Position numbers and translations under genes: made by a program. From positions 1 through 64,000 of the forward strand of contig JAPDFW010000044.1 of NCBI GenBank assembly GCA_028826165.1: DNA of 64,000 nt. Direction: 5' to 3'. How positions within the stretch are numbered: position 1 is the stretch's first letter; each line of letters starts with the position of its first letter. Under the pieces are notes generated by a model. The model was not told the DNA's origin, did not search any database, and worked only from the letters and a program-made list of their open reading frames with translations. The DNA comes from Anaeramoeba ignava BMAN. Its lineage: Eukaryota; Protista; Anaeramoebae. This document shows, piece after piece, positions 1 through 64,000 of this stretch.

Positions 1-1706
1 GATGATTCAACAATTTCTCCTTTATCATCTTCTTCACATTCTTGTGTTCTACATCCACAAATTGAAATATTATAATCATTTTCAGATTCTAAATTATTCA
101 AAAGATAATCAAGTGAGGAATTATCAACTGAAATGAAAGATATTAAATCAGGTTGAGATTGATTAAGATAAGAAAGATTATAATGATCAAGATGAGCAAT
201 TTCTTCATTGATTTGAACATTTGGATAATTCCATGTAACATTAATTGAATAATTTGAAGGATTTGATAATTGGAAATCTTTTACAGAATCAATTTTTGTT
301 GTTAAATTAATGAAAGAAGAAGATTCACCACATTTCATTGTTACATTATCACAAGCTTTGATTTGAATTGAATAATATTCATTCCCAGTAATATTATCAT
401 AAAATGAAGGATTAAATTGTTGATAATAAACATTCCCATCTTCAAGAATTGGAGAATCAATATCAACCCAATCATATCCATAATTAATTTGATATTCCAA
501 AGTTGGAATTTGAATTTTATTCCAATAACAATCAAATGATGAAAACAAAGATGAACAATTAACAATATTAACTTGAGGAATTTGTATAAATTCATAAACA
601 AATGCTTGATCTATAGCTCCAATAACAGTAAAATTCCCATAAATTGAAACACTTCTTCCAAAATCTGTAGCTGATTTACTCAAATTTTGTTCTTGATTCC
701 AAAATGTTCCATTATATCTGTAAATAAATGCTTGTTTTGCACCACGAGCTCCAATAACAATAACATTATCATAAACTGAAACACTTCTTCCAAAATCTGT
801 AACTGAAGGTTCACTAAAATTTTGTTCTTGATTCCAAAATGTTCCATTATATCTGTAAATAAATGTTTTTCTTGCATAAGTTCCAATAACAATAACATTT
901 TCATAACTTGAAACAAAAATTCCAAAATATATAACTGAAGGTTCACTAAAATTTTGTTCTTGATTCCAAAATGTTCCATTATATCTGTAAATAAATGCTT
1001 GATTTGCACCCGTTCCAATAACAATAACATTCTTATAAACTGAGGCAGTACATCCAAAATATGTAATTGAAGGTTCATTAAAATTTTGTTCTTGATTCCA
1101 AAATGTTCCATTATATCTGTAAATAAATACTTGATTTGCATTCGTTCCAATAACAGTAACATTTTCATAAATTGAAACAGAATTTCCAAAATATGTAATT
1201 GAAGGTTCACTAAAATTTTGTTCTTGATTCCAAAATGTTCCATTATATCTGTAAATAAATGCTTGATTTGAACTATAAGCACCAATAACAATAACATCTT
1301 CATAAACTGAAACAGAATATCCAAAAGATAAAGCTGAGGATTCATACAAAGTTTGTTCAAGTTCAAAATTTGTTCCATTATATCTGTAAATAAATGCTTG
1401 TTTTACACCATGAGCACCAATAACAATAACATCTTCGTAAACTGAAACAGAATATCCAAAACCTGATGGACCTGAAAATTGATCTAATAAATTCCAAATC
1501 CAAGCTTCATTGAAAGAAGAATAATATCTTGTTGTTTCTGTTAATAATCTTGTTGTTTCTAATTCTTGAATTATTGTGGAAATTGATTTTTGATGATTTT
1601 GATTTTGATTTTGATTTTGATTTTGATTTTGATTTTGATTTGATTGAATTAAGGAAATATTGATAATTAAGAAAAAGAAAAAGGAAAAGAAAAGATTAAA
1701 TTTCAT
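1..1706 (-). CDS. Secreted/surface protein: signal peptide, NQ tract, 7 FG-GAP-like beta-propeller repeats, then fibronectin type III-like domain(s); runs off the window edge
   Basis: Open frame from ATG 1706 (MKFNLFSFPFSFFLIINISLIQ) to base 1. It is missing from the ORF track because there is no stop in the window. Seven repeats of the type FGxSVSxYxxVIVIGAxxxxQAFIYRYNGT (132-135 bp period) are followed by FN3-like motifs (SINVTWNYP...YNLSY...LNNLESENDYIISICGC). Confidence 0.85.
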   Translation of the reverse strand, partial: MKFNLFFSFFFFLIINISLIQSNQNQNQNQNQNQNQNHQKSISTIIQELETTRLLTETTRYYSSFNEAWIWNLLDQFSGPSGFGYSVSVYEDVIVIGAHGVKQAFIYRYNGTNFELEQTLYESSALSFGYSVSVYEDVIVIGAYSSNQAFIYRYNGTFWNQEQNFSEPSITYFGNSVSIYENVTVIGTNANQVFIYRYNGTFWNQEQNFNEPSITYFGCTASVYKNVIVIGTGANQAFIYRYNGTFWNQEQNFSEPSVIYFGIFVSSYENVIVIGTYARKTFIYRYNGTFWNQEQNFSEPSVTDFGRSVSVYDNVIVIGARGAKQAFIYRYNGTFWNQEQNLSKSATDFGRSVSIYGNFTVIGAIDQAFVYEFIQIPQVNIVNCSSLFSSFDCYWNKIQIPTLEYQINYGYDWVDIDSPILEDGNVYYQQFNPSFYDNITGNEYYSIQIKACDNVTMKCGESSSFINLTTKIDSVKDFQLSNPSNYSINVTWNYPNVQINEEIAHLDHYNLSYLNQSQPDLISFISVDNSSLDYLLNNLESENDYNISICGCRTQECEEDDKGEIVES

Positions 1707-1972
1707 TGTTGTTTTTTTTTTTGCTTTTTTTTTAAATAAATAAATAAGATAAAAATAAGTAAGTATAAATAAATAAAATTATATTCTTGTTGTTTTTTTT
1801 GTGTTGTTTTTATGTTTTTCTTACTTTTTGTGTTTTTTGAATTTGTTGTTGTTTTTTTTTTGCTTTTTTTTTAAATAAATAAATAAGATAAAAATAAGTA
1901 AGTATAAATAAATTGTTGTTTTTATTTTTTTTTTTGTGTTTTTTTTATGTTTTTCTTACTTTTTGTTTTTTT
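1706..1972. repeat. ~135-bp tandem duplication directly upstream of the FG-GAP gene
   Basis: The block ttgctttttttttaaataaataaataagataaaaataagtaagtataaataaa...tatgtttttcttactttttg occurs twice (~1706-1838 and ~1846-1972). Confidence 0.85.
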
Positions 1973-2082
1973 AAAAGAAAGAAAAGAAAAAATGATCTTT
2001 TTTTTTATTTTAAAAACTGAAGCAACGAAAATAAAAATAATTAAAAATAATATTAAAATTAATATTAAAATTAATAATAAAA

Positions 2083-3327
2083 TTAAAAAATGGAACACTT
2101 TTTGTCTTTTTTTGTTTGTTTTTTTCCTTTTGTTTCAAAATATTCTAATTGAGGAGAAAGAGAGGATTTTGGATGTAACTGATAAAAATCATGTGCTTGT
2201 TTTAATTCCTGAATAGTTTCCAAAGCAATAGATTCTTGGATAGTGTCTGTATAAAAAAATTGAATTAAAATTTGGAAAGTGTTGAATTTGGAATTTGTAT
2301 AATCTTTCACTTTGCCTGAATCATCGTGAACTTTATTAAACATTTCCCGATAAACTTCACTTCTTAATGCCAAAATAATTTTATGAACCTTGATTTCTTT
2401 TTCTTCAACAATTATTGAAAAATCTTTGCTTTCTTGATCAGAATAAAGTTTTTTCATATCTTCAATTAATTTTCTTCTTCCCATTTTAATTTCGATTCCA
2501 CTTGATTTGGATAATTCTTGAGTTTTTGGAGAATAAAATTGATCTAAACCTGAATAAATGCATTTAAGAAAAGAAACAACATCTTTTTTTTCGAAATTTT
2601 TCAATTTGTCAAGTTTTTCTTTATAATCATTTCCTATTCGATATTTTAAAAGTAAAGAATGCAAAGGAATTGGATCTTCATTTGGATTTGAAAAAATGAA
2701 TGAAAAATCAGTAAATTCTTTTCTTTCCAAAAATTGGAGCATTTCTTCTTGAAAAGTTGCCAAGAATTTAAATAAATAGTTTCTAATTTGCAAGACTTCG
2801 AAAACAGCTTTTTCGAATAAAAACTGAATATTTTGAGCGGTTTTCGCACTCACTTCAATAAAATGCATTCCGTTTTTTTTGGCAAATTCTTCACCTTGTT
2901 GAAAAGTAATTTTTCTTTGATTTTCCAAATCAATTTTATTTGCAATCAAAAATTTAGGAATTTCTTGGAATTCTTTATCACTAGAAAAGGATTCCTGAAG
3001 ATATTGAAAACGAGAAGGAATGATCTCAAAAGAATAAGTTGATTCAATTGAATAAACCAAAAATAAGCAATTTGCTTTACGAGCAGCCTGAGGCCAAAAA
3101 GCTGCGTAGTCTTCTTGTCCTGCTGTTACTATTGTTTCAATTAATATTTCTTCTCCTTGAATCATTATCGTTTTTTGGAATGTATCTTCTATCACTGGAT
3201 CATATTCATCGATAAATTCATCCAAATTGAATCTTTTTGCTATTCTTTCTCTTCCTGATCCTCCTGGCCCAAATATTACAATCGTTAATTTTTCTTTTTC
3301 TTTTTCTTTTTCTTTTTCTGAATCCAT
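2083..3327 (-). CDS. Ras-like (pseudo)GTPase fused to two BTB/POZ domains with a polybasic CAAX tail
   Basis: Ras-type effector loop FIDEYDPVIEDTF, TAGQE, NKID and SAK motifs. Two BTB segments (FTDFSF..IPLHSLLLKYR; KDFSIIVEEKEIKVHKIILALRSEVYREMF). C-terminus KKDKKCSIF. Confidence 0.9.
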   Translation of the reverse strand: MDSEKEKEKEKEKLTIVIFGPGGSGRERIAKRFNLDEFIDEYDPVIEDTFQKTIMIQGEEILIETIVTAGQEDYAAFWPQAARKANCLFLVYSIESTYSFEIIPSRFQYLQESFSSDKEFQEIPKFLIANKIDLENQRKITFQQGEEFAKKNGMHFIEVSAKTAQNIQFLFEKAVFEVLQIRNYLFKFLATFQEEMLQFLERKEFTDFSFIFSNPNEDPIPLHSLLLKYRIGNDYKEKLDKLKNFEKKDVVSFLKCIYSGLDQFYSPKTQELSKSSGIEIKMGRRKLIEDMKKLYSDQESKDFSIIVEEKEIKVHKIILALRSEVYREMFNKVHDDSGKVKDYTNSKFNTFQILIQFFYTDTIQESIALETIQELKQAHDFYQLHPKSSLSPQLEYFETKGKKQTKKDKKCSIF

Positions 3328-3405
3328 TTTATTTGAACTGACAAAAAAAATGAAAAATTAAAATCAAAATTAAAATTATTTTTTTCATTTTTTCTCTTTT
3401 CAAAA
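3328..3405. promoter_or_regulatory. 78-bp bidirectional promoter region with a TCATTT initiator-like motif on each strand
   Basis: Divergent ATGs at 3327 (-) and 3406 (+). aaaaatgaaaaa (TTTTTCATTTTT on -) near 3346-3357 and ttttttcattttt on + near 3380-3392. Confidence 0.55.
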
Positions 3406-5231
3406 ATGAATGAAATTTTATTTTTTGGTTTAAATAAATATCCAATTCTTTCAAAAATAAACCAGAAATAATAAAAAAACCAATTCAATTTAAATTTGAA
3501 AATGAAAATGAAAATGAAAATGAAAATGAAAATGAAAATGAAAATGAAAAACAAATTAAACAAATTTTATCAGGAAGATTTTCAACAATTTTCCTTTTTG
3601 AAAATGGAAAAGCAATAGAATATTTAAATGAAAAAAATTCAAAACAAAATCCTTCAAAAATCCAAATTGAAGAAAATATTCAAAAAGTAACTGTTGGTTA
3701 TGTGAATGTATCTATTTTAACAATAGAAGGAAATGTATTTGCAAAAGGATATGATATTAATCCAAATAATCCACATGAATTTATCAATATTTCATCATTA
3801 ATTGAAGATATAAATGATAGAATAATTGAAGATATTGTTTCTGGTGCTTATTCAGTTTACTTATTAACTTCAAATCAAAATGTTTATGTATTTGGTTCAA
3901 ATAATAATGGCCAACTTGGTTTTGATTCTGAAACACTTCCAAAAACAGAAAAACCAATTTTAATGATGAAAAATGTTTCTAAAATATTTTCAGGAAATTC
4001 TTCAAAACATGTTTTTCTTTTAAATTCAAATCAAGAATTATTTGGATGTGGTGATAATGATCGAAATCAACTTGGATTAGGCAAATCAACAAGAAATGAA
4101 ACAAAAATCCAAAAATTAACCAAAATCCAAAATATTCCAAAAGGTGAAATAATTGATATTCAATGTGGATGTATTTATTCAATAATGTTGATTGAAGATG
4201 AAAATCAAAATCCAAAAAGAAAATTTTATTCATGTGGAAATTATCAATTAAATGGACTTGGCAAATTGTATAGAGATACTTATGAATTTACTGAAATTAA
4301 ATCATCTTTATTTGAAAATGATGATATTATTGATTTTTCTTGTGGTTATTCTCATACTTTGATTTTAACTTCTAATTCAAAATTAATTGGATTTGGAAAT
4401 AATCAACAAGGTGAATTAGGAATTGAAGATACAAAAAATCAACCAATTCCAATTCAAATTGAACTTCCTAAATTAAGATTTAATGAAAATATTTCTAATT
4501 ATCATATTTCTTGTGGATATGAAAAATCATTTCTTTATTATTCTCCTTTTTTTTCCAATCTTGAAGAAGATTTGATAAAATTATTTGAAAGAAAAGAATT
4601 TTGTGATATTTCATTTAAAACAGAAAATGGAGAAATAATCAAAGCTCATAAATTAATATTAAAATATAGATTAAATCAAAATCAAAATGAAATTGAAAAA
4701 CTTAAAGAAATTATTTCAAAAAAATCAATTAAAGAATCAAATCAAATATTTGAAATGATTTATTCAAACAATAGAATAATAAATCCAAAATTATATTCAG
4801 AAATTAAAGAAATTATAAATTCCAATGAAAAAATTGAAGAAACAATGAAAAGAATTTATTTAAATGAAAATGAAAAAGATTTTATTATTGAAAGAAAAGA
4901 AAAACAATATAAATTCCCAAAATTAATATTAATAATGAGAAGTGAATTATATCGAGGAATGTTTTTATCTGTAACAAATGATACTTCTAATAAAGTTACA
5001 GATTATAGTGAATTAAGTAATAAATCATTCCAAATATTTGAATATTGGATTTATTCAAATCAAATTAAAGATGAAATTCAAATTACACAAGAGATAATTG
5101 ATGAAATTAAAAAAGGAATTGATTATTTTCAATTAAATCAAACAAATCCAAATTTAATTGATTTATTAATTAACAAATTTAATAATCAAAATCAAAATCA
5201 AAAAAAGAAAGAAAAATGTTTAATTTTTTGA
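3406..5231 (+). CDS. RCC1-repeat + double BTB protein, copy 1, with CAAX (apparent 1-nt frameshift near 3450)
   Basis: ATG 3406 matches the starts of the sister copies. One T is missing in ctttc versus cttttc in copy 2. RCC1 motifs (FGSNNNGQLG, SCGYSHTLIL), BTB motifs (FCDISF..IKAHKLIL; RSELYRGMF); ends KKKEKCLIF. Confidence 0.85.
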
Positions 5232-5286
5232 AAAGAAATTATTAATAAAATAAAAATTCATTTTTTCATTTTTTTTCTTTTCAAAA

Positions 5287-7275
5287 ATGGATGAAATTAT
5301 ATTTTTTGGTTTAAATGAAAAATCAATTCTTTTCAAAAATAAACCAGATTCAATAACAAAACCAATTCAATTTAAATTTGAAAATGAAAATGAAAATGAA
5401 AATGAAAAACAAATTAAACAAATTTCATCAGGAAATTATTCAACAATTTTCCTTTTTAAAAATGGAAAAGCAATAGAATATTTAAATGAAGAAAACGATT
5501 CAAAACAAAATCCTTCAAAAATCCAAATTGAAGAAAATATTCAAAAAGTAACTGTTGGTTTTCGAAATGAAGCTATTTTAACAATAGAAGGAAATGTATT
5601 TGCCAAAGGAAAAGATATTAATTCAGAAAATCCAAATGAATTTATCAATATTTCATCATTAATTGAAGATATAAATGATAGAATAATTCAAGATGTTGTT
5701 TCTGGAGCTTATTCAATTTACTTATTAACTTCAAATCAAAATGTTTATGGAATTGGTTTAAATTATTATGGTCAACTTGATGTTGATTCTGAAATACTTA
5801 AAAAAACAAAAAAACCAATTTTAATGATGAAAAATGTTTCTAAAATATTTTCAGGAAATGATTCATTTCATGTTTTTCTTTTAAATTCAAATCAAGAATT
5901 ATTTGGATGCGGAAATAATTATTATGGCCAACTTGGATTAGGAGAATCAAGAAAACAAGAAACAAAAATCCAAAAATTAACCAAAATCCAAAATATTCCA
6001 AAAGGTGAAATAATTGATATTCAATGTGGATATGCTCATTCAGTAATGTTGATTGAAAATGAAGATGAAAATGAAAATGAAAATCCAAAAAGAAAAATTT
6101 ATTCATGTGGAAAATGTGGAGTTAATGGACTTGACCAAAATAAAACTACTTATGAATTTACTGAAATTAAATCATCTTTATTTGAAAATGATGATAATAT
6201 TGAATTTTCTGTTGGAACTGAGCATACTTTGATTTTAACATCCAATTCAAAATTAATTGGATTTGGAAGAAATTACTTTGGTCAATTAGGAACTGGAGAT
6301 ACAAAAGATCAATTAATTCCAATTCAAATTGAACTTCCTAAATTAAGATTTAATGAAAATATTTCCAATTATCATATTTCTTGTGGATTTAACAATTCAT
6401 TTCTTTATTATTCTCCTCTTCCTTTTTCTAATCTTGAAGAAGATTTGATAAAATTATTTGAAAGAAAAGAATTTTGTGATATTTCATTTAAAACAGAAAA
6501 TGGAGAAATAATCAAAGCTCATAAATTAATATTAAAATATAGATTAAATCAAAATCAAAATGAAATTGAAAAACTTCAAGAAATTATTTCAAAAAAATCA
6601 ATTCAAGAATCAAATCAAATATTTGAAATGATTTATTCAAATAATTCCAATATAAATCCAAAATTATATTCTGAAATTAAAGAAATTATAAATTCAAATG
6701 AAAAAATTGAAGAAACAATTAAAAGAATTTATTTAAATGAAAATGATAAAGACTTTATTATTGAAAGAAAAGAAAAACAATATAAATTTCCTAAATTAAT
6801 ATTAATAATGAGAAGTGAATTATATCGAGGAATGTTTTTATCTGTAACTGAAGATAAATCCAATAAAGTTACAGATTATAGTGAATTAAGTAATAAATCA
6901 TTTCAAATATTTGAATATTGGATTTATTCAAATCAAATTAAAGATGAAATTCAAATTACAAAAGAAATTATTGATGAAATTAAAATTGGAATTGATTATT
7001 TTCAATTAAATCAAACAAATCCAAATTTATTTGATTTATTAATTAACAAATTTAATAATCAAAATCAATTAAAATTAAAATTAAAATTAAAATTAAAACC
7101 AAAATTAAAATTAAAATTAAAATTAAAATTAAAATTAAAATTAAAATTAAAATTAAAATTAAAATTAAAATTAAAATTAAAATTAAAATTAAAATTAAAA
7201 TTAAAATTAAAATTAAAATTAAAATTAAAATTCCAAAATTATTTTTTTCATTTTTTTCTTTTCAAAAATGAATGA
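5287..7275 (+). CDS. RCC1-repeat + double BTB protein, copy 2 (reads through an AAAATT repeat; the true stop is probably near 7070)
   Basis: Near-identical to its neighbours. caaaatcaattaa at 7060-7072 versus caaaatcaaaattaa (stop) in copy 3 yields a poly-LK tail that overlaps the copy 3 ATG. Confidence 0.85.
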   Translation: MDEIIFFGLNEKSILFKNKPDSITKPIQFKFENENENENEKQIKQISSGNYSTIFLFKNGKAIEYLNEENDSKQNPSKIQIEENIQKVTVGFRNEAILTIEGNVFAKGKDINSENPNEFINISSLIEDINDRIIQDVVSGAYSIYLLTSNQNVYGIGLNYYGQLDVDSEILKKTKKPILMMKNVSKIFSGNDSFHVFLLNSNQELFGCGNNYYGQLGLGESRKQETKIQKLTKIQNIPKGEIIDIQCGYAHSVMLIENEDENENENPKRKIYSCGKCGVNGLDQNKTTYEFTEIKSSLFENDDNIEFSVGTEHTLILTSNSKLIGFGRNYFGQLGTGDTKDQLIPIQIELPKLRFNENISNYHISCGFNNSFLYYSPLPFSNLEEDLIKLFERKEFCDISFKTENGEIIKAHKLILKYRLNQNQNEIEKLQEIISKKSIQESNQIFEMIYSNNSNINPKLYSEIKEIINSNEKIEETIKRIYLNENDKDFIIERKEKQYKFPKLILIMRSELYRGMFLSVTEDKSNKVTDYSELSNKSFQIFEYWIYSNQIKDEIQITKEIIDEIKIGIDYFQLNQTNPNLFDLLINKFNNQNQLKLKLKLKLKPKLKLKLKLKLKLKLKLKLKLKLKLKLKLKLKLKLKLKLKLKLKFQNYFFHFFLFKNE

Positions 7276-9085
7276 AATTATATTTTTTGGTTCAAATGAA
7301 TATCCAAAACTTATCAAAAATGAACCAAATAAAATAAAAAAACCAATTCAATTTAAATTTGAAAATGAAAATGAAAATGAAAATGGAAAACAAATTAAAC
7401 AAATTTCACCTTCAAGATTTTCAACAATTTTCCTTTTTAAAAATGGAAAAGCAATAGAATATTTAAAAGATTCAAATCCAAATCCTGAAAAAATCCAAAT
7501 TGAAGAAAATATTCAAAAAGTAACTGTTGGTTATCACAATGAAGCTATTTTAACAATAGAAGGAAATGTATTTGCAAAAGAAGAAAATATTAATCCAAAT
7601 AATCCAAATGAATTTATCAATATTTCATCATTAATTGAAGATACAAATGATAGAATAATTAAAGATATTGTTTCTGGATACAGATCAATTTACTTATTAA
7701 CTTCAAATCAAAATGTTTATGGAATTGGCTCAAATGATTCTGGTCAACTTGGTTTTGATTCTAAAACACTTCCAAAAACAGAAAAACCAATTTTAATGAT
7801 GAAAAATGTTTCTAAAATATTTTCAGGAAATTCTTCAATTCATGTTTTTCTTTTAAATTCAAATCAAGAATTATTTGGATGCGGATGGAATTTTTATGCT
7901 CAACTCGGATTAGGAGAATCAAGAAAACAAGAAACAACAATCCAAAAATTAACTAAAATCCAAAATATTCCAAAAGGTAAAATAATTGATATTCAATGTG
8001 GATATCGGCATTCAATAATGTTGATTGAAAATGAAAATGAAAATCAAAATCAAAATCAAAATCAAAATCAAAATCAAAATCAAAATCCAAAAAGAAAACT
8101 TTATTCATGTGGAAGTTATCAATTAAATGGACTTGACCAAAATAAAAATATTTATGAATTTACTGAAATTAAATCATCTTTATTTGAAAATGATAATATT
8201 ATTGATTTTTCTTGTGGAACTGATCATACTTTGATTTTAACTTCTAATTCAAAATTAATTGGATTTGGAGATAATTCTCATGGCCAATTAGGAACTAGAG
8301 ATACAAATACACAATCAATTCCAATTCAAATTGAATTTCCTAAATTAAGATTTAATGAAGATATTTCTAATTATCATATTTCTTGTGGATTTCGGAATTC
8401 ATTTCTTTATTATTCTCCTTTTCTTTCTTCTTTTTCCAATATTGAAGAAGATTTGATAAAATTATTTGAAAGAAAAGAATTTTGTGATATTTCATTTAAA
8501 ACCAAAAATGGAGAAATAATCAAAGCTCATAAATTAATATTAAAATATAGATTAAATCAAAATGAAAATGAAATTGAAAAACTTCAAGAAATTATTTCAA
8601 AAAAATCAATTAAAGAATCAAATCAAATATTTGAAATGATTTATTCAAACAGAATAATAAATCCAAAATTATATTCAGAAATTAAAGAAATTATAAATTT
8701 AAATGAAAAAATTGAAGAAACAATTAAAAGAATTTATTTAAATGAAAATGAAAATGAAAAAGATTTTATAATTGAAAGAAAAGAAAAAGAATATAAATTC
8801 CCTAAATTAATATTAATAATGAGAAGTGAATTATACCGAGGAATGTTTTTATCTGTTACAGAAGATAAATCTAATAAAGTTACAGATTATAGTGAATTAA
8901 GTAATAAATCATTTCAAATATTAGAATATTGGATTTATTCAAATCAAATTAAAGATGAAATTCAAATTACACAAGAAATAATTAATGAAATTCAATTTGG
9001 AATTGATTACTTTCAATTAAATCAAACAAATCCAAATTTATTTGATTTATTAATTAACAAATTTAATAATCAAAATCAAAATTAA
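7268..9085 (+). CDS. RCC1-repeat + double BTB protein, copy 3
   Basis: Intact 605-aa ORF with the same RCC1 and BTB motifs; no CAAX. Confidence 0.9.
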   Translation: MNEIIFFGSNEYPKLIKNEPNKIKKPIQFKFENENENENGKQIKQISPSRFSTIFLFKNGKAIEYLKDSNPNPEKIQIEENIQKVTVGYHNEAILTIEGNVFAKEENINPNNPNEFINISSLIEDTNDRIIKDIVSGYRSIYLLTSNQNVYGIGSNDSGQLGFDSKTLPKTEKPILMMKNVSKIFSGNSSIHVFLLNSNQELFGCGWNFYAQLGLGESRKQETTIQKLTKIQNIPKGKIIDIQCGYRHSIMLIENENENQNQNQNQNQNQNQNPKRKLYSCGSYQLNGLDQNKNIYEFTEIKSSLFENDNIIDFSCGTDHTLILTSNSKLIGFGDNSHGQLGTRDTNTQSIPIQIEFPKLRFNEDISNYHISCGFRNSFLYYSPFLSSFSNIEEDLIKLFERKEFCDISFKTKNGEIIKAHKLILKYRLNQNENEIEKLQEIISKKSIKESNQIFEMIYSNRIINPKLYSEIKEIINLNEKIEETIKRIYLNENENEKDFIIERKEKEYKFPKLILIMRSELYRGMFLSVTEDKSNKVTDYSELSNKSFQILEYWIYSNQIKDEIQITQEIINEIQFGIDYFQLNQTNPNLFDLLINKFNNQNQN

Positions 9086-9209
9086 AATAAAAATTAAAAT
9101 CAAAATTAAAATTAAAAATTAAAATTAAAATTAAAATTAAAATTAAAATTAAAATTAAAATTAAAATTAAAATTCCAAAATTATTTTTTTCATTTTTTTC
9201 TTTTCAAAA

Positions 9210-11004
9210 ATGAATGAAATTATATTTTTTGGTTCAAATGAATATCCAAAACTTATCAAAAATGAACCAAATAAAATAAAAAAACCAATTCAATTTAAAT
9301 TTGAAAATGAAAATGAAAATGAAAATGGAAAAACAAATTAAACAAATTTCAACAGGAAGATTTTCAACAATTTTCCTTTTTAAAAATGGAAAAGCAATAG
9401 AATATTTAAAAGATTCAAATCAAAATCCTGAAAAAATCCAAATTGAAGAAAATATTCAAAAAGTAACTGTTGGTTATCACAATGAAGCTATTTTAACAAT
9501 AGAAGGAAATGTATTTGCAAAAGAAGAAAATATTAATCCAAATAATCCAAATGAATTTATCAATATTTCATCATTAATTGAAGATACAAATGATAGAATA
9601 ATTAAAGATATTGTTTCTGGATACAGATCAATTTACTTATTAACTTCAAATCAAAATGTTTATGGAATTGGCTCAAATGATTCTGGTCAACTTGGTTTTG
9701 ATTCTGAAACACTTAAAAAAACAGAAAAACCAATTTTAATGATGAAAAATGTTTCTAAAATATTTTCAGGAAATTCTTCAATTCATGTTTTTCTTTTAAA
9801 TTCAAATCAAGAATTATTTGGATGCGGATGGAATTTTTATGCTCAACTCGGATTAGGAGAATCAAGAAAACAAGAAACAACAATCCAAAAATTAACTAAA
9901 ATCCAAAATATTCCAAAAGGTAAAATAATTGATATTCAATGTGGATATCGGCATTCAATAATGTTGATTGAAAATGAAAATCAAAATCAAAATCAAAATC
10001 AAAATCAAAATCCAAAAAGAAAACTTTATTCATGTGGAAGTTATCAATTAAATGGACTTGACCAAAATAAAAATATTTATGAATTTACTGAAATTAAATC
10101 ATCTTTATTTGAAAATGATGATAATATTATTGATTTTTCTTGTGGAACTGATCATACTTTGATTTTAACTTCTAATTCAAAATTAATAGTATTTGGATAT
10201 AATGAATATGGCCAATTAGGAACTAGAGATACAAATACACAATCAATTCCAATTCAAATTGAATTTCCTAAATTAAGATTTAATGAAAATATTTTCAATT
10301 ATCATATTTCTTGTGGATTTCGGAATTCATTTCTTTATTATTCTCCTTCTTATTTTTCATCTTCTTTTTCCAATCTTGAAGAAGATTTGATAAAATTATT
10401 TGAAAGAAAAGAATTTTGTGATATTTCATTTAAAACCAAAAATGGAGAAATAATCAAAGCTCATAAATTAATATTAAAATATAGATTAAATCAAAATGAA
10501 AATGAAATTGAAAAACTTCAAGAAATTATTTCAAAAAAATCAATTAAAGAATCAAATCAAATATTTGAAATGATTTATTCAAATAATTCCAATATAAATC
10601 CAAAATTATATTCTGAAATTAAAGAAATTATAAATTCAAATGAAAAAATTGAAGAAACAATTAAAAGAATTTATTTAAATGAAAATGATAAAGACTTTAT
10701 TATTGAAAGAAAAGAAAAACAATATAAATTTCCTAAATTAATATTAATAATGAGAAGTGAATTATATCGAGGAATGTTTTTATCTGTAACTGAAGATAAA
10801 TCCAATAAAGTTACAGATTATAGTGAATTAAGTAATAAATCATTTCAAATATTTGAATATTGGATTTATTCAAATCAAATTAAAGATGAAATTCAAATTA
10901 CACAAGAAATCATTAATGAAATTCAAATTGGAATTGATTATTTTCAATTAAATCAAACAAATCCAAATTTATTTGATTTATTAATTAATAAATTTAATAA
11001 TTAA
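9210..11004 (+). CDS. RCC1-repeat + double BTB protein, copy 4 (apparent +1 frameshift near 9330)
   Basis: ATG 9210 and the 5' end are identical to copy 3. One extra A in ggaaaaacaa versus ggaaaacaa. No CAAX. Confidence 0.85.
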
Positions 11005-11116
11005 TAATCAAAATCAAAATTAAAATAAAAATTAAAAATTAAAATTAAAATCAAATTTTAAAAAAAATTTATTTGGAAAATATTTTGAGAAAAAAAAAAA
11101 AGGAAAATCTTTTCAT

Positions 11117-11746
11117 TCATTGATTATCATTTTCATTTTGATTTTCATTTTCATCAAAAAAACCAGCCAAAGTAGAAAAAGCAGCAGGAACGAAAGTTCT
11201 TGTAGCAAATTGTTGAATTTTTTTACGGGAATCCTTTTCACATTTAGCATAACCCCAAATATTAGTAACAGCAAGAACAATAGCAATCAAACAAACGGTT
11301 CCCCAAAGAAAATTAAGCTTCAAAACTGAAAGAAATTCAAAAAGAAGCCAAGCACCCAAAAAAATAAACTGAGTAAACCAAAAAGCAATTGAGTCGGTTT
11401 TATTAGAATTTTCCGCTTTTGGTTTTGATTCAAAAATCCATTTGCTATTTCCATCTGAATCTATTTCATTCCACCATCTTAATCCAACTAATTTTCTTCC
11501 TGAAATATTTTTCACAACCCAAAAATCAATTGATAATAAAACAACAATAAACATAAAAATAACGGAAAAACTGTTCACAAATGATGATGCAATTAAATAC
11601 GTTATTAACGCTATTGTTTTGAATAATAAATGAAATATAATCACTATTTTATTGCTTTTTGTGGTTTTTGTTTGTGTTTCTTGGTCATTAAAATCATCTC
11701 CTAATTCTTGTGAAATAAAAGGTTGTGATTCTAAATCTTGATCCAT
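11117..11746 (-). CDS. TVP23: Golgi membrane protein TVP23/FAM18 family
   Basis: Family signature DFWVVKNISGRKLVGLRWWNEIDSDGNSKWIFES, plus FHLLFK and hydrophobic TM segments. Confidence 0.92.
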   Translation of the reverse strand: MDQDLESQPFISQELGDDFNDQETQTKTTKSNKIVIIFHLLFKTIALITYLIASSFVNSFSVIFMFIVVLLSIDFWVVKNISGRKLVGLRWWNEIDSDGNSKWIFESKPKAENSNKTDSIAFWFTQFIFLGAWLLFEFLSVLKLNFLWGTVCLIAIVLAVTNIWGYAKCEKDSRKKIQQFATRTFVPAAFSTLAGFFDENENQNENDNQ

Positions 11747-11894
11747 TTAAAAAAAAGAAATGAAAAGAAATGAAAAAAAAAAATGAAAAAAAAAATGAAG
11801 AAAAATTTTATTTTATATTTTTTATTTTTCTCCTTTTTTAACATTTTTTTATTTTTATTTTTATTTTTTTGTTATTTTTTTTCTTTCTTTTAAA

Positions 11895-14800
11895 ATGAGT
11901 AAAATTGAAAACGTTACTCAACACAAAATCTTCCAACCTTTTAAATCTCATCAATCCCATAATCTTTCTAATATTTCTGATTATCAAAAATTATATAAAA
12001 AGTATTGATTCTCCTAAAATTTTTTGGGATGAAATGGCAAAGAAATATTTAACTTGGTTCAAAAACTATCAAAAAATTCAATCTGGGTAAATTTGTTTAT
12101 AATTTTCCAAATAAAAAAGGGAATTATTGGCGGAATAAATTTTTCAAAAAGAAAAAAGAAATATTTAATTTAATTTAATTTAATTTAATTTAATTTAATT
12201 TAAAAAAGTAATTTTGAAAAAGGAAATATTGAATGGTTTATTGGAGGAAAATTGAATGCTTGTTTTAATTGTGTTGATCGACATCTTCCAAAAAAAGCAA
12301 ATCAAATTGCGTTAATTTATGAACAAGAAGAACCAGATCAAACAGAAAAAATAACTTATCAAGAAATGAAAGAAAAAGTAAGAACAAAAAAATTTTTCTT
12401 CTTTAATTTATATTGATATGATTTATATTGATTTGATTTATATTAATTTGATTTATATTAATTTGATTTATATTGATTTGATTTATATTAATTTGATTTA
12501 TATTGATTTTATTTATATTAATTTGATTTATATTGATTTATTTTTATTTGATTTATATTGATTTGATTTATAATAATTTGATTTATATTAATTTGATTTA
12601 TATTAATTTTATTTATTGATTTGATTTTATTAATTTATTTATTTAATTTGATTTTATTGATTTATTTATTTGATTTATATAATTTGATTTATTTGATTTT
12701 TATTTATATTGATTTTATTAATTTGATTTTATATTGATTTTATGATTTTGATTTATATTAATTTGATTTATATTAATTTATTTCTGATTTATATTAATTT
12801 GATTTATATTAATTTAATTTATATTAATTTGATTTATATTATTTTATTTATATTGATTTTGATCTTTATATTAATTTGATTTATATTAATTTTATTTATA
12901 TTAATTTGATTTATATTAATTTGATTTATATTGATTTGATTTATATTAATTTGATTTATATTGATTTGATTTATATTGATTTGATTTATATTAATTTGAT
13001 TTATATTGATTTGATTTATATTGATTTGATTTATATTATTTGATTTATATTAATTTGATTTATATAATTTGATTTGATTTGATTTATATTAATTTTATTT
13101 ATATTAATTTGATTTATATTAATTTGATTTTATTAATTTGATTTATATTAATTTGATTTATATTAATTTGATTTATATTGATTTTATTTATATTAATTTG
13201 ATTTATATTGATTTGATTTTTATTTGATTTATATTATTTTATATTAATTTGATTTATTTATGATTTGATTTATATTGATTTTGATTTATATTAATTTGAT
13301 TTATATTGATTTGATTTATATTAATTTTGATTTATATTAATTTGATTTATATTAATTTTTATTTATATTAATTTGATTTTATATTAATTTGATTTTTATA
13401 TTAATTTGATTTTTATATTAATTTGATTTATATTTATATTAATTTGATTTATATTAATTTGATTTTATATTGATTTGATTTATATTTGATTTTTTATTAT
13501 TTGATTTATAATAATTTTATTATGATTTGATTTTTGATTTATATTAATTTGATTTATATTAATTTGATTTATATAATTTTATTTATATTTAATTTGATTT
13601 ATATTAATTTGATTTATATTAATTTGATTTATATTAATTTGATTTATATTGATTTGATTTATATTAATTTTTTTATTTTATTAATTTGATTTATATTAAT
13701 TTGATTTTATTTATATTAATTTGATTTTATTGATTTGATTTATATTAATTTATTTATTTGATTTGATTTATATTAATTTGATTTATATTTAATTTAATTT
13801 TTATTTGATTTATATTGATTTATTTATATTAATTTAATTTTATTATTTTTATTTATATTGATTTGATTTATATTATTTGATTTATATTAATTTGATTTAT
13901 ATTAATTTGATTTATATTAATTTGATTTATATTGATTTAATTTATATTGATTTGATTTATATTAATTTGATTTATATTAATTTGGTTTATATTAATTTGA
14001 TTTATTTGATTTTATTTGATTTGATTTATATTGATTTATATTAATTTGATTTATATTAATTTGATTTATATTAATTTGATTTATATTATTTGATTTAATT
14101 TTGATTTATATTTGATTTATTTATTAATTTATTTTTGATTTATTTTAATTTGATTATATTGATTTGATTTATATTGATTTATTTATATTTGATTTTTGAT
14201 GATTTTATTTATATTGATTTGATTTATATTAATTTTGATTTATATTAATTTGATTTATATTAATTTATTTTTGATTTATATTTGATTTATATTAATTTGA
14301 TTTATATTAATTTGATTTATATTAATTTGATTTGATTTATATTAATTTGATTTGATTTATATTAATTTGATTTATATTAATTTGATTTATATTAATTTGA
14401 TTTATATTAATTTGATTTATATTAATTTGATTTATATTAATTTGATTTATATTAATTTGATTTATATTGATTTGATTTATATTGATTTGATTTATATTAA
14501 TTTGATTTATATTGATTTTATTTATATTAATTTGATTTATATTGATTTGATTTATATTAATTTGATTTATATTAATTTGATTTATAATAATTTTAATTAT
14601 GATTTGATTTATATTGATTTTATTTATATTAATTTGATTTATATTGATTTGATTTATATTGATTTGATTTATATTTATTTGATTTATATTGATTTGATTT
14701 ATATTGATTTTATTTATATTAATTTGATTTATAATGATTTTATTTATATTAATTTGATTTATATTAATTTGATTTATATTGATTTTATTTATGATTTGAT

Positions 14801-16586
14801 TTATATTGATTTGATTTATATTGATTTGATTTAATTTTAATTATGATTTGATTTATATTAATTTTAGGTTTGTCAAACTGCAAACTTACTTAAATCACTT
14901 GGTGTTAAAAAAGGAGATCCTGTTGCTATCTATATGCCAACTTGTCCTGCTGCAATTTATACGATGTAATTTTTGAAAAAATTTTTTGTTCCACTTTTTT
15001 ATTTATTTTTTATTTATTATTATTTATTTTTTAAAATCTGTAAATAAAATAGGCTTGCTTGCACACGAATAGGAGCTATTCATAATGTTGTATTTGGAGG
15101 ATTCAGCGCCAATGCACTTCGTGAAAGACTTATTGATTGTAAAACTCGGATCATTTTCACATCAAATCACTCAATAAGAAAAGGAAGAAGAATATTTTTA
15201 AAAAAAATGGTAGATGAAGCAATAAAAGATCTTGATTTCATTGATCACGTAGTGGTTCACAAGCTGACCGAAAGCGAAGAGGATTTCCATGAAGAAAAAG
15301 ACAAATGGTATGAAGAATCAATTGCAAAAGAATCAAAAGAATGTTTGATTGAGGAAATGGATTCGGAATCGCCATTGTTCATGCTTTACACATCAGGATC
15401 AACAGGGCAGCCCAAGGGAATCATTCACACAACAGGAGGGTATCTAGTATATGCGGGAATGACATTTGATTACATCTTCGATTATCGAGAAAATGACATA
15501 CATTGTTGTGTAGCTAATATTGGATGGATAACTGGACACACTTATACTGTTTATGGCCCACTTTTACTCGGCGCAACGACTGTGCTTTATGAAGCTGTCC
15601 CTATCTATCCTACTGTGGAGCGTTACTGGCAATCCATTGACAAGCTCAAAATCACGAGTTTCTACACTTCGCCAACTGCGATCAGATTATTGATGACTTT
15701 TTCTGATCAAAATGTGATCAAGTATGATCTTTCCAGTTTGAGAGTGATTGGCTCTGTTGGAGAACCCATCAACCCTGAGGCCTGGCTCTGGTACTACAAA
15801 CTTGTCGGCAGGGAGCGTTGCACACTTGTTGATACGTATTGGCAGACTGAAACGGGTGGGGTTGTCTTGACCCCTTTACCCGGAGTAACCCCCTTAAAAC
15901 CCGGTTCAACAACCCTCCCTTTTTTTGGCATCTCTCCTGTTATTCTCGACCCATCTACAGGCAACGTCCTTACAGAAAACAACGTTACTGGGCTTCTTGC
16001 GATCTCTTCTTCTTGGCCTTCCATCGCTCGAACCATCTATTCAAACCACAAACAGTATCTCAATGTGTATTTCAATCAATACAAAGGCTTTTATTTAACT
16101 GGCGATTCTGCTTTTCGTGATTCTGACGGTTATTATTGGGTTCTCGGTCGCATTGATGATGTCATTACTGTTTCTGGTCATCGCATTGGATCAATGGAAA
16201 TTGAAAGTGCTTTGGTTTCTCATTCGCATTGTGTTGAAGCTGCTGTTGTTGGTATTCCTCATGAAATTCGCGGACAAGCTATTTGTGCTTTTTGTGTTTT
16301 GAAAGATGATCCAAAAAAAGAAGAGCAGAAAAAAGATCTTGATTCTCTTCGTATTTCTCTTTCAAACCAAGTCGCAACTCAAATTAGTCGTATTGCTTTT
16401 CCTGATCAAATTGTTTTTGTTAATGCTCTTCCTAAAACTAGATCAGGAAAAATTATGAGAAGAATTCTTCGTTCTATTTTAATCGGGAAAACTTCTCAAC
16501 AAGATTTTGGTGATACTTCAACTTTACTTGATCCTTCAGTTATTGATGAATTAATTGAGCAAGTCAAATTGCAAAAAAAGCAATGA
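11895..16586 (+). CDS. ACS: AMP-forming acetyl-CoA synthetase; exons 11895-12086, 12209-12377, 14868-14965, 15053-16586
   Basis: Motifs [38 protein letters not shown] and [15 protein letters not shown] introns restore the frame. One apparent homopolymer frameshift near 12000. Confidence 0.93.
12405..14860. repeat. Intronic 15-bp satellite (TTTGATTTATATTAA)n filling ACS intron 2
   Basis: Tandem unit is visible directly; intron 12378-14867. Confidence 0.95.
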
Positions 16587-16736
16587 AAGAAAGCATAATT
16601 TGCTTTTTCTTTTTTGGATTTTTGAAATTAAAACAAATTTTTTGATTCATTTATTTTATTTAAATTTCCATTTTTTTGTTTTTTAAAAAAAGAAAAAAAT
16701 TTATTTATTATTTATTATTATTATTATTAATTCTAA

Positions 16737-19700
16737 TTATCTTTTGATTGAAAAATGTTCGTTTTGTAAAACTTCATGAATAGAAGATACTAAATAATTA
16801 ATGTTATTATGATTAATTCCTCCCATTGAAATACGACCAGTTGATTCAACAAAAATACTGTATTTTTCCTTTAGAATTTTGACGTGTTTTTCTGTAAGAT
16901 CAGAAAAAGTAAACATTCCTGAATGTGAAATTATTCTTTTCCATGATCTTTTTGTTTTTTTCCGTGTAAGCTCTTTATAAACTAAGGATCTCATCTCTGA
17001 AATTCTTGATTGCATTTCTTTCATTTCTGCCTTCCTAAAAATTTTTCAAAAACCCAAAATTTGATTGATTTTTTTTTTGTTTTGAAGTTTGTTAATGATT
17101 TGGAAAATAATTTAAACAATAATAGATTTTAAAAAGTTAAAAGATAAGATGAGCTTCAGAAAATTTCAACGATTGAAATCAACTAAAACTTTTAAAAAAG
17201 AAAAGAAAAAAATTTTTTTTTCTTTTCGGGAAAATTTTTTTTTTTGGAAAATTAATAAAAAAAAAAACAATTCAAACCATTTGCGAATAAGATACGAATT
17301 TTCAAGAATTGTACCAACAATCAAAGAACCATGAATTGGAGGATTTGAGTACATAGGAAGAATGATGGCTTTCAATTGAGATCTGAGATTTTCTGCTTCC
17401 TTTTGAGTATCACAAAGAATACTAAGACAACCGATTCTTTCTGAATAAAGCCCAAGATTTTTGGAGAATGATTGTGCGATAATTGAAGGAATTTCTTGTT
17501 CTGCAGCTAAACGGATTGCGAAGGCATCTTTGTCGTAATTTCCTGATGAAAATCCCAGATAAGCTGTATCAAAAATTGGTACAAGATTCTTTTTTTTTAC
17601 TGTTTTGAGGATTTTTTTCCATTGTTTTTCTGTTGGATCTGTTCCTGTTGGATTGTGTGAGCATGCGTGAAATACTACAAATGAATTCTCTTTTGCATTC
17701 TATGGATTTAATTTTTTTAGATTTTTAAATGATTTTTTTTTAAATATCAAATAAAATGTACTTCTAGATCTTCGATTAATCCAGAAAAATTAAGACCGTT
17801 ATTATAATATCGATAGATTTTCATTTCAAGACCTGATTTTTTGAATATTGGAGCATGATTAACTAATACAAGTAAAAGAAATTTGATTATTTTGAATTTG
17901 ATTTTGATTTAAATTAAAAAGAAATACCCCAAGTTGGATCTGGAAGATAAATTGTTTTGTTTTTAGAACATCTTTTAATCAACTCTCCAGTTAATCTAAG
18001 ACCTCCAGTTCCACTAAGGCATTGAATACTACAAACTCTTTTTTCTTTTATATATTTTGATTCTGGTCCTAAAAGTAATTTTGTTGCTTCTTCGTAAAAT
18101 TTGGGATCTCCATCGATTGGAAGATTATCTTTAGGAAGATTTCGACTTGCTAAATCTTTCTCCACATTTTTTACTACTTCTAAAACAAGTGGATTTCCAT
18201 TCTCATCTCGATATTCCCCAATTGATAAATTTACTTTATTTGTGGATTTACAATTTTGATATTGTTCAAGAAGATCAAAAATCTTTTTTTTTTATTTAAA
18301 TATTAAATTAAATTTAATTTAAATATTTTAAATATTGATTTAAATATTTATTTAAATATTAATTTAAATATTGATTTATATATTAAATTAAATATTGATT
18401 TAAATATTGATTTAAATATTGATTTAAATATTTATTTGAATATTGATATAAATATTGAATTGAATATTAATTTAAATATTTTAAATATTGATTTAAATAT
18501 TAATTTAAATATTGATTTAAATATTAATTTAAATATTGATTTAAATATTAATTTAAATATTGATTTAAATATTGATTTAAATATTGATTTAAATATTATT
18601 TAAATATTAATTTTAAATATTAATTTAAATATTAATTTTAAATATTAATTTTAAATATTGATTTTAAATATTTATTTAAATATTGATTTAAATATTGATT
18701 TAAATATTGATTTAAAAATATTGATTTTAAATATTAATTTAAATATTAATTTAAATATTAATTTAAAAATATTGAATTTAAATATTGATTTTAAATATTG
18801 ATTTAAATATTGATTTAAATATTGATTTTTAAATATTAAAATTTTAAATATTGATTTTAAATAATAATTTTAAAATATTAATTTAAATATTAATTTAAAT
18901 ATTAATTTAAATATTAATTTAAATATTAATTTAAATATTAATTTTAAATATTAATTTAAATATTGATTTAAATATTGATTTAAAAATATTAGTTAAATTT
19001 AAATATTTTATATTAAATATTAAATTTAAAATTATATATAAAATTATAAATAAAATTATAAATTAAATTATAAATTAAATTATAAATTAAATTTTAAATA
19101 AAATTATAAATAAAATTATAATATAAATTAAATTATAAATTAAATTATAAATAAAAAATTATAAATTAAAATTATAAATAAAATTTAAAAATAAAATTAT
19201 AAATAAAATTATTAATAAAATTATTAATAAAAATTTAATAAAAATTATAAATAAAATTATAAATAAAATTATAAATAAAAATTATTAATAAAATTATAAA
19301 TAAAAATTATTAATAAAAAAATTATAAATAAAATTTATAAAATAAAATTATAAATAAAATTATAAATTAAATTATAATTATAAAATTATAAATAAAATTA
19401 TAAATAAAATTATAAATAAAATTATAAATTAAATTATAAATAAAATTATAAATAAAATTATAAATTAAATATTATAAATTAAATTAAATAATTAAAATAA
19501 ATTAAATATAAATAAAATATAAATAAAAATAAAATTATAAAATTAAAATATTATAAATAAAATTATAAATTAAATTATAAATAAAATTATTAATAAAATT
19601 ATAAATAAAATTATAAATTAAATTAAAATTAAATTAAATTATAAATTAAAAAAATATAAATAAAAATTATTAATTAAATTATAAATAAAATTATAAATAA

Positions 19701-20428
19701 AATTATAAAAAAAAATTATAAATTAAATTATAAAAAAAAAATATAAAAAAAATTATAAATAAAATTATAAATTAAATTATAAATAAAATTATTAATAAAA
19801 TTATAAAATAAAATTATAAATAAAATTAAATTAATAAAATTATAAATAAAATTATAAATAAAATTATAAAATTAAATTATAAATAAAATTATTAATAAAA
19901 TTATAAAAATAAAATTATAAATTAAATTATAAATTAAATTAATTTAAAAATTATAAATAAAATTATAAATAAAATTTAAAATTAAAATTATAAATTAAAA
20001 TTATAAATAAAATTATAAATTAAAAATTATAAATTAAATTATAAATTAAAAATTATAAATAAAAATTATAAAATAAAATTATAAATAAAATTATAAATTA
20101 AAATTATAAATAAAATTATAAATAAAATTATAAATAAAATTATAAATAAAATTATAAATAAAATTATAAATTAAATTATAAATAAAATTATAAATAAAAT
20201 TATAAATTAAATTATAAATAAAATTATAAATTAAATTATAAATAAAATTATAAATAAACTGCAAAGTAAATAAATCACAGGATCTGGAGGAAGTGATTGA
20301 ATATGTGAAAATGGTTTAAAATTTGATTTTTTTGAGATCAATCGAACAGTTTTTATTTGTAAATGATTCTTAATAATTTGTGAAATTGGTTGTGGAGAAA
20401 TAATTAAATCAGAAATTTTTGAAAGCAT
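16737..20428 (-). CDS. Aspartate aminotransferase family (class I PLP) enzyme, mitochondrial type with presequence; exons 20428-20279, 18282-17928, 17862-17762, 17699-17278, 17034-16737
   Basis: Spliced product contains PPDPIF, KVNLSIGEYRD, LSGTGGLR, PTWVNH, HACSHNPTGTDP, FDTAYLGF, QSFSKNLGLYSERIG, PMYSNPP and GRISMGG. N-terminus MLSKISDL... Confidence 0.92.
18293..20257. repeat. Bipartite intronic satellite: (TTTAAATATTGA/TAA)n ~18293-19020 then (TAAAATTATAAA)n ~19030-20257
   Basis: Two distinct 12-bp units abut inside intron 18283-20278. Confidence 0.92.
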
Positions 20429-21089
20429 TTTTGTTTTTAAAAGAAAGAAAGAATAAAAGAATAAAAGAATAAAAAGAAAGAATAAACAAAAAATGATTCT
20501 TATTAATTAAAAAAAAAAAAAAAATTAATTTATTTAATTAAAAAAAAAAGGAGAAAAAAAAAATTTTTTTATTTAAAAAAAAGAAAAAAAAAAATTTATT
20601 TCTTTCTAAGTAAATTTAATTAAATTTAAATTAAAAATAAAAAAAAAATTTTTAATTAAAAATAACTCGTTAAATAAATTAAAAAACAAATTAAAATAAA
20701 TTTTTTATTTTTTTATTTATTTTTTATTTAAAAAAAATTTTTTTTTTTTCTTTTTAAATTATTTTTATTTTTTAATAAAAATTTTTGACAACACAAAAGA
20801 CCCCAAATAAATAATTTTTTTTTTTCTCCTTATATGATCATTTTCTTTCTTTAATTATCGAATTTATTTGTAACTATCACTTGTTTTTTTTTATTTTTAA
20901 CAAACACACAAAAAAAACAAAAAACAAAAAACAACAAAAACAAATTTTAAAAACAACACACAAACAACATAAATCAAAAACTACAAAAAGCAATTAAAAC
21001 AAAAAACGCAAAAAAAAATTTTTTTTAAAAGAAAATTCATTTCAATTCATTTTTAACTTTTATAAAAATAGTTTTTTATATTTATACTA

Positions 21090-24000
21090 ATGAATAATAA
21101 ACCAGAATCAATAGACGATTCAAATCCTTTTAAAAGACAACCAAATAACACTTCAAATTCACAAACAAATCCTTTTCTAACTTCTTTTGCATTTCCTGAA
21201 CAAAATCAAAATATTCAAAAGTAATTTTATTTATTAAAACCTTATAATTTTTATTTTTCAATTCCTTTTATAAATTTTAAATTTGTTTTTTCTTATCTCT
21301 TCTTTCACTCCTTTTTTCTTTTTTGAAACAATTACTTTTTTTTCCTTTTTTTTTTTATCTTTTTTTAATTTATTTTTTTTTAATTTATTTTCTTTTTAAT
21401 AACGCTTTTATTCAATTAATTTTTTAATTTAAAATTTTTTTTTTTTTTTTTTTTGCTTTTTTTTTTAAATTAAAAATTTTAAAGTTCAAGAAATAATGAA
21501 GAACAACCAAATTCACTTGGAGATCCTCGTTTATTTTATCCTCCATTTCCTTTTGAAAATCAAATGCGATTTCCTAATAGGTAATTATGATCAAATTATT
21601 TATAAAATTAATTATAAAATTAATTATAAAATTATTTATAAATTATTTATAAAATTAAATATAAAATTAAATATAAAATTATTTATAAAATTAAATATAA
21701 AATTATTTATAAAATTATTTATAAAATTATTTATAAAATTATTTATAAAATTAAATATAAAATTATTTATTAAATTAATTATAAAATTATTTATAAAATT
21801 AATTATAAAATTATTTATAAAATTAATTATAAAATTATTTATAAAATTATTTATAAAATTAAATATAAAATTAATTATAAAATTATTTATAAAATTATTT
21901 ATTAAATTATTTATAAAATTATTTATAAAATTATTTATAAAATTAAATATAAAATTAAATATAAAATTATTTATAAAATTATTTATAAAATTATTTATAA
22001 AATTATTTATAAAATTATTTATAAAATTAATTATAAAATTATTTATAAAATTATTTATAAAATTATTTATAAAATTATTTATAAAATTATTTATAAAATT
22101 AATTATAAAATTAAATATAAAATTATTTATTAAATTAATTATAAAATTATTTATAAAATTAATTATAAAATTATTTATAAAATTAAATATAAAATTAAAT
22201 ATAAAATTAATTATAAAATTAATTATAAAATTAATTATAAAATTATTTATAAAATTATTTATTAAATTATTTATAAAATTAATTATAAAATTAATTGGTC
22301 GATTTTGCGAATAGATGATCGAAAAATTGGCCAAAAATCATTTTCTTTAATAACACATCTTTTTGAGCCATTTCTTTTGTTTGTTGTTGAGAAGAAAGGG
22401 GTCGAGAAAGTTTATAATACTGATAACAAAAATAAAACTTCTCAAATTTATTTTGCTTTTTTTTTCTTTTATTTGAATAACTTCTTGCAATTTTGAAATA
22501 ACCATTTTATTCTCAATAAGTTTTATATTTGTTTTTTATTTTTAAATTTGAATCAATTTAATTTATAGTTGAGATATAAGGAGTTCTTTTTCAAAACTAT
22601 TAAAATTTATATGTTCTCCCATTTTGGTAAAAAAATCACTCTATGCAAAAAGTTTGAAATTATATTTTATTGATGAAAAAGATATTCTTTTTTTTACCAA
22701 AATGGGAGAAGATGTCTAAAATACTCAAATAAAAAATGAACAAGAAAATTTCCATTGTATGTAATTGACATCTAAAAGAAATCAATAAAGAATTGTTGAT
22801 AACTTTTTGAAATATTTTGTCATTGTAATGAAATTAAAAACAAAGATCCTTTCATACAATGAAGAAAGAATAATCTGAAGAGATAATTTATTTTCAAAAT
22901 CTAATGAAAAGATTATTCTATTCTCTTAATTCATTTGTTAGAATAAAAAATCCAAAATCATTTGTCAAAGAAGAGAAAGAATCAAGAAGAGAAATTGAAT
23001 TGAATTGAGAGATTAGATGAGAAAAGAAACTATTGATTCAAATTGACAAAATCGATTCAAAATATGAAGAAAAAGAAAAAGAAAATTTTAATAAAGAATG
23101 AAAAAAACAATAAAAAATTTTGAATTTGGTTATTTCATTTTTAGTCAAAAAATCTCTTCTTTGTTTTTATCAGAAAAATAATCGATAACAAAGGAAATTA
23201 TTTCATATATTATCAATAACTCTCAAATTTAGAAAGATAGCATCTTTTCGCAAAATCGACCATTATAAAATTCATTTATAAAATTAAATATAAAATTATT
23301 TATAAAATTAATTATTAAATTATTTATAAAATTATTTATAAAATTATTTATAAAATTAAATATAAAATTATTTATTAAATTATATATAAAATTAATTATA
23401 AAATTAATTATAAAATTCATTTATAAAATTAAATATAAAATTAAATATAAAATTATTTATAAAATTAATTATAAAATTAAATATAAAATTATTTATAAAA
23501 ATTATTTATAAAATTAAAATATAAAATTAAATATAAAATTATTTATAAAATTAAATATAAAATTATTTATAAAATTATTTATAAAATTAAATATAAAATT
23601 AAATATAAAATTATTTATAAAATTAAATATAAAATTATTTATAAAATTATTTTATAAAATTAAATATAAAATTATTTATAAAATTATTTATAAAATTATT
23701 TATAAAATTATTTATAAAATTATAAATAGAATTATTTATAAAATTATTTATAAAATTAATTATAAAATTAATTATAAAATTATTTATAAAATTCATTATA
23801 AATTATTTATAAAATTAAATATAAAAATTAAATATAAAATTAAATATAAAATTAAATATAAAATTAAATATAAAATTAAATATAAAATTAAATATAAAAT
23901 TAAATATAAAATTAATTATAAAATTAAATATAAAATTAATTATAAAATTATTTTATAAAATTAATTATAAAATTAATTATAAAATTATTTATAAAATTAT

Positions 24001-27000
24001 TTATAAAATTAATTATAAAATTAATTATAAAATTATTTATAAAATTAAATATAAAATTAAATATAAAATTATTTATAAAATTATTTATAAAATTATTTAT
24101 AAAATTAAATATAAAATTAAATATAAAATTTAATATAAAATTTAATATAAAATTATTTATAAAATTATTTATAAAATTAAATATAAGATTAAATATAAAA
24201 ATCAAATATAAAATTATTTATAAAATTATTTATAAAATTAAATATAAAATTATTTATAAAATTATTTATAAAATTATTTATAAAATTATTTATAAAATTA
24301 TTTATTAAATTAAATATAAAATTATTTTATAAAATTAAATATAAAATTAAATATTAAATTATATATAAAATCAATTATAAAATTATTTATAAATTAAATA
24401 TAAAATTAAATATAAAATTATTTATAAAATTAAATATAAAATTAAATATAAAATTAATTATAAAATTCATTATAAAATTATTAATAAAATTATTAATAAA
24501 ATTAAATATAAAATTAAATATAAAATTAAATATAAATATAATTATAAAATTATTTATAAAATTAATTATAAAATTATTTATTAAATTATATATAAAATTA
24601 AATATAAAATTAAATATAAAATTAAATATTAAATTATTTATAAAATTAATTATAAAATTATTTATAAAATTAATTATAAAATTATTTATAAAATTATTTA
24701 TAAAATTAAATATAAAATTATTTATAAAATTATTTATAAAATTATTTATTAAATTATTTATTAAATTATATATAAAATTAAATATAAAATTAAATATAAA
24801 ATTATTTATAAAATTATTTATAAAATTAAATATAAAATTAAATATAAAATTATTTATAAAATTATTTATAAAATTATTTATAAAATTATTTATAAAATTA
24901 AATATAAATATAATTATTAAATTATTTATAAAATTATTTATAAAATTATTTATATAAATATAAAATTATTTATAAAATTAATAGACCCATACAACCACAG
25001 ATATTAATTCACCATAACTTTTTTCCCTTTGGAGCACGAACCAATGAAAATTACGAACAAAACCCATTCTATATAGATCCAATAAGAAAACTTTATCCAG
25101 GAATTGAACCACAAGAACGGTCTGAGGTAAATGAAACTGAAGGAGTAAGAATAGGGAATCAATTGCGAATTCCACAAGCATTACCAGAACACAACGGATT
25201 CAATCCATTAGCACCTTTCATGTTCCGGGAACAAACACGACCAGAAGCATTTATTCCCCAACAAAGCATCTCTCCGAACACAAACAACACTATGAATTCA
25301 CATGCAGAGGATCTGGAGTCGATATATCAAAATCACAGCGAAAATATTCAACATATCTCAAAATCAAGTGAGTCAAAATCGCGCAAAAACAAGAAACACA
25401 AAAAAGAAACAACAAAATCAAGTAAGAAAAAAGCGCGAACAATCTTTGTGCGTTCCAACAACAAGAAAAACGAGCAAAACGAAGTCCCAACTCGCGGTGA
25501 GCATCGATACATTCTTCAATGTGCAGGCAAATTTGGAATCAAAAGATTGCAACCGGTTTGGGATAGTTTTTCATTAAGAACTCGGATCCACCGCGAAAAA
25601 CACGGAATCAAAAAATCCTCAGTTGTGAAACATGAAAGATCACCAAAACCCCCTGAAGCTCTTAAGCATTTCTCTGATGTGGAATGGTTCGACGAAGAAA
25701 TGAGGATGGTCCGTTATTTTTTTGTTGTTTTCGGTCGCGACTGGCAAAAATTGTCAAGTTTACTCGGATTCATTAAAAGTCCAACACAAGTCAAGTCTTT
25801 ATATTACCGAAAAAGAGTGGAACTTTTTGCAGATGTTATTGGTCAAAATGAGATCTCAAGCCCTAATCTAAATTCAACGTCGAATTCTCATTCCACACGA
25901 AAGTCAAAAAAATCCGGAAAAAAATCAAAACATGGATCTGGCAATTCGCGAAAAACCTCACAAAACCGGTTTGAAAACGCCGGAGAAAATGAAGATGAGA
26001 CATTCGCAGAATTCAATCGAAAAAACATGACAGGAAATTTACCGAAAAACGGAATTCATTTTATTGAACTTTATGACCCACAATTTATAGCAAACGAGGA
26101 GATAATAGAAATATCAAAAGTACTTTTACAAGGTATGCCTCAGATAACTCTTCAAGAATTACAGACATGGAGTCCAATTCTGGAAAAAGTGACTATTCTT
26201 GGTCAAGAAAGCTCAGACATTCAAATTATAACTCAAACAGAAGATCTTAAACATAATTTCCCTCAACTTCAAATTACAGAGTCACATGTCTTTTATGCTG
26301 AATATCCTTCCCTTTTTGGTGACGCTTTTGATACCCTTAATATTGACGCTACTGTCCAATCTATTCGTTCCTCTTTTTCTCAAAGTCATGTAAACGTCAT
26401 TTTTAACCACTTCGTTGCTCTTCTTTTGGCATTGGCATATTCTATTGACTCCGCTCTTGCAGAACAAAAGTCTCTTGTTTTCGAAGATGAAAATGTCACT
26501 ATGAAACAACAACAAAATGAAAATGAAAATGAAAATGAAAATGCAAATGAAAATGAAAATGAAAATGAAAATGAATATGAAAATGAAAATGAAAATGAAA
26601 ATGAAAATGAAAATGAATATGAATATGAAAATGAAAATGAGAATGAAAATGAAAATGAAAATGAAAATGAAAATGAAAATGAAAATGAAACTGATGAAGA
26701 TTTTTATGAAACAAAACCTAAAAAAAACAAATCAAAAAAAAACAAAACAAAAAAGAAAAACAAGAAAAACAAAAAAAACAAGAAAAATAAGAAAAATAAG
26801 AAAAATAAGAAAAATAAGAAAAATAAACAAGGTTTTCTTGATTTTTCTCCAATTTTTCATAAATTGCCAGAAAACTCGATTGGAGAATTAACAACAGAAA
26901 ACATTGGATCTCTAAAATTTTTGCTTTCTTGGTTAGAAATTCGTTTAGAAGTTAGAAGATTATTGGCAATAAAAGCAGAACAAATTAGCAAACAACATAT

Positions 27001-27139
27001 TTCTAATTTTTTACAAATTACAGAAACAAATGATATTTTACAAAAAATGACAGAATTAGTCAATGAATTTGTTTTTTTTGAAGAATTTTTATTTGATCTT
27101 TCAAGTGGAATTTTCCTTTCCTTTTTAAAAACTCTTTAA
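21090..27139 (+). CDS. SANT/Myb-like domain protein; exons 21090-21220, 21485-21580, 24985-27139
   Basis: Splice phases join in frame to ORF 25163. SANT-like segment WFDEEMRMVRYFFVVFGRDWQKLSSLLGFIKSPTQVKSLYY; NE and KKN tracts. Confidence 0.75.
21592..24981. repeat. Intronic 12-bp satellite (ATAAAATTATTT / ATAAAATTAAAT / ATAAAATTAATT)n interrupted by a TIR element
   Basis: Tandem 12-mers on both sides of 22297-23261 within intron 21581-24984. Confidence 0.95.
22297..23261. mobile_element. 965-bp non-autonomous DNA transposon (MITE-like): 21-bp TIRs, 3-bp ATT target-site duplication
   Basis: Left end ggtcgattttgcgaatagatg; right end catcttttcgcaaaatcgacc (20/21 complementary). ATT lies at 22294-22296 and 23262-23264. 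Removing the element and one ATT restores the satellite unit ttaattataaaa. Confidence 0.92.
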
Positions 27140-28025
27140 TTTGATCTTTTTTTTTCTTTCTTAATCTTTTTTTTTTTTTCTTTTTGATCTTTTTTTATTT
27201 GTTGTCATTTTCTTTTATTCAAAAACAAAAATAAAAATAAAAACAAAAATAAAAACAAATATAAAAATAAAAACAAATATAAATAAAAATAAATGAGGAT
27301 TTTTGTTTTTAATTTTTTTGATCAAATTTTTATTTTTTTGATTAATAAAAAAAAAATAAATAAGAAATACCCCAAAATTAAATTAAAAAATTAAATTAAA
27401 AAAGTTAAATTAAAAAGTTAAATTAAAAAAGTTAAATTAAAAAATTAAATTAAAAAAGTTAAATTTTATTTTCAAATAATGAATTTTAAATGTTTAAATT
27501 TTGAACAATTTTTAAATCTAAAAATAATAAGTTTTTAATTAGAAAATAATTTAAAATAATAATTTCCAAAAAAAAAATAAATTTTGCCAACTCATTATCT
27601 TTTTAAATTTAAAATTTAATTAAAAAATTAATTTAAAAATTAATTTAAAATTAATTTAAACCTCCCCCATTTTGATCTTTTTAAATTTGAATTGAGATTA
27701 TATTATTTTTTACTTTAGAATTGTTTTGGTTCATTTTTTCTTTTTTATTCTCTTTATTTTATTTTTTTTAAATTAAAAAAAAAAACTTTTTTATTTTTTT
27801 TTTCATTTTTTTTTTTCTTTTTTGAATTAAATTATTTCTTTTTAATTCAATTAATTTCACGTTTTTAAACAGAATAACACTTAAAAAAAAAAAGTGCAAA
27901 AAAATAACAAAAATATATATAAAATAAAAAAACCAAAAAAAAAAATATTTAATTAATTTTTAATCGGTTTTTTTTAAAGATTATTAAAAAAAATATCTTT
28001 TTAAATTATTTATCAAAAAAAATCA

Positions 28026-31000
28026 ATGGGAGATAAAGATCTTATCTATAAACATCCTCGAAACACTTATGAAAATTATATAAATATTTATTTCCTTCAA
28101 AATATCCATAAAGGCGAAAAATTTTATGTTTTTGGAAAAGCACAAAAAAGTTGGAATAAACATAAAAACAATTCCCAATTTATTGAAGAATATATTTCAC
28201 AAAATTCATCACATTTTCCAAAAAATCAAAATCAAAATGAAAATAAAAATGAAAATGAAAATAGAAATCAAAATAAAAATCAAAATAAAAAAGCAACAAA
28301 AAAAAAACCGAAGAAAAAAAAGAAGAAGAAAAAATCAAAACAAAAAAATCAAAAATCAAGTAATAAAACGCAAGAATCCGAACAATATATTTCAGTTTTT
28401 GTCAATGATTTTTTAAGTGGATTTGGAAATCAAAATCTTTTCCAAAAAAGAAAGAAAGATTTTTATTGTTTTCAAAATGTATCTAAGCAATGGTGGAGTT
28501 ATCTTCAACTTAAAACTGAATATACCAATGGTTTGAAACGTGCTCCTCAAACTAGCACTATTCTTTCTCAAAGCATCCAAAATGTTGATGAAAAGGCTAA
28601 TTTTTTAAAAAATATTTTGGTAGAAAATCGTCATTTTTTTGAAAATTCTGTTCCTGATTTATCTGATGAAACTTTCAATCAATTTGATAATAAAAATGAA
28701 AATCAAAATCAAAATGAAAATCAAAATCAAAATCAAAATCAAAATCAAAATGAAAATGAAAATCAAAATCAAAATCAAAATCAAAATCAAAATCAAAATC
28801 AAAATCAAAATCAAAATCAAAATCAAAATCAAAATCAAAATCAAAATCAAAATCAAAATCAATTTGATAATAAAAATGAAAATCAAAATCAAAATCAAAA
28901 TCAAAATCAAATTAAAAATCAAAATCAAAATCAAAATCAAAATCAAATTAAAAATCAAAATCAAAATCAAAATCAAAATCAAAATCAAAATCAAAATCAA
29001 AATCAAAATCAAAATCAAAATCAAAATCAAAATCAAAATCAAAATCAAAATCAAAATCAAAATCAAATTCAAAATCAAAATCAAATTAAAAATCAAATTC
29101 AAAACCATGATATACATTGTCTCTGCTCTTTATGTCTTTCAAATTTTTTACAAAATACTTGCACAGAATTTAATAATTTTGTATCGTTAATTTTTGCAGC
29201 AAAAAAAAGATTGAGAAAAAGAATATATAGACAAAGAGCATTAGATAAAAAGAAAAAAGAAAAAAAAGAAAAAAAAGAAAAAAAAGAAAAAAATAATAAA
29301 AATAAAAATAAAAATAAAAATAAACAAAAAAAACGCAAAAATGTCATTTCATCAAATCAACTTAAAGATGAAAAAAAGCAACAAAACACAGTAAAGAAAC
29401 ATAAAACCAGAAATAATACTTCTCAAAAAAAAACTCAAAAAAGTATACAAGCTCCGGATTCAGATTCCACTAATTTACATAAAAAATCAAAACCTATCAC
29501 AAGATCACAAACTAAACTTAATCAAGAATTTACAACTTCAAATTCAAGTCCAAAATTTCATTCGAAAAATAATGAAAATGAATATGACTATGAAAATGAA
29601 TATGAAAATGAAAATGAAAATGAAAATCAATATGAAAATGAAAATGAAAATGAAAATATAAATGAAAATCAAATTCAAATTCAAAATGAATATAGTTTTA
29701 ATGTAGATGAACTTGATGAAAAACTTGATCCATCAAAATCAACTTTACAAGATATACTTGAAAATATAAATAAAAATGCATTAAATAAATACGAAAAGCA
29801 AAATCAAAATAAATATCAAAATCAAAATCAAAATATAAATCAAATTCAAAATCAAATTCCAATTCAAAATCAAAATCAAAATCAAAATAAATATCAAAAT
29901 CAAAATCTAATTCAAAATCAAAATCAAAATTCAATTCAAAATCAAAATATAAATCAAAATGAAAATGAAAATCAAAATAAATATCAAAATCAAAATCAAA
30001 ATCAAAATTCAATTCAAAATCCAATTCAAAATATAAATCAAAATCAAAATTCAATTCAAAATCAAAATATAAATCAAAATCAAAATCAAACATTAATTCA
30101 AAATCAAATTCAAAATCAAAATCAAATTCCAATTCAAAATATAAATCCAATTCAAAATTCAATTCAAAATTCAATTCAAAATCCAATTCAAAATATAAAT
30201 CAAAATCAAACATTAATTCAAAATCAAATTCAAAATCAAAATCAAATTCCAATTCAAAATCCAATTCAAAATATAAATCAAATTCAAAATCAAAATCAAA
30301 ATCAAAATCCAATTCAAAATCAAACATTAAATCAAACATTAAATCAAACACTAAATCAAACACTAAATCAAACACTAAATCAAACATTAAATCAAACACT
30401 AAATCAAAATATTCAAAATCACCATCTGTTCGTTCCTCATCCAATATTCTCACCACAAAATTTGTTCATTAATAATGCAACCCAACCATCGCATAACTTT
30501 GAAAAACCAACACTCTTTCTTTGCTTTAATCTTGGTTATTGGGATGAAGTTGAAACACAATTGATTCACTTAATAAATTCAGGAAAAAAATTATTTCCAT
30601 TGAATACAGATTTATTTGCGAGTTTCATAGCAGAAATGAAAGACATGAATATCACATCACTTGAATATGTAAGACAAAAATACTGTATATCTCAAGAATA
30701 TTCATGCAACTTGGAATATCAAATTGTTTGGAGTTGCCCTGTGATTTTGGTCAAAAAAAATAATCAATCCTTGTTTGTTAACATACACAAGCTCACTGAA
30801 GGTTCTTTGCTATTGGATCTCATCAAATTTGGAAAGATCGAAGTTCCAAACAATATTTATCAGGAAATCAAAGACTCACTTGAACATGAACTAGAAAAGA
30901 AAAACGAAAAAACACGTTTAAAATATCAAATTCAAAGCAATTATCAAAATGAAAAATTAAAACGTCAACAAAACATGGATATTGAAATTTACAAAAATCG

Positions 31001-33098
31001 AATCATGGATTATGATCTTCGTGGGTTGTTTCATACAGAGCGAGTTGAGCGACCCGCATTCATATCAACACTACCAAAATACATCAGTAATTTACTGCAA
31101 ATGATTCACCATCAATCCACAAGCTCTACTAAAAAACACGAGCATTTTGTGCCTCCTCAAAGATATTCGCCATTCACGACAATATCTGTGAAAAACCCGC
31201 TTACTAACCAGCCATCTATTATCAAACTGAAACATCCTGATTACTATTATTGTAGAACACTTGTGCAATATTTATACGAAATGACAACTATGTGTTCTGA
31301 TGAATGCTTGATGCTATCATGCGGAAATAAGAGAAATATTTACATCGGCACTCCTGCTGTTAATCACGACTTCCAAATCAACGAATTCTTTACTAAACAA
31401 GAACGTCATATGGCTGAATTGGAATATATGACAGGCATGTATCAACAACTTATCAAGTTTCCTCAATCAAATGATCAAACTTTTCGTAGTTATTCTCCCC
31501 CAAGTTATAGTTTTGACCCCTTTATCCGCGCAAATAAAAGAAATACTTATGTTTATAATAATGGTGGGAATGATAGTCAGAATTCTTCTTTTCAACATCA
31601 TAGTCCAACTCCATATCCTGGATATATTTTGATCTCAACAGGTTATATGATTCTTGAGAATAATCGAAATTTATATGAAAATCAACATGCGAAACAAAAT
31701 TTCAATTTGAATATAAATTCAAATTCAAATTCAAATCAAAATCAAAATCAAAATCAAAATCAAAATCAAAATCAAAATCAAAATCAAAATCAAAATCAAA
31801 ATCAAAATCAAAATCAAAATATGAATCAAAATTTCAATTTGAATTTTAATATAAATCAAAATCAAGATATGAACCAAAATTTAAATCAAAATCAAAATCC
31901 CAATCAAAATATAAATCAAAATCAAAATCAAAATTTCAATTTGAATATATATACAAATCAAAATCAAAATCAAAATCAAAATCAAAATCAAAATCAAAAT
32001 TTCAATTTTAATATAAATCAAAATATATATCAAAATCAAAATGAAAGTTTCAATCTAAATCAAATATACACAGATTTCTTGGGAAGAAAACACTTCTACT
32101 CACCAAAAACTCAGGCTTCACACGTTGTATCACGAGGATCAAGATTTTTACTACCAACAGCAGAATCACATGCAAACGATCTTTATGAAATTTTGAAGAA
32201 AAACAACAAACCAATAGTATCACTTGTTGTGGATGGAGGAAATCCAGAAATGGATCCTAGCTCTCTTCTGGCAACAATATACTACGGACGGCTGTGGAGG
32301 GATTTGAATATCGACATGCTCAATGTTGCTTGTCATTCGCCAGATGCAAACAAACATAATCCAGTTTCGAAACTATGGGAACATTTAAGACAACCACTTC
32401 AAAATGTCACTTTTTCCGCAGTTCTTCCAGGAGAACAACTCCCGCCATTTCTTCAAACAAATCTTTCTGAAGAAGAACGCAAAAGAAAGGAACATGATGT
32501 GTTTCATCTTGCACTTGAAAAATTAACAAGTATTTGGCAAGGCAAAAAATTTCACGATCAGGAAATCAACTCTGTTTTTAAACACGATATGCAAGAACAT
32601 CCTTATAAGGATTACCACTTGATCCAGAAATTCTTATCGGCGCCTTTGGATGAAATCGAGAATAATTCCGAGCTCAGAAAACTTCGTAACGAGATCAGCT
32701 TCTTTCTCAAACATATCGATCGCAAGTTCCATTTTCTTTCTTTTCGCAAATGTATTTCTAATAAATGCGTTTTTTGTCAGGAACATCAATTACGATCCAA
32801 AAGCGTTTTCTCCATTTTAAAACACAATGATTTCCGTCTCTTTCTTCCTGTGCCTTCACTTCAATTTCCTGGTCATTATTCTTCTTTTTTGGAAGTGATC
32901 CAAAAAAAATCTCAACAAGTCACTGATTTTTGTCTTCCTTCAATCTCCAAAAATGAATATGTCCAGTATTTTTTTTGCAGAGCCTTGCAGAGATGTAAAT
33001 ACTTCTCTTTAAATCGAGAAGATTTGGATCGTCATGAACAAATTTTTCACAGTTCAAAAAATAATCCAAATTGTCAATCTTTTTACGAAGATTTTTGA
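28026..33098 (+). CDS. 1690-aa intronless NQ-rich protein with a C-terminal Zator-like DDE transposase-derived domain (catalytic residues degenerate) and a terminal C2H2-like finger
   Basis: Motif order HPDYYYCRTLVQY..E, SCGNKRNIYIGTPAV, PGYILISTGY, TAESHANDL, VVDGGNPE, GRLWRDLNIDML...SPDANKHNPVSKLW, then CRALQRC-x12-HEQIFH. Recognised from memory of the family, not from a database search. Confidence 0.65.
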   Translation: MGDKDLIYKHPRNTYENYINIYFLQNIHKGEKFYVFGKAQKSWNKHKNNSQFIEEYISQNSSHFPKNQNQNENKNENENRNQNKNQNKKATKKKPKKKKKKKKSKQKNQKSSNKTQESEQYISVFVNDFLSGFGNQNLFQKRKKDFYCFQNVSKQWWSYLQLKTEYTNGLKRAPQTSTILSQSIQNVDEKANFLKNILVENRHFFENSVPDLSDETFNQFDNKNENQNQNENQNQNQNQNQNENENQNQNQNQNQNQNQNQNQNQNQNQNQNQNQNQNQFDNKNENQNQNQNQNQIKNQNQNQNQNQIKNQNQNQNQNQNQNQNQNQNQNQNQNQNQNQNQNQNQNQIQNQNQIKNQIQNHDIHCLCSLCLSNFLQNTCTEFNNFVSLIFAAKKRLRKRIYRQRALDKKKKEKKEKKEKKEKNNKNKNKNKNKQKKRKNVISSNQLKDEKKQQNTVKKHKTRNNTSQKKTQKSIQAPDSDSTNLHKKSKPITRSQTKLNQEFTTSNSSPKFHSKNNENEYDYENEYENENENENQYENENENENINENQIQIQNEYSFNVDELDEKLDPSKSTLQDILENINKNALNKYEKQNQNKYQNQNQNINQIQNQIPIQNQNQNQNKYQNQNLIQNQNQNSIQNQNINQNENENQNKYQNQNQNQNSIQNPIQNINQNQNSIQNQNINQNQNQTLIQNQIQNQNQIPIQNINPIQNSIQNSIQNPIQNINQNQTLIQNQIQNQNQIPIQNPIQNINQIQNQNQNQNPIQNQTLNQTLNQTLNQTLNQTLNQTLNQTLNQNIQNHHLFVPHPIFSPQNLFINNATQPSHNFEKPTLFLCFNLGYWDEVETQLIHLINSGKKLFPLNTDLFASFIAEMKDMNITSLEYVRQKYCISQEYSCNLEYQIVWSCPVILVKKNNQSLFVNIHKLTEGSLLLDLIKFGKIEVPNNIYQEIKDSLEHELEKKNEKTRLKYQIQSNYQNEKLKRQQNMDIEIYKNRIMDYDLRGLFHTERVERPAFISTLPKYISNLLQMIHHQSTSSTKKHEHFVPPQRYSPFTTISVKNPLTNQPSIIKLKHPDYYYCRTLVQYLYEMTTMCSDECLMLSCGNKRNIYIGTPAVNHDFQINEFFTKQERHMAELEYMTGMYQQLIKFPQSNDQTFRSYSPPSYSFDPFIRANKRNTYVYNNGGNDSQNSSFQHHSPTPYPGYILISTGYMILENNRNLYENQHAKQNFNLNINSNSNSNQNQNQNQNQNQNQNQNQNQNQNQNQNQNMNQNFNLNFNINQNQDMNQNLNQNQNPNQNINQNQNQNFNLNIYTNQNQNQNQNQNQNQNFNFNINQNIYQNQNESFNLNQIYTDFLGRKHFYSPKTQASHVVSRGSRFLLPTAESHANDLYEILKKNNKPIVSLVVDGGNPEMDPSSLLATIYYGRLWRDLNIDMLNVACHSPDANKHNPVSKLWEHLRQPLQNVTFSAVLPGEQLPPFLQTNLSEEERKRKEHDVFHLALEKLTSIWQGKKFHDQEINSVFKHDMQEHPYKDYHLIQKFLSAPLDEIENNSELRKLRNEISFFLKHIDRKFHFLSFRKCISNKCVFCQEHQLRSKSVFSILKHNDFRLFLPVPSLQFPGHYSSFLEVIQKKSQQVTDFCLPSISKNEYVQYFFCRALQRCKYFSLNREDLDRHEQIFHSSKNNPNCQSFYEDF

Positions 33099-33353
33099 AA
33101 AAGAAATTTTTTCTTTTCTTCTTTTTTTTTTTTCCATTTTTTTTTTTGTATTGATTTCCTTTTTTTTTTTTGAGAAAACAAAACATTACAAATAAAACAA
33201 AAAAAAAACAAAATAAATTTTAATCTTTTTAACGGTTCTTTTCTTTTCTTTTTTAAATCTTTTTTTTTTTAACGTTTTTTAATTTATTTTTCTTTTTACA
33301 TTTTTTTTTTTAATATAAATTTTATTCAAAAAATTAAATTCAAAATTAAAATC

Positions 33354-36300
33354 ATGAGTATTTCAAATAATAAACTGTTTGTTACACTCAAATTTGCAGA
33401 ATATGATGAATTTCAACGAATTTATCAAAATCAAAATGAAAATCCAAATTTGAATTTAAATGAAAATGAAAATGAAAATGAAAATCAAAATCAAAATCAA
33501 AATCAAATTAAAACTCCAAATTTAAATTTAAATGAAAATCGAAAATCAAATCAAAATTTAAATGAAAATCGAAAATCAAATCAAAATTTAAATGAAAATC
33601 GAAAATCAAATCCACAATTAAAAGAAATTCAAAATCAAATTCAAAATCAAATTCAAAATCAAAATGAAAATCCAAATCAAAATCAAAATCCAGTTTCAGA
33701 ATTACAAGAAAAAGTTCGACAGAAAAAAAGTAAAATTAGAAGAGTTTCAAGACAAGCAAATCAGGCAGAATTAACAGTTTTTGAACTTCAAAAAACAGTA
33801 CAAAAAATGAAAAAACAAATACGGAATTATAAAAAAACAATTTCTAAACAAGACAGAATAATTCAAGAATATGAAAAAAGATTTGGAAAAATTAATATTC
33901 AATCACATAATCAAAATCATTCACAACAAGAAAAGAAAAAAATTGAATCAAAATCAAATTCAAATTCTTTTGATGATCTCAATTGGAAAACTTTAAAAAG
34001 TCCTCAAAATCAAAATATTTCAGAAAAATCAGATGTTCAAAATCTTGATTCTCCAAAAATTTCTGTTTCTCAAGAACAATCTTTTTTAAATACTCCTCGT
34101 ACTACAAAATATGCAATTTTGAATCCAAGAAATCCCTTTTTGAATCGTTTACCAACCCCACTTCCATCTCAAATTATTAATATAAATTCAAATCTGAATC
34201 AATATCTAAATCAAAATCAAAATCAAAATCAAAATCAAAATCAAAATCAAAATCAAAATCAAATTCAAAACCAAAATGAAAATGAAAATGAAAATGAAAA
34301 TCAAAATCAAAATCAAAATCAAAATCAAAATCAAAATCAAAATCAAAATCAAAATCAAAATGAAAATGAAAATGAAAATGAAAATGAAAATGAAAATCAA
34401 AATCAAAATGAAAATCAAAAACAAAATCAAAAACAAAATGAAAATGAAAATCAAAATGAAAACCAAAATCAAAATCAAAAACAAAATCAAAAACAAAATG
34501 AAAATGAAAATCAAAATGAAAATGAAAATGAAAATGAAAATCAAAATGAAAATCAAAAACAAAATCAAAAACAAAATGAAAATCAAAATCAAATTGAAAA
34601 TCAAAAACAAAAACAAAATCAAAACCAAAATCAAAATGAAATTGAAAACCAAAATCAAATTCAAATTGAAAATCAAAATCAAATTCAAAATCAAAATCAA
34701 ATTGAAAATCAAAATCAAAAACAAAATCAAAATGAAAATGAAAATCAAAATCAAAATCAAATTCAAAATCAAATTCAAAATCAAAATCAAAACCAAAATC
34801 AAAATCAAAATCAAAATCAAAATCAAAATCAAAATCAAAATGAAAATCAAAACGAAAAACAAAAAGGAAGTCCTATCCACCACCATATTTATAATTTCTC
34901 ATCTCCTAGTCATAATTATAATATCTCATCTCCTCATTATAAAAATTCTCCAAAACTTAAACGATCTCCAATGCATAATAAAGTTGAAAAAGGAACAAAA
35001 TCCCATAATTTAAATAGTCCTTCAAAACAAAATCTACCTAGAAAAAGAAATGTAACAATTAGCAAATATAGACCTCCATCAAGGAATCAAGGTAACTATT
35101 AATTTAATTCAATATTCAATTCAATTCATTTCAATATTCAATTCAATTCATTTCAATTCAATTCAATATTCAATTTAATTTTATTCAATTTAATTTAATT
35201 CAATTAAATTCAATTTAATTCAATTTATATTAATTCAATTCAATTTAATCAAATTCAATATTCAATTCAATTTAATTCAATTCAATTCAATTTAATTCAA
35301 TTTAATTCAATATTAAATTCATTTTAATTTTAAATAATATTCAATTCCAATTCAATTTAATTCATTTTAATTCAATTTAATTCAATTCAATATTCAATTC
35401 AATATTTAATTCAATATTCAATTTAATTCAATATTCAATTTAATTCAATATTCAATATTTAATTTAATATTCAATTCAATTCAATTCAATTTAATTCAAT
35501 TCAATTTAATTCAATTCAATTTAATTCAATTCATTTTAATTCAATTCATTTTAATTCAATTCAATTTAATTCAATATTCAATTTAATTCAATTCAATTCA
35601 ATTCAATATTCAATTCAATTCAATTTAATTCAATATTTAATTCAATATTCATATTCAAATTCAATTCAATTCAATTCAATTCAATTTAATTCAATTCAAT
35701 TCAATTTAATTCAATATTTAATTCAATATTTAATTCAATATTCAATTTAATTCAATATTCAATTTAATTCAATATTCAATTTAATTCAATATTCAATTTA
35801 ATTCAATATTCAATTTAATTCAATATTCAATTCAATATTTAATTTAATTCATTTTAATTCAATTCAATTCAATTCATTTTAATTCAATTCAATTCAATTC
35901 AATTTAATTCAATTTAAATTCAATTCATTTTAATTCAATTTAATTCAATATTCAATTTAATTCAATTTAATATTCAATTTAATTCAATTCAATTTAATTC
36001 AATTCAATTTAATTCAATTCAATTTAATTCAATTCAATTTTCAATTCAATTCAATTCAATTTAATTCAATTTAATTCAATTCAATTCAATTCAATTCAAT
36101 TTAATTCAATTCAATTTAATTCAATATTTAATCCAATTCAATTCAATTCAATATTTAATTCAATTCAATTCAATATTTAATTCAATTCAATTTAATATTT
36201 AATTCAATTCAATTCAATATTCAATTCAATTCAATTCAATTTAATTCAATTCAATTCAATATTCAATTCAATTCAATTCAATTTAATTCAATTTAATTCA

Positions 36301-37361
36301 TTTTAAATTATATTTCAAATCAAATATTTTTAGGTTCAAGAATACTCGGTATCCAAAGCTACAATTCCCAAGATTCTTACCGCAAAAATATCATCAACGA
36401 AATTCTCACTTCAGAAGAAACATACTTGCAAAGATTAACAATTTTAATCAATTACTTCCTTAATCCACTCAAAAACCAGAATATTCTTACACAAAAAGAA
36501 ATATCAATCATTTTTGGAAATGTAATCGCAATCAAAGAAAATGCAGCATTTTTACTTTATGAATTGAAAAAAAATGCAACTCAATCAAAAAAATTACTTG
36601 AAGTGTTCAAAAAAAATATTCCCTTTTTCAAAATTTATTCAGAATACACAAATAATTGCAATCTTGAATTCGTGAAAGATCTCATTAATAAAAACAAACG
36701 ATTATCAAAATTTCTTCAATTAGTAAAGAGTCAAAGTTCATATCAAAAGCAAGATATTTGCTCATATTTGATTCTTCCAATCCAAAGAATTCCTCGATAT
36801 TTGCTTTTGTTTCAAGATTTACTTGCACATACTTCACATAAATCAAGCGAATATGAACCAATCAAAGAAATTATTGATCAATTGAAAAATTTATCACAAG
36901 ATCTAAATGAAAATCGAAGAAAAAACGAAAATTCTCAAAAAATTGCAGATTTGATTTCCCGAATTAGTTTTTTGCCTGACAATTCAGATTCACTTCTTGA
37001 TATGAAATTGATTAAAGAAGGAGATGCAACTGAATTTTTCCTTTTGGAAGAAAGAATTTACGAAGTTCATTTAATCATTTTGGAATCTGTTGTAATGATA
37101 ACAAAACCGTTGAAATCTTTGTTAAAAAGAAGATCTCAAAATTTGAAGTTTGTTGAAATGTTTCCTGTTAGTTCTATTATTTTAACTCTTCTTCCTTATG
37201 AAATTAAACCAAATGCTTTTGAAATTAAAACTATTAATAATGAATCTTATTTATTTTGTGTTGAAAATGAAGAAGAAAAGAAAAGTTGGATTAAAGCTTT
37301 TTCTAAAGTTATTCAAACAAAAAAAAAAGAAGAAGAAGATGAATTTTCGCAAATTTTTTAA
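33354..37361 (+). CDS. DH-PH RhoGEF (FGD/Dbl-like) with an N-terminal coiled coil and NQ/NE tracts; exons 33354-35091, 36334-37361
   Basis: RKNIINEILTSEETYLQRL, LILPIQRIPRYLLLFQDLLAHT, and PH end EEKKSWIKAF. Confidence 0.9.
35100..36305. repeat. Intronic (TTCAA)n-based satellite
   Basis: TTCAA/TTTAA/TTCAATA units fill intron 35092-36333. Confidence 0.95.
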
Positions 37362-37508
37362 TTTTTTAATTTTCTCCTTTTTTTATTTTTTTTAACACTT
37401 GGAAAATTTTTTTTTTTTAATTTTTTTTTTCATTTTTTTTCTTTTCTTCTTTTAAAAAAATAAAACAAACAAACAAATAAAAAACTTATATTTTAAATTT
37501 AAAATCAA

Positions 37509-41824
<4,316 letters not shown>

Positions 41825-42096
41825 GTTTCCAAAAATTCCATTTTTTTTTTAGAATCCAAAAAAAAGTGAAAAATTTTTTTCCGTTTTTTTTTTTGCTTTT
41901 TTTTTTTAGATTTCCATTTTTTCTTTTTTCTTCTTTTATCTTTTTTTAAAAAGAACAAAAATAATAACCAAAACAATAATAATCATAATCAGAAAAACAA
42001 TAAGAGAAAGAGAAAAAAATTTTAATAAAAAAAAAATTTTTTTCATTTTTTTCATTTTCATTTTTTTCTTTTCCAAAAACAAAAACCAAAAAAAAA

Positions 42097-44340
42097 ATGG
42101 CATCAGTAATAATTATAATTATAATTATAAAATTAATTTATAATTTAATTTATAATTTAATTTATATTTTAATTTATAAATTAGCATGATAGAAAAAAAG
42201 AAACAAGAAGCAATCAAGAAGTGGAAAAAGATCTTCAAAAAATCAATCAATATGAAAAAATCAAAGAAGAAATGATTAAAAGAAGATCAACCAAAATTTA
42301 CGATAAAGAAAGTCTTGAACTTTCCGAAAAGCTAGTGTTAATTAATCCTGATCTTTATTTTGTTTGGAATTTTAGAAAAGAGATTATCCTTTTTTTGGAA
42401 AAAAATCCCAATGAAGATCTTGAAGAAATTTATCAAAAGGAACTTTTGCTTATTCAAAAATGTTTAATTAAACATCCAAAGTCTTATTTTACGTGGTTTC
42501 AGAGGAAATGGATAACTGTAAGAATGAATAATTGTAACTGGCCTCATGAACTTATTCTTTGCAAAAAATTTTTAGCTGTAGATGAAAGAAATTGTATTTT
42601 AAAATTAAAATTCAATTATAAAATTAAAATTCATTTAAATTAAAATTCATTTATAAAATTAAAATTCATTTAAATTAAAATTAAAATTAAAATTAAAATT
42701 AAAATTAAAATTAAAATCAAAATTAAAATTAAAATTAAAATTTAAAATCAAAATTAAAATTATAATTTTTAGTTCATTGTTGGAATTATAGAAGATTTGT
42801 TGTTGAAAAAGGCAAACAAAGTTTACAAGATGAATGGGAATTTACTACTGAAAAAATTGAACAAAATTTTTCTAATTATTCTGCTTGGCATAATAGAACA
42901 AAATTATTAAATAAAATTAATAAATTAGATGATTCAAAAACTGATGAAAAACTTACCCCATTTAATTTTAGAAATGGTTAATATTAAAATTAATATTAAA
43001 ATTAAAATTAAAATTAAAATTAAAATTAAAATCAATATTAAAATTAAAATTAAAATTAAAATCAAAATTAAAATATAAAATTAAAATATAAAATTTAAAT
43101 TAAAATTTAAATTAAAATTAAAATTAAAATTTAAATTAAAATTAAAATTAAAATTCATTTATAAAATTAAAATTAAAATCAAAATTAAATTTAAATTTAA
43201 AATTAAAATTGAAATTAGAACTTGATTTTGTTACTCAAGCTTTTTATACAGATCCTGATGATCAAAGTGGATGGATTTATCATAGATGGTTAACTCATAT
43301 TAATAACTCTTTAGAAGTTATAAACCATGAAATTGAAATGTGTGAAGATTTACTTTCTTTAGAACCTGAAAGCAAATGTAATTTAAAATTAAAATATAAA
43401 ATTGAAATTTAAATCGGATAAAAAATTAAAATTAAAATTAAAATTAAAATTAAAATTAAAAATTAAAATTAAAATTAAAATTAAAATTAAAATTAAAATC
43501 AAAATATAAAATTAAAATTAAAATATAAAATTAAAATTAGAATTAAAATTAAAATTAAAATTAAAATTAAAATTAAAATTAAAAAATTAAAATTAAAATC
43601 GGATAAAAAATTAAAATATAAAATTAAAATTAGGGACATTATTCACTTTGGTTTTATTGTTATTACAAAAAATCAAAAATTACGAAAAGAAAAAACAATC
43701 ATTTCAACGAATTTTGGAAATTTTATTAAAATTAAAGATAATTGATCCAATACATTATCAATATTATCAAGATTTATCAAGTGAAATATTAACAGATTAT
43801 TTTTTATTTGAAAAAGAAAATCAAAAAGAAAATGAAAAAGAAATTCAAATTATTCCTTCATTAACTGATCCAAATATTCAATTTACTATAAATTTGTCAA
43901 AACTTAACTTATCAATTCAAAATGTGGAATTTTCAAGAATTATTTTTAGAACAAATTTTTTTTCAATTAAAAATTTAGATTTATCAAATAATAAAATTAC
44001 TTCTTTATCAGGTTTACAACAATTTCAATCAATAGAACAAGTTAACCTTGATAATAATCAAATTCAAATCATTCCAATTATCATTTTAGCAAAACTCCCT
44101 AATTTAATTAATTTTTCTTGTCGAAATAATTTAGTTAATTCTTTTGATGAAGGTTATGATGGTGATTTTTTAGATCAAAATGAAACTGAAAAAAAAACTA
44201 ATAAAAACCAGAAATTAAACTTAAAACTTCAAGTACTTAATCTCAAAGAAAATCCAATAAAGGAAACAAAGGAATATCAAGATTTAATAATCCAATTTTT
44301 TCCAAATTTAATTTTATTAGATGAAGAAGAAAAAAAATAA
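42097..44340 (+). CDS. RABGGTA: Rab geranylgeranyltransferase alpha subunit (PPTA repeats + C-terminal LRR); exons 42097-42105, 42185-42593, 42773-42976, 43219-43377, 43634-44340
   Basis: MASHDRKK start; [48 protein letters not shown] and [17 protein letters not shown]; LDLSNNKI LRRs. Confidence 0.92.
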
Positions 44341-44458
44341 GAAATTAAAAAAATTAGTCAAAATTTTTTTAACATTACTAATTAATAAAAAAAAATAAAA
44401 AAAAAAAAACAAAAATTTTTTTTTCATTTTTTTTTGAATTTATTTTTTCTATTTTTAA

Positions 44459-46158
44459 ATGGTAAAAAAGATTATTTGATTAGAAAGAAAAGCAAAAAAA
44501 ATAAAAATAATAAATAAAACTAAAATAAAAGCAAAAAACAAGAAAAATTTAAAAAAGAAAAATTTATTTTAATTTTAAATAAAAAAATATAAATTTATTT
44601 ATTTATTTAAATAAAAGGCAGCAACACTTAAACCTTATTTGGATTGCATTAGAAGTACACTTACTGCATCATTGTGTTTACAAAGTTTTTCCTCACAAGA
44701 AGTGGAACGTCATAATAAGCCAGAAGTTGAATCTCAGTAAATTTTAAAGAGAGAAAATTTAAATTAAAATTAATATTAAAATTAAAATTAAAATTAAAAT
44801 TAAAATTAAAATTAAAATTAAAATTAAAATTATAATTAAAATTAAAATTAAAATTAAAATTCATTTATAAATTAAAATTCAAATTAAAATTATAATTAAA
44901 ATTAAAATTTAAAATTAAAATTCAAATTAAAATTAAAATTAAAATTAAAATTATAATTAAAATTAAAATTAAAATTAAAATTAAAATTTAAATTTAGAAA
45001 AAGCAAAGAATTAATTTGCAAACCAGTCAAAATTTGCAGAACTGAAAAAGAAATGTGTTTGATTGAAACTTCAATTAATTCAATAAGAGTTAGTATTTCT
45101 TTGAAAAAGTCAGATGAAGTTGAAGAAATTTTAACAGAGAAATTTATGAGATTTTTGATGATTAGAGCTGAAAACTTTCTTATTCTTCGAAGAAAACCAA
45201 TTCAAGTAAAAATTAATTTATAAAATAATTTATAAAATAACTAATAAAATAAATAATAAAATAACTAATAAAATAATTAATAAAATAATTAATAAAATAA
45301 TTAATAAAATAATTAATAAAATAATAAATTAATTAATAAATTAATTAATAAATTAATTAATAAAATAATTAATAAAATAATTTATAAAATAATTTATAAA
45401 ATAATTTATTAAATAATTAATAAAATAATTAATAAAATATTTAATAAAATATTTAATAAAATAATTAATAAAATAATTAATAAAATAATTAATAAAATAA
45501 TTAATAAAATAATTAATAAAATAATTAATAAAATAATTAATAAAATAATTAATAAATTAATTTATAAAATAATTTATAAAATAATTAATAAAATAATTAA
45601 TAAAATAATTAATAAAATAATTAATAAAATAATTAATAAATTAATTTATAAAATAATTTATAAAATAATTAATAAAATAATTAATAAAATAATTAATAAA
45701 ATAATTAATAAAATAATTTATAAAATAATTTATAAAATAATTTATAAAATAATTTATAAAATAATTTATAAAATAATTTATAAAATAATTTATAAAATAA
45801 TTTATAAAATAATTTATAAAATAATTTATAAAATAATTTATAAAATAATTTATAAAATAATTAATAAAATAATTTATAAAATAATTAATAAAATAATTAA
45901 TAAAATAATTAATAAAATAATTAATAAAATAATTTATAAAATAATAAATAAAATAATTAATAAAATAATAAATAAAAGGGTTATGATATCAGCTTTTTGA
46001 TCACTAATACACATACAGAAGAAATGTTTAAGCACAAATTAGTTGATTTTATTGTTCATTTCTTAACTGAAATTGATGCAGAAATTAGTAGTATGAAAAT
46101 CACATTAAATCAAAGAGCAAGAATTGTTGCTGAAGAATTACTTAAGAAATTCGCTTAA
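44459..46158 (+). CDS. ARPC4: Arp2/3 complex subunit 4 (p20); exons 44459-44461, 44618-44736, 44998-45205, 45979-46158
   Basis: [13 protein letters not shown]...[13 protein letters not shown]...[11 protein letters not shown]...[24 protein letters not shown]. Absent from the ORF track because the exons are short. Confidence 0.96.
45210..45976. repeat. Intronic 12-bp satellite (TAAAATAATTAA / TAAAATAATTTA)n
   Basis: Fills ARPC4 intron 45206-45978. Confidence 0.95.
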
Positions 46159-46445
46159 ATTTTTAAATCAAAAAAAAAAAAAGAACAAATTCAACTCAAA
46201 AACAAAAATTCTCTTTTTTTTTTCTTGTTGGAAAATTTGCTTGACTAATTTTCCTTTTTTTTTGCTTTTTTGCTTTTTTTTTTCTTTTCTTTTTTTCATT
46301 TTACTTCAAAGAAATCCATTAACAAAAAAAAAAATTTGATTCACATTAAAAAAAAATTTTTTTTCTTTTATTTTTTTTTTGTTCCACTTTTTGTTTTGAA
46401 TAAAAAAAAATAATTCCAAATTAATTAATTAATTAATTTATTAAT

Positions 46446-49400
46446 TTAATTATCATTTTCTTCAAAAGAACTCATCCATTCATCAGTATCAGATTTTGAT
46501 TTTTCATCTGGAGAAAACATATCCATTGCATTTCCTTTAGGCATTTTTGAAGATAAATGATTTTCAAGAGTTGAAATTTGAGAAAGAAGAGTAACATTTT
46601 CTTTTTTAAAATTTCGATTAATTTCTTTTAATTTTTCCGACATTTTTGACTGTTTTTTCTTTTTCTTGAATTAATCTTTTATTTTCATTTCCCAAAGTTT
46701 GAATAATTGAATTTATTTGAGTAATTTGAGTGTTTTTTTCTTTAAATAATAAATTTTCTTCTGAAATTAAATTGTTTTGTTTGATTAAATTTTCAATTTC
46801 TTGTTTAAGAATTTGATTTGCAGAATCAATTTCTTGGTTATTTTGATTTTGATTTTTCAAAGCTTCAATTTCTTGCAAAAGCTTTTTGTTTTGTATTCTT
46901 ATAATTGCCAATTCTTCAGTGAATTTTTGGTTTTCTTTTTCTTTTTCTTCTTTTTTCTTTTCAAATTGTTTCTTTTTTTCCTCAATTTGAAGAATTAAAT
47001 TCTGTTTTTGATCTTCTATTTTTTCCATTTCTCGATCCAAAAGAACTTCTTTTTGAATTAATTCTTCAAGTTCCTTTTGTTTTTCTTTTTTTGCTTGTTC
47101 AAATTTTTTATTTTCTGTTGATAATCTTTCAATTTCATCTGTAAGTGTTTTATTAACAGAACTAAGAGTTTCATTTGCAAAAGAATCAACAAAACTATCT
47201 TGATTATCTAAATCTGATAAAGAAGATGAATCTAAATTTAAATCTAAATCTATATTTTCATTTTCTTTTAAATTTTGATTTTGATTTTCTTTTGATTTTT
47301 GGATTGATTTCCCTTTTTCTTCTTCAGGTTCATTAAAAATATTATCTAAATTATTTTTCACTTTTTCAACTTCTTGATTCTTATTTTTTTTAATTTTTGT
47401 AATTTTTTTGATTTTTTTGACTTGAGTTTTTGGTTTTGAATTTGAGAAATCATCAGTAATTTTAGTATCATTTTGGATATCAGGATTATTTGGAGATTTA
47501 TTTGTAGTATAATTAGGATTTTTAAGAGCTAATTTTGGTGATTTTGGAACTGTTCTTGGTTTTTGAGTATGCTTTTTGGCGATTGATTGTAATGTTTGGA
47601 TATCTTGTGCTTTTAAAGTTGGTTTTACAAGAAATGATTTGTATTTTTCTGCTTTTGTATTCATTGGTTTTGCTTCTTGTGTTGTGTTATTGTTTGGGGT
47701 GTTATGTTTTTTTTGAAGTTGTTCTAGTGGATATTTTATCTTTGTTGTATTTGGTGATGGATTTTTAGGTTTTTTTAGTTTGATTTCTTTTTCACTTGGT
47801 GATTGTGTTGTTTTAGAATCCATTTTCGTTTGTTTTGTTTTTTCATTTCCTTCTATTTATATTTATATTTATATTTATATTTATATTTATATTTATATTT
47901 ATATTTATATTTATATTTATATTTATATTTATATTTATATTTATATTTATATTTATATTTATATTTATATTTATATTTATATTTAGATTTATATTTAGAT
48001 TTATATTTATATTTATATTTATATTTATATTTATATTTATATTTATATTTATATTTATATTTATAATTATATTTATATTTATATTTATATTTATATTTAT
48101 AATTATATTTATATTTATATTTATATTTATATTTATATTTATATTTATTTTATATTTATATTTATATTTATATTTATATTTATATTTATATTTTATATTT
48201 ATATTTATATTTATATTTATATTTTATATTTATATTTATATTTATATTTATATTTATATTTATATTTATATTTATATTTATATTTATATTTATATTTATT
48301 TTTATTTATATTTATTTTTATATTTATATTTTATATTTATATTTTATATTTTATGTTTATATTTATATTTATGTTTATGTTTATGTTTTATATTTATATT
48401 TATATTTATATTTATATTTATATTTTATATTTTATATTTATATTTATATTTATATTTATATTTATATTTATATTTATATTTATATTTATATTTATATTTA
48501 TATTTATATTTATATTTATATTTGTTTATGTTTATATTTATATTTATGTTTATATTTATATTTTTATATTTATATTTTATATTTTTATTTTTATTTTTAT
48601 ATTTTATATTTTTATTTTATATTTTTATTTTATATTTATGTTTATATATTTTTATTTATATTTATATTTATATTTATATTTATATTTATATTTATATTTA
48701 TATTTATATTTATATTTATATTTATATTTATATTTATATTTATATTTATATTTATATTTATATTTATATTTATATTTATATTTATATTTATATTTATATT
48801 TATATTTATATATTTATATTTATATTTATATTTATATTTATATTTATATTTATATTTATATTTATATTTATATTTATATTTATATTTATATTTATATTTA
48901 TATTTATATTTATATTTATATTTATATTTATATTTATATTTATATTTATATTTATATTTATATTTATATTTATATTTATATTTATATTTATATTTATATT
49001 TATATTTATTTATATATATTTATATTTATATTTTATATTTATATTTATGTTTTTTATTTATATTTTATTTTTATATTTTATGTTTATTTTATTTTTATTT
49101 TATATTTTATTTTATTTTTATTTTATTTTTATTTTTTTTTTATATTTATATTTTATATTTTATATTTATATTTATATTTATATTTATATTTATATTTATT
49201 TATTTATTTCATATTTATATTTATATTTTATTTTATATTTATAGTATATTTATATTTATATTATATTTATATTTATATTTTATATTTATAATTTTTATAT
49301 TTATATTTATGTTTTTATTTATATTTTGTTTTATATTTTATATTTATATTTTATATTTATATTTATATTTATATTTATATTTATATTTATATTTATATTT

Positions 49401-50437
49401 ATTCATTTTTATTTTATTTTATATTTATATTTTTATATTTTATATTTTTATATTTTATTTATATTTATATTTATATTTATATTTATATTTATATTTATAT
49501 TTATATTTTATATTTATATTTATATTTTATATTTATATTTATATTTATATTTATATTTATATTTATATTTATATTTTATAATTATATTTTAGATTTTTTA
49601 TATTTTATATTTATATTTATATTTTGATTTATATTGATATTGATATTTATATTTATATTTATATTTATATTTATATTTTAGATTTAGATTTTAGATTTAG
49701 ATTTAGATTTATATTTATATTTATATATATTTATATTTATATTTATAATTATATTTATATTTATATTTTATATTTATATATTTATATTTATATTTATATT
49801 TATATTCATAATTATATTTATATTTATATTTATATTTATATTTATATTTATATTTATATTTATATTTATATTTATATTTATATTATTTATATTTATATTT
49901 ATATTTATATTTATATTTATATTTATATTTATATTTTTATATTTATATTTATATTTATATTTATATTTATATTTATATTTATATTTATATTTATATTTAT
50001 TTTTATATTTAGATTTATATTTATATTTATATTTATATTTATATTTATTTTTATATTTATATTTATAATTATATTTATAAATAGATTTATATTTTCAGAG
50101 TTTGAATTGAATTGGAATTTTCAAGTTTACGCTTATTTAAAGTACTTGTATCAGGAGCATGAGAATTGCAATAAAAAGAATGATTGACAAATTTATAGTT
50201 TGAAGATTCTAATTTAACATTACAAACTTTGCAACTTATTTTTATTTTTTTATTTTATTTTTATTTTATTTTTATTTTATTTTTTAATTTAAATTAAATA
50301 ATATTAATATTTAAAAAAAAATACACAAAACATTTTTTATGCGCTTTAATTCCATCAACTTCTATTTTTTCTGTTGATTTAATTGGTGAATTACAAACTG
50401 GACAAAGAACTTTTTTTCTTTTTAAAAACTTTAACAT
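46446..50437 (-). CDS. LIM-domain + coiled-coil protein; exons 50437-50325, 50234-50131, 47852-46446 (apparent 1-nt frameshift near 46650)
   Basis: Spliced N-terminus [63 protein letters not shown] has full LIM spacing. Phase-1 intron 47853-50130 joins in frame to ORF 46618-47823. Confidence 0.85.
47854..50090. repeat. 2.2-kb (TTTATA)n microsatellite forming intron 2 of the LIM gene
   Basis: Hexamer tandem bounded by GT (50130) and AG (47853) on the minus strand. Confidence 0.93.
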
Positions 50438-50774
50438 TTTATATTGTTTTTGTTTTTGTTTTTTATATTTGGAAAATGAATTGAGAAAAAGAAAAAAAAT
50501 GAAAAAAAAAAAATCAAAAAAATATTTTTTCTTGTTTTTGTTTTTTTTATTCCCTTTTTATTATTATTATTATTATTATTGATACTATTGAAATCTTTTT
50601 TTTAAAAGAACCAAAAAACTTTAAAAGTCAAATGTTTTTAATTTCAATTTCAATTTCAAAATTCCAAAAATCAAAAAAAAATTCGAAAAAAAAAGATTTT
50701 TGATTTTTGATTTTTGATTTTTCATTTTTTTCTTTTTTAAATAAATAAAAAAAATAAATAGAAACATAAAAAAA

Positions 50775-53700
50775 ATGAAAGAAAATTTTAAACGGAACAT
50801 AATAGAATCATCAGAAGATGAAGATGATCCAACAGAAAGTGTTTTATATCAAATACAAGAAGCAGAAAGAAGACAATGGGCAGAATTAATTTTATTTGAC
50901 ATACATTTAACATCATTACCATCTGAGATTAAGAACCTAACGCATCTTGAGATATTGAACATAAACAACAACCAACTGCCGACTATTCCAGTGGAAATAG
51001 GCTTTCTAACTGGACTCCAAGAACTTTACTGTGGAAATAACGCAATGCAATATATTCCAAATGAGATTGGAAACTTGCGATTTTTGCGCGAGCTTCATCT
51101 CCATCAAAACATGCTTAAAACTTTGCCTTCTTCAATCGGTAATCTGCTTAATTTAGAGTGTTTATATTTGTATGACAATCAACTCCCTTTTTTGCCAAAT
51201 GAAATTTGCAAGTTAACAAATCTCGTTAAATTGTCTTTGAACAAGAATTTGCTCAGTAAATTCCCTGCAGAAATCTCACAATTAACTCGCTTGAAAAAGT
51301 TATATTTGCAGAATAATAAGTTTCAACATTTACCCTTGGAAATTACAACTTTGACTTCGCTAGCTAAGTTTTATTTTGGTGGAAATAAAATCGAATTTAT
51401 TCCAAAAGAAATTGATTCTTTGGCAAAACTAAAGGGATTGTTTTTAAGTGGAAATATGATAAAAGAACTTCCTGATTCTATTGGGAATTTATCCAATTTA
51501 ATTGTAATTTCATTTATAATAATTATTTAATATTAATTTCATTTATAATTTATATTTATTTAATTATTTAATATTAATTTAATATTAATTTCATTTATAT
51601 TTTATAATTATTTAATTATTTATTTCCATTTTTATTAGGAATTGGGTCTCAATGATAATAAGTTACAAAAAATACCACATTCTTTAGGAAATTTATCTAA
51701 TCTTACTGAAATGGATTTATCTGATAATCAACTTGAAACTTTACCTTCTTCAATCGGAAATTTAACAAGTCTTAAAATTCTTTATATTTCTCGAAATATT
51801 CTTTCATCTTTACCTTTAGAACTTGCTAAACTTGCTAAATTGACTGTATTTTTTTTATCATCATTTCTTGTTCTCTTAAAATTTTATATTTATTTTGTAT
51901 TTCTTTATTTCCTGAATTGAAGAAATTAAATTTAAGTGGAAATGAATTAAGAGAAATTCCTCCTATTCTTGGAAATTTAACTCAATTAACTCTTTTAAAT
52001 ATTCGTGATAATCCTTTATTGGATATATCTCAAGAAATTATTTCTTCTGGAACAAGAAAAATTTTAGCTCATTTACGTTCTTTAATTCCTGGTTTGTTAT
52101 TTTTCTTTTTGTTTCTTGATTTTTTGGATTAAAATTTTTTTCTTCTTCTTTTTTTAGAGGAAACTGATCCTACAAAATGTGAAGCTTTTGGTGAAGGTTT
52201 ATGGGTTGCTGTTGCTGGAATGAAAGCTGTTTTTATGATTCATGCACGTGATAAAAATGGTTCTTTAAGAACAACAGGTAAAATTTAAAATCAAAATTAA
52301 AATCAAAATCAAAATTAAAATCAAAATTAAAATCAAAATCAAAATCAAAATTAAAATCAAAATTAAAATTAAAATCAAAATCAAAATTAAAATTAAAATC
52401 AAAATCAAAATGAAAATCAAAATTAAAATCAAATTCAAAATTAAAATCAAAATTAAAATCAAAATTAAAATTAAAATCAAAATCAAAATTAAAATTAAAA
52501 TCAAAATCAAAATTAAAATTTAAATTAAAATTAAAATCAAAATTAAAATCAAAATCAAAATTAAAATTAAAATTAAAATTAAAATTGAAATTAAAATTAA
52601 AATTCAAATATAAAATTAAAATTAAAATCAAAATTCAAAATCAAAATCAAAATTAAAATTAAAATTAAAATTAAAATTAAAATTAAAATTAAAATTAAAA
52701 TTAAAATTAAAATTAAAATTAAAATTAAAATTAAAATTAAAATTAAAATTAAAATTAAAATCAAAATTAAAATCAAAATTAAAATTAAAATTAAAATTAA
52801 AATTAAAAATTAAAATTAAAATTAAAATCAAAAATTAAAATTAAAATTAAAATCAAAATCAAAATCAAAATCAAAATCAAAATTAAAATCAAAAATTAAA
52901 ATTAAAAATTAAAATTAAATTCAAAATTAAATTCAAAATTAAAATTAAAATTAAAATTAAAATCAAAATTAAAATCAAAATTAAAATTAAAATTAAAATC
53001 AAAAATCTAAATTAAAATCAAATTCAAAATTCAAATTAAAATTAAAATTAAAATTAAAATGAAAATTAAAATCAAAATTAAATTTTAAGGAGGAGATCGT
53101 TTCCAAGTATCTCTCCGAAATAAAGAATTTGAAATAATTGCACAAGTTACTGATAATTCAAATGGAACTTATAGTGTATCTTATATTGCAACTAAAAAAG
53201 GAGAATATCTCATTTCAGTAGTATTAGATGGAACACACATATCTGGATCTCCATTTACTTCTAGTGTAGAATCTGGACAAATTGAACCTGCAAATTGTTA
53301 TGTTTCTGGTCCAGGAATTAATTCAGGAATTGTATCTCAATCTTCTGTATTTATTATTCATGCTAGAGATAAATTTGGTAATCCTGCTGGCGATTCTCAA
53401 AAAAATGGTTTTATGCTTCAAAGATCAACATTTAGAATATCTTCTTTTCAATCTGTATGATTTATTTTATCCAAAAATTCATTTATTAAAATTAAAATTT
53501 ATTTATTAAAATTAATATTCATTTATAAAATTAAAATTCATTTATAAAATTAATATCAAAATTAAAATTAAAATTAAAATTAAAATTCATTTATAAAATT
53601 AAAATTCATTTATAAAATTAATATCAAAATTTATAAATATTTTAAAGAAAAAAATTGATACATTTCTTGTTGAATTAAATGGACCAACTAGAGTATATGG

Positions 53701-56700
53701 AGAAGTAACAGAAACAAATAAAGAAGGACAATTTCAAGTAGTATATATAATACATGAACCAGGAGTTTATACACTTTCAATTACTGTTAATGGAGTTCAT
53801 GTTTCAAACTCTCCATTAACAGTTTCTTTTGAATATGGTATAGCATCTATTAAAATTGCAAAAAAAAAAAGAAGATAAAAAAGCAATAATTTTTCAAGTT
53901 AATCATGAATAATTTTTCTCAAATTTTTTTTAATAGCTTCTCCACAAAGTGAAGATAATGATTTTGTTAGTGTTTTTAAATTACTTAATGAAGTTTCAAG
54001 TCTTAGAAGTAGAATGCATTTTATGGAAGAAATTGATCAATTTGGAGTTCGTTTACAACAAGAACTTGAATGTCTTTCTGAATATAGAGAAGATTTAAAA
54101 AGATTACATGTTGGAAAAGCACTTTCTGGTCCAAAAAGATTATTTGATAAAATTCGAGATATACAAGAAAAAGTAATTCAAAAAAATAAAATTTTTTTTT
54201 TGTTCCACTTTTTTTTTTTTTTAAAATTCAAAAAAATTTGATAATTTAATTAAATTTTTTTTTTAGATTCGAATTGAAGTTTCAACAGGAAATTATGATG
54301 GATTTAAATCATTACTTCCAATGAGAGATGGTTTAAGATCTGAATGTCGTCAAACATTAAAATCTCTACTTGAGAAATTAGATCGTTTATCCAAAGTTCA
54401 AGAAGAAAGATCAGATTATCTTGAACAAGCTATTCCAGAACTTCGACGATTACTTGAATTATCGCTTACAGTACAAAAATCATATGAAAATGGACCACCT
54501 ATTGAAAAGGTATTATTTTATAAAATTAAAATTAAAATTAAAATTCATTTATAAATTTAAAATTAAAATTAAAATTCTTTCTTAAAAAGGCAGTGTCAAA
54601 TTATTGGCAATGGAGACAACATATATCTTCAACAATGAGTAATGTAATCACAAGAACAGATAGACTTCTAGGGCAATTAATAGAGAACCTCAAATCAGAA
54701 AAAAAAGTATTAGTATCAGAAAGTCCACTTATAGAAAAAGGAGAAAAAATGTCAGGTCAATTAATTTTTTCATCACAAAGATTTTTGGAAAGTTTAGTAC
54801 AAGAAAGACCACTTCACGAACATCAACATACAATGGAAATACGACGACAATATAACAGTATGTATCGAGAACTAGAAAAAGTGGAACGAGAAAGAGTTGA
54901 GATTGAGAGACTCAAAAATTTAGCAAAAAATCTTAATATCCAAAAAAGACAAAAGCAAGAAGAACTTATTGATATGGAAGCAAAATTGAAACGATTAATT
55001 TTGAATGAAGCCAAATTAACGGAAATCACGCGGGTTAAAAGACAAATTAATGAAATACAAGAAAAGGTTGCACAAAAAACATTTGAATTGGAGCAAATAT
55101 TGGGAAGAATGTATGCACTTGCAAATGAGCATCCTGAACTTGTTTTTGATGGAGCATTTGATATTTATCGCAAAAAGAAAAAAAGAGGAGTCAATGCAGT
55201 GGATCGCAAGTTCAGTGATTATGAAAGAGTAAAAGTACTTGGACACGGTCGCCATCGTGTTTTCTTAATGAAATATCAAGGCGAATATTGTGTTTTAAAG
55301 GAGTTTCTTGTTGCAGATGATAAATCTGTGAAACAATTCGAGCGAGAAGTGAGTCTTATTGAAAGACTGGAAAATCCGCAGATAATTTCTTTTAACTGCA
55401 CTTTTTATGACCATTCGCGTCTTCTTGCTTATATTTCTATGCCTTATTTTGAGCAAGGTTCTGTTCGTGATTGGCTGAAAAATCACAATCCAACACCATC
55501 AAAAATTCTTACAGTTTTTAGGCAAATTTTGCAAGCTGTTGATTATTTGCACGAGCATGGTGTTATTCACCGAGATTTAAAGCTTGAAAATGTTCTCATG
55601 TCAAGTGATGGTCGTCCTGTTATTTCTGATTTTGGATTTAGTCAGGATACTTTTGTTACGATTAATGGAACTTCTTCTATTCATTCTACTGGCGAGTCAA
55701 GAAGTAGTGGGATAGTTGGCACTCAGGGTTATATGGCTCCTGAGGTTATTGAGGGGAAAAAGGGAACAGCAAAATCTGATATGTGGTATGTTTACAAATT
55801 TATTTTATTTATTTATTTAATAATTTTTTATCCGATTTTAAATTTATTTTATTTATTTGAAAAATTGAAAAATTGAAAAATTGAAAAAAGGTCCTTTGGG
55901 GTTATGCTTTATGAAGCAAACTACAAACAACTCCCGCCATCAGTTCTCCCACAAAAAATATCATTTGCAAACGAAAGAGAACGTAGATTCTGGGATTTAA
56001 TTGAAAAACTGTTAGCACAAGATCCAGAAAAACGACCAACAGCAAAAAAAGCGGTATTTCATCCGTATTTCACAACATCATTAATAAGCGACACACATTC
56101 AAACACAAAAATGATAGAAAGCGAAAAAAAACTATCTTCACTTCGCGAGCATCTTGAATCAATAAGGGAGCAGTGGAAGAGCAAACCACCGCTCGAAATT
56201 AACATTAGAAGAACAGAAGGATTTGTTGCTGAGAAGTTACTTAACGATTTTTCGCCTTCAAACCTTCGAAATGAGGAGCTTTTCCGGCCTTTAAAAGTCA
56301 CCTTTGTTGAGGAAGAAGACACAAACGATAAAGGTGGATTAACAACAAAAATGTACAAGTTGTTATTCGAGCAAATCACAGCGCCCGAACTTGAGCTTTT
56401 CGAGTTTAAAAGCGCAGGAAGTTTTCTCCCCAAACAAGTCCCTAAAACAACCGAGTTTGCGAAGATAGCACGAGAGCCGCAACAACCTCCGCGCGAAATG
56501 AATACAAACCAACCAATCCAGACAATATATAACACAAACTCGGAAGATGAAGTTTTTTCAAACGTTAACGCAAAAGAAATTATCAAAAAATTTAATAGCA
56601 AGGTTGTGGCGAATCGAAAATCAACAACCACAACAACATCTCCCACAAATAGCAAGCCTAAAGAAAAAATCATAACGTCTCCAGTAGTTCATAAAACCCC

Positions 56701-57793
56701 AATTGCACGTGAAACACGCAGAAACAGCGGGAATATTGCAAACCCCAGTGAGAGCGCAATTTCCCGACAAGAAAAGTTTATGGCGTTCGGAAGATTAATG
56801 GTAAAATCCATGATCGACGGACGCACAGGCCCCATTTACATGGCACCATCGTTTTTTAAATATCTCTTGAATATTTCCCCAACACTTTCCGATCTCGGGG
56901 CATATGATCCTAAAATTGCGCTTTCTCTCCACAATATTCTTTCCCGACAAATCACCAAACAGGATGGGATCATTGTCGGTTCGTTTCTCAAGAACGAGGA
57001 CCAGACCCTGATTGAGGAGGCGAACAAACATCAGTGCATTCTTCGGATCATCGAGCACATTCTTATCGGGTCACGGAAGAACGAACTCGAGTGGATCAAG
57101 CAGGGTTTCTATTCCGTCGATCTTTCCCAGTTTTTGAGTGAGTTTTCAGAGACAGATCTTATTCTCTCAATGTGTGAGAACGAGCAGATCAACTCCAATC
57201 TCGTTTGGAGCAAAATAGTCTTCACAAAAGAATGGACAGAAACATCCTTACCTTCCCCAGTTCCCCAATATCTGCGCGAGTTTCTCGACCAATTGTCTCC
57301 AAATGATCTCCGCAGATTTCTTCGTTTCACAACTTTTTTCTGCGACACTTCAAATGCCATTTTCCCGATAAATTCCGCAGATAACGAACCAGATCCAAAC
57401 AACATTTCAACTCGATCTTTGAGTCTCCAAAATTTTCATCAAAAAGAAAATACAAAATTTTCGCTTAGCGAAGTTTCCAAAGAGCAATCCGTTATAAATC
57501 AACAACAACAAACCCCTCCAGACCCCACTATGATCCATTCAATATCCCTTGTAAGACCCCAAAGAGCAAAGCCTCTTCAGCAAAGAAGGCCTAAACATAC
57601 AAAGCAAAGTATCGGTACAAAGAGAAAAAAAATTGATTCCTTGAGGCATAGATCTATTACTGTTATAAAAGCTCCTCCAACTACAAAAATTCCTATCGCT
57701 TTTCCTCTTGTTGCTGAACTGCAACTTCCTGATTATCAATCTTTTAATGAACTTAGAGATAATTTGATTGAGGCTATTGCATCAATTTTATGA
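50775..57793 (+). CDS. LRR - 2x filamin(Ig) - coiled coil - Ser/Thr kinase - degenerate HECT protein; exons 50775-51503, 51639-51845, 51923-52091, 52158-52277, 53090-53454, 53648-53837, 53937-54172, 54267-54509, 54590-55785, 55891-57793
   Basis: LPxxIGNL-type LRRs. Filamin motifs DPTKCEAFGEGL..IHARDKNG..GGDRF..DNSNGTYSVSY..HISGSPF. Kinase VLK, HRDLKLEN, DFG, GTQGYMAPE. HECT-like LKVTFVEEEDTNDKGGLT, FGRLMVKSM, FLRFTT, LQLPDYQS. All nine introns are GT-AG and phase-compatible. Confidence 0.88.
52281..53087. repeat. Intronic (AAAATT/AAAATC)n satellite
   Basis: Fills intron 52278-53089. Confidence 0.92.
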
Positions 57794-57992
57794 AAAGCAG
57801 ATTGAAATTTTTTACTTTTTTTCTTTTTTCTTTTCTTTTTGAATGTATAGAAAAAAATTTATAAAAAAAAAATAGAAAGCCCAAAAACCAAATTAACTTT
57901 TAATTTTCTTTTTAAATTTTATTCCACTTTTTTATTTTTCTTTTTAAATTTTATTCCACTTTTTTCTTTTTAAATTTTCTTTTTAAATTTTA

Positions 57993-60292
57993 TTAAATTC
58001 TTTTATAAAAAAGCATATAAGATGCAGAAGTAATTATTGATTCTTCATTCACATAATTCACTTTTTCATCATCAAAATGAAACCATTTTCCTTCATCTCC
58101 TTTACAATAACAAGTATAATGTCCATTAAAAGAAGTTCCATGATGATTTAAAACTGCATAAATTTCATACAAAAAATTTTCATTTTGAATTGAATTTAAT
58201 TGTAATTTGATTGGAAATTTAATAAAAGATTGAATTTTTGAAATGGAACTTTCTTGAATAGCAAAACGTTTTAAATGAAAAACAAGAATTTTAGGAAGTT
58301 CAAAAAATTGTATCATTTTAACTGCTTGTACAGATTTCCCACAAAAAGAACATCTCCATCCTTGATTATTACTTAAAGTTTCTGTTTCTAAAAATTCTTC
58401 AATACAATTTTCTAAAGTAAAATCTTTCTTTTTTTGATTTGTTGATTTGAATAATTTATATGATGAACTTTCAATTATTTCTTTCGATTCATCAACAATA
58501 TTTGTTGAAATATTTGAATTCCAAATAATGTTAATTTTTGATTTCTTTGTAATTTCAATTTTTGTATTTTTATCATTAAAATCATCAATTATTGTCGTTA
58601 TTCCTTTTTGATAATCTTTTTCTTGATAAATTGATAATTTAAAAAGGTTTTGATTTTGATTTTGATTTTGATTTTGAATTTGATTTTGATTTTCATTTTC
58701 AATTTCAATTTGATTTTGATTTTGATTTTGATTTTGATTTTGAATTTCATTTTCATTTTCATTTTCATTTTCATTTTGATTTTGATTTTCATTTTCATTT
58801 TGATTTTGATTTAGATTTTTATTTTGATTTTGATTTTGATTTTGATTTTGATTTTGATTTTGATTTTTTGATTTTGATTTTGATTTTGATTTTTATTTTG
58901 ATTTTGATTTAGATTTTGATTTGATTTTGATTTTGATTTTGATTTTCATTTTGATTTTGATTTTCAATTTGATTTTGATTTTGATTTTGATTTTGATTTT
59001 GATTTTGATTTTGATTTTGATTTTGATTTTGATTTTGATTTTTATTTTGATTTTCATTTTGATTTTGGTTTTGATTTTGATTTTGATTTTCATTTTCATT
59101 TTCATTTTCATTTTGATTTTGATTTTGATTTTGAATTTCATTTTCATTTTCATTTTGATTTTCATTAAAATTGATTTGCTCTTGAACAAATCCTAAAATC
59201 TTGGTCTTTAAATTTTCTAATGTACCAACTGTTTCAGAAAAATAAATCAAAAAAGGAAAACCAAACTTGATTTCAAAATCAAAAAACAAATTTCCAAACT
59301 TTCTTTTAACAGTTTTTTTCTGGATAATTTGAATCCATTTTGAAGGATCTTGAATATATTTTTCAGTAACACTTTGATTTGGATCATCAATAAATATTTC
59401 ATAAGCAACTAAATAATCTTGATTCGTAACTGAATTCAATTGATTAGATTCAGTAATAACTTGATAAATTTCATGATTATTAACTTCAACAAGTAATAAT
59501 GAATTAAAATTAATTTGGGATTGAATTGATAATTCTAAAAGTAAATCTTGCAATCCAAATTCTTTTTGTGATTTAACCCAATATTGAGTGGGTTTTTTAT
59601 TTTTATCTTTGAAAACAACAATAATTGAAAAATCCCAACTTGTTATATCTGAAAGTGATAATGTTACCCATAAATAGGGATCAATTAATTCCAATTCACT
59701 TTGACATTCAGGACAAAATATTTGAGTTCTAATTGTTCCGTTAAAAAGTTCTTCAATTAGTGAATTTTTTGCCAGTTCAGAATTTTCTTTTAATTTTTCT
59801 TTTAATTTTCCTCTTTTTTTTAAACTTTCAATTCCTTCTGAAAAATAATCTAAAAAAAATGATAAAAATTCTTGTCCATCTTGTTGAGAATCACCATCAA
59901 AACTTGGGACTAATTTCCCAAAAATTTCTTTTAGTTTTTTTCCTGAAACTGTTTTTCCTTCTGAACTTAAAATCTAATTGAAAATAATTTATGAAATTAT
60001 AAATCCAAAAAAAAAAAGTGGAACAAATTTATTTTTTAAAATGAAAAAATTCGGAAAAATTAATTTTTCTTCTTTTTTGTTTAAAATAATTATTATTTAC
60101 ATTTGAAACAATATTAGAATATTCAATAACAAGAGATTCTGTTAAATTTTCAGGTTCAATATCTTTTGGAATATAATTTTCAATAAAAAAAGAAAGAGGT
60201 TTTGTTCGAATAAGACATTGTAAAGAACTATTCATATAACAATTTCCATCAACATTAACAAATCTACCTTGTTTTTCTTCAATTTTTTGCAT
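57993..60292 (-). CDS. Ubiquitin-specific protease (USP/UBP, USP4/15-like split catalytic domain); intron 59974-60100; frame breaks inside the NQ tract ~58810-58920
   Basis: Cys box NVDGNCYMNSSLQCL, QQDGQEFL, CPEC and CSFC zinc ribbon, LPKILVFHLKRF, His box HHGTSFNGHYT..WFHFDD. Confidence 0.88.
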
Positions 60293-60497
60293 AATTTTCT
60301 ATTTAGAAAGAAAGAAAAATGAAAAAGAAAAAAATGAAAAAATTTTTTTGGATTTTGATTTTAATTTTTAATTTTAATTTTGATTTTGATTTTGATTTAA
60401 ATTTTGATTTTAATTTTGATTTTAATTTTAATTTTAATTTTAATTTCAATTTTAATTTTCATTTTTTTTCTTTCATTTTTTTTCTTTCGTTTTTAAA

Positions 60498-62977
60498 ATG
60501 AATTTTTCAATTAAATTTTTTGGAATTTTAATTTTATTAATTTCAACAATTAGAAGTCAATTCATAGGGATTGAATTAGAAAAAGTAAAAGAATTAAGAT
60601 TTCAACAGAATATATACACAAATTCAAGAAGAACAATACCAATTCCACAATTAAATTGCGAACCTGAATTAGGGAATGCAGGATGTCCACCTGAGTTTTT
60701 ACCTCAAAAAATTATTTGTCAAAATAGTGGTTTTGATATAAATGGAGTTGTTTGGACTTGCTCTGCTAATATAGACTCAAGAATAGAATTTTCTGAGTTT
60801 TTTGTTGAATGTGAAGGTTTTAATTTTCCTGGTGATTCAAAAGTTTTACAAGGAAGTTGTGGCTTAACTTTTGGTTTTAATTGGGTTTGTTGATTACTAT
60901 TTTAGATTTAAATATTTGATTTAAATAATTGATTTAAATATTTGATTTAAATAATTAATTTAAATAATTGATTTAAATATATTTGATTTAAATATTAATT
61001 TAAATAATTGATTTAAATAATTGATTTAAATATTAGATTTAAATAATTAATTTAAATAATTGATTTAAATATATTTGATTTAAATATTTGATTTAAATAT
61101 TTGATTTAAATAATTGATTTAAATATTTGATTTAAATATTGGATTTGATTTAAATATTTGATTTTTAAATAATTGATTTAAATATTTGATTTTAAATAAT
61201 TGATTTAAATATTTGATTTAAATAATTAATTTAAAATATTTGATTTTAAATAATTGATTTTAAATATTTGATTTTAAATAATTGATTTAAATAATTTGAT
61301 TTTAAATATTTAAATATTTGATTTTAAATATTTGAGGATTTAAATATTTAATTTAAATAATTGATTTAAATATTGATTTAAATATTTGATTTAAATATTT
61401 TAATTGATTTAAATATTTGATTTAAATATTTGATTTAAATATTAGATTTAAATATTGGATTTAAATACTTATTTTAAATATTTGATTTAAATAATTGATT
61501 TGTTTAAATATTTGATTTTAAATATTTATTTTTATTTGATTTAAATAATTATTTTTATTTGATTTAAATATTTGATTTAAATATTTGATTTAAATATTTG
61601 ATTTAAATATTTGATTTAAATAATTGATTTAAATATTAGATTTAAATATTTGATTTAAATATTTGATTTAAATATTTGATTTAAATATTTAATTTAAATA
61701 ATTGATTTAAATATTTAATTTAAATATTGGATTTAAATATTTATTTTTATTAGATTTAAATAATTGATTTAAATATTTGATTTAAATATTTGATTTAAAT
61801 ATTTGATTTAAATAATTGATTTAAATATTGGATTTAAATAATTGATTTAAATATTTGATTTAAATATTTATTTTTATTTGATTTAAATATTTGATTTAAA
61901 TATTTGTTTTAAAGGTTCATCAAGTTGATTTCGATGGTGGAATCATTGAAGACCAAACTACTCATCTCGAAATTGGTAAAAAAGTATATTTTTCTTCTCA
62001 AAAACAAACTACTTCAATCAATACAGAAAGAGTTCCACAAATGAATTGTATTGGAGGATCTTCATATTGTGATCCACATTTCCTTCCAAAACAAGCAGAT
62101 TGTGAAATAAGTTCTTTTGATTATATACATTCAACTTTTATTTGGGATTGCCAAGCTGAAGTTGATAAACACTTAAAACTTGGAAAAGCCTTTGTTTCAT
62201 GTGAAGGATTTAGAGGACCAAATGATGAATATGTGTTAAAAGATAGTTGTGCATTTTATTATGAATTAGATTACAAAGATGTAAATTCGATAATCCAAAA
62301 AAAAAATTGTTCTCACTTTTTGTTCTCATTTTTAAATTATTTTTTTCTCTAATAAGAATAATATAGGAATCATTCAAAAAACTCCTTATCTTTCATTTAA
62401 ATCTCAATTATTAACAAAATCATCAAGTGGAAATTCAGTTGATCAACTTCAATGCAAAGGACAATGCCCAATTAATAAACTTCCTACAACCGTTAGTTGC
62501 TACAATCTCAACCACCAAAAACAAGATGCAGAAAACACAAATTGGTATTGCGAAGGGGATACTGGTTCAGGATATGTGATTGATAAATCAAGAGTTCATT
62601 GTAATCCAATTGAAAATTTATTTACTGAATTTTCTTCTTGTTATCTTGAATATCGTTTGGTTGTTTTTGATCAAAATTTTGATGGAGAAAACCGAGAATA
62701 TCATCAACAAAGATTCGGTTCATTTGATACAAAACAACCGGATTCAGGAATTGGATCACTTTTGTTCATTTTGATTTTTTTTGGAATTTTGATTTTTTGT
62801 TGTTGGAAATTTTCATCAAAAAAGGGATCAATAGTTCATCTTAAACCAAAACAATCTGATATTGAAACCCCAATTCAAAGAACAACAAATTCTCAAACAA
62901 CTGCTCAAACTTTTAATAGGACTGAATTTTCTGATCAAAAATTAGTAGTAAAAAAAGCACGAACAATTGTTAAATGA
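60498..62977 (+). CDS. SARAF/TMEM66-like type I membrane protein with three tandem lumenal domains; exons 60498-60884, 61915-62280, 62357-62977
   Basis: Signal peptide; three repeats of T..R...PQLxC...C...P..xxC...W.C...V.CEG...VL.GSC.L.Y.L (the third is more divergent); one TM helix. Confidence 0.82.
60900..61905. repeat. Intronic 13-bp satellite (TTTAAATATTTGA / TTTAAATAATTGA)n
   Basis: Fills intron 60885-61914. Confidence 0.93.
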
Positions 62978-63144
62978 TTTTTTATTATTTTTTTTAAAAA
63001 ATTCCAAATCAAAAAAATTAAAAAGCAAAAGCAAATCAAATAAAAGAAATTCTTACTTTTTATTTTCTTTCTTTTTTTCAAAATTATTTTTTCATTTTTC
63101 ATTTTTTTCATTTTTCATTTTTCTCATTTTTCTTACTTCTTAAA

Positions 63145-63844
63145 ATGCCAAAACGAAGTAAAAGTAAATTTAAAAATAAAAATTAAAATAATTAAAATAA
63201 AAATAAGAATTAAGAACAAAAATTAAAATAATTTTATTCATTTTAGGTCAATTTATTGCAAGCTTCATATTATCAATTATTGTAATTTGTGCAGTTATTA
63301 TTCCTTGTTTGGTTGTTTCTTATCCAGATAAAGATAAAGTAAACAAAAAAAAATTTTTCTAATAAATAAATTAAAAAAATAAAATAATAAAAATAATAAA
63401 AAAGGATTGTGATAAAAAACTTTGGACTTGGATTTTAGTTGCTAATATTACATTTGGTGTTTTTTATTTCCTTCAATCTTTTACTACTCTTTTTGGAGAA
63501 TTTGGAGTTGTGCTTATTGGTTTATTACAAATACTTTCAATAATATTTTTTATAGTTTGGGGAATAATTGGGTTAGTTTGGTCAAAATCTTCAGGAATTG
63601 TAAATAATTTTATTAATTAAAAATTAAAAAAAAGTAAATAAAAAAGTTCTTATTTCTTTTTTTCTTTCTTAAAATTTATATTTAATAGGAAGAACAATGT
63701 GGTAAACTTTATAATGTTACTTTTGGTGAATCTATTTTCTTTATTATTTTTTCTTGTCTTTTTTGTTTTATTTTTACTTTCCTTATAATTTGTTTTTTTC
63801 AAGGATTAAAAGATTTAAATGGATTATCTTTTACAGGATATTAA
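63145..63844 (+). CDS. Small four-TM protein (CDKKLWTW...WGIIGLVW...C.KLY pattern); 4 exons (63145-~63163, 63247-63338, 63405-63599, 63689-63844)
   Basis: GT-AG joins give a continuous frame with four hydrophobic helices and paired loop cysteines. Not in the ORF track. The first donor is ambiguous between two in-phase GTs. Confidence 0.75.
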
Positions 63845-64000
63845 CAATTAACAATTAAAAATTAAAAATTAACAATTAAAAATTAAAATTTCGATCAAAA
63901 ATTTTTTTCTTATTTTTATTTTTTTTAATTCATTTTTTTTTTCATTTTCCCCAATTTATTCCAATTATTCAATTTTTTTTTTATGAAATTGAAATGGGAA

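What the first reader, a model, noticed from the sequence alone, without database searches (positions are those of the whole stretch)
2083..11004. Modular 'variable head + BTB-BTB(+CAAX)' locus: candidate diversified membrane-surveillance/ubiquitin-adaptor system
Seen: a Ras-headed gene and four RCC1-headed genes share a homologous double-BTB tail (FLERKEFTDFSF..LHSLLLKYR..RSEVYREMF..KVKDYT versus LFERKEFCDISF..AHKLILKYR..RSELYRGMF..KVTDYS). The Ras gene and RCC1 copy 1 are head-to-head across 78 bp, and both end in polybasic CAAX (CSIF, CLIF). Known: BTB domains dimerise and often act as Cullin-3 substrate adaptors, and CAAX directs prenylation. Inference: a swappable-head repertoire of co-expressed, membrane-anchored recognition modules (a decoy GTPase plus variable propellers) that route bound targets to degradation, conceptually like sensor/decoy immune-receptor pairs.
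Basis: partly seen in the sequence, partly recalled or inferred. Interest (0 to 1): 0.8.

Follow-up and report, generated by a model that had tools for sequence, protein, structure and literature searches.

The report
Ras-BTB gene beside RCC1-BTB array
In the anaerobic amoeba Anaeramoeba ignava, a lipid-anchored, catalytically dead Ras-like protein and four propeller proteins share the same double-BTB tail of the kind that docks ubiquitin ligases, but they sit side by side probably by chance, because the propeller family has about 1,150 copies spread over the genome.

Summary
A 414-aa Ras-like/BTB/BTB gene (2083-3327, minus strand) lies 78 bp head-to-head with the first of four tandem RCC1/BTB/BTB genes. 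The tails are homologous (35% identity, E=3e-26). The Ras gene ends in CSIF and RCC1 copy 1 in CLIF.

The genome is Anaeramoeba ignava or a very close relative. The double-BTB tail is a lineage-specific module joined to ankyrin, RCC1, Ras/Rab, WD40, Sel1, Kelch, G-alpha or no head, so the swappable head is real.

The paired sensor/decoy idea is not supported:
- The RCC1-BTB family has about 1,145 copies, one per 37 kb. This scan has found it many times on other DNA of this genome.
- The six Ras-BTB genes have RCC1-BTB neighbours in varied geometry, not clearly more often than random windows (P about 0.05-0.16).
- Ras and RCC1 tails form separate old clades.
- RCC1 copies 2-4 lack CAAX.
- Copies 1, 2 and 4 carry frame or stop lesions in the assembly.

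The Ras head is a conserved pseudo-GTPase.

Most likely these are independent, partly prenylated cullin-3-type substrate adaptors, analogous to RhoBTB3 and IBTK/RCBTB. Expression and cullin binding could not be tested.

The parts
2083..3327 (-). Ras-like pseudo-GTPase / BTB-like / BTB / polybasic-CAAX gene (414 aa, no intron), one of six paralogues in the genome
   Evidence: ORF and Pfam Ras + BTB. Six paralogues found in the own genome. The best matches are all Anaeramoeba ignava proteins.
2791..3282 (-). G domain (residues 16-179), Ras-type. The P-loop reads GPGGSGRE (K16->R, S17->E), switch I T35->V, DxxG D57->V. NKID and SAK are kept.
   Evidence: Alignment to KRas (E=2.5e-29). The same substitutions recur in the paralogues.
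2440..2730 (-). First, shortened BTB-like domain (residues about 200-296)
   Evidence: pLDDT 82-92 in the model. The tail profile's positions 6-87 match the CP190 BTB at E=3e-6.
2173..2448 (-). Second, canonical BTB domain (residues 294-385) with V-H-D at the phi-x-E position
   Evidence: Pfam BTB E=2.9e-13. Profile matches to KBTBD4, KBTBD2, SPOP and KLHL3. Motif defined in PMC3616122.
2086..2127 (-). Polybasic stretch plus CAAX box (KGKKQTKKDKKCSIF)
   Evidence: Sequence. All six paralogues end in a polybasic stretch plus C[SL]IF.
3328..3405 (.). 78-bp divergent spacer holding two back-to-back copies of a T-rich TTCATTTTTT motif (3345-3354 on the - strand, 3384-3393 on the + strand), each 20-30 bp before its ATG
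   Evidence: Sequence. The motif also lies upstream of unrelated genes in the window, so it is a general core-promoter-like element.
3406..5231 (+). RCC1-BTB-BTB copy 1, the CAAX type (ends KKKEKCLIF). The frame is broken by a 1-bp deletion at 3450/3451, and the long frame runs 3462-5231.
5287..7275 (+). RCC1-BTB-BTB copy 2. It has no CAAX. The stop was lost by a 2-bp deletion near 7068, so the (AAAATT)n spacer is read as (LK)n and overlaps copy 3's ATG.
7268..9085 (+). RCC1-BTB-BTB copy 3 (605 aa), the only clean full-length copy. It has a seven-blade RCC1-like propeller plus two BTB domains, V-T-E at the phi-x-E position, and no CAAX.
   Evidence: Pfam. Model pLDDT 83.4. Foldseek matches to HERC2, RPGR and RCC1 propellers at E about 1e-24.
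9210..11004 (+). RCC1-BTB-BTB copy 4, 97.3% identical in DNA to copy 3. It has an extra A near 9329 that shifts the frame after the NE repeat, and no CAAX.

Best explanation
The locus is the edge of one tandem array of the roughly 1,150-copy hypervariable RCC1-BTB-BTB family of Anaeramoeba ignava. That edge happens to abut one of six Ras-like pseudo-GTPase/BTB/BTB/CAAX genes.

Both genes belong to a large Anaeramoeba-specific superfamily. It is defined by a constant C-terminal module: a shortened BTB, a canonical BTB, and sometimes a polybasic CAAX end. This module is fused to interchangeable N-terminal protein-binding heads.

Inferred mechanism: each protein acts on its own as a substrate receptor of a cullin-3-type ubiquitin ligase. 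The head binds the target. The second BTB dimerises and docks the cullin. Where a CAAX box is present, prenylation plus the basic patch places the complex on a membrane.

The Ras head has lost the residues that bind phosphate and Mg2+. It therefore most likely serves as a constitutive binding or autoregulatory module, as proposed for RhoBTB, and not as a switch.

Shown here: the domain architecture, the family sizes, the selection pattern, the pseudo-GTPase substitutions, and the lack of a clear excess of Ras/RCC1 pairing.

Inferred only: cullin binding, prenylation, membrane location and degradation of targets.
For: - Organism and family: all close hits are A. ignava.
- There are six Ras-BTB genes in the own genome.
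- A family-specific 24-mer has 1,145 matches against 0 for the control. All 107 scored RCC1-head matches are about 80% identical.
- Head census; the sampled names are all Anaeramoeba except one spider protein.
- The second BTB is nearest to Cul3 adaptors. The phi-x-E position reads V-T-E in the RCC1 copies and V-H-D in the Ras gene.
- About 8 cullin loci and three prenyltransferase beta genes are present.
- Propeller dN/dS is about 1.2 and tail dN/dS 0.38 at equal dS of about 0.11.
- Pseudo-GTPase: K16R, S17E, T35V and D57V against KRas, recurring in the paralogues.
- Neighbour geometry differs among the six loci, and the linkage is not clearly above the random expectation.
- The window and the C1 locus share a Ras-BTB + FG-GAP/fn3 gene pair but carry RCC1 copies in different places.
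- Ras tails have branches of 0.12-0.29 against 0-0.06 for RCC1 tails, so the RCC1 expansion is much younger.
Against: - Five of six Ras-BTB genes do have an RCC1-BTB copy within about 10 kb. This is nominally unusual (P about 0.045-0.07), so some preferential linkage is not excluded.
- The null rests on only 20 random windows from six contigs.
- No helices follow the last BTB helix in the model, so the 3-box that strengthens Cul3 binding is absent.
- The Ras-BTB has D in place of E in the phi-x-E motif.
- The second BTB of the Ras-BTB model has low confidence (pLDDT below 50).
- There is no expression, binding or localisation evidence of any kind.
Confidence: 0.6

Rival explanations
1. The Ras-BTB and the adjacent RCC1-BTB form a co-expressed, membrane-anchored sensor/decoy pair, like head-to-head plant NLR pairs. 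A decoy GTPase baits effectors and the variable propellers recognise them.
For: - Head-to-head arrangement with a 78-bp spacer, and both genes carry CAAX.
- A second head-to-head Ras-BTB/RCC1-BTB arrangement exists on C62.
- The head is a conserved pseudo-GTPase.
- The propellers are hypervariable.
Against: - Only 2 of 6 loci are head-to-head, and their spacers differ (78 bp against 1.1 kb).
- The linkage is not clearly above chance.
- The partner copy 1 is frame-broken in the assembly.
- The partners at C62 and C70 lack CAAX, and the C62 partner is also frameshifted.
- The spacer holds two copies of a generic promoter-like motif also found at unrelated genes.
- There are about 1,145 RCC1-BTB genes but only six Ras-BTB genes.
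Confidence: 0.07
2. Anchor-hub model. The few prenylated GTPase-BTB proteins form heterodimers through their BTB tail with the mostly non-prenylated RCC1-BTB receptors, and so bring them to membranes such as phagosomes or the symbiosome. Genomic proximity would be incidental.
For: - The tails are homologous across head classes.
- BTB domains of RhoBTB proteins form homo- and heterodimers (PMC4931677).
- 9 of the 11 GTPase-headed members seen end in CXXX. Only about 7.5-15% of RCC1-BTB copies do.
Against: - The tails are only 35% identical and lie in separate clades, which argues against matched dimer interfaces.
- No interaction data exist.
- Some RCC1-BTB and ankyrin-BTB copies carry their own CAAX box.
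Confidence: 0.1
3. The double-BTB tail is an oligomerisation or scaffolding module with no cullin link, so the family acts by sequestration or clustering and not by ubiquitylation.
For: - The model has no 3-box helices after the BTB core.
- The first BTB is degenerate.
- Many BTB families, such as BTB-ZF proteins and CP190, are not cullin adaptors (one search lists them among the matches).
Against: - The best-scoring solved relatives of the second BTB are all Cul3 adaptors (KBTBD4, KBTBD2, SPOP).
- The RCC1-BTB copies keep a phi-x-E-type motif (V-T-E).
- The tail is under purifying selection.
Confidence: 0.2

Closest known systems
RhoBTB proteins (RhoBTB1-3; Dictyostelium RacA), especially RhoBTB3
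   Same: - An atypical small GTPase domain is followed by two BTB domains.
- They act as Cul3 adaptors and their BTB domains homo- and heterodimerise.
- The GTPase domain is not a classical switch.
- RhoBTB3 carries a C-terminal CAAX box and is membrane (Golgi) associated (PMC4931677).
   Different: - The head here is Ras-type: its best solved relatives are KRas and HRas.
- There is no proline-rich linker.
- The first BTB is shortened, not bipartite with an insert.
- There is no BACK/3-box-like C-terminal region.
- All four phosphate/Mg-binding residues are replaced.
- The tail groups with Anaeramoeba ankyrin/RCC1/Rab tails, so this is most likely an independent fusion.
IBTK and RCBTB1/2 (RCC1-repeat plus BTB proteins; PANTHER 'Btk-binding protein-related')
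   Same: - An RCC1-like propeller joined to BTB domain(s).
- IBTK is a proven Cul3 substrate receptor (PMC4447969).
- The depositors' annotation labels A. flamelloides homologues 'Btk-binding protein-related'.
   Different: - There are no N-terminal ankyrin repeats.
- Animals have 1-3 genes against about 1,145 near-identical copies here, with hypervariable propeller positions.
- A minority of copies carry CAAX.
- Orthology was not tested.
Expanded, positively selected Cul3/SCF adaptor families (MATH-BTB and F-box genes of nematodes and grasses; Thomas 2006, Genome Research, cited from my own knowledge; its title terms occur in PMC4091423, whose text I did not open)
   Same: A constant ligase-docking domain under constraint is joined to a rapidly diversifying substrate-binding domain in a large tandemly arrayed family. 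This has been proposed to be a defence-type recognition repertoire.
   Different: - The recognition domain is an RCC1 propeller or a pseudo-GTPase, not MATH.
- The docking module is a double BTB.
- The copy number is roughly ten times larger.
- Some members are prenylated.
Paired head-to-head plant NLR sensor/helper genes with integrated decoys (named from my own knowledge)
   Same: Divergent gene orientation over a short spacer, and one partner with a degenerate domain that could be a decoy.
   Different: - There is no NLR domain.
- The pairing does not recur consistently among paralogues, and there is no matched co-evolution of partners.

Membership tests
RhoBTB subfamily | Rho-type GTPase domain | tested here: not met
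   The best solved relatives are KRas and HRas (E=2.5e-29). The alignment is collinear with Ras apart from a 4-residue difference. Pfam assigns the Ras family.
RhoBTB subfamily | Tandem of two BTB domains after the GTPase | tested here: met
   The tail profile matches BTB structures with both halves. Pfam finds the second BTB.
RhoBTB subfamily | Proline-rich linker, bipartite first BTB with an insert, and a BACK/3-box-like C-terminal region (PMC4931677) | tested here: not met
   The linker is IRNYLFKFLATFQEEM with no proline run. The first BTB is shorter than canonical. Only a polybasic CAAX end follows helix A5.
Cullin-3 substrate adaptor (BTB class) | BTB fold related to known Cul3-binding BTBs | tested here: met
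   Profile against the PDB: KBTBD4 2.2e-10, KBTBD2 2.6e-9, SPOP 1.3e-7, KLHL3 1.1e-5.
Cullin-3 substrate adaptor (BTB class) | phi-x-E motif after helix A3 (PMC3616122) | tested here: inconclusive
   RCC1-BTB copies read V-T-E, the Rab-BTB reads I-S-E, and the Ras-BTB paralogues read V-H-D, V-K-D or V-Q-D. The loop is about two residues shorter than in KLHL3, so the register is uncertain.
Cullin-3 substrate adaptor (BTB class) | 3-box helices following the BTB | tested here: not met
   The model of copy 3 ends with helix 591-604 (A5) and nothing follows it.
Cullin-3 substrate adaptor (BTB class) | Physical binding to Cul3 and substrate ubiquitylation | not testable with these tools
   Cullin genes exist in the genome (about 8 loci; PANTHER cullin family in the genome paper's supplement). 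A Cul3 orthologue was not identified, and no complex could be modelled.
IBTK/RCBTB (RCC1-BTB) | RCC1-like propeller followed by BTB domain(s) | tested here: met
   Pfam RCC1, RLD and BTB. Foldseek matches to HERC2, RPGR and RCC1 with TM-score normalised to the target (TMt) of 0.73-0.82.
IBTK/RCBTB (RCC1-BTB) | Orthology to animal IBTK/RCBTB, and N-terminal ankyrin repeats for IBTK | not tested
   No ankyrin repeats are present in these copies. No phylogeny with animal sequences was made. The tail's full-length relatives that I sampled were all Anaeramoeba except one spider protein.
CAAX-prenylated proteins | C-terminal Cys-aliphatic-aliphatic-X with prenyltransferases present | tested here: met
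   CSIF and CLIF are preceded by Lys-rich stretches. There are three prenyltransferase beta-subunit genes, and alpha and beta subunits are listed in the genome paper's supplement. Actual modification is untested.
Pseudo-GTPases | Loss of the conserved nucleotide/Mg-binding residues with a retained G-domain fold | tested here: met
   K16R, S17E, T35V and D57V against KRas, with NKxD and SAK kept. The substitutions are shared by the paralogues. The G-domain model reaches pLDDT 85-95 over most of its length. Nucleotide binding itself is untested.

The most novel reading that the evidence does not exclude
The prenylated pseudo-GTPase/BTB/BTB proteins (six Ras-type, plus Rab-type and others) are membrane anchors or hubs for the thousand-member hypervariable RCC1-BTB repertoire. 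They form heterodimers with it through the shared double-BTB tail. Recognition of a target by a soluble propeller would then be coupled to ubiquitylation at a defined membrane, such as the phagosome or the symbiont-bearing compartment. The loose genomic linkage seen at five of six Ras-BTB loci would be a trace of that partnership.
Probability: 0.1. Interest if true: 0.8.

Novelty: new variant of a known kind. Interest (0 to 1): 0.5.

Why it matters
The locus shows, side by side, two branches of a very large lineage-specific family. In this family a constant ligase-type double-BTB module has been joined to many binding heads, and one branch has expanded to about 1,150 hypervariable copies. BTB and RCC1 are each absent from the main text of the A. 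ignava genome paper.

A Ras-type pseudo-GTPase fused to BTB-BTB-CAAX is an independent parallel to animal RhoBTB3. It suggests that placing a dead GTPase in front of a cullin adaptor is a recurrent solution.

If the adaptors really feed a ubiquitin ligase at membranes, the system could bear on how this amoeba handles prey, symbionts or viruses. Showing that the head-to-head pairing is probably incidental keeps later work from chasing a sensor/decoy model that the data do not support.

Tried and rejected
The null for linkage therefore rests on 20 windows.
- The word-based protein search with the tail region alone found only 7 proteins and was useless as a census. The exhaustive profile search replaced it.
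- The look-up of encoding contigs for the Rab-BTB protein returned nothing, so the neighbours of the Rab-BTB genes were not examined.
- A Pfam scan of all 150 representatives at once exceeded the size limit and was split in two.
- A transposon origin for the RCC1-BTB unit was considered but not followed up. The only upstream element I saw shared by the RCC1 copies is a roughly 30-bp promoter-like motif that also occurs at unrelated genes. Terminal repeats and target-site duplications were not searched for.
- Recent exchange of tails between the neighbouring Ras and RCC1 genes was rejected. The tails are 35% identical and sit in separate, well-supported clades.
- An intron as the explanation for copy 1's frame break was rejected. 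The sequence around 3450 has no GT...AG, and copies 2-4 are collinear apart from one base.
- The G-alpha-headed member reported by Pfam could not be picked out by a simple motif search.

Full report
**What is in the sequence**

The window is very AT-rich (about 20% GC). It is the first 64 kb of contig C35 of a 42.8-Mb assembly.

The minus-strand ORF 2083-3327 encodes 414 aa. Pfam finds a Ras domain at residues 16-179 (E=1.6e-36) and a BTB domain at 294-385.

On the plus strand lie four tandem genes with RCC1 repeats plus BTB.

The ATG of the Ras gene (3327) and the ATG of the first RCC1 gene (3406) are 78 bp apart.

The two kinds of protein share a C-terminal region of about 215 aa, at 35% identity and E=3e-26. 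A profile of 15 such tails matches solved BTB domains with both halves. The first half matches the CP190 BTB (E=3e-6). The second half matches KBTBD4, KBTBD2, SPOP and KLHL3 (E from 2e-10 to 1e-5).

The Ras gene ends KKDKKCSIF and RCC1 copy 1 ends KKKEKCLIF.

- Copy 1 has a 1-bp deletion at 3450/3451, 15 codons after its ATG. The long frame therefore starts only at 3462.
- Copy 4 has an extra A in an A-run near 9329.
- Copy 2 has lost its stop through a 2-bp loss near 7068. It reads the (AAAATT)n spacer as (LK)n into copy 3's start.
- Only copy 3 (7268-9085, 605 aa) is clean.
- Copies 2-4 end in NKFNN(QNQN) with no CAAX box.

All three lesions lie in homopolymers or microsatellites, so they may be assembly errors.

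**Organism and family sizes**

Every close protein hit is from Anaeramoeba ignava. The published A. ignava BMAN genome is 80.65% A+T (PMC11550330).

In the window's own genome the Ras-BTB subfamily has six members, on C35, C126, C62, C70, C1 and C76. All six end in a polybasic stretch plus C[SL]IF.

The RCC1-BTB family is enormous:
- All 107 scored matches to the propeller are about 80% identical in protein.
- A family-specific 24-mer occurs 1,145 times within two mismatches, against 0 for the control. That is one copy per 37 kb.
- Copies are 86-97% identical in DNA.

BTB and RCC1 are each absent from the genome paper's main text (0 occurrences). This scan has already described the RCC1-BTB repertoire many times on other DNA of this genome. 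My count, made before I read those notes, agrees with theirs.

**The swappable head is real**

A profile of the tail, searched against 1.84 billion cluster representatives, finds 541 clusters at E<=1e-30. The top 151 carry the whole tail at their C-terminus. Their heads are distributed as follows:

| Head | Number of 151 |
|---|---|
| Ankyrin | 77 |
| RCC1 | 39 |
| Ras-family | 9 |
| WD40 propeller | about 7 |
| Sel1 | 2 |
| Kelch | 1 |
| G-alpha | 1 |
| None | the rest |

Nine of ten sampled representatives are Anaeramoeba proteins.

CXXX ends are found in 9 of the 11 GTPase-headed members I saw, and in a few ankyrin or Sel1 members. Among RCC1-BTB copies they are a minority. The CLIF-encoding 25-mer has 86 matches genome-wide against 0-1 for the control, about 7.5% of the family. 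In my own sample, 2 of about 13 copies have it.

**The Ras head is a conserved pseudo-GTPase**

Against KRas the P-loop Lys16 is Arg, Ser17 is Glu, switch-I Thr35 is Val and Asp57 of DxxG is Val. NKxD and SAK are kept.

The paralogues share Arg (5 of 6) at the Lys16 position. At the Ser17 position they have an acidic or amide residue. Val at Asp57 is shared by all six, and Val at Thr35 by the closest paralogues. The loss is therefore old and maintained.

The G domain folds with confidence in the model (pLDDT 85-95 over most of its length).

**Selection**

For eight full copies, Nei-Gojobori dN/dS is about 1.2 in the propeller (range 0.8-1.9) and 0.38 in the tail. dS is about 0.11 in both.

Variation is concentrated at recurring positions of each blade, next to the conserved CG..H and G.N..GQLG motifs. 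At 28 such positions, which I picked partly from the variability profile itself, pN is 0.49, against 0.08 elsewhere in the propeller.

The propeller model (pLDDT 83.4) matches HERC2, RPGR and RCC1 propellers.

**Is the Ras/RCC1 pairing special?**

Neighbours of the six Ras-BTB genes:

| Locus | RCC1-BTB neighbour |
|---|---|
| Window (C35) | Head-to-head, 78 bp |
| C62 | Head-to-head, 1.1 kb, next to an array of at least four copies |
| C70 | Immediately downstream, same strand |
| C1 | 5.1 kb downstream |
| C126 | 6 kb upstream, with a zinc-finger gene between |
| C76 | None; an ankyrin-BTB gene lies upstream instead |

Of 20 random 10-kb windows, four hold an RCC1-BTB copy. This is three of 19 if the window that landed on the C126 Ras-BTB locus is left out.

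With that background:
- Three of six within a 10-kb window has P=0.11-0.16.
- Five of six within about 20 kb has P=0.045-0.07.
- Fisher's test gives 0.12.

The partners at C62 and C70 lack CAAX, and the C62 partner is itself frameshifted.

The window and the C1 locus are paralogous segments. Both have a secreted FG-GAP/fn3 gene downstream of the Ras-BTB gene, but the RCC1 copies sit in different places.

In a tree of tails, the Ras, Rab and expanded-RCC1 tails are separate clades (support 100/100, 100/100 and 100/99) joined at an unresolved deep node. Ras branches (0.12-0.29) are far longer than RCC1 branches (0-0.06). The RCC1 expansion is therefore much younger than the Ras-BTB duplications, and there is no sign of matched partners or local exchange of tails.

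The 78-bp spacer holds two back-to-back copies of a TTCATTTTTT motif. The same motif also precedes unrelated genes in the window. It looks like two independent minimal promoters and not a dedicated bidirectional control region.

**Mechanism**

The most economical reading is that each protein is an independent substrate receptor of a cullin-3-type ligase.

In favour:
- The second BTB is closest to proven Cul3 adaptors.
- The position of the phi-x-E Cul3-contact motif (PMC3616122) reads V-T-E in the RCC1 copies and V-H-D in the Ras gene.
- The genome has about eight cullin loci.

Against:
- No 3-box helices follow the BTB in the model.
- Binding was not tested.

CSIF and CLIF, each with an upstream Lys-rich patch, are plausible prenylation and membrane signals. 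Three prenyltransferase beta genes are present, and prenyltransferase subunit families are listed in the genome paper's supplement.

By analogy with RhoBTB, the dead Ras head would act as a binding or autoinhibitory module. In RhoBTB the GTPase domain binds the first BTB and holds the adaptor inactive (PMC4931677). This step is inference.

**Comparison with known systems**

- The Ras-BTB gene works like RhoBTB3: an atypical GTPase, two BTBs and a CAAX box. It fails the RhoBTB membership tests: a Ras-type head, no proline-rich linker, a shortened first BTB and no BACK-like end.
- The RCC1-BTB genes have the IBTK/RCBTB architecture (PMC4447969), but at about 1,145 copies and with hypervariable loops.
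- The pattern of a constrained docking module and a diversifying binding module matches the expanded MATH-BTB and F-box families of nematodes and grasses (Thomas 2006, cited from my own knowledge).

**Verdict**

The modular head plus BTB-BTB idea is supported and is genome-wide.

The novelty is a new variant of known kinds. The larger RCC1-BTB repertoire has already been reported by this scan from other windows.

Noticed in passing
window 3-1709 (-): A secreted FG-GAP-repeat/fn3 protein gene runs off the contig end (signal-peptide-like start MKFNLFFSFFFF...). It is paralogous to L004:2931-5603, which lies beside the C1 Ras-BTB gene, so the two loci are paralogous segments. The 232-aa ORF at 680-1378 listed mechanically is an out-of-frame shadow of its repeats.
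   Followed up: partly
window 3345, 3384, 5257, 7247, 9189, 11778, 11790, 50721 and others: The T-rich motif TTCATTTTTT lies 20-60 bp upstream of the ATG of many unrelated genes, on the coding strand. It may be a general initiator-like core promoter element of A. ignava, and it recalls the TCA initiator of Trichomonas (from my own knowledge).
   Followed up: partly
window 7069-7260, 9086-9180, 11005-11060: (AAAATT)n microsatellites separate the RCC1-BTB copies. In copy 2 the repeat is in frame and adds an (LK)n tail.
   Followed up: partly
G000:C101:161000-179000 and G000:C60:775000-794000: Two dense tandem arrays of about 20 and about 12 stand-alone Ras-like genes of about 200 aa. They are the closest stand-alone relatives (31-41% identity) of the Ras-BTB head.
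   Followed up: no
proteins P0041, P0080, P0107 (Anaeramoeba): Further small-GTPase/BTB/BTB proteins end in polybasic CKIL, CQIM and CSIM. They keep an intact GK[ST] P-loop but have a degenerate DxxG motif. GTPase-BTB-CAAX fusions therefore form several lineages.
   Followed up: partly
alignment A7 (representatives): One member combines a G-alpha subunit domain (Pfam E=9e-64) with the double-BTB tail. I could not identify which protein it is.
   Followed up: no
own genome: The plain BTB Pfam model gives 3,711 first-look candidates, and all 150 scored matches exceed 75 bits, many in frames of about 500 aa. A further very large BTB family, distinct from the double-BTB tail, seems to exist.
   Followed up: no
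window 11117-11746 (-): An ordinary TVP23/DUF846 Golgi membrane protein gene (Pfam E=4.5e-47) bounds the RCC1-BTB array on the right.
   Followed up: yes
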